This document shows, piece after piece, positions 1 through 30,694 of a DNA stretch of 30,694 nucleotides (positions within the stretch are counted from its first letter, which is position 1; each line of letters starts with the position of its first letter). The position numbers were made by a program, and so were the translations under genes. Under the pieces are notes generated by a model, which saw only the letters and a program-made list of their open reading frames with translations, was not told the DNA's origin and did no database searches. The stretch lies in IMG/VR virus record IMGVR_UViG_3300034283_002405, positions 1 to 30,694 of that record; one strand, 5' to 3'. This stretch comes from a virus. Lineage: Duplodnaviria > Caudoviricetes.

Positions 1-127
1 CACCTAGTCCAGATAACCTTGTAACAGGTGGCGTTGCTGGCTTTATAAAATATGCAGCTGGTTTGACTCAAATTATTGCAGCAATAACAAGCGCAACAAA
101 TATAATTGGTGGGGCAGCAGCTGGAGG
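1..127. repeat. 127-bp terminal direct repeat, copy 1 (circular-assembly overlap)
   Basis: cacctagtcc...gcagctggagg at 1-127 is identical to 30568-30694; it lies inside a coding frame and matches a common assembler k-mer size (127). Confidence 0.95.
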
Positions 128-455
128 AGGTGATTTTGTGACGAGCAAGCCAACATTGTTGCTTGTTGGTGACAATCCAGGAGGACGTGAACGTGTGACC
201 GTGGAGCCGTTGAGTGGACGAGGCAAAACAACAGTCAATCCAAACAGCGGACTTATTGCAATGGCTGGAGGTGGCACAATCACAACAACAGGATACGGAG
301 GTTTTGCAGATCGTGCAAATGCGGCAAAAGGAATTATTGACTACAGCGAACTTGCTGAGGCAATGGCCAGCATGCCAAGTCCTGTTGTGCTAGTTTCTGA
401 CGTGAACAAAGCACAAGCCAAACAGACTTACGTGAAAAGCAAAACAAGCCTATAA
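1..455 (+). CDS. Tape measure protein, C-terminal part (continues from 28791 across the junction)
   Basis: Same frame as the ORF starting at 28791 once the ends are joined; GGDFVTSKPTLLLVGDNPGGRERVTVEPL resembles the common siphovirus TMP C-terminal GG.V..PT..LVG(E/D)...E.V.PL motif. Confidence 0.85.
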   Translation, partial: PSPDNLVTGGVAGFIKYAAGLTQIIAAITSATNIIGGAAAGGGDFVTSKPTLLLVGDNPGGRERVTVEPLSGRGKTTVNPNSGLIAMAGGGTITTTGYGGFADRANAAKGIIDYSELAEAMASMPSPVVLVSDVNKAQAKQTYVKSKTSL

Positions 456-498
456 AATTTTATGGGCCTTAAAAACAAATAAAACATTTATCTAATAT

Positions 499-506
499 TA
501 TTTTTG
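499..506 (+). promoter_or_regulatory. Bacteroidota-type -7 promoter box (TAnnTTTG) upstream of the head operon
   Basis: TATTTTTG in the AT-rich gap, 20 nt before ATG 527. Confidence 0.5.
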
Positions 507-526
507 AAATTGATAATAAATCTAAA

Positions 527-1714
527 ATGACAGTCGCAAAAATCTTCATAAAAACGGACATAGGTGAGCCAGACTTTTTTGCTCAGGCTTTTGGCTGTGA
601 GGCAATGTCTTTTAGTGCTGCTGACATGTCTAAGTTTTTAGAGGACAACGCAGACGCAACAGAGATTGAAGTTGATATAAGCAGCAACGGAGGCTCCGTG
701 ACACAGGGCTTTGAGATTTATGACCTGTTGAAAAATAGTGGCAAGCAAATCACAACAAGAGCTTACAAAGCCAATTCAATTGCAACAGTCATATTTTTAG
801 CTGGCTCAAAAAGAGAAATCACTAAAAATGCGCAATTTACAATCCACAATCCATATATTAATCCAATGAATTTGGGTTATGAAGGACTTGAGGCTGACGA
901 CTTGCAGGCAATTGCAGATGACATAAGAGCTTGCGAAGCTAAGATCTTTAATATATACAAAGAGGTTATTGGATTTGACGCAACATTTGAGGCTGAGATA
1001 AAAGAGTTGATGAAAGCAGACACTGACTTGACGTCAACAAACGCTTTGAAGTATGGATTTGCAACAAGTATAATAAATGGCGAAAACACAGCAGCGCAAA
1101 ACATCACCTTGGGCGCTTATACAGATAAAATAGCTGCATATATTACAAAAAACAAATCAACAAAAAACAACATGGACATAAACAAAATCCTGGCGAAATT
1201 TGACGCCATAGAAAACTCAATCAAAACAGTGTTTAAGGCTCAAAACTTAAACGAAGACGGCACGCCAATTGATCCTAAAAAGAACAGCAGCGCAACAGCT
1301 TCTGACGGCACAATCATGTACTTTTCAGAGTCAGCTCTTGCTGTAGGCATAGCAGTTTTTTCTGACGAAGCAATGACCATTCCAATGCCTGACGGCACTT
1401 ACGAAGTTGAAATGAGCGAAGTGACTATTGTGGGCGGTTTAGTTTCAGAAATGGAGTCAATGGAAGCAAAAAAACTTGCTGCTTTGACGGCTGAAAACGC
1501 GGACTTGAAAGCACAACTTGCAACAGCATTGGAAAGCACCAACGCAGTTGTAAAAGAACTAAAAGACCTTTCAACAGAAGTAATTGCTTTGAAAGCTTTT
1601 ATCCCTTCTGACGTGAAAAACTTAGCTGTTGACACAACTGACAGAAGCAAATTGACTCCAGCGCAATTGCAAAACTTGCGCAGAAAAGAAATGATGAACT
1701 TAGGCAAAAAGTAA
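527..1714 (+). CDS. ClpP-like prohead protease fused to a scaffold domain
   Basis: ISSNGGSV, ANSIATVIFLAG (Ser), FTIHNP (His) and ALKYGFA motifs of S14/ClpP-type phage proteases; acidic/coiled-coil C-terminal half; upstream of capsid gene. Confidence 0.88.
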   Translation: MTVAKIFIKTDIGEPDFFAQAFGCEAMSFSAADMSKFLEDNADATEIEVDISSNGGSVTQGFEIYDLLKNSGKQITTRAYKANSIATVIFLAGSKREITKNAQFTIHNPYINPMNLGYEGLEADDLQAIADDIRACEAKIFNIYKEVIGFDATFEAEIKELMKADTDLTSTNALKYGFATSIINGENTAAQNITLGAYTDKIAAYITKNKSTKNNMDINKILAKFDAIENSIKTVFKAQNLNEDGTPIDPKKNSSATASDGTIMYFSESALAVGIAVFSDEAMTIPMPDGTYEVEMSEVTIVGGLVSEMESMEAKKLAALTAENADLKAQLATALESTNAVVKELKDLSTEVIALKAFIPSDVKNLAVDTTDRSKLTPAQLQNLRRKEMMNLGKK

Positions 1715-1715
1715 T

Positions 1716-1892
1716 ATGTTTAAATTAATCACACCAATAAATCCTTTTGGCGCTGGCTGTAGTCCATTGACCGAAGTGGACGCAGAAACAAAAGCCTGGT
1801 TGATTGAAACTGAGAAAGCTTCTGAGGAAGATTTTGAAGAGGCAACAGGTGAATCAATTGAAAAGTCAAAAACAAAAACAAAAACAAAATAA
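1716..1892 (+). CDS. 58-aa hypothetical head-module protein (absent from ORF track)
   Basis: MFKLITPINPFGAGC...KSKTKTKTK*; fills the gap exactly with 1-nt spacing to both neighbours. Confidence 0.7.
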   Translation: MFKLITPINPFGAGCSPLTEVDAETKAWLIETEKASEEDFEEATGESIEKSKTKTKTK

Positions 1893-1893
1893 C

Positions 1894-3102
1894 ATGAAAA
1901 AAATAAGTTTAATCACATCAATCGCCTTAATAGCAGTCTCAGGTTTGGCTGTGGCTACAGGCTTGCATGCTTTTGGCATGTCAACAATCAACTCAATCAT
2001 GCTAGGTTTAGCATTCTCAGTTGTATCAACTTTCATCAACGCAGAAGCACGCAGAACAGCTAAGCTGTCAGGCACTGCTTATGTACTTGCTTTTAATGGT
2101 CCAACAACTTTTACCGATGAAGTTTACCAAGACTTATTGACTGAGATTATTTATATGAATAAGACAGTAGGCCAAGGTATGATCAGATTTTTTGACCAAA
2201 TAAAAGGATCTGGAAGGATTAGAGCTTTAAGCGCAACTGTAACAGGACAAGCATACAGCAACGCACCGACTGCCTCAGGTTCTACAACTTTACAAGAAAG
2301 ACTTATCACACCTGTGAAACGTGAGTTTTATGACACAATTGATTATGAAACAATCAGAAATACTGCAGGCTCTTTGGAAATTCCTGACGGAGCTGCTAAT
2401 ATTGTGCAAGACAAATTCACTCAGGCAATTTTAGGCTTAGTTGCTGGCAAAGCTTCAAGAGCCGTTGAGACAGATTTTTGGAATGGTGCAACAGCAGCCA
2501 CTCAGACAGCAGTTGCAGCATTGACTGCTGGAACAGCACAAAACCAAGTTTCAACAGCTGAGAAAGCTTACGTAGCAGCAGCACCAACAAGTTATGTTGA
2601 CGGTGTGTTAACCAAATTGATTTACTCAGACGCAACAACTCCAGGCACATTTGCAGTTGGCGCTCGTATTAAAGTAGCTGGAACAACTCTAAGCGCAACA
2701 AATATCAAAGATGAAGTTGACAAGGTTTACGCTCAAATGGATGACGCATTGTTGAACAATCCAGAAATGTCACAATACGCAACAATCTTTATGCCGATGA
2801 ATTGCAAAAAATTCATTCGCTTATACAACAAGACTGCTGCGAATTTCAGAGACATGTTTGAGATTGAAGGTGACAATTTCTCTTATTGCGGTGTTGCAAT
2901 TCAGTTTGTGCCACTACCTAACAATTCAATGATCGCAGGTAATGCAATGGACTTTGTTTGGGCAACAGATTTAGTTGCAGATTTAGAAAATGTTGTTGTA
3001 GATAAATTGCCAGCGCCAGCTAAGAATTTCTACTATGATTTAATTTTCACAATGGAAAATTGGATTTTCTACCAATCAACAAAAGTTGTTTACGTAGGAT
3101 AA
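1894..3102 (+). CDS. Major capsid protein with hydrophobic N-terminal leader
   Basis: ATG 1894 after an A-rich tract is preferred over the TTG at 1804; ~402 aa; follows protease/scaffold; features such as ERLITP, DFWNG and DGV are consistent with an HK97-fold capsid; followed by a terminator. Confidence 0.8.
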   Translation: MKKISLITSIALIAVSGLAVATGLHAFGMSTINSIMLGLAFSVVSTFINAEARRTAKLSGTAYVLAFNGPTTFTDEVYQDLLTEIIYMNKTVGQGMIRFFDQIKGSGRIRALSATVTGQAYSNAPTASGSTTLQERLITPVKREFYDTIDYETIRNTAGSLEIPDGAANIVQDKFTQAILGLVAGKASRAVETDFWNGATAATQTAVAALTAGTAQNQVSTAEKAYVAAAPTSYVDGVLTKLIYSDATTPGTFAVGARIKVAGTTLSATNIKDEVDKVYAQMDDALLNNPEMSQYATIFMPMNCKKFIRLYNKTAANFRDMFEIEGDNFSYCGVAIQFVPLPNNSMIAGNAMDFVWATDLVADLENVVVDKLPAPAKNFYYDLIFTMENWIFYQSTKVVYVG

Positions 3103-3160
3103 AATTAAAATAAATATTTAACATAAAAAAGGTGGCGCTATGGCAGACGAGACAGTTGGT

Positions 3161-3190
3161 GGTGGCGTAAGCTTAGAGCCACCTTTTTTT
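3161..3190 (+). terminator. Rho-independent terminator after the capsid gene
   Basis: GGTGGC(3161-3166)-loop-GCCACC(3178-3183)-T7. Confidence 0.65.
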
Positions 3191-3211
3191 AATAGTAACC
3201 CAAATCAAACA

Positions 3212-3814
3212 ATGGCAACAGCAGCAGCATGTAACTCATTAATAGCAGCTAATTTTATAGCAAGCTGCAACGGTCTTAATAAAGTTGGCGGTATAGACGG
3301 AACAGTCTATATTGGCTACAGACCAGACATAGCAACTCTAGCACTAACAGCTGGAGCAATCACAACATTTACCTTAGGCTCAGGCAAGAAACTTGCTAAA
3401 TTTGGAGGTAAAAAAGAACAGCACGAAATCACTTGTGATTTAATTCCAATGAAAGGTGTAAATATGAAATACAAACACAGCGCAAAGTTGTATTTGTATC
3501 CATACACGCAAGCAGACACAATTGCGCTTGAGAATCTTTTGGCAAGCAAAAGAATGTTTTTAATTTACGTAAATTTGCAAGGCCAAGCGAAAGCATTAGG
3601 CATTGACTTGAATCCGTTTATTTCAACAGATTTTGATGACGAGAGAGGACTAGCTCCAACGTCTGAAAAGTGGACAGAAGGAATCAACTACAACGCAGAC
3701 TCTTGGTCTGAGGTTGTTTTGGAGGGGGAGTTTTGGAGCAAGCCAAAAACGTATTTTCCAGCAGCTTCATTGGCAACAACAATTGCTGCATTGGACGCAA
3801 TGTGTTACACCTAA
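3212..3814 (+). CDS. Probable major tail (tube)/structural protein
   Basis: Start MATAAAC at 3212 lies downstream of the terminator; ~200 aa, beta-rich, C..GG...VY pattern; between capsid and portal genes. Confidence 0.55.
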   Translation: MATAAACNSLIAANFIASCNGLNKVGGIDGTVYIGYRPDIATLALTAGAITTFTLGSGKKLAKFGGKKEQHEITCDLIPMKGVNMKYKHSAKLYLYPYTQADTIALENLLASKRMFLIYVNLQGQAKALGIDLNPFISTDFDDERGLAPTSEKWTEGINYNADSWSEVVLEGEFWSKPKTYFPAASLATTIAALDAMCYT

Positions 3815-3815
3815 G

Positions 3816-4139
3816 GTGCAAACAATTTATGAAATAGATCCTGGTGTGCTGTTTGATTATTACAAGCAGCACACAGGTTTACAACTTTGTCCAACGTGTT
3901 GGACTGACAGAGTCAAGGCGTATAATTATTATAGGAAAATGACAAAATCAAAAACAAAAACAAGCACAAGCACAAGCGGTTTATATCAATTCAAAGAGGG
4001 CTTTGAAGACACTCAAGTTTTCATCAAAGGTCTTGGCGAAATTATAAGCGCTGAAAATTTAACCAATGAGTTAGTTGAGCAGCATTTTGTAGGCTCAACA
4101 CTAATGGATTTAGTTGAGCTGTCAGATGAGCAAGTTTAA
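3816..4139 (+). CDS. Hypothetical protein with CxxC (LCPTC) motif
   Basis: GTG 3816 one nt after the upstream stop; overlaps the portal start. Confidence 0.6.
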   Translation: MQTIYEIDPGVLFDYYKQHTGLQLCPTCWTDRVKAYNYYRKMTKSKTKTSTSTSGLYQFKEGFEDTQVFIKGLGEIISAENLTNELVEQHFVGSTLMDLVELSDEQV

Positions 4140-5466
4140 CAGAATAGCTAGGTTCTTTAAGAATCAAGTAGCAGAAATAAGCCAACAGAAGTCAGGCTTA
4201 GAGCGCTACGTATATGGACCAAAGGACACTTTGCCCAATGACTTGTTGCGTGCTTTGAATGACAGTGGCACAGCCACAACTTGCATAAGCCGTTTAACAT
4301 CATTTATCCAGGGCGAAGGCTTTATTGCCGACAATGTAAAAGCGCTAAAAGTAAACAGAAGCCAAACAGCTGACCAATTACTTGCTGAAATAGCCTCATC
4401 ATGTGCCGTTTTTGAGGCTTTTGCCTTGCGCATATTGTTTAGAATGGACGGCACATTTGGATCAGTTTATAAAATTGGCATAAAGGAACTGCGCAAAGAT
4501 AATTTTGGCAAAATTCGCTGGAACTATCGAATGGGTGAGAAGGACTATCAAAAGAAAGATGACCTGTTTTTGCGCGAATATGATCCAGCATTGACGGCTT
4601 TTGAACAATCCATTATTGTGGCTGAGGAAATACAAACGCACGGCAAGCAACTTGGTGCAATTATGTATTGTTTCAATGCCAAGGAGTTTGATTTTGGGCA
4701 CATTTATCCAATACCAAACAGCAACTCAGGACTTGAGGACATAATTAGTGACGCAGCTTTGCAAAGACTTGAGAAGCGCAACATAGTAAAAGGCTTCAAG
4801 CCTTCTGCAATTATCTCAATGGCTGGCAAAACAGATGATCAAACCATTGACGAAGACTCAGGATTGACTGAGTCAGAAGAGTTGACGCAGACATTGCAAG
4901 CTTTCACCAATGAAAATGGCGCTTCAATTTGTCTGCTTGAAGGACAAACCAAAGACTCAATGCCAACAGTCACCGTGTTTCCTTTGGCTGAAATGTTGGA
5001 CGGAGTGGACAAGGCAAGGCTACGTGTGGCAAATGCAGTGTGCAGACATTTGACTGTGCCACCTGTGTTGATTGGTTTAGAATCACCAACAGTGCTAGGC
5101 AATTCACAAGCAATTGCAAACTCTTTAAAGGTTTTCACATTATCTGTGAGAGCAAGTCAAAACATGATCCAAACTGCTTTGAGCAATTTGTTTCCAGGCT
5201 TTGATTTTGCAATTAAGCAACTAAACATTTATGAGTATTTGCCTAGTGAAGTTTTGGCAACTTTGAACTCTGACGAGTTGAGAGCTTTGGGGGGTTATCC
5301 TCCAGCGCAAACCAAAACATCGTCAAGTCAAGAGCTGCTTATAAATAGCTTGAATAGTTTAAGTCCACTTGTGGCAAACAAAGTATTGGAAAGTTTATCT
5401 GAGGACGAAATTAGAGGCCTTGTTGGCCTTGGTAAAAAAGGAGGAGAAATTGCCACAACTAACTAA
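4126..5466 (+). CDS. Portal protein
   Basis: ~446 aa; YG..D.LP, G.GF, YPIP, RNIVKGFKPSAII and H.VPPVLIG patterns typical of phage portals; structural-module context. Confidence 0.85.
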   Translation: MSKFNRIARFFKNQVAEISQQKSGLERYVYGPKDTLPNDLLRALNDSGTATTCISRLTSFIQGEGFIADNVKALKVNRSQTADQLLAEIASSCAVFEAFALRILFRMDGTFGSVYKIGIKELRKDNFGKIRWNYRMGEKDYQKKDDLFLREYDPALTAFEQSIIVAEEIQTHGKQLGAIMYCFNAKEFDFGHIYPIPNSNSGLEDIISDAALQRLEKRNIVKGFKPSAIISMAGKTDDQTIDEDSGLTESEELTQTLQAFTNENGASICLLEGQTKDSMPTVTVFPLAEMLDGVDKARLRVANAVCRHLTVPPVLIGLESPTVLGNSQAIANSLKVFTLSVRASQNMIQTALSNLFPGFDFAIKQLNIYEYLPSEVLATLNSDELRALGGYPPAQTKTSSSQELLINSLNSLSPLVANKVLESLSEDEIRGLVGLGKKGGEIATTN

Positions 5467-5941
5467 AACAGAACTTGCAGCAGTTGTTGAACAATTCACA
5501 ACTAATATTGAGGATCGTTTAATAAATCCACACATCACAAAGGCAATTGAGATTGGCTTTGAAAATGTTTTGCCACCAAGTCTATTGACAGCACTTGTTG
5601 CTCTCAATTTGACTGCTGGAGGCAACACAGAACTTAAAGCATTTTACAACAATTATTTTAAACAAGTATGGGCTTACAATGCTTATATTCGTTTCTTGAA
5701 ATGGCACGGCAATAACGTGACGCAATTTGGTATTGCAACAGTGAATGACGACACAACATCAAATGTGTCCGACAAGACCAGAGGCATATTGATAAGCAGC
5801 ACAGAGAGAGACTATGAGGTGTATTTGACACGTGCTCAAAACAGAATTATTGCAAAAAACAACACATTTGACGGCACAAGCTATGCGAAATTGACCAGCA
5901 TAAGAAGGCCAAAAAATAAATTTGGAATCAGAGGAATTTAA
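5450..5941 (+). CDS. Head-tail connector/adaptor protein
   Basis: TTG 5450 preceded by AGGAGGA; helical protein directly after the portal; NI...LINPHI and AY.RF....N..TQFG patterns resemble DUF6712-like adaptors. Confidence 0.6.
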   Translation: MPQLTKTELAAVVEQFTTNIEDRLINPHITKAIEIGFENVLPPSLLTALVALNLTAGGNTELKAFYNNYFKQVWAYNAYIRFLKWHGNNVTQFGIATVNDDTTSNVSDKTRGILISSTERDYEVYLTRAQNRIIAKNNTFDGTSYAKLTSIRRPKNKFGIRGI

Positions 5942-5953
5942 AACAATAAACAC

Positions 5954-6187
5954 ATGCCAAGTATATCAAAAGTACAAACATTGACAGGCTCTCAAGTAGC
6001 ATTGACGGCTTTCGGCACTAATGGCCTAATTTTAATCAATTCAACAGCTGTTGCACTTTCATTTGTGGTGAATGGCGGTGACGTTGCAAGCTTGCCGTCA
6101 GGACAAGGCGTTGAGCTTGACGTGAACAATGCAAACCAAATCACAGTATCTGGCACAGGCTCCGTGAGCTATATCGTGAGGACTTAA
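5954..6187 (+). CDS. Small beta-rich virion protein
   Basis: 77-aa G/S/T/V-rich ORF, tightly packed between neighbours. Confidence 0.6.
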   Translation: MPSISKVQTLTGSQVALTAFGTNGLILINSTAVALSFVVNGGDVASLPSGQGVELDVNNANQITVSGTGSVSYIVRT

Positions 6188-6190
6188 TTC

Positions 6191-7021
6191 ATGCGCTTTT
6201 TTGGCTCTAAAATAACAAGACATAGGACGCTGCCGTTTGCAGGCGGATTAAGTGCGCAAGCGCAAACTTATAGAGCAAATGTAATTGCGAATGGAGGAAC
6301 TATTTCGGATTCTGTATTGGCAATTATTGATACTAATTTAATTAAGCCATTGGTAGCAAGTGGCGATTGGGCAAAACTTGACAAGTTTCACTTGTATGCA
6401 GGGGTAGGAAATGCTGTTGCAGCAAGGACTAACATGGTTTCAAGTTCTTATTATATAAATCCTGTAAATAGTCCAAGTTGGAGCAATTCAACAGGATACA
6501 CAGGCAATGGATTGACGTCATATTTAGATTTGAATTATAACCCAAGTTTGGGGGGTACATTGGCAGTATTAAACAGCGCAACTATTGGTTATGGTGCTAA
6601 GTACGCAAACATACCACAAACGCAAAGTTTTGGTGCAAGAAAAACAACTGCAACAGCTTGCAGCCTTGCTATTTTTAGATTAACTGGCCCCGCTATTGAT
6701 GGAATTGTAAATGACGCAACTGACTTAAACAACACAAATATAGTCTATAATTCAATCGTACTTCATGCAGCACAAAGAAGCGCAGCAAGTGGAAATAATT
6801 GTAAAGCAAGTATTATAAACACTAATTTCTTATACGCAAATACAGCGTCAGTAGCAATACCAAATTTAAGCTTATTTGAATTGGCAAGAAATCAAGACGG
6901 CACAGCCAATTCATTTGATGACAAGCCACACTATTATATGTTTGCGGGCAATGGTTTAATTTTCACAAACAATGTTTTTACAGCGATTAACAACACATTA
7001 GCAGCATTAGGAATATCATAA
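6191..7021 (+). CDS. Putative receptor-binding/decoration (lectin-like beta-sandwich) structural protein
   Basis: 276 aa, N/T/S/G-rich, GYTGNG.TSYLD motif; codon usage differs from the rest of the genome. Confidence 0.5.
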   Translation: MRFFGSKITRHRTLPFAGGLSAQAQTYRANVIANGGTISDSVLAIIDTNLIKPLVASGDWAKLDKFHLYAGVGNAVAARTNMVSSSYYINPVNSPSWSNSTGYTGNGLTSYLDLNYNPSLGGTLAVLNSATIGYGAKYANIPQTQSFGARKTTATACSLAIFRLTGPAIDGIVNDATDLNNTNIVYNSIVLHAAQRSAASGNNCKASIINTNFLYANTASVAIPNLSLFELARNQDGTANSFDDKPHYYMFAGNGLIFTNNVFTAINNTLAALGIS

Positions 7022-7230
7022 TGAAAGTACTAAAAGGAACAGCAAAACAAGTATCAGATTTAACAGGTAGTTATGCGAATGGGGCTGAAATCAGATTTGT
7101 AAAAGACGGCAATGACAATAATATTATTGGTCTTGAAGTTTTAACAGATGATGACTTTCTTGAAATACGAGAAAAACTATTAGCACTAACTAAAATAGAT
7201 TACATTAAACCAAAAGAAGATGCCTCATAG
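7021..7230 (+). CDS. Small hypothetical protein (possible partner/chaperone of the upstream protein)
   Basis: 69 aa; TAATG stop-start coupling to the 276-aa gene. Confidence 0.6.
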   Translation: MKVLKGTAKQVSDLTGSYANGAEIRFVKDGNDNNIIGLEVLTDDDFLEIREKLLALTKIDYIKPKEDAS

Positions 7231-7390
7231 ATTTTTAGACATACTAGTTTCACTTGTTGGCTTTGTGGCCTTACTTGAAAAGCACAACTTTTTATTTGCT
7301 TCAATTGCGTCAATTTGCACAATTATTTATTGGCTTTACAGGTTTGGAAATTGGATCATAAAAGCAATTATAAAAGAAAGCAACAAATGA
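7220..7390 (+). CDS. 56-aa membrane protein, holin-like (absent from ORF track)
   Basis: MPHRFLDILVSLVGFVALLEKHNFLFASIASICTIIYWLYRFGNWIIKAIIKESNK*; two hydrophobic stretches; ATGA overlap with the next gene. Confidence 0.65.
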   Translation: MPHRFLDILVSLVGFVALLEKHNFLFASIASICTIIYWLYRFGNWIIKAIIKESNK

Positions 7391-7581
7391 AAAATTGGCA
7401 ATCACATATTGCAACAATAGCTGGCTTGCTTACAGCACTTGGCACAGCATGGTCCACAATTGATTTTTCAATTTTTGAATGGCCAAAAGACGCTCCAAAA
7501 TTGATTTTGCCTGGCATGATAGCTTTGGGAGGATATTTGACAAAATTAAACTTACCAAATAAAAATGAAAACAGGGACTAA
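7387..7581 (+). CDS. Holin (2 TM)
   Basis: MKNWQSHIATIAGLL...; two hydrophobic segments, charged C-terminus, directly before the endolysin. Confidence 0.7.
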   Translation: MKNWQSHIATIAGLLTALGTAWSTIDFSIFEWPKDAPKLILPGMIALGGYLTKLNLPNKNENRD

Positions 7582-8062
7582 GGGCATTGAATTGATTAAG
7601 TTGTCTGAGGCATTGCATGACGGTGATTTGTCGCAAGTTGGTTTGCAGCCTAAAATGTGCCCAGCAGGGATTTGGACAGAAGGCTATGGCCGTGCAATGC
7701 GTGATGACAAAGGAAATTTCATAAAAGGATCTGCAAATAAGGCTTTGGCTTTCTCACGTGCGTCAATCAAAACAGAAGCTGACGCAACAAAGGCTTTAAT
7801 GGAAGACCTGGGGCCAAGAGAGCAGCTTGTAATGCAGAAAATAAAGATCCCTTTGAATCAAAACCAATTTGACGCACTTGTCACATATTTTTACAACATT
7901 GGCTTTTCAGATACATTGACAAAGTTGATTAACACAAAAGCTTCAAAAGAAACGCTTGAGGCTTGGTGGACGTCTCACTATATCACAGGCCAAGGAAGTC
8001 CAAAGCCATTGGCTGGACTTATTAAAAGGCGCAAGGAAGAGGCAAAACTTTTCTTCTCATGA
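7565..8062 (+). CDS. Endolysin, GH24 lysozyme
   Basis: GIELIKLSE, CPAGIWTEGYG, LNQNQFDALV..FYNIG and GLIKRRKEEAKLF motifs of P22/lambdoid GH24 lysozymes. Confidence 0.92.
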   Translation: MKTGTKGIELIKLSEALHDGDLSQVGLQPKMCPAGIWTEGYGRAMRDDKGNFIKGSANKALAFSRASIKTEADATKALMEDLGPREQLVMQKIKIPLNQNQFDALVTYFYNIGFSDTLTKLINTKASKETLEAWWTSHYITGQGSPKPLAGLIKRRKEEAKLFFS

Positions 8063-8457
8063 TCCTGGCGTTTCTTATAATTGGCTTTTTTGCCTTTTTA
8101 ATTTATGCAAGTTATTGCAACGCAGTTATGGACTTAATTTGTCCAAAAGATAAACTTGCACACAGAGGCTTTGAATGGTCCAAGGAAGCCATGGAGGCAA
8201 GCAAGGACATAAACAAAGACGGCAAAATTTCTTTTTTTGAAAACGCATGGCCCAGAGACAAATGGCACGCACACAAAAGAGAAATGTTTGTTGCCTTGGC
8301 TGTTGTTTGCTGCTTTGCTTTTGCCATAGGCATATATGTTGCCGTCACCCAAATTGCTTTATTGATAAAAGCAATGCTATGCTTATCATGTTTGCCTATT
8401 GTTTTCTTTTCACTTAGCTATTGTTTTGAAATGTTTTACACCAGGATCAAAAAATGA
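8059..8457 (+). CDS. Lysis-cassette membrane protein with an EF-hand-like loop
   Basis: About 3 hydrophobic segments; DINKDGKISFFE in the soluble loop; ATGA overlaps at both ends. Confidence 0.7.
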   Translation: MILAFLIIGFFAFLIYASYCNAVMDLICPKDKLAHRGFEWSKEAMEASKDINKDGKISFFENAWPRDKWHAHKREMFVALAVVCCFAFAIGIYVAVTQIALLIKAMLCLSCLPIVFFSLSYCFEMFYTRIKK

Positions 8458-8744
8458 AAATTATAGCAGTTGTTTTGCTTGCGTTGATCCTTGGCTTTTT
8501 GGCTGGACTTAGCTACATGAACGGCAAGCAAATGACAACAACACCTGAGAGGCTTGACTTATTTAATACAATCCATAAAAACATTGCTAAAAATAAAATT
8601 GAATATGTCAAACAGGATACTTTTATTTTCAAAGAAAAAATTAAGCTTAGGCTTAAATTTATTGCTGTTGACAGCCTTAGTTTTGACAGTGCATACAAGC
8701 TTTGGACAACAGAAGCCAATGCCTATGAGCCAGGCGAATATTAA
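8454..8744 (+). CDS. Putative spanin-like inner-membrane component
   Basis: Single N-terminal TM helix followed by a polar domain; last genes of the lysis cassette. Confidence 0.5.
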   Translation: MKIIAVVLLALILGFLAGLSYMNGKQMTTTPERLDLFNTIHKNIAKNKIEYVKQDTFIFKEKIKLRLKFIAVDSLSFDSAYKLWTTEANAYEPGEY

Positions 8745-9003
8745 CAAGTCAATAAAATGTTTTGAGGAGGTTAAGACACTAAGGCTTTTGACGGCTGCCA
8801 AAGACACGCAGCTAACTGCTGCAAGCAATATAATTGCTGACTACAAAATGCTTGCAGACACGCTGGTAAAAGACATGAAAACAAAGGACCAGGCGTTGCA
8901 GCAACAAGCCAAGCAATTGAAACGACAAAAGGCTTTTTTGACAATTGCAAAATACGCCATTGCAATTGAGACTTTGTACATAATTTCAAATAAAATTTTT
9001 TAA
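8605..9003 (+). CDS. Putative second spanin-like component (signal peptide, coiled coil, C-terminal hydrophobic helix)
   Basis: KKKLSLGLNLLLLTALVLTVHTSFG/Q signal-like segment; overlaps the upstream gene by ~140 nt; exact start uncertain. Confidence 0.5.
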   Translation: MSNRILLFSKKKLSLGLNLLLLTALVLTVHTSFGQQKPMPMSQANINKSIKCFEEVKTLRLLTAAKDTQLTAASNIIADYKMLADTLVKDMKTKDQALQQQAKQLKRQKAFLTIAKYAIAIETLYIISNKIF

Positions 9004-9019
9004 TTGGGTATTATTGTTT

Positions 9020-9027
9020 TACCTTTG
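9020..9027 (+). promoter_or_regulatory. Bacteroidota -7 promoter box
   Basis: TACCTTTG 8 nt before ATG 9036. Confidence 0.65.
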
Positions 9028-9035
9028 TGCGCATT

Positions 9036-9188
9036 ATGGCAAAGAAAATACTAAACACAAAAGCGACACCTGAGCTCATTGAGGCAATACGTGTAGTCAC
9101 CTTCAACGAAAAGTATGCGTCCAAGAGCGCATTGATTACTCACATTTTAGAGAATCACCCACTAATTGCAAAAGAATTGAAAAAATAA
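9036..9188 (+). CDS. 50-aa putative ribbon-helix-helix regulator (absent from ORF track)
   Basis: MAKKILNTKATPELIEAIRVVTFNEKYASKSALITHILENHPLIAKELKK*; strand-helix-turn-(SKSALI) helix pattern; has its own promoter. Confidence 0.6.
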   Translation: MAKKILNTKATPELIEAIRVVTFNEKYASKSALITHILENHPLIAKELKK

Positions 9189-9234
9189 TTGCTTTGATTT
9201 TCAATCACTTGCATATTTTTTTATGCGCATAATG

Positions 9235-9273
9235 GTAAAACTGTTTTACTTATTAAAAATAAAATTACATTTG
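9235..9273 (+). promoter_or_regulatory. Early promoter with palindromic operator
   Basis: GTAAAA-ctg-TTTTAC (9235-9249) plus TACATTTG (9266-9273). Confidence 0.7.
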
Positions 9274-9295
9274 TACTCAGATAAACGAAACAAAT

Positions 9296-9541
9296 ATGAC
9301 AACTACTAACTTAATCACTAAACTAAACAAAATGAATATCAATCACTCAATAATTGATATTAATGGATTTAATCAAGATATTAAATTTATTATTAATGGA
9401 ATGGTATTCAAAGCAGGTTTTACTACTCAATCTAATGTTATTCAAGATTTTTGCAGAGAAATATGTTTTGATAACTTAAACCAAGAAATGCAAAGAAGAT
9501 TTTTTGATAATTTCAACAATGTTTTAAAATACGCAAAATAA
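9296..9541 (+). CDS. Hypothetical early protein, very AT-rich
   Basis: 81-aa ORF immediately after the promoter. Confidence 0.7.
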   Translation: MTTTNLITKLNKMNINHSIIDINGFNQDIKFIINGMVFKAGFTTQSNVIQDFCREICFDNLNQEMQRRFFDNFNNVLKYAK

Positions 9542-9620
9542 TAATCAAAAGGGGAGCATGTTGTAATTTCAAAAACTGCTTTTGATTTTTTATTGTCACT
9601 TAAAAATAAGACTATTTAAT

Positions 9621-9908
9621 ATGAGAGTTAAAATTTACACCCAGGGACCGCACAAAAGCCTCAATGATCAATGGTTGCAAGTGCAAAAAGTTGACGGAAA
9701 TCGTGTCACGATAAAAACGCAAGCTGGCTTTGACAACTTGCCAATTGACTTTAAATTGTCCGAAGTCATGGAAATGGAGTATGAAGCTGACAACAAAATG
9801 CTTGGCTTGCTTGAGGCCATTAGAGACTATGGAAATGCTTTCTCTGAAATGCCTCCAAAAATGCAACAAATTATTGAAGTAACAATTAACGGCTTAAAAC
9901 AGAACTAA
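9621..9908 (+). CDS. Hypothetical protein
   Basis: ATG 9621 (MRVKIY...); 1 nt from the next start. Confidence 0.65.
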   Translation: MRVKIYTQGPHKSLNDQWLQVQKVDGNRVTIKTQAGFDNLPIDFKLSEVMEMEYEADNKMLGLLEAIRDYGNAFSEMPPKMQQIIEVTINGLKQN

Positions 9909-9909
9909 C

Positions 9910-10113
9910 ATGGCTTTTAAAATTTACAAAGACGATTTTGGTGACGAGTATGGTGTTGAATACCACTTTGAAGGCGTACACATAAGGCAAACGCTTGAGC
10001 ACCCAGCAGAATATCCTGACCTTATCATTGACAGCTTTTACAAGCTAGATGACAACAAAGAAATTGACGAAATCCCTGACGCAGTTTATGAATTTATACA
10101 ATATGACGCCTAG
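9910..10113 (+). CDS. Small acidic hypothetical protein
   Basis: 67-aa D/E/Y-rich ORF, tightly packed. Confidence 0.65.
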   Translation: MAFKIYKDDFGDEYGVEYHFEGVHIRQTLEHPAEYPDLIIDSFYKLDDNKEIDEIPDAVYEFIQYDA

Positions 10114-10501
10114 CATAGTAAAAGAAATAATCAGACAAAATCCAAATGCCAAGTTAATGATCACTGACGGCATAAGTCACAAGTCTGTTGAGTCGCTTAT
10201 GGCCTTAGGAATGAAAACCTGTGAGAGCTGTGGCAATATCCTTCCACTTGAAAAGAACTTTTGCAAATGTGGTGAGGAGGTTTTTGTTATTCTTACAAAA
10301 ACATACGTGGCGCCAGCTCCGTTGGCAACACCAGCAGCACCAGCCAAATATGACAAAAACTTTTGGACACCTCAAGAGGAAATGCAGATAATGGCTGAGG
10401 CAAATAGTAAATATAGCTATGAGCTTATTGCACAAATTCACAACAGGTCCGTGAAGGCTTGCCGTGAGAAAGTAAAAAGATTAAGAAAAAAAGTAATATG
10501 A
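10103..10501 (+). CDS. Zinc-ribbon plus Myb/SANT-like HTH protein (putative regulator)
   Basis: CESCG-x9-CKCG; P/A linker; WTPQEE...IAQIHNRSVKACREKVKRL. Confidence 0.7.
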   Translation: MTPSIVKEIIRQNPNAKLMITDGISHKSVESLMALGMKTCESCGNILPLEKNFCKCGEEVFVILTKTYVAPAPLATPAAPAKYDKNFWTPQEEMQIMAEANSKYSYELIAQIHNRSVKACREKVKRLRKKVI

Positions 10502-10668
10502 AAAACAAATTAGAAAATTTAATCAAACAATGGCACATTGAACAAAATGAAGCCTTAAAATTAGCTAAAAAATTAGCTTCCAAATACCAATATGGTGACG
10601 CTCAAAAAGCACAAACAAAAGCGGTTTTTATAGAAAAGTGCATGAACGATTTAATTAACCTTTTATAA
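10498..10668 (+). CDS. 56-aa hypothetical protein (absent from ORF track)
   Basis: MKNKLENLIKQW...DLINLL*; ATGA overlap upstream; fills the gap. Confidence 0.6.
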   Translation: MKNKLENLIKQWHIEQNEALKLAKKLASKYQYGDAQKAQTKAVFIEKCMNDLINLL

Positions 10669-10679
10669 AAAACAAAAAC

Positions 10680-11135
10680 ATGATCAATTGCAATATCTCA
10701 ATCGTTTTTAATGACGATACAACAAAAGAACAAAGAAACTTATTCATGGACCGTTTGGACGAGTTTGTTGAGTTTAATGGCTTCAAAATTATCCAAAAGC
10801 CAAAGCCAGCTAAAAAATGCTACATAGCTGGACAAATTACAGGCCTGCCAGAAGAGATCTACAAAGCCAATTTTGAGAAAGCAAAAGCAGAAGTGCTGGC
10901 ATTAGGCTTTGAGCCTGTCAGTCCTGTTGACTTGCCTCACAATCACAATAAAACTTGGACTGACTACTTACGTGAGGACCTAACAGCATTGATGAAATGC
11001 GACTGCATATATGCAATAAACGGCTGGAGCCAATCCAATGGGGCAAGACTTGAGCTAAACACAGCAGCTGAGTTGGGTTTTGATATTTATTACCAAAAAG
11101 AGGAGGAAAGTAAAAAAGTTTTACTATCTTTGTAA
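10680..11135 (+). CDS. DUF4406 / nucleoside deoxyribosyltransferase-like protein
   Basis: CYIAGQITG, NF..A, VSP, LMKCDCIY...GWSQSNGARLE...A..LG motif set. Confidence 0.85.
   Translation: MINCNISIVFNDDTTKEQRNLFMDRLDEFVEFNGFKIIQKPKPAKKCYIAGQITGLPEEIYKANFEKAKAEVLALGFEPVSPVDLPHNHNKTWTDYLREDLTALMKCDCIYAINGWSQSNGARLELNTAAELGFDIYYQKEEESKKVLLSL
11110..11132 (+). promoter_or_regulatory. Promoter with adjacent palindromic operator
   Basis: GTAAAA-aag-TTTTAC immediately followed by TATCTTTG. Confidence 0.7.
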
Positions 11136-11155
11136 AAACATTCATAAAATAAGTT

Positions 11156-11587
11156 ATGTCAGAAACCAAAAAAACAGCTCCTGACGAGTCAGTTGAGCAA
11201 ACCAAAAACAAAACCAAAAAAACACAACAGGCTGAAAACACTCAGACAATTGTCATTGACTTGTCTGAGGACACCAAGGCTCTTTTGCGTGAAGCAATCA
11301 AAGCCTTTGTGCAATTCTTTGCACCGCCAACAATAGTTGAGGAAAAAACAACACCAGCTGAGGCAAAAGAGGAAAGCAAAGAAGTAAAAGAGTTGACAAA
11401 AGCGCCAAAGCAAGCTGAAAAGGCAAGTGTCTCATTGACTCAAATCCGTGAGTTGATCCAGGCAAAAGCAGCAGACCAAAAAACAACAGCAATTGTGGCT
11501 CTTTTGAAGGAGTTTAGCGCTTCAAACGCTTCAAGCTTAGCTGAGACACACTATGTTGATTTTTATGAGCAATTAAAGGATTTATAA
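11156..11587 (+). CDS. Phage replication-module protein of the type usually upstream of DUF2800
   Basis: K/E/P-rich linker and C-terminal SLTQIRE...ALLKEF.A...S.L...Y helical domain. Confidence 0.65.
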   Translation: MSETKKTAPDESVEQTKNKTKKTQQAENTQTIVIDLSEDTKALLREAIKAFVQFFAPPTIVEEKTTPAEAKEESKEVKELTKAPKQAEKASVSLTQIRELIQAKAADQKTTAIVALLKEFSASNASSLAETHYVDFYEQLKDL

Positions 11588-11588
11588 A

Positions 11589-12761
11589 ATGAGTGGGCAC
11601 GCATTACTATCACCGAGTGGGGCAAGCCGTTGGCTTGCTTGCACTCCAAGCGCTCGTCTGGAGTCAAATTTTGAAGATAACACCTCAGCAGCAGCCGAGG
11701 AGGGCACACTTGCACATGCTTTAAGTGAGCTGTATTTGCGCAATAATTTAAAGTTGATAAATACTATTAATTTTAACAAAGAGCTCAAGAAAATCAAAAA
11801 CAATCCACTCTACAACAGTGATCTCAATGCGCATTGTTTGGACTATGTATCTTTTGTCCTGGACAAAATTGGCGAATATAAGGAGCCGACAATAAAAATT
11901 GAAGAGAAGATTAGTTTGGAGGACTACGTGCCAGAAGGATTTGGCACAGTTGATTTTGTGCTAATTTCAGACTACATGTTGGAAATTGTGGACTTGAAAT
12001 ATGGCAAAGGTGTGCTTGTTGAAGCGCATGAAAACAAACAAATGATGTTGTATGCGCTTGGGGCACTGCAAAAGTTTTCTTTATTGTATCACATTGACGA
12101 GGTGCGCATGACTATCTACCAGCCAAGACTTGACAATTACTCAAGTTATGGAGTTGACGCCAAATGGCTTATGCAGTGGGGGGAAGAGTTTGTGAAGCCA
12201 AGAGCAAACAAAGCTTTCCAAGGTGACGGCAATTATGAGCCAGGATCACATTGCAGATTTTGCAAAGCTAGAAATCAATGCAAGGCATTAGCTGAGCACA
12301 ATATGACGTTGGCAAAATATTCGTTTGAAGATCCAAATAAGTTAAGTGACGAGGCAATTGCTGAGATTTTAGAAAAGGCTCCTGACTTTAAAGTGTGGCT
12401 GACTAATATTACAGCCTACGCACTTGAGCAAGCCGTGAAAAATGAAAAGAAATGGCCAGGCTTTAAACTTGTAGCTGGACGCAGCAGCAGAAAGATAGTT
12501 GACGAGGCTGCTGTAGTTGACACCTTATTAAAGCAAAACTATGGACAAGACTTATTCCTTACAGCTCCAAAATTATTAAGCATAACAGCGCTGGAAAAGA
12601 ACTTTGGCAAGTCAGAGGTGTCAAAACTATTAGGCAATTTTATCACAAAGCCTGCTGGAGCTGCAACGCTTGTGCCTGTTTGGGACAAACGTGCTGAGCT
12701 GTCAAGCACAGAAGCAGCAGTTGCTGCGTTTGAAGACGTTGAAAATTTACAAAACGATTAA
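11589..12761 (+). CDS. DUF2800 Cas4-like PD-(D/E)XK nuclease
   Basis: HALLSPSGASRWLAC, EGTLAH, GTVD...IVDLKYG, QMMLYA, HCRFCKARNQC (four-Cys Fe-S pattern). Confidence 0.9.
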   Translation: MSGHALLSPSGASRWLACTPSARLESNFEDNTSAAAEEGTLAHALSELYLRNNLKLINTINFNKELKKIKNNPLYNSDLNAHCLDYVSFVLDKIGEYKEPTIKIEEKISLEDYVPEGFGTVDFVLISDYMLEIVDLKYGKGVLVEAHENKQMMLYALGALQKFSLLYHIDEVRMTIYQPRLDNYSSYGVDAKWLMQWGEEFVKPRANKAFQGDGNYEPGSHCRFCKARNQCKALAEHNMTLAKYSFEDPNKLSDEAIAEILEKAPDFKVWLTNITAYALEQAVKNEKKWPGFKLVAGRSSRKIVDEAAVVDTLLKQNYGQDLFLTAPKLLSITALEKNFGKSEVSKLLGNFITKPAGAATLVPVWDKRAELSSTEAAVAAFEDVENLQND

Positions 12762-12772
12762 AAAATAAAGAC

Positions 12773-13042
12773 ATGACAAACAAAGAAAGGCTTGAGGACT
12801 TTTTGGAAGAAAATTGGATTGATGAAGGTGACGCAGTCAAATTGCTATTTGAAATTGCAAGGCGCAAAAGTAGAGGCCACTTGAAAGCACTGTTGTGTGA
12901 GTTGCCAAATGAGCTGGCATACGAAGGCTATATTGTTTATAAAACAGAGACGCAAAAAGAAAGCACGCAGATCATTGAGGCCATTCAAAAAATTTGTCCT
13001 GGTTATCGTGAGCAAAAGGAAAAATTATTTTATGAAAATTAG
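12773..13042 (+). CDS. Hypothetical protein
   Basis: 89-aa ORF with A-rich initiation region. Confidence 0.65.
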   Translation: MTNKERLEDFLEENWIDEGDAVKLLFEIARRKSRGHLKALLCELPNELAYEGYIVYKTETQKESTQIIEAIQKICPGYREQKEKLFYEN

Positions 13043-13077
13043 GCAAGCTAATAATCAAAGCTTTGTAAATTATTTTA

Positions 13078-13116
13078 GTAAAATCGTTTTACACCTTAAA
13101 AACAATTATATCTTTG
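13078..13116 (+). promoter_or_regulatory. Promoter with palindromic operator
   Basis: GTAAAA-tcg-TTTTAC (13078-13092) plus TATCTTTG (13109-13116); same spacing as the 9235 promoter. Confidence 0.7.
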
Positions 13117-13125
13117 CTAACCGAC

Positions 13126-13758
13126 ATGAGAAATTGGACGTCACAACAAATACAAGTTATAAAAGACAAATATGCTGAAACGCAGACTGTCTATATTGCT
13201 CAGGAACTTGGCTTGGACACTGTTGTTGTTTACAGGAAAGCACATCAACTTGGCTTGAGGAAATCTCAAGCTTTCTTGAAGTCTGAGGCAAGTGGCCGTC
13301 TCAATCCTTTGTCAGTATTAGGGCAAAAAACAAGATTTAAACCTGGGCAAATCCCTCCAAACAAAGGCAAAAAGCAAAAGGACTACATGGCTCCAGAAGC
13401 AATTGAGAGGACCGCAAAAACAAGGTTTAAAAAAGGAAACGTGCCAGCTAATCATAAGGAAATTGGAACTGAAAGGCTGAGCAAAGACGGCTATTTTGAA
13501 ATAAAAACGGCCAAAGGTTATTTGCTAAAACACAGAGTTATTTGGGCTGAAAACTTTGGACCAATACCAAAAAACATGATCGTTGGTTTTAAAGACAACA
13601 ACAAAACAAATTTGGAATTAAGCAATTTGGAGCTCTTGACAAGACAACAAAACATGTTGAGAAATTCAATCCAACGCTTTCCTTCTGAAATTATTGCAAC
13701 AATTAAAATAGTATCAAAATTAAATAAAAAGTTAAAAAATCATGGGGACAAAAAATAA
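13126..13758 (+). CDS. HNH-endonuclease-family protein with N-terminal HTH and NUMOD3-like repeats
   Basis: WTSQQ...IAQELG HTH; two KTRFK.G..P.N repeats; HRVIW...GPIP...FKDNNKTN..LSNLE...N. Confidence 0.8.
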   Translation: MRNWTSQQIQVIKDKYAETQTVYIAQELGLDTVVVYRKAHQLGLRKSQAFLKSEASGRLNPLSVLGQKTRFKPGQIPPNKGKKQKDYMAPEAIERTAKTRFKKGNVPANHKEIGTERLSKDGYFEIKTAKGYLLKHRVIWAENFGPIPKNMIVGFKDNNKTNLELSNLELLTRQQNMLRNSIQRFPSEIIATIKIVSKLNKKLKNHGDKK

Positions 13759-13984
13759 AATTGAAGATCTGCGCAACATTGTTTTTGCAGCGCTTGAACG
13801 TCTTGACGATGACGCCACAATGAAAAATCCAATCACATTGGAAAAGGAAATAAAAAGAGCTGCTGCAATTGCTGACTTGGCTCAAGTTATTGTCAACTCG
13901 GCAAAAGTTGAAGTTGATTTTATAAAGGCAACAGAAAAGGACGGCACAGGTTTCATAAATGACGAGCAAAAAAAACTTGGATAA
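13742..13984 (+). CDS. Small helical phage protein coupled to the HNH gene
   Basis: KNKIEDLRN..FAALERL...EIKRA.AI..LAQVIVNSAKVE; overlapped start. Confidence 0.7.
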   Translation: MGTKNKIEDLRNIVFAALERLDDDATMKNPITLEKEIKRAAAIADLAQVIVNSAKVEVDFIKATEKDGTGFINDEQKKLG

Positions 13985-13985
13985 A

Positions 13986-14252
13986 ATGGCAACTTTTAAA
14001 CTCGATTTTTATTTTAACGGCAATTTGCAAGGATCTGAGACAATTCAAGCTTTCGATAAAAAGGAAGCAAGGGCTGAGGCGTCAGCTCGCAAAATATCTT
14101 TTAGTCTCAAGCTACGTGACGAAGAGGACAAAGTTATTGATCACAGAAAAATCTCAGTCAAGATTGTCCCTGGTGAACAGGCAAAAGAAAAGGAGACCAA
14201 ATCCAAGTCAAAGGACCGCTCAAAGCTTGAAGACAGTTTTAAATATTACTAA
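13986..14252 (+). CDS. Hypothetical protein
   Basis: ATG 13986 one nt after the upstream stop. Confidence 0.6.
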   Translation: MATFKLDFYFNGNLQGSETIQAFDKKEARAEASARKISFSLKLRDEEDKVIDHRKISVKIVPGEQAKEKETKSKSKDRSKLEDSFKYY

Positions 14253-14271
14253 CCAATCAAAAATCAAAAAT

Positions 14272-14523
14272 ATGGAATTTGAATATTCACAAGAAGTAAA
14301 AGGACAAGTCAAAGCTTTCAGATTTGAACAATGGGAGCAAATACTTATTGCCAAAGCGCTGACTCAAGAAAGGACAAAGATGTACAAACGAATTGAGCGC
14401 ATAGAAAACGATCCTAAAAACGAAGGACAAGTGACGTTTAGAGAGACTGTCAGAATACTTGACCAAGAAATTAGAGACGTCTCAGAAATCATAAACGCAA
14501 TGCAAACAATAGAAACTCTTTAA
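14272..14523 (+). CDS. Hypothetical coiled-coil protein
   Basis: ATG 14272 after an A-rich tract (MEFEYSQ...). Confidence 0.6.
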   Translation: MEFEYSQEVKGQVKAFRFEQWEQILIAKALTQERTKMYKRIERIENDPKNEGQVTFRETVRILDQEIRDVSEIINAMQTIETL

Positions 14524-14550
14524 ACAGCCATAGACGGCACAAAAATAAAT

Positions 14551-15099
14551 ATGTCAACAGAAACAACAACAATCACAATTGGCCCGGTAAGATTTTCTTA
14601 CTTACACGTTTGGGAGCCTCAGGCAATTGAGGAAGGCCAGCCTAAAAAATTCTCATGCAGCGCAATTATACCAAAGTCGGACAAGGCGCTTATCAAAAAG
14701 ATTCAAGGTGCAATTGAGCTTGCAAAATTGAATGGCAAAGACTCTAAGTTTGCAGGCAAAATCCCAGCAAATTTAAAATCCCCACTTAGAGACGGTGACG
14801 AAGATCGCAGCGAAGACGAGAACTATGCAAACAGCATGTTTGTAAGTTGTCACTCAACAACTCGTCCAGGTATCGTGAACGCTAACCGTCAGCAGATTTT
14901 AAACCAGGACGAGATCTACTCAGGTGCGTATGGTTATTTGAACGTGACTTTTTATCCTTACAATGCTGCTGGCTCAAAAGGTGTTGCTGCTGGTTTAAAT
15001 CACGTCATGAAAACCAAAGACGGTGAGCCTTTCAGCACTAAAATAAGTGTTGACGCTGCATTTGAAGATGTGGAAATTGAAACAGACGATTTGCTCTAA
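14551..15099 (+). CDS. ssDNA-binding protein, DUF2815 (T7 gp2.5-like)
   Basis: VRFSYLHVWEP, PLRDGDE, EIYSG.Y, GSKGVAAGLN, KDGEPF and acidic tail DDLL. Confidence 0.92.
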   Translation: MSTETTTITIGPVRFSYLHVWEPQAIEEGQPKKFSCSAIIPKSDKALIKKIQGAIELAKLNGKDSKFAGKIPANLKSPLRDGDEDRSEDENYANSMFVSCHSTTRPGIVNANRQQILNQDEIYSGAYGYLNVTFYPYNAAGSKGVAAGLNHVMKTKDGEPFSTKISVDAAFEDVEIETDDLL

Positions 15100-15111
15100 A
15101 TAGCAATGGTT

Positions 15112-15179
15112 GCCTGTATGGTGGAAATTGGCAAGTGTGACCTTGCCAATGCTGAGTCCGATGCTTAGCACAGGCGCAA
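15112..15179 (+). ncRNA. tRNA-like element (acceptor stem + T arm + one central hairpin, no D stem)
   Basis: GCCTGT(A)/(C)ACAGGC acceptor stem; CTGAG-TCCGATG-CTTAG T arm; ATTGGCAAG-TGTGAC-CTTGCCAAT hairpin; intergenic. Confidence 0.5.
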
Positions 15180-15193
15180 AATCTTATAAATAT

Positions 15194-15427
15194 ATGGAAA
15201 ATTTAAAAAACTTGAATGGTGGCGAAATTCGCACCAAGCTAGAAAACAAAAAGAAAGCACTTGCTGAGCTGTCATTGAGTCTAAACAAAACAAGTGACGA
15301 ATTGTTTTTGAAAAGTCTAATGGATAGCATAACACAAATGCAAAACGATATTACTTCACTTGAGCAAGACCTTGTAATCATTACAAAGCCAATCCAAAAA
15401 AGCTTAAACCAATCTTTTGACCTATAA
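15194..15427 (+). CDS. Small coiled-coil protein upstream of polA
   Basis: ATG 15194 (MENLK...); TAATG coupling to polA. Confidence 0.65.
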   Translation: MENLKNLNGGEIRTKLENKKKALAELSLSLNKTSDELFLKSLMDSITQMQNDITSLEQDLVIITKPIQKSLNQSFDL

Positions 15428-17325
15428 TGGAGCTGGCTATTGACATTGAAACCTACAGCGAAAATGACATAAAATGGGGCGTGCACAAATACGCTGAGTG
15501 TCCTAAATTCGAAATCTTACTTTTTGCCTATTCAATTGACGCTGGTCCTGTGCAAATCATTGACTTGGCAATGGGTGAAAAAATACCTGGTGAAATTTAC
15601 AATTTGCTTACTGACGAGACTTGCACAAAAACAGCCTACAACGCAGCCTTTGAGATGACTTGTCTGCAAGCCTATTTAAAAATACAACTTGATCCTCACC
15701 AATGGAGTTGCACGCAAGCACTTGCAGCTCAAGCGGGTTGGCCGTTTGGTTTGGGCAATGTTGCCAAGGCAATGGGCAATGCAGTCCAAAAAGACACCAA
15801 AGGCAAAGAACTTATTAAATTTTTCACTATGCCTTGCGTCCCTTCAAGATCAAACAACATGCGCACACGCAACAGGCCAATTGACGATTTTGACAAGTGG
15901 GCAAATTTTAAAAGTTATTGCATACAAGATGTTGAGACTGAGCTGGGCATACGTGCGCAGCTTTCTTGGTTTATTGTGCCTGAGTTTGAGAAGGAAGTTT
16001 GGGCATTGGACCAACAGATTAACAACAGAGGCGTGAAAGTTGATTTGGAACTTGTCAGAAACGCTGTTGCCATGGATAAAATAGTGGCTGACAAGTTAGT
16101 TGAGGAAATGTTTGAACTTACGCAAATCTCCAATCCAAAGTCAAACGCTCAAGTCAAAAAATTTATTATGGACGCAACAGGTGAGGACGTCAAATCTTTG
16201 AACAAGGGAGCTATGGCAGAAGTCAACACGATGTTTAAAGACACTGAAATTGAGCACGTGTTGAAGATTCGTGAAAAGCTTAGCAGAACGTCTATAAAAA
16301 AGTTTACAGCCATTTTAAACAGCGCTTGCAATGACGGCTGCGTCAAAGGTTTGTTCCAATATTATGGCGCCAACAGGACAGGCCGTTGGGCTGGCAGAAA
16401 TGTGCAACTCCAGAACTTGAAGCGCAATGATCTCAAAGAGCTTGACTTGGCTAGGCAACTTGTCAAAGAAAACAATTTGGAGGTGCTTGAGCTGCTATTT
16501 GATGACGTTGGATATGTCTTGAGCAATCTGATAAGGACTGCGTTTGTTGCTTCACCTGGCAACAGTCTAATCGTGTCAGATTTAAGTGCAATTGAAGCAA
16601 GGATCATTGCTTGGCTTGCTGGCGAAAAGTGGAGGCTTGACGTTTTTGCAACACACGGCAAAATTTACGAAGCCAGCGCTTCTGTTATGTTCAAAATCCC
16701 TCTTAATGAAATCACCAAAGAACTGAGGCAAAAAGGTAAAATTGCAGAGCTTGCTCTTGGATACCAGGGCGCTGTTGGTGCGCTTGAGCGAATGGGTGGC
16801 GCTGCAATGGGTTTGTCAAGTGACGAGATGACAAGGCTTGTCAAGCAGTGGCGCAATGGGAACAAAAAGATTGTTGATCTTTGGACAACTGTCAATGACT
16901 GCGCAATTGAGGCTATTATGTACGGCTCCAGCAAAATGGACAAATTAAATTTTTCCTTTAAAAATAAAAACCTGATCATTGAGCTTCCTTCTGGACGCAA
17001 TTTGATTTATATTTCAGCAACATATAACGGCAAGGCAATCACTTACAAAGGCATGGATCAAACGACAAAGCAATGGTCCACTCAAGACACGTATGGAGGC
17101 AAGCTTGTCGAAAATATTGTGCAAGCCATTGCCAGAGATGTTTTGACTGAGGCTTTGAAACGTCTGAAAAATTACAACATTGTCATGCACGTGCATGATG
17201 AGATAGTAATTGACGGCAATGTTGATGAGAAGCTAATGACTGACGCAATGAGATCACCTATGCCGTGGGCTCCTGACTTGCATTTGGGTGCTGAGACTTT
17301 CACAGCACAATACTATCAAAAATAA
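15427..17325 (+). CDS. polA: Family A DNA polymerase with 3'-5' exonuclease domain
   Basis: ExoI IDIETYS, ExoII YNAAFE, ExoIII YCIQD; RTGRW; motif A DLSAIEAR, motif B RQKGKIAELALGYQG, motif C HVHDE. Confidence 0.96.
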   Translation: MELAIDIETYSENDIKWGVHKYAECPKFEILLFAYSIDAGPVQIIDLAMGEKIPGEIYNLLTDETCTKTAYNAAFEMTCLQAYLKIQLDPHQWSCTQALAAQAGWPFGLGNVAKAMGNAVQKDTKGKELIKFFTMPCVPSRSNNMRTRNRPIDDFDKWANFKSYCIQDVETELGIRAQLSWFIVPEFEKEVWALDQQINNRGVKVDLELVRNAVAMDKIVADKLVEEMFELTQISNPKSNAQVKKFIMDATGEDVKSLNKGAMAEVNTMFKDTEIEHVLKIREKLSRTSIKKFTAILNSACNDGCVKGLFQYYGANRTGRWAGRNVQLQNLKRNDLKELDLARQLVKENNLEVLELLFDDVGYVLSNLIRTAFVASPGNSLIVSDLSAIEARIIAWLAGEKWRLDVFATHGKIYEASASVMFKIPLNEITKELRQKGKIAELALGYQGAVGALERMGGAAMGLSSDEMTRLVKQWRNGNKKIVDLWTTVNDCAIEAIMYGSSKMDKLNFSFKNKNLIIELPSGRNLIYISATYNGKAITYKGMDQTTKQWSTQDTYGGKLVENIVQAIARDVLTEALKRLKNYNIVMHVHDEIVIDGNVDEKLMTDAMRSPMPWAPDLHLGAETFTAQYYQK

Positions 17326-17343
17326 AAACTAATTATAAAAAAT

Positions 17344-19755
17344 ATGAGATTCAATATTGCAGTTGGCAAATCACGACTAGACAAAAAATGGCAAAACAAA
17401 CAAGTCACCTGGGAGCAATTCCTTAAAAAAATAGAGACCACTCACAGGAGCGTTGAGACAGTTGAAGATTATGTGAGCTTTAAAAAAGAACGTCAAGACG
17501 AAATCAAAGACGTTGGAGGGTTTGTTGGTGGCCACTTGGCTGGAGGCCGTAGGCTTGTTGGCTCAATCACGTCAAGACAACTGTTGACTTTTGACGCTGA
17601 CGAGGCGGACGTTGATTTTTGGGAAAAATTTTGCTTGCAATATGACTGCGCAGCTGCCATATACTCAACGCACAAACACACACCTGAGAAGCCTAGATAT
17701 AGGCTAGTGATACCAATGTCACGTGAGGTCCTTTGTGACGAATACAGCGCTATTATGAGACGCTTGGCAGGAGACATTGGCATTGACCAATTTGACGTCA
17801 CAGGCTACCAGCCTCACAGGCTTATGTATTGGCCAAGCACCAGCTCCAATGGTGAGTATGTTTATAAAACTCAAGACGGTGAGTGGCTCAATCCTGACGA
17901 AATACTTGCCACCTACAGAAATTGGCAAGACGTATCCGAGTGGCCAATTGGCATACGTGAGAATAAAATTTTAACCTTTGAAGCTAAAAAGCAAGGAGAG
18001 CCTGTTGACAAGCCAGGGCTTATTGGTGCTTTCAATAGGGCGTACACGATAAGTGAAGCAATTGAAAAATATTTGCCTGAAACTTACTTGCCGTGTGACA
18101 TAGACGGACGTTACACTTACGCAGAAGGCTCAACAGGCGCTGGAGTTGTAATTTATGACAACAAATTTAGTTTTAGTCATCATTCAACTGATCCAGCTTC
18201 AAATGTCCTGTGCAATGCTTTTGACCTGGTGCGCTTGCACAAATTCAGTCTTATGGACGAAGGCTCTGAGGCGCCAATTAATAAAAGACCGTCTTATTTG
18301 GCAATGTCAAGTCTTGTGTCAAATGATACGCTAGTAAAGCAGCAACTTGGTGAAGCTAAGTTGCACGCAGCTCAGGAAGCCTTTGGCGACATTGGTGACG
18401 CTGCAACAAAAGAAGTTGACTTGGAATGGCTCAAAGAAATGGACGTTGACCGCAAAGGAAACTATTTGCTGACGATCAACAATGTTGCTTTGATTTTAGA
18501 ACATGATCCAATCTTTGCAGACAACATTGCCTTTGACGAGTTTAAACAACAGGCAATCCTTAAACGCAACACACCCTGGCGAGATGTTGACGACAAGCCA
18601 ATGCTTAATGACAATGACTTGGCTAATATTGAAAATTATATTGAGAAGGTTTACAAACTATCGTCTGGGACCAAACTAAACAAAGGACTTTTAGTGGTGC
18701 TTGAGCGCTTTTCGTTTCACCCTATCACCACTTATTTGAGGAGTTTGAAATGGGACGGAGTCAACAGGCTTGACACGCTTTTGATTGACTACTTAGGCGC
18801 TGAGGACAACAGATACACACGCAACGTGACACGCAAATCTCTAGTTGCTTGCGCTGCCAGAGTCTTGCAGCCAGGTATAAAATTTGACAACGTGTTGACG
18901 CTTGTTGGTGAGGAAGGACAAGGAAAGTCTGCGCTTTGGGACAAACTTGGTGGCAAATGGTTTTCTGACACTTTCAACTTACACATGCTACAATCAAAAG
19001 AAGCCTATGAGCAAATCCAAGGTGTTTGGATCATTGAAATTGGTGAGCTTGCAGGTATGGCAAAAGTTGAAGTTGAAAGGATCAAGTCTTTTATTTCAGC
19101 ACGCCAAGACAACTACAGAAGTCCTTATGGGAGGACCACAGAGCAACGCCTGAGACAATGTGTTTTCTTTGCGTCAACAAACACAACTGACTTTTTGAAG
19201 TCTCAAAACGGAAACAGACGCTTTTGGCCTGTCGCCACTTTTATCAAAAAACCAAAGGAGTCTGTCTATTCAATCAATCAACAGACCATTGACCAAATTT
19301 GGGCTGAGGCTTGCCATTTGTTTTCAAAAGGTGAAGAGCTTTATTTGAGCCAAGAGTTAGTTGCAGAGGCCAAAAAAGTCCAAAACAACTACACTGAACA
19401 AAATCCACTTGTCGAACAAATTGAGGCTTTCCTAAACATGAAATTGCCACAAGATTGGTACAATAAAACCAAGTTTGAGAAAGTTGATTTTATGTCAAAT
19501 TATAAAGAAATTGAAGTGCTTGAGGATCTTGTTGAGCGCACCAAGATTTGCAAATATGAGATTTGGGAGCTTGTGCTTATGTCAAAAGAGCCGTTGAATA
19601 TGTATGGAAATAAATTGATTCAGTCATCAATGGACAAAATTGAAGGTTGGAAAAAAACCAATGCGCAAGTCAGATTTGGGACAAGTTATCCAAGGCATAA
19701 AGGATCTTATGAGAAGATTCAAGTGGCATACACGCTTCAAGAGCTGTTAAATTGA
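17344..19755 (+). CDS. AEP-type primase fused to VirE/VapE-family ATPase (primase-helicase)
   Basis: TFDAD and YSTHKH...PRYRLVIP primase motifs; Walker A GEEGQGKS; IIEIGEL; YRSPYGR; FASTN...GNRRFWP. Confidence 0.92.
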   Translation: MRFNIAVGKSRLDKKWQNKQVTWEQFLKKIETTHRSVETVEDYVSFKKERQDEIKDVGGFVGGHLAGGRRLVGSITSRQLLTFDADEADVDFWEKFCLQYDCAAAIYSTHKHTPEKPRYRLVIPMSREVLCDEYSAIMRRLAGDIGIDQFDVTGYQPHRLMYWPSTSSNGEYVYKTQDGEWLNPDEILATYRNWQDVSEWPIGIRENKILTFEAKKQGEPVDKPGLIGAFNRAYTISEAIEKYLPETYLPCDIDGRYTYAEGSTGAGVVIYDNKFSFSHHSTDPASNVLCNAFDLVRLHKFSLMDEGSEAPINKRPSYLAMSSLVSNDTLVKQQLGEAKLHAAQEAFGDIGDAATKEVDLEWLKEMDVDRKGNYLLTINNVALILEHDPIFADNIAFDEFKQQAILKRNTPWRDVDDKPMLNDNDLANIENYIEKVYKLSSGTKLNKGLLVVLERFSFHPITTYLRSLKWDGVNRLDTLLIDYLGAEDNRYTRNVTRKSLVACAARVLQPGIKFDNVLTLVGEEGQGKSALWDKLGGKWFSDTFNLHMLQSKEAYEQIQGVWIIEIGELAGMAKVEVERIKSFISARQDNYRSPYGRTTEQRLRQCVFFASTNTTDFLKSQNGNRRFWPVATFIKKPKESVYSINQQTIDQIWAEACHLFSKGEELYLSQELVAEAKKVQNNYTEQNPLVEQIEAFLNMKLPQDWYNKTKFEKVDFMSNYKEIEVLEDLVERTKICKYEIWELVLMSKEPLNMYGNKLIQSSMDKIEGWKKTNAQVRFGTSYPRHKGSYEKIQVAYTLQELLN

Positions 19756-20040
19756 GGTGGCATACTAAAAAAGGCTTAATGGCATACCAAAAAAACAGAA
19801 AACATCCACCAAAATGCCACTTAAAATGTTTATTATTAATTATTTATATATAGTGGCATACTTGTCATACTACTATAAAGAAATAAATTGAATTAGAGTA
19901 TAAAATAGGTGCTTTATAGTCTAATCTAATATACTATATAAGAAAAATAGTGAGCCAAGTATGCCAGCGCGCTTAAACTATTGATTTAAAGTATTTTATG
20001 CGGATTTTTGGTGGTGCCTTTATTTTTTAAGGGTGCCACC
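19723..20040. repeat. Putative replication origin: TGGCATAC repeats in a large nested inverted repeat around an AT-rich core
   Basis: (G)TGGCATAC at 19723, 19757, 19780, 19853; inverted copies at 19814, 19959 and ~20033; largest non-coding gap, right after the primase. Confidence 0.7.
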
Positions 20041-20060
20041 ACCCAAAAAAGACAAAAAAA

Positions 20061-20336
20061 ATGGAAAAACAGATTGAAAACTATTTGAGAATTGAAATAA
20101 AAAAAATTGGAGGCCTAGCATTAAAATTTACGTCACCAAGTTTTTCTGGCGTGCCTGATCGAATAATTTTATACAAAGGCAAAACATTTTTTGTTGAAGT
20201 GAAAGCAGAAGGAAAAAAATTGAGACCTCGTCAAGAGTTTGTCAAAAAGCAATTTGAAAAGTTAGGCTTTGAAGTTTTAATAATTGACAACAAGGAAAAA
20301 ATAAAAAAATTAATACATGATCTACAAACCGCGTAA
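20061..20336 (+). CDS. VRR-NUC nuclease (Holliday-junction-resolvase-like)
   Basis: EKQIE, GGLALKF.SP..SGVPDRI, FFVEVK, LRPRQ. Confidence 0.92.
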   Translation: MEKQIENYLRIEIKKIGGLALKFTSPSFSGVPDRIILYKGKTFFVEVKAEGKKLRPRQEFVKKQFEKLGFEVLIIDNKEKIKKLIHDLQTA

Positions 20337-21696
20337 ATACCAACAGCACACAACTGAGCAAATTGTGAAGCTCTCAGAAGTTGGACCATTTCTGGACATG
20401 GGACTTGGCAAGACGGTCTCAACACTGACTGCCATAGTTGAATTGCTGAGCACAGGACAAGCCAAAAAGGTTTTGATCATTGCACCCAAAAAAGTTGCAG
20501 AGACTGTGTGGACTGACGAAATTGAAAAGTGGGACCACTTAAACCACTTAAAGAGCTCACAAATTTTAGGTCCTGAGAAAAACAGGAAAAAAGCTTTGGC
20601 AGCTTCTGCAAACATTTATATCATTAACCGTGAAAATATCGTTTGGCTTGTAGCACTGCTTGGAAACAATTGGCCGTTTGACATGGTTATTGTTGACGAG
20701 TCCTCAAGTTTTAAAAATCCAAACTCACAAAGGTTTAAGTCTTTAAAGCTTGTGAGGAGTTACATAAAACGAGTGGTGTGTTTGACAGGAACGCCAGCAC
20801 CAAATGGACTGCTTGACTTGTGGAGTCAAGTGTACTTGTTGGACAAAGGCAAAAGACTTGGAGAGACTTACACGCGTTACCGAGATAAGTATTTCAACGC
20901 TGGCAAAAGAGACGGACATATTGTTTTCAATTACAACTTGAAAAAAGGTGACAACTTACTTGGTGACGATTTTTACAGAAAAGAAATTTTTGACAGAATT
21001 GGTGACATTTGCTTTTCAATGAAGACAACAGACTATTTGGAGCTGCCAGATAAAATTGACAACAATCAATTCATCGTCCTTCCAAAAGATGTCCAGGCAA
21101 AATATGACGAATTTGAACGTGAGCAAGTCTTGTCATTTGCTGACAAAGAAATTACGGCAATAAATGCAGCTGCATTGACCAACAAACTTTTGCAATTTGC
21201 CAATGGCATGGTTTATGACGAAAATAAATTGTCACATGAGGTGCACAGTGAAAAACTTGACAGGCTCAAAGAAGTTGTTGAGGAGTTACAAGACAAGCCT
21301 GTGCTTGTTTTCTATACTTACACAAGTGACAAAGATAGGATTTTGTTAAATTTTAAACAGGCAAGGACTCTCAAGACACCTCAGGACATAAAAGATTGGA
21401 ACGAAGGCAAAATAAAGATGTTGGTGACGCACCCAGCAAGTGCAGGCCACGGCTTAAACTTGCAATTTGGTGGCACAAACTTGCTTTGGTACGGTTGCCC
21501 CTGGAGTCTTGAGCAATATTTGCAAGGCATAAAACGTGTGCACAGAAACGGAGTGGCTGGAGTTGTAACCAACACCAGGCTAATTGTCAAAAACACGATT
21601 GACGAAGATGTGATCCAAACTTTGGAAAGCAAAGACAAGGTCCAAGAGGCAATGATTAAGGCTGTAAGAGCTCGAATTGAAAAATACACAAAATAG
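20317..21696 (+). CDS. SNF2-family helicase
   Basis: LDMGLGKT, IIAP, IVDESS, LTGTP, SAGHGLNLQ, Q...RVHRNG. Confidence 0.93.
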   Translation: MIYKPRKYQQHTTEQIVKLSEVGPFLDMGLGKTVSTLTAIVELLSTGQAKKVLIIAPKKVAETVWTDEIEKWDHLNHLKSSQILGPEKNRKKALAASANIYIINRENIVWLVALLGNNWPFDMVIVDESSSFKNPNSQRFKSLKLVRSYIKRVVCLTGTPAPNGLLDLWSQVYLLDKGKRLGETYTRYRDKYFNAGKRDGHIVFNYNLKKGDNLLGDDFYRKEIFDRIGDICFSMKTTDYLELPDKIDNNQFIVLPKDVQAKYDEFEREQVLSFADKEITAINAAALTNKLLQFANGMVYDENKLSHEVHSEKLDRLKEVVEELQDKPVLVFYTYTSDKDRILLNFKQARTLKTPQDIKDWNEGKIKMLVTHPASAGHGLNLQFGGTNLLWYGCPWSLEQYLQGIKRVHRNGVAGVVTNTRLIVKNTIDEDVIQTLESKDKVQEAMIKAVRARIEKYTK

Positions 21697-21718
21697 TAAA
21701 ATGCTTTTATTAAATTTG
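21696..21718 (+). promoter_or_regulatory. Promoter of the terminase operon with adjacent operator-like palindrome
   Basis: GTAAAA-tgc-TTTTAT followed by TAAATTTG; ATG 4 nt later. Confidence 0.65.
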
Positions 21719-21722
21719 CAAT

Positions 21723-22169
21723 ATGGTTAGTAAAAAAGGACAAGGGACCAAATATGAGTCAAAGTATGATCCCAAATTAGTTGAGGCCATGCTTGCTGAA
21801 ATATCAGAAGGAACTCCAGCAAGTAAAGTTTACAAAAAATACAAAGTTTCACACACTATTTTTTACGAATGGGTAAAGCGCAAGGAATGGATTGAGAAAT
21901 ACGCGTGCGCAAAGGAGGACAGGGCCTACAAAATTTTTGAAGAGATTTTGGAAATAGCTGACGATAAAAGTGAAGACGTCATAATTATTGACGGCAAAAA
22001 GTACATGAACGCTGAATTTGTGCAAAGGTCCAGACTGCGAATTGACGCACGCAAATGGTTTTTGTCCAAAATGCTTCCAAGGAAATTTGGTGAAAAAATT
22101 GACATCACTACCAACGGAGGTGAAATGGCTCCTGTAGTTGTTAACTTAGGCAACGGCACAAAATCGTGA
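21723..22169 (+). CDS. terS: Terminase small subunit (Sf6-like)
   Basis: N-terminal HTH, EEILEIADD, VQRSRLRIDARKW.LSKM.PRKFGEK; directly before terL. Confidence 0.9.
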   Translation: MVSKKGQGTKYESKYDPKLVEAMLAEISEGTPASKVYKKYKVSHTIFYEWVKRKEWIEKYACAKEDRAYKIFEEILEIADDKSEDVIIIDGKKYMNAEFVQRSRLRIDARKWFLSKMLPRKFGEKIDITTNGGEMAPVVVNLGNGTKS

Positions 22170-23464
22170 AGCTGCTAAGCAAACAAGAGAACGCTGTCTA
22201 TTTCTTGAAGGACCAGGAGACAGAGGAGCTGTTGTATGGTGGCGCTGCTGGAGGTGGCAAAAGTGCGTTTGGCTGTCTTTGGCTTATTGAAAATTGCTTG
22301 GTGCACAAAGAGACCAGGTGGCTTTTGGGGCGAGCAAAACTCAAAACGCTAAAAGAAACAACGCTCAACACGTTTTTTGACCTTTCGTCAAAACTTGGCT
22401 TGCAAAATCAATTCACCTTCAACGCTCAATCCAACACAATCAAATGGAAAAACGGCAGTGAGATCCTTTTAAAAGATTTGTTTTTATATCCTTCTGATCC
22501 AAACTTTGACGGCCTTGGCTCTTTGGAAATTACAGGCGCATTTATTGACGAGTGCAATCAAATCACATATAAAGCTTGGCAAATCGTCAAATCTCGAATA
22601 CGCTACAAGCTTGTAAACAATAGGCCAAAAATGTTGGGCACATGCAATCCAGCAAAAAATTGGACGTATGCAGAATTTTACAAACCTGACAGAGACAAAA
22701 CGCTCCCAGCTTACAGGAAATTTATCCAGGCATTGCCAAAGGACAACAAGCACTTGCCTGAGGCATACGTCAACAGCTTGTCAAGACTTGACCAAACCAG
22801 CAAAGAGCGCTTGCTGTTTGGAAATTGGGAATATGACGATGATCCAAGTGCGCTTATTGACACGGACAGCATACAGGACTATTTTAGTCCTTCACATGTT
22901 GCAGGCAAAGGCGTGAAATATTTGACAATTGACGTTGCCCGGAAAGGCAAGGACAAAACTATTTTCAGAGTTTGGCACGGCTGGCTGTGCGTCAAGAGAT
23001 ACGAAATCACCAAAGGACCGTTGACAGATGTAGTGGCAAAAGCCAAAGCCATTCAAGTTGAGCACGGCATAAGCCTAAACAACACAGTTGCTGACGAGGA
23101 CGGAGTCGGAGGTGGCGTTGTTGACTTTTTGGGCTGCAAAGGTTTTATCAATAACTCAAAGCCACTACTTGACGAGAATTATGAGAACTTGAAAAGTCAA
23201 TGCAGCATACGCATGGCTGAAAAAATAGTGAACAGAGAGACAGCTGAAATTTGCACAGATGTGCAAGTGAGGGCAATGACGTCTGAGGAAATGGAGCAAG
23301 TGAAGATGAAGGATATTGACAAGGACGGCAAGCCAGCAATTGTGTCCAAAGACAATGTCAAAGAAAAGCTTGGACGATCACCTGACGAGTGGGATTCAAT
23401 CATGATGAGATTTTATTTTGAGCTCGTGTATAAAAGATTTAGCAGAAAAGCAAGAAATATTTAA
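22166..23464 (+). CDS. terL: Terminase large subunit
   Basis: Walker A YGGAAGGGKS, Walker B AFIDE, TCNP, RLLFGNW; nuclease IDVAR.GKD, DEDGVGGGV, RSPDEWD. Confidence 0.95.
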   Translation: MKLLSKQENAVYFLKDQETEELLYGGAAGGGKSAFGCLWLIENCLVHKETRWLLGRAKLKTLKETTLNTFFDLSSKLGLQNQFTFNAQSNTIKWKNGSEILLKDLFLYPSDPNFDGLGSLEITGAFIDECNQITYKAWQIVKSRIRYKLVNNRPKMLGTCNPAKNWTYAEFYKPDRDKTLPAYRKFIQALPKDNKHLPEAYVNSLSRLDQTSKERLLFGNWEYDDDPSALIDTDSIQDYFSPSHVAGKGVKYLTIDVARKGKDKTIFRVWHGWLCVKRYEITKGPLTDVVAKAKAIQVEHGISLNNTVADEDGVGGGVVDFLGCKGFINNSKPLLDENYENLKSQCSIRMAEKIVNRETAEICTDVQVRAMTSEEMEQVKMKDIDKDGKPAIVSKDNVKEKLGRSPDEWDSIMMRFYFELVYKRFSRKARNI

Positions 23465-23477
23465 TAAATTTGCAATA
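23465..23477 (+). promoter_or_regulatory. Promoter of the tail operon
   Basis: TAAATTTGCAATA, identical to the 13-mer at 21711-21723. Confidence 0.65.
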
Positions 23478-23484
23478 CTGAAAT

Positions 23485-24180
23485 ATGCCAACAATCACAA
23501 TTGACAAAAAAACGTATTTATTGAAAACGTCATTTGAGCTGCTTAGCTTTGGCGAATACAGGCGTTTGCTTATCAACAATGAAAGCACCAACAGAAACAG
23601 GCTCAATGTTTCAGTGCTTGCAGACATGCCAATTGAATTGGTGCACAAAATATCTGACGGACAAATGGCAATCATTGTGCCTCATATTGCTTTCATAGCT
23701 GAGCCAATGACGCTGCAATGTTTTGAAGTTGACAAAAACCTTTTAAAAATAATTGGTGACGAGTCCTGGATAAACTTTGAAGCTGCAAAAATGCACCTCA
23801 AGCAAAACGGAGACAAGGACATTTTGTTTGTTATTGATCAGATCATTGAAATTTACACAGGGGAAAGTGTGTTGGAGTGGCCATTGCAAAAAGCCATGAC
23901 AATAATCAATCACTATGTTGAGCAGTTGAATAGCTTTTTTGAAGCTTTCAAAAAACTAAATGAGTATAAACCAGAGACAGCTGAGGTGTTGGCTGGCGTC
24001 AGGCAACTTGACTACTTAGGATTTTATTTGACCTTGGACGCATTGACGCAGTCAGACATAACCAAACGTGAGCAAGTTAAAAACATGCCAGCTTTTGAAG
24101 TACACAATCAACTTTTGATTGATTACGAAAAGGCACAATATCAAAAACGACTAATGAAAACAAGGGAGAAAACAAAATGA
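23485..24180 (+). CDS. Tail-module protein (possible tail assembly chaperone)
   Basis: 231-aa helical protein, first gene after terL; function inferred from position only. Confidence 0.5.
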   Translation: MPTITIDKKTYLLKTSFELLSFGEYRRLLINNESTNRNRLNVSVLADMPIELVHKISDGQMAIIVPHIAFIAEPMTLQCFEVDKNLLKIIGDESWINFEAAKMHLKQNGDKDILFVIDQIIEIYTGESVLEWPLQKAMTIINHYVEQLNSFFEAFKKLNEYKPETAEVLAGVRQLDYLGFYLTLDALTQSDITKREQVKNMPAFEVHNQLLIDYEKAQYQKRLMKTREKTK

Positions 24181-24599
24181 CATATTTAGAAGTAGTGAAC
24201 GTGTTGAGCGCTGCAACAGATGTTGTTGCACCAAATGGCTTTTTTATACATGGCAAAAGACCAGACGCAAGTTTGTTTAGTATCCAAACAAACTTTCCAA
24301 TCATTTGGGCGCTTCCATTTAGAGAAAATTACAATTTGCAAACAGGCAAAATTGAAAGGCAATTGACTGTTTGTTTTTTCCTTCAGGACAGCACAAACAA
24401 CACACTTGCACAACGTCAAGCATTGATCCAAGAGGCTTGGGACTTTCAACATGATTTTATGGAATACTTGGACAACTATATGCCAAAGGCTTTCAACATT
24501 TCAGATATAATTGCCACACCTGAATATGCGCAGCTTGCAGGCACGGTGTCAGGCTATTCGGTTTCATTCAAATTTCAATCAAAATTAGTATCATGTTAA
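24177..24599 (+). CDS. Putative tail terminator/completion protein
   Basis: 140 aa alpha/beta; FP.IW and terminal G.SVSF strand; tail-module position. Confidence 0.5.
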   Translation: MTYLEVVNVLSAATDVVAPNGFFIHGKRPDASLFSIQTNFPIIWALPFRENYNLQTGKIERQLTVCFFLQDSTNNTLAQRQALIQEAWDFQHDFMEYLDNYMPKAFNISDIIATPEYAQLAGTVSGYSVSFKFQSKLVSC

Positions 24600-24865
24600 C
24601 AATTACAAAAAGCATTGAAAAGAAAATTAGCAACATAAGCAAGCAATTGCCTGTAACAACTTACGGAGTCAAAAAGCACGTTTATAAAAGGCTAGATGAC
24701 AAAAGAGTTGAACGCACAACTTACGGAGAGAACTTGCATGTTGTCAATCACAAAAACAGATTAAAAACGGCCTACAAGTCTGGAGGCGTTGAGGCTGTCA
24801 AGAAATATGTTGAAGACGTAATTGCGTTGAGTCAAGCACGCACAACAATAGCTGTGGACTTATGA
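24593..24865 (+). CDS. Basic hypothetical protein
   Basis: 90-aa ORF overlapping both neighbours. Confidence 0.6.
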   Translation: MLTITKSIEKKISNISKQLPVTTYGVKKHVYKRLDDKRVERTTYGENLHVVNHKNRLKTAYKSGGVEAVKKYVEDVIALSQARTTIAVDL

Positions 24866-25041
24866 GAGTTGACGTGAGTGAAAATGTTTTTTGTAAACTT
24901 GTGAAAGTAAATGCAAAAAGTGTTGTTTTTGACGTTTATAAAAATGGCGAGATCATTGACACAAAAGAATATTTTGACATTGCCAAAATAGACTTTGACG
25001 AAGTTAGAAAAGCATTAAAAAATAAATATAAAAACCTGTGA
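24862..25041 (+). CDS. 59-aa hypothetical protein (absent from ORF track)
   Basis: MRVDVSENVFC...KYKNL*; ATGA and GTGA overlaps on both sides. Confidence 0.65.
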   Translation: MRVDVSENVFCKLVKVNAKSVVFDVYKNGEIIDTKEYFDIAKIDFDEVRKALKNKYKNL

Positions 25042-25517
25042 CGATATTTGAACAAGAGGCATTGCAAAGTTTGGCTGACTCATATATTGAGCAGTTTAAG
25101 GACGCAATAAAAAACAAGCCAATCAAACGTAAGTCAGTAGCAAATCCAGAAGGATTTGAAGCTGTGGCAAATGCTTCTGGACGTTTGGCTGACAGTCCAA
25201 GAGTAGAGATGACTGAGAACAGCATGAACATTTATGTGCTTGCCTACATTGACGAGATAGTTTATGGCAAGGCGCCAGGAGGAAAAGTTGAAAAATTAGA
25301 AATTGAGAAGTGGCTGGAGGCAAAAGGCTTGAACTACTCAGCAAGTGCAATTGTCAGAAATTTAAAGGACATTGGATCGTCAATATTCCTTGAGCACCAG
25401 GGAGGAAATTCGGGAGTGCTTGACGATATAAACATTGACTCAAAACTTGAAGAGGTGAAAAGAAAATTAATTACAAACAAAATAACCGAGATAAAATATG
25501 CCAATAGCATTATCTAG
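25038..25517 (+). CDS. Putative neck/tail-completion protein (HK97 gp10-like)
   Basis: ASGRLADS, Y...IVYGKAPG and IEKWLEAKG patterns. Confidence 0.6.
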   Translation: MTIFEQEALQSLADSYIEQFKDAIKNKPIKRKSVANPEGFEAVANASGRLADSPRVEMTENSMNIYVLAYIDEIVYGKAPGGKVEKLEIEKWLEAKGLNYSASAIVRNLKDIGSSIFLEHQGGNSGVLDDINIDSKLEEVKRKLITNKITEIKYANSII

Positions 25518-26691
25518 TATCCCACCAAAAATCAACTCAGTCAGCTCTGACATAATTTTCACAATGGAAGCGCAGCCTGTGAATCTAAACATGGCTGTCT
25601 CAGGCGCAACTCCATTTGGTTTGGCAACGGCTAAATTCAAATTGACAGGTGGCACATTGCCAACAATCTTTGTTGGACAAATGATATTCTGCAACGCTGG
25701 CTCAAGTCCTTACTATGGCATGCACGTAGTCACTGAAATAGTCTCAACAACTGCAACAGAAGTGACTGCTGTGATTAATACAACTTATACAAGTGTTTAT
25801 GCACCTGGGCTCATTGCAAATGCGCTTGACATAGTAACAGACGTCATTGAATTACGCCAAATAATAGTTGACGCAGGCGTTGAGGTCCCTTTGGACGTTT
25901 TTGCTAGAGTAAAATTTAACATACGAAATTTAAGTTTGATTCGTTTGAACGTCTCAGAATATGTGAGGAGTTTGTTTTTAAGCGGTGAAGCAACAGTGAT
26001 AATTGGAATTTATCACCCACTTTTAACACTTGGCTCTTTTCAAAACGTGACAACAATTGTCAATGCAACATTTGACTCAGCAGATGTGGCCTTGCATTAC
26101 AATACAGGATCGGACATAACGCCAAAGATTATGGAAAGCGGTGAGACATTGGTGTTTTTTAAAAACTACAGAACCATTTGGCAAGAGAACTTAAAACACT
26201 CTTTATTTTCAAGCAGTATTCTTTATGGTGACGCAACTTATGACGTGGCGTCATTTGGCAGCACATTCACAGGCAACAAGCTAAGCAGTCAAAAAGTTGA
26301 GGTATTGACAGGCTGTTTTAAAGATCCATTAAATATCCTTTACATAAATTCATTTGGAGCGCTCAGAAATTACGTGGTGTTTAATGACATTGAGCAATCA
26401 ATAAATTTTGAAAATGAAACACGCTTTAAAGATGACAGGCTCAATGAGAAAATTTTAGCAGTGCAAAGCTTCACAGAGTACAACGTGAGCGCAACAGATG
26501 TGCGTCTGACTCATGCAGACAGCATTGCTCAAATGATAGCAAGTCCAAAAGCATGGCTTATGACTAGTGACAGTCTAACGCCAATTGTAATTGAGAAAAA
26601 ATCATTTTTGCAATATCGCAGCTTTGACGCTTACTTGAATTTCAGTTTTAAATTTAGAATTGCAAGCACAACTCAATCTCAAGTCAACTAA
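25498..26691 (+). CDS. Tail tip/baseplate structural protein
   Basis: 397 aa, beta-rich; LYINSFG....VF and MIASPKAW C-terminal pattern. Confidence 0.6.
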   Translation: MPIALSSIPPKINSVSSDIIFTMEAQPVNLNMAVSGATPFGLATAKFKLTGGTLPTIFVGQMIFCNAGSSPYYGMHVVTEIVSTTATEVTAVINTTYTSVYAPGLIANALDIVTDVIELRQIIVDAGVEVPLDVFARVKFNIRNLSLIRLNVSEYVRSLFLSGEATVIIGIYHPLLTLGSFQNVTTIVNATFDSADVALHYNTGSDITPKIMESGETLVFFKNYRTIWQENLKHSLFSSSILYGDATYDVASFGSTFTGNKLSSQKVEVLTGCFKDPLNILYINSFGALRNYVVFNDIEQSINFENETRFKDDRLNEKILAVQSFTEYNVSATDVRLTHADSIAQMIASPKAWLMTSDSLTPIVIEKKSFLQYRSFDAYLNFSFKFRIASTTQSQVN

Positions 26692-28649
26692 TGAAGATAC
26701 TAATAAACGACAACGAGCTTGACGCACTAAAAGACAATGACGTGTTGCTGACAAAAGCAGTCAACAAAATGCAATCACTTGAAGAGCGCAACGGCTCATA
26801 TTCTAGTGAGGTGTCTTGTGGCTTGTCAATGAACAACAGAGATATTTTCAAAGACGCACAATCCAGCAACAGTCAAACTGAAATGCCATACACACAAAAC
26901 ACTTGCAAAATAAGTGTTGGAAGTGTTGAAGTATTGGACGGCTTTGCTGAGCTGGAGCAAACAAACAAAGAGTATATGCTTAGAGCTTACTCAGGTGTAA
27001 GCAGTATCATTGAGGCAATTGGTGAGTCAATGCTTAATGAGCTAAATTTAGATTATGCAAATGGCACAGCCATAAATCACATATACAATTGGACCAACGT
27101 AATTGCCAACAGAAATAACTTGTGGACAAAAGGCTACATATACCCAAATATTGACTATGGCAAATGGGCAACAACAACAATTCATGCACATTGGGACGAT
27201 TTATATCCTTCCATTTTTTGCAAGTATTTATTTTTGCGCATATTCCATTCCATTGGATATGCCGTCACAGGTGAGTTTATAAGCAATGACTTGTTTGGCA
27301 AAGAAATTTTGCCAATGGTGAAAATCCCAACAACGCCTCAATATTTTTTAGACAGTTACGCATGTAATGCTAGGAACTACAGACGAAAAGACTACGAGTC
27401 AGGAGATGATCCTATTATATTAATGGACGAGCTAAACAATACAAGTAGTTTTCAATTAAACAATGAAAATGTTTTTGGAAGCATTGGCACAGTGTTTAGG
27501 CCAGCTTTATTTGGTGAATTTAGTATAAATTTTGCGTTTACAACTTTGGGTTTTGCAGGCACGGCAAAGCTACTAGTAATTACACGTACAGCTTTAAGCA
27601 CCCCTGGAAAATACCAAACCCAAAGAAATGACTATGCTATAACAATAGGGGGCGTTAACAACATTACACACAAAGGCACAAAAGTTGCTGCTGACACGGC
27701 TGTTTACTTTTATTATGATATTACGTACACTTTACCAGGGACCGTTTTTCGAGTTTTTCCTTTTACCATTGCCCTAACATATCCAAGCAGAACACTAATA
27801 CCTGGAGATGAATTTGACTTGAGAGACTGCTTGCCTGAGGTGTCTCAGAAAGACTTTTTGACGACAATTATAAATCAATACAACTTAATGCTAAAAGTTG
27901 ACACCACAAAAAGGACCGTTGATTTTAGTTATTTCAACAGTGTTGAGGCAAACAAAAATAGCGCATTGGATTGGTCCGAGTTGTTTGACTTTTCAAAAGA
28001 GCCTGAAATAAAATACAAGCTTGAAGAGTATGCGCAAAACAGCCTGTTGAAATATGAGACTGACGAAAATGACAACTTGTTGCGCTTGTCACCAACATAC
28101 GGACAAGGCGTGTTGTTTTGCAACAATCAGAATTTGGAAAACACAAAAGAGGTTTTCATGTCAAAATTTGCACCAATCGTCAGGCGCATTTGTTTAAAGT
28201 CACCACACACAAGTGAACAGGCATACATTCAACTTTGGATCACGGAGGAAAATACATTAAGAACGCAAAACGTCAAGCCTCGAATTGCTTATGTGAGATA
28301 TAATGAAACGCTAACTATCCACGGCACAGCTGGCGAAATCGGAGGAGGCACAGGGGCAAAAGACAGCTCACCAAGTGCAGGCGTTTATTTTGAGCAATTG
28401 GAATTTTCGAGACTTATTCCTTTGTATTACAAAATAGTATCAAATATGTTGCTTAACACTTATACGCTAAAAGCAAATTTCAATTTGAAGTTGAAGGATT
28501 TTGAGGAAGTTGATTTTACCAAGCCAATATATTTGGAGCTTAACTTGTTGGGCTATGGTGCAATTTGCGGATATTTCTACTGCGACAGCATAAACGAATT
28601 TAGTTTGACAAACAGATCCACTACAGAAGTTGAATTAATACGAATCTAA
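26691..28649 (+). CDS. Large minor tail (hub-like) protein
   Basis: 652 aa; LD, SYS, YP.IDYG, YPSI, LP.VSQKDFL..I...YNL, VDFTKPIY, TEVELIRI; TAATG coupling. Confidence 0.7.
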   Translation: MKILINDNELDALKDNDVLLTKAVNKMQSLEERNGSYSSEVSCGLSMNNRDIFKDAQSSNSQTEMPYTQNTCKISVGSVEVLDGFAELEQTNKEYMLRAYSGVSSIIEAIGESMLNELNLDYANGTAINHIYNWTNVIANRNNLWTKGYIYPNIDYGKWATTTIHAHWDDLYPSIFCKYLFLRIFHSIGYAVTGEFISNDLFGKEILPMVKIPTTPQYFLDSYACNARNYRRKDYESGDDPIILMDELNNTSSFQLNNENVFGSIGTVFRPALFGEFSINFAFTTLGFAGTAKLLVITRTALSTPGKYQTQRNDYAITIGGVNNITHKGTKVAADTAVYFYYDITYTLPGTVFRVFPFTIALTYPSRTLIPGDEFDLRDCLPEVSQKDFLTTIINQYNLMLKVDTTKRTVDFSYFNSVEANKNSALDWSELFDFSKEPEIKYKLEEYAQNSLLKYETDENDNLLRLSPTYGQGVLFCNNQNLENTKEVFMSKFAPIVRRICLKSPHTSEQAYIQLWITEENTLRTQNVKPRIAYVRYNETLTIHGTAGEIGGGTGAKDSSPSAGVYFEQLEFSRLIPLYYKIVSNMLLNTYTLKANFNLKLKDFEEVDFTKPIYLELNLLGYGAICGYFYCDSINEFSLTNRSTTEVELIRI

Positions 28650-28650
28650 T

Positions 28651-28794
28651 ATGAGCAAGCAACAAAAAGTAAAAGTCATCAAAGTTTATGTAAGCGCTGA
28701 AACCAAGGACAAAGCCATTGCAAAATACGGCTCAAGGTGCGTGTCTTACGCAGTCAACAAATTAGTGCAAAAAGATTTAAACCAAAAGCAATGA
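28651..28794 (+). CDS. 47-aa ribbon-helix-helix-like protein (absent from ORF track)
   Basis: MSKQQKVKVIKVYVSAETKDKAIAKYGSRCVSYAVNKLVQKDLNQKQ*; ATGA overlap with the TMP start. Confidence 0.6.
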   Translation: MSKQQKVKVIKVYVSAETKDKAIAKYGSRCVSYAVNKLVQKDLNQKQ

Positions 28795-30694
28795 CCACAG
28801 AGGAAAAAATAATATTTAGTGTCCAAATAGATCAGTCAGACAGCATTGATAAAATTGCTAGGCTGACTAAGGACATCAACGGCCTAAAAGAAGCCAATCA
28901 AAAACTTGCTTTGCAGCAAGGTGACAATACAAAAGCCATTGCTGAAAATAATTTGTTGATCCAACAAGCAACAAACGAAAGGAACAAGGAGCAAAAGGCT
29001 GTGCTTGCGTCAATGGAAGCATTTGGCAAAGAGGCAAAGAGCATTGATGACGCAAGAACGGCTGTCAAGCAGTTGACAATTGAGCGCAATAAACTTGACC
29101 TGAGCACCACGGAAGGAAGGAAAAAACAAACTGAGTTGAATGCGTCAATTGACGCTCACAACAAATTTATAAAAGACAATGTTGACGCTTACCAGCAGCA
29201 AAAAATAAACATAGGAAATTACACAAGTGCGCTTAGTGGTATCAAAGGACCAATTGGCGACTTTACAAACAAACTTGTTGGCGTAAAAGAAGGACTTACA
29301 AAAACAAAAGACGGTTTGCAAACGGCTGGTGTTGGCTTGTCAAGTTTGGACGGAGTTATAAAAGCAAGTGCACTTGGCTTGTTGATCACTATTGTTGGAG
29401 GGCTTGTTGCAGCTTTCAGCAAATTTGAGCCGTTAGTTGAGAAAGTTGAGTTTGTTATGGCTGGCGTCAATGCAGCTGTTGACGTCCTTGTTTCAAGATT
29501 TATTGACGTGGGCAAAGCAATCATGTCATTGGATTTTAGTAATATACTTTTAAATTTTGACAACTTAGGCACGGCAATTTCTGACGCAGCTCAGGAAGGC
29601 TATAGAATAGCTGAGATGTTTGACAAAATTGAAGAGGCACAAACTGACGGTGTAATTACGCAAAGCAAGTATGAGAGGGCTGTGGCTTCACTAAATGTTG
29701 AGTTGAAAAACAAAACAAAAACGCAATCCGAGCTCTTGGCAATTAGTGATAAAATTGCAGCCTTGGACAAAGCTGAGATTGATAGGAAATTGAGAATTGC
29801 GGATATGGAAGTAAAAGCAATTGCAGCCACAAATGTGGCAAAAATCAAAGCGCAAACAATCAATGAAGAGGACCGCAAAAAGTTTGTTGAGGCATTTGCA
29901 AAACGTGAAGAGGTCCAGCAGCAATATGAAGTTGCAACAGAGCGAAGAGAAAACAGAGTTGACGCAATAAATCAAAAAGCAGAAGCCAAAAGGCAAGCTG
30001 CTGCTGCTGAACAAGAGAAACGAAACGCAAAAACAGCAGCAGATGAGCAAAAACTACTTGACGCACTATTGGCAGCCGACAAGAAATATGTTGAACATCT
30101 TGACGACAATGAGAAAAGAATAATAAAACAACGTGAAGAGGCTTTTAACAAAGCAAATGATTTGCTTAAACAATCTTTTACAAGAGCTGAAACGATACGA
30201 ACAGAAGAGTTGACAAAAGGTCTTTTGACTCAAGAGCAATTTGACGCTCAACAATTGGCTGCAAAACAAATGAATTTGGAAGCGCAAATTGAAATTGAGA
30301 AAACTTACTATAAGAACACAGAAGACAGTGAGCTGCAGCTTGCGCAAACAAAACATGCAATCAATAAAAAGTCAACTGAAGATAAACAAAAATTTGCCAA
30401 AGCAGATATTCAAAGCAGCATTGCTGTGTCACAAGCAGCGCAAGGCGTAATAAGTGAACTTGCAAGCTCTGCAAAGCAAGGTTCAGATTTGCAAAAAGCG
30501 CTGGCATTGACAAATGTGGCAATTAACTTAGGGACGGCAATTGGAAATTTAACAGCAACAACGTCAGCACCTAGTCCAGATAACCTTGTAACAGGTGGCG
30601 TTGCTGGCTTTATAAAATATGCAGCTGGTTTGACTCAAATTATTGCAGCAATAACAAGCGCAACAAATATAATTGGTGGGGCAGCAGCTGGAGG
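28791..30694 (+). CDS. Tape measure protein, N-terminal part (about 743 aa when joined to 1..455)
   Basis: Frame appears open from ATG 28791 to the window end; A/E/K/Q-rich coiled coil, QKINIGNY motif, hydrophobic ALGLLITIVGGLVAAF segment. Confidence 0.88.
   Translation, partial: MTTEEKIIFSVQIDQSDSIDKIARLTKDINGLKEANQKLALQQGDNTKAIAENNLLIQQATNERNKEQKAVLASMEAFGKEAKSIDDARTAVKQLTIERNKLDLSTTEGRKKQTELNASIDAHNKFIKDNVDAYQQQKINIGNYTSALSGIKGPIGDFTNKLVGVKEGLTKTKDGLQTAGVGLSSLDGVIKASALGLLITIVGGLVAAFSKFEPLVEKVEFVMAGVNAAVDVLVSRFIDVGKAIMSLDFSNILLNFDNLGTAISDAAQEGYRIAEMFDKIEEAQTDGVITQSKYERAVASLNVELKNKTKTQSELLAISDKIAALDKAEIDRKLRIADMEVKAIAATNVAKIKAQTINEEDRKKFVEAFAKREEVQQQYEVATERRENRVDAINQKAEAKRQAAAAEQEKRNAKTAADEQKLLDALLAADKKYVEHLDDNEKRIIKQREEAFNKANDLLKQSFTRAETIRTEELTKGLLTQEQFDAQQLAAKQMNLEAQIEIEKTYYKNTEDSELQLAQTKHAINKKSTEDKQKFAKADIQSSIAVSQAAQGVISELASSAKQGSDLQKALALTNVAINLGTAIGNLTATTSAPSPDNLVTGGVAGFIKYAAGLTQIIAAITSATNIIGGAAAG
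30568..30694. repeat. 127-bp terminal direct repeat, copy 2
   Basis: Identical to 1-127. Confidence 0.95.

What the first reader, a model, noticed from the sequence alone, without database searches (positions are those of the whole stretch)
15112..15179. 65-nt tRNA-mimic lacking a D arm, between SSB and polA
Seen: the 5' end GCCTGTATGGTGGAAATTGGCA resembles the start of tRNA-Leu. GCCTGT pairs with ACAGGC (15170-15175), followed by G-CAA. A 5-bp stem/7-nt loop CTGAG-TCCGATG-CTTAG sits exactly where a T arm stacks on the acceptor stem. The D and anticodon arms are replaced by one perfect 9-bp hairpin (15127-15150) with loop TGTGAC. It also holds one of only two GATGC/GCATC sites found by eye in the genome, which suggests sequence constraint. 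Inference: an RNase P/Z processing signal, a decoy against tRNA-cleaving defence nucleases, or a Y-RNA/tmRNA-TLD-like small RNA.
Basis: partly seen in the sequence, partly recalled or inferred. Interest (0 to 1): 0.75.

Follow-up and report, generated by a model that had tools for sequence, protein, structure and literature searches.

The report
tRNA top-half mimic behind phage SSB
A 65-base fold that keeps only the top half of a tRNA sits right behind the ssDNA-binding-protein gene of a freshwater phage; relatives carry reshaped tRNAs or a terminator-like hairpin at this spot, so it likely marks where host tRNA-trimming enzymes split the message, though no cut has been shown.

Summary
The fold is real (z -3.76): a 12-bp acceptor/T-stem stack, a T-type loop and one hairpin in place of both D and anticodon arms, 12 nt after the SSB stop. 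Three natural alleles keep all 19 pairs, with two double-sided T-stem changes, while the hairpin loop varies freely; three sequences give limited statistical weight. All 5 lineages of the window's SSB clade, more distant relatives and cultured Croceibacter phage P2559Y carry acceptor+T-arm elements in this slot. They range from a canonical tRNA-Met through expanded or deleted anticodon arms to a 49-nt minihelix. Terminator-like hairpins occur in 0 of 13 element-bearing lineages and 12 of 20 without. Best reading (0.55): a tRNA-derived processing signal, like plant t-elements, that splits ssb from orf77-polA and replaces a terminator. Main rival (0.2): a free tRNA-scaffold or decoy RNA. It is not a decoder, tmRNA TLD, attP site or Rfam tLRNA member. 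The 'perfect 9-bp' hairpin and the GATGC site are allele-specific. No RNA evidence exists. tRNA top-half mimics in phages are a known, often-noted kind, so this is a new variant.

The parts
14551..15099 (+). SSB gene (Enc34/DUF2815 type), upstream cistron
   Evidence: PF10991 E 1e-61; phrog_112
15100..15111 (+). 12-nt leader between the SSB stop and the acceptor stem; U at -1; 15100-15109 can pair with 15146-15155 in a weaker alternative fold
   Evidence: sequence; forced alternative helix 3-12 kcal/mol weaker, P(acceptor pair) >0.97 in all 3 alleles
15112..15117 (+). acceptor stem, 5' strand (G1 = 15112)
   Evidence: 6 of 6 pairs invariant in 3 alleles
15118..15128 (+). unpaired linker, relic of a Leu-type D-arm 5' side
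   Evidence: fold; likeness to the 5' ends of Bacteroidota tRNA-Leu genes
15129..15148 (+). 7-bp conserved hairpin (9 bp, 15127-15150, in this allele) with a variable 6-nt loop; replaces D and anticodon arms
   Evidence: 7 of 7 pairs invariant; 5 of 6 loop bases differ in L247
15151..15169 (+). T arm: 6-bp stem and 7-nt loop TCCGATG (TTCGATG in allele L002)
   Evidence: pair 15154-15166 is G.U / A-U / G-C and pair 15156-15164 is G-C / A-U / G-C in the three alleles
15170..15179 (+). acceptor 3' strand, discriminator G15176, CAA tail (CCA not encoded)
   Evidence: sequence; CAA follows the discriminator in 16 of 34 sampled Bacteroidota tRNA genes, CCA in 5
15194..15427 (+). 77-aa ORF of no known family, start codon 17 nt after the discriminator
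   Evidence: open in 3 alleles; no PHROG family, no Pfam hit over cut-off; spacing
15427..17325 (+). family A DNA polymerase, downstream cistron
   Evidence: PF00476; phrog_17

Best explanation
This is a tRNA-derived acceptor/T-arm fold, kept by compensating changes, that likely serves as an RNA-processing signal at the ssb / orf77-polA junction in place of a terminator. Shown: the fold, its conservation in alleles, the recurrence of acceptor+T-arm elements in this slot with a free middle domain, and their exchange with terminator-like hairpins. Inferred: the 12-bp stack would be read by the host's tRNA maturation enzymes; a 3' cut or trim after G15176 would release orf77-polA mRNA with a 17-nt A-rich leader, and RNase P would cut 5' of G15112, freeing a 65-nt RNA that may receive CCA. 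While attached, the fold would shield the 3' end of ssb mRNA. The net effect would be much SSB and little polymerase from one transcript. Origin (inferred): a captured Leu-type host tRNA gene whose anticodon domain was released from selection.
For: Fold z -3.76. 19 of 19 pairs kept in 3 alleles; all 4 variable paired columns stay paired, 8 unpaired columns vary; random placement keeps all pairs with P 0.09 (5 changes) and 0.02 (8 changes). The L002 allele recurs in contigs of 3 of 4 runs and 1 of 4. Descriptor: 17 hits in 15 of 241 distinct SSB loci (2 judged chance) against 0 on the reverse strand and 0,3,2,0,0 in 5 shuffles. 7 of 7 rows (5 lineages) of the window's SSB clade carry one (SH-aLRT 98). 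Rfam tRNA matches with altered anticodon arms: L040 49 bits (arm reduced to 3 nt), L248 42, L167 44 (3 of 12 loci searched), P2559Y 52. Acceptor sequences and discriminators differ among elements, so no shared synthetase identity. Terminator-like hairpin within 90 nt of the SSB stop in 0 of 13 element lineages and 12 of 20 others (Fisher p 5e-4; 1 of 13 at 150 nt, p 4e-3). 3' ends lie 14-39 nt before the next ATG in 12 of 12 elements measured. Precedent: t-elements (PMC1920247), RNase P substrates in bacterial mRNAs and phage RNAs (PMC4919922, section 5.4).
Against: No transcript, end or cut has been observed. Covariation rests on 3 close sequences and does not beat the column shuffle (121 of 500). 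The window's T loop has C at position 55 and its D-loop GG is buried in the hairpin, so a normal elbow is doubtful. A 5' cut by RNase P would leave ssb mRNA with an unprotected 12-nt tail, which is the opposite of what a terminator does; which cut dominates is unknown. Lineages in the terminator test are related and the tree is a quick SH-aLRT one. The descriptor demands pairing, so pairing in distant elements is partly circular; it missed L004, L007, L062 and the second L088 element. Several relatives keep a full D arm and large inserts (L248, L166, L003, L004, P2559Y), more than a cut signal needs. Two short relatives do not fold better than shuffles (L088 z -0.4, L249 z -0.7).
Confidence: 0.55

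Rival explanations
1. The product matters, not the cut: the slot behind a highly expressed gene makes a stable tRNA-scaffold RNA that acts in trans, as a decoy for defence enzymes aimed at tRNA acceptor ends or as a carrier of a variable cargo hairpin or antisense loop.
For: The middle domain varies from 18 to over 100 nt. One relative has a canonical tRNA-Met here. A second contig in run X9 follows the same SSB end with a different, Leu-tRNA-like sequence (30 letters seen), so the cassette is exchangeable within a population. The second elements of L003 and L088 share an invariant 15-nt loop stretch, which in L088 can pair with the next start region.
Against: The window's loop is not conserved (5 of 6 bases change). 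No antisense target longer than 11 nt in the window. No shared discriminator or acceptor identity. Without an anticodon loop it cannot decoy anticodon nucleases (general knowledge). It does not explain the exchange with terminators.
Confidence: 0.2
2. It is only a stable 3' structure for ssb mRNA (exonuclease barrier or pause site) that descends from a tRNA and is not cut by tRNA enzymes.
For: Exchange with terminator-like hairpins; C55 in two of three alleles; no elbow partner in the predicted fold.
Against: A barrier would not need a 12-bp stack, a T-type loop and an N-CAA end; relatives keep the T-loop consensus in 10 invariant columns of 13 aligned elements, and allele L002 has the canonical loop.
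Confidence: 0.12
3. A decaying tRNA pseudogene with no present function.
For: Graded series from canonical tRNA to remnant; none of the 5 closest genomes has a tRNA over Rfam's cut-off.
Against: Lesions fall in the D/anticodon domain while acceptor and T stems stay paired, with double-sided changes among alleles whose SSB genes differ at about 6% of bases; present in all 5 lineages of a clade spanning 55-100% SSB identity.
Confidence: 0.08
4. A DNA-level or coding feature: attP-type tRNA fragment, ssDNA hairpin signal, or the N-terminus of a TTG-started 105-aa protein.
For: The TTG frame from 15110 stays open in all 3 alleles. The fold also forms with DNA parameters (z -2.9), and the minus strand folds too. 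tRNA fragments at integration sites are common (PMC9897764, passages).
Against: No PF00589 integrase in the window or in 4 of 4 relatives searched; both acceptor strands are present; all elements lie on the coding strand; 4 of 5 changes in L002 alter the extension's amino acids, whereas 29 of 35 SSB changes are at third positions.
Confidence: 0.05

Closest known systems
t-elements of plant mitochondria (Forner et al. 2007, PMC1920247; abstract and passages read) and mascRNA/menRNA (PMC4919922, section 5.4 read)
   Same: Non-canonical tRNA-like fold at a gene border, keeping acceptor and T arm, proposed substrate of RNase P/RNase Z that defines mRNA ends.
   Different: Here in a bacterial virus, at one fixed slot, exchangeable with intrinsic terminators; no ends mapped; the window allele departs from the GGTTCRANYCC motif used in that paper.
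tLRNAs: skipping-rope RF02924, DUF2693-FD RF02926, salivarius-1 RF03030 (grouping as tRNA top-half mimics known to me only from earlier scan notes; source paper not seen)
   Same: Bacterial or phage intergenic RNA mimicking the tRNA top half without an anticodon arm.
   Different: No match to any of the three models at E<=1 in the window's genome or 4 relatives; here visibly derived from whole tRNA genes, with a variable middle and a single slot.
T4 RNAC and RNAD (PMC3014915, PMC9697503; passages read)
   Same: Small phage RNAs from a tRNA region with unknown role.
   Different: They sit in a tRNA cluster; their tRNA-like 3' ends are recalled, not checked; no sequence comparison was made.
P1/P7 C4 antisense RNA (RNase P substrate, cited in PMC4919922; structure recalled)
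   Same: Phage RNA with a three-stem junction cut out of a longer transcript by RNase P.
   Different: No Rfam match; loops not conserved and no antisense target found.
allo-tRNAs and irregular tRNA polycistrons (PMC5389517 passages; PMC7609411 section 7)
   Same: 12-bp acceptor branch split other than 7/5; some are inactive in translation; some in phages.
   Different: Those are 8/4 or 9/3 cloverleafs with anticodon and long V arm; this is 6/6 with neither.

Membership tests
canonical tRNA | 12-bp acceptor+T stack with 7-nt T loop | tested here: met
   6+6 bp rather than 7/5; loop TCCGATG, TTCGATG in L002
canonical tRNA | D arm | tested here: not met
   no D stem in the MFE or centroid fold of 3 alleles
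canonical tRNA | anticodon arm with 7-nt loop | tested here: not met
   6-nt loop, 5 of 6 bases variable; no ARAGORN or RF00005 call
t-element (tRNA-like processing signal) | tRNA-like fold with acceptor and T arm at a gene border | tested here: met
   12 nt after the SSB stop, 17 nt before the next ATG
t-element (tRNA-like processing signal) | GGTTCRANYCC T-arm motif | tested here: inconclusive
   absent in the window allele; T-loop consensus present in 13 of 13 aligned relatives' elements
t-element (tRNA-like processing signal) | mRNA ends coincide with element ends; cut by RNase P/Z | not testable with these tools
   needs RNA end mapping or in vitro cleavage
tLRNA families RF02924, RF02926, RF03030 | match to the Rfam model | tested here: not met
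   0 of 5 genomes for each at E<=1; none
tmRNA tRNA-like domain | G3.U70 alanine identity pair and tmRNA body | tested here: not met
   pair 3 is C-G; no tmRNA by ARAGORN or Rfam; the identity rule is general knowledge
bacterial Y RNA | Rfam Y RNA match | tested here: not met
   no match
bacterial Y RNA | Ro60/Rsr partner | not tested
   no family-specific search; none named among 35 ORFs scanned against PHROGs
C4-type antisense RNA | conserved loops complementary to a nearby target | tested here: not met
   longest exact complement 11 nt; loop variable
attP tRNA fragment | integrase and host-identical 3' tRNA part | tested here: not met
   no PF00589 in 5 of 5 records (the window's record is estimated 68% complete; serine recombinases not searched)
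allo-tRNA | 8/4 or 9/3 branch, long V arm, anticodon | tested here: not met
   6/6 branch, no V arm or anticodon

The most novel reading that the evidence does not exclude
The slot behind ssb is a natural tRNA-scaffold cassette: these phages capture host tRNA genes, keep the top half so that the host matures and protects the RNA, and swap the anticodon domain for variable cargo, giving a fast-evolving family of trans-acting small RNAs (decoys or antisense regulators) that is polymorphic within populations.
Probability: 0.2. Interest if true: 0.78.

Novelty: new variant of a known kind. Interest (0 to 1): 0.5.

Why it matters
If the processing reading holds, it shows tRNA genes being turned, step by step and repeatedly, into mRNA punctuation marks in phages, with the intermediates still visible and a clear alternative state (a terminator) for comparison. 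It gives a testable job to tRNA top-half mimics, for which the earlier notes seen report no measured cut, and a cultured system (P2559Y). It also shows that tRNA finders miss or mislabel such elements: the P2559Y element is unannotated in RefSeq. If the scaffold reading holds, it is a natural counterpart of the engineered tRNA scaffold.

Tried and rejected
ARAGORN and Rfam on the window: nothing at the locus. blastn of the element against 50,697 phage records: only short chance matches. No RNA holder listed among 24 runs, so expression is open; contigs cannot show ends; runs X11 and X13 laid nothing. The alternative cassette seen in run X9 was not found in viral contigs; only its first 30 letters were seen. 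One search had hairpin columns mis-registered; one search is the corrected count. A covariance model across distant elements was not built because MAFFT did not align the acceptor strands. The 60-aa neighbour gene as bait gave 5 new loci without such elements. Samples of 3 x 401 genomes from three Bacteroidota orders added 3 new loci, none with a T arm seen by eye in 450 nt. Bacteroides phages BF503P1 and BF486P2 show a terminator-like hairpin and no T arm. ARAGORN intron mode calls four long elements spliced tRNAs; I did not accept this (bacteria lack the archaeal splicing endonuclease, general knowledge; it cannot apply to the short window element). The alternative leader helix is not favoured at equilibrium. 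GATGC counts in relatives' whole genomes were not obtained. Literature: searches gave 0 papers; one gave 1 unrelated; others gave background only (listings seen; papers read as stated elsewhere). None described this element, but the library lacks most subscription papers, no search used the term tLRNA, and that paper and all supplements were not seen, so absence from print is not shown.

Full report
Setting. The window is a 30.7-kb virus record with direct terminal repeats. The finding lies in the replication module: exonuclease, HNH nuclease, SSB (14551-15099, PF10991), the element, a 77-aa ORF (15194-15427), family A polymerase (15427-17325), primase-helicase. The host is inferred to be a Bacteroidota species: the SSB falls in a 51-row subtree (SH-aLRT 92) holding five Bacteroidota-labelled rows, but also several Bacillota-labelled ones.

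The observation. G15151-C15169 extends the T stem, so acceptor and T stem form a 6+6 = 12-bp stack, followed by G15176 and CAA. Neither ARAGORN nor Rfam calls it. The 5' end resembles Bacteroidota tRNA-Leu genes, and CAA after the discriminator is the commonest ending in 34 sampled host-type tRNA genes (16 CAA, 5 CCA), but those Leu genes have discriminator A. GATGC/GCATC is strongly avoided in the window (2 found, 60 expected), probably restriction-site avoidance (inference).

Alleles. Two close relatives with identical SSB protein give two more alleles, L002 and L247. All 19 pairs hold in all three. Pair 15154-15166 is G.U, A-U or G-C; pair 15156-15164 is G-C, A-U or G-C; L002 has the canonical loop TTCGATG; L247 changes 5 of 6 hairpin-loop bases with the 7-bp stem intact. 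A15149T in both shortens the hairpin, so its 9-bp perfection is special to the window. The L002 change at 15164 removes the GATGC site and is compensated at 15156, which suggests structure, not the site, is under selection (inference). With three sequences the column shuffle is not beaten (121 of 500); random placement of the same numbers of changes keeps all pairs with P 0.09 and 0.02 (one change is shared). The L002 allele appears in contigs of 3 of 4 runs and 1 of 4; L247-type loop changes in 1 of 4 and 2 of 4; run X7 holds pieces of all three types. In run X9 a second contig follows the same SSB end with a different sequence that starts like a Leu-type tRNA (30 letters seen).

Relatives. 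I scanned up to 600 nt after the SSB stop in 241 distinct loci (44,094 nt) for a 7-bp acceptor plus T arm: 17 hits in 15 loci, of which I set aside L023 and L127 as chance; controls gave 0 (reverse strand) and 0, 3, 2, 0, 0 (shuffles). L004, L007, L062 and a second L088 element were seen by eye, and Croceibacter phage P2559Y has an unannotated one 76 nt after its SSB stop (52 bits to RF00005). All 7 rows (5 lineages) of the window's clade carry an element (SH-aLRT 98). In three near-complete relatives the T-loop motif occurs only in this gap, on the coding strand, and none of the five closest genomes has a tRNA over Rfam's cut-off. Of these 17 distinct elements only L092 is called as a tRNA with an anticodon at ARAGORN's default threshold without assuming an intron. 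The rest have a 6- or 8-nt loop (L167, L062), an expanded loop or inserts (L248, P2559Y, L166, L003, L004), no anticodon arm (L040), one irregular stem (second elements of L003 and L088), or little more than a minihelix (L088 49 nt, L213 51 nt, L249 57 nt). Acceptor sequences and discriminators differ throughout. So the top half is kept and the decoding half is free.

What else fills the slot. Within the 51-row subtree, near-copies collapsed and gaps over 60 nt or unknown only, a terminator-like hairpin lies within 90 nt of the SSB stop in 12 of 20 lineages without an element and 0 of 13 with one (Fisher p 5e-4); at 150 nt L167 has both (1 of 13, p 4e-3). Outside the subtree 24 of 116 rows have one. 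The lineages are related, so the p values overstate independence. Element 3' ends lie 14-39 nt before the next ATG (12 of 12 measured).

Mechanism. I commit to a processing signal (0.55). tRNA-like t-elements define mRNA ends through RNase P and Z in plant mitochondria (PMC1920247, abstract and passages), and bacterial RNase P cuts mRNAs and phage RNAs such as the C4 precursor (PMC4919922, section 5.4). That RNase P needs only the acceptor/T-arm stack and prefers U-1/G+1 is recalled. The host must trim and add CCA to its own tRNAs. The inferred result is separate ssb and orf77-polA messages and an expression step-down, the job a leaky terminator does in relatives. Against it: no RNA data, C55 in two alleles, a buried D-loop GG, and the fact that a 5' cut would unshield ssb mRNA. 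The trans-acting scaffold or decoy reading (0.2) rests on the large variable middles, the exchangeable cassette in X9 and a conserved loop in the L003/L088 second elements. A plain stability structure (0.12), pseudogene decay (0.08) and DNA-level or coding readings (0.05) follow; there is no tyrosine integrase in 5 of 5 records, and the TTG extension, though open in 3 alleles, changes mostly non-synonymously.

Comparison and novelty. It works like a t-element. It is not a member of RF02924, RF02926 or RF03030, nor a tRNA, tmRNA TLD, Y RNA, C4 RNA or allo-tRNA by the tests listed. Earlier notes of this scan report tRNA top-half mimics in many phages (64 findings hold the words), which lowered my novelty rating; none was found for this sequence or slot. 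These notes are unchecked leads, and I did not see the tLRNA paper they cite. T4 RNAC and RNAD are of unknown function (PMC3014915, PMC9697503, passages). What is new here is the fixed slot, the visible series from tRNA to minihelix, the exchange with terminators, and a cultured test system. Verdict: real, new variant of a known kind, interest 0.5.

Noticed in passing
run X9, record 9, after window 15111: A close relative with the same SSB end continues into a different, Leu-tRNA-like sequence of at least 113 nt: the slot is polymorphic within a population.
   Followed up: partly
L003:4955-5043 and L088:2130-2213: Orthologous second tRNA-like elements with pair-keeping acceptor changes and an invariant 15-nt U-rich loop stretch; in L088 it can pair with the start region of the next gene.
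   Followed up: partly
window 15100-15109 with 15146-15155: Alternative helix (10 bp perfect in L247, 9 in L002, mismatched in the window) that excludes the tRNA-like fold; weaker at equilibrium, possibly a co-transcriptional intermediate.
   Followed up: partly
L253:3418-3500, L092:2105-2186, L252:3538-3620: A different conserved structured RNA right after the SSB stop (2 double-sided changes in 22 pairs; no Rfam match); in L092 it precedes the tRNA-Met.
   Followed up: partly
window 19756-20041: AT-rich gap after the primase-helicase gene with four direct and several inverted TGGCATAC-type repeats; looks like a replication origin.
   Followed up: no
whole window: GATGC/GCATC avoided 30-fold (2 against 60 expected), as for a host restriction site.
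   Followed up: no
L003:4743-4925, L088:1917-2096, L248:3704-3886, L249:3661-3840: A conserved 60-aa gene without Pfam family follows the first element in four clade members; the window has an unrelated 77-aa ORF there.
   Followed up: partly
window 12782-13032: Differs from the 93%-identical relative L002, which has another segment of about 320 bp here.
   Followed up: no
L327:2613-2700 (Croceibacter phage P2559Y, NC_023614): Unannotated tRNA-like gene with an expanded anticodon loop in a 719-nt SSB-polA gap.
   Followed up: partly
L249:3921-4017: Second element holds a nested extra T-loop hairpin just before its own T arm.
   Followed up: no
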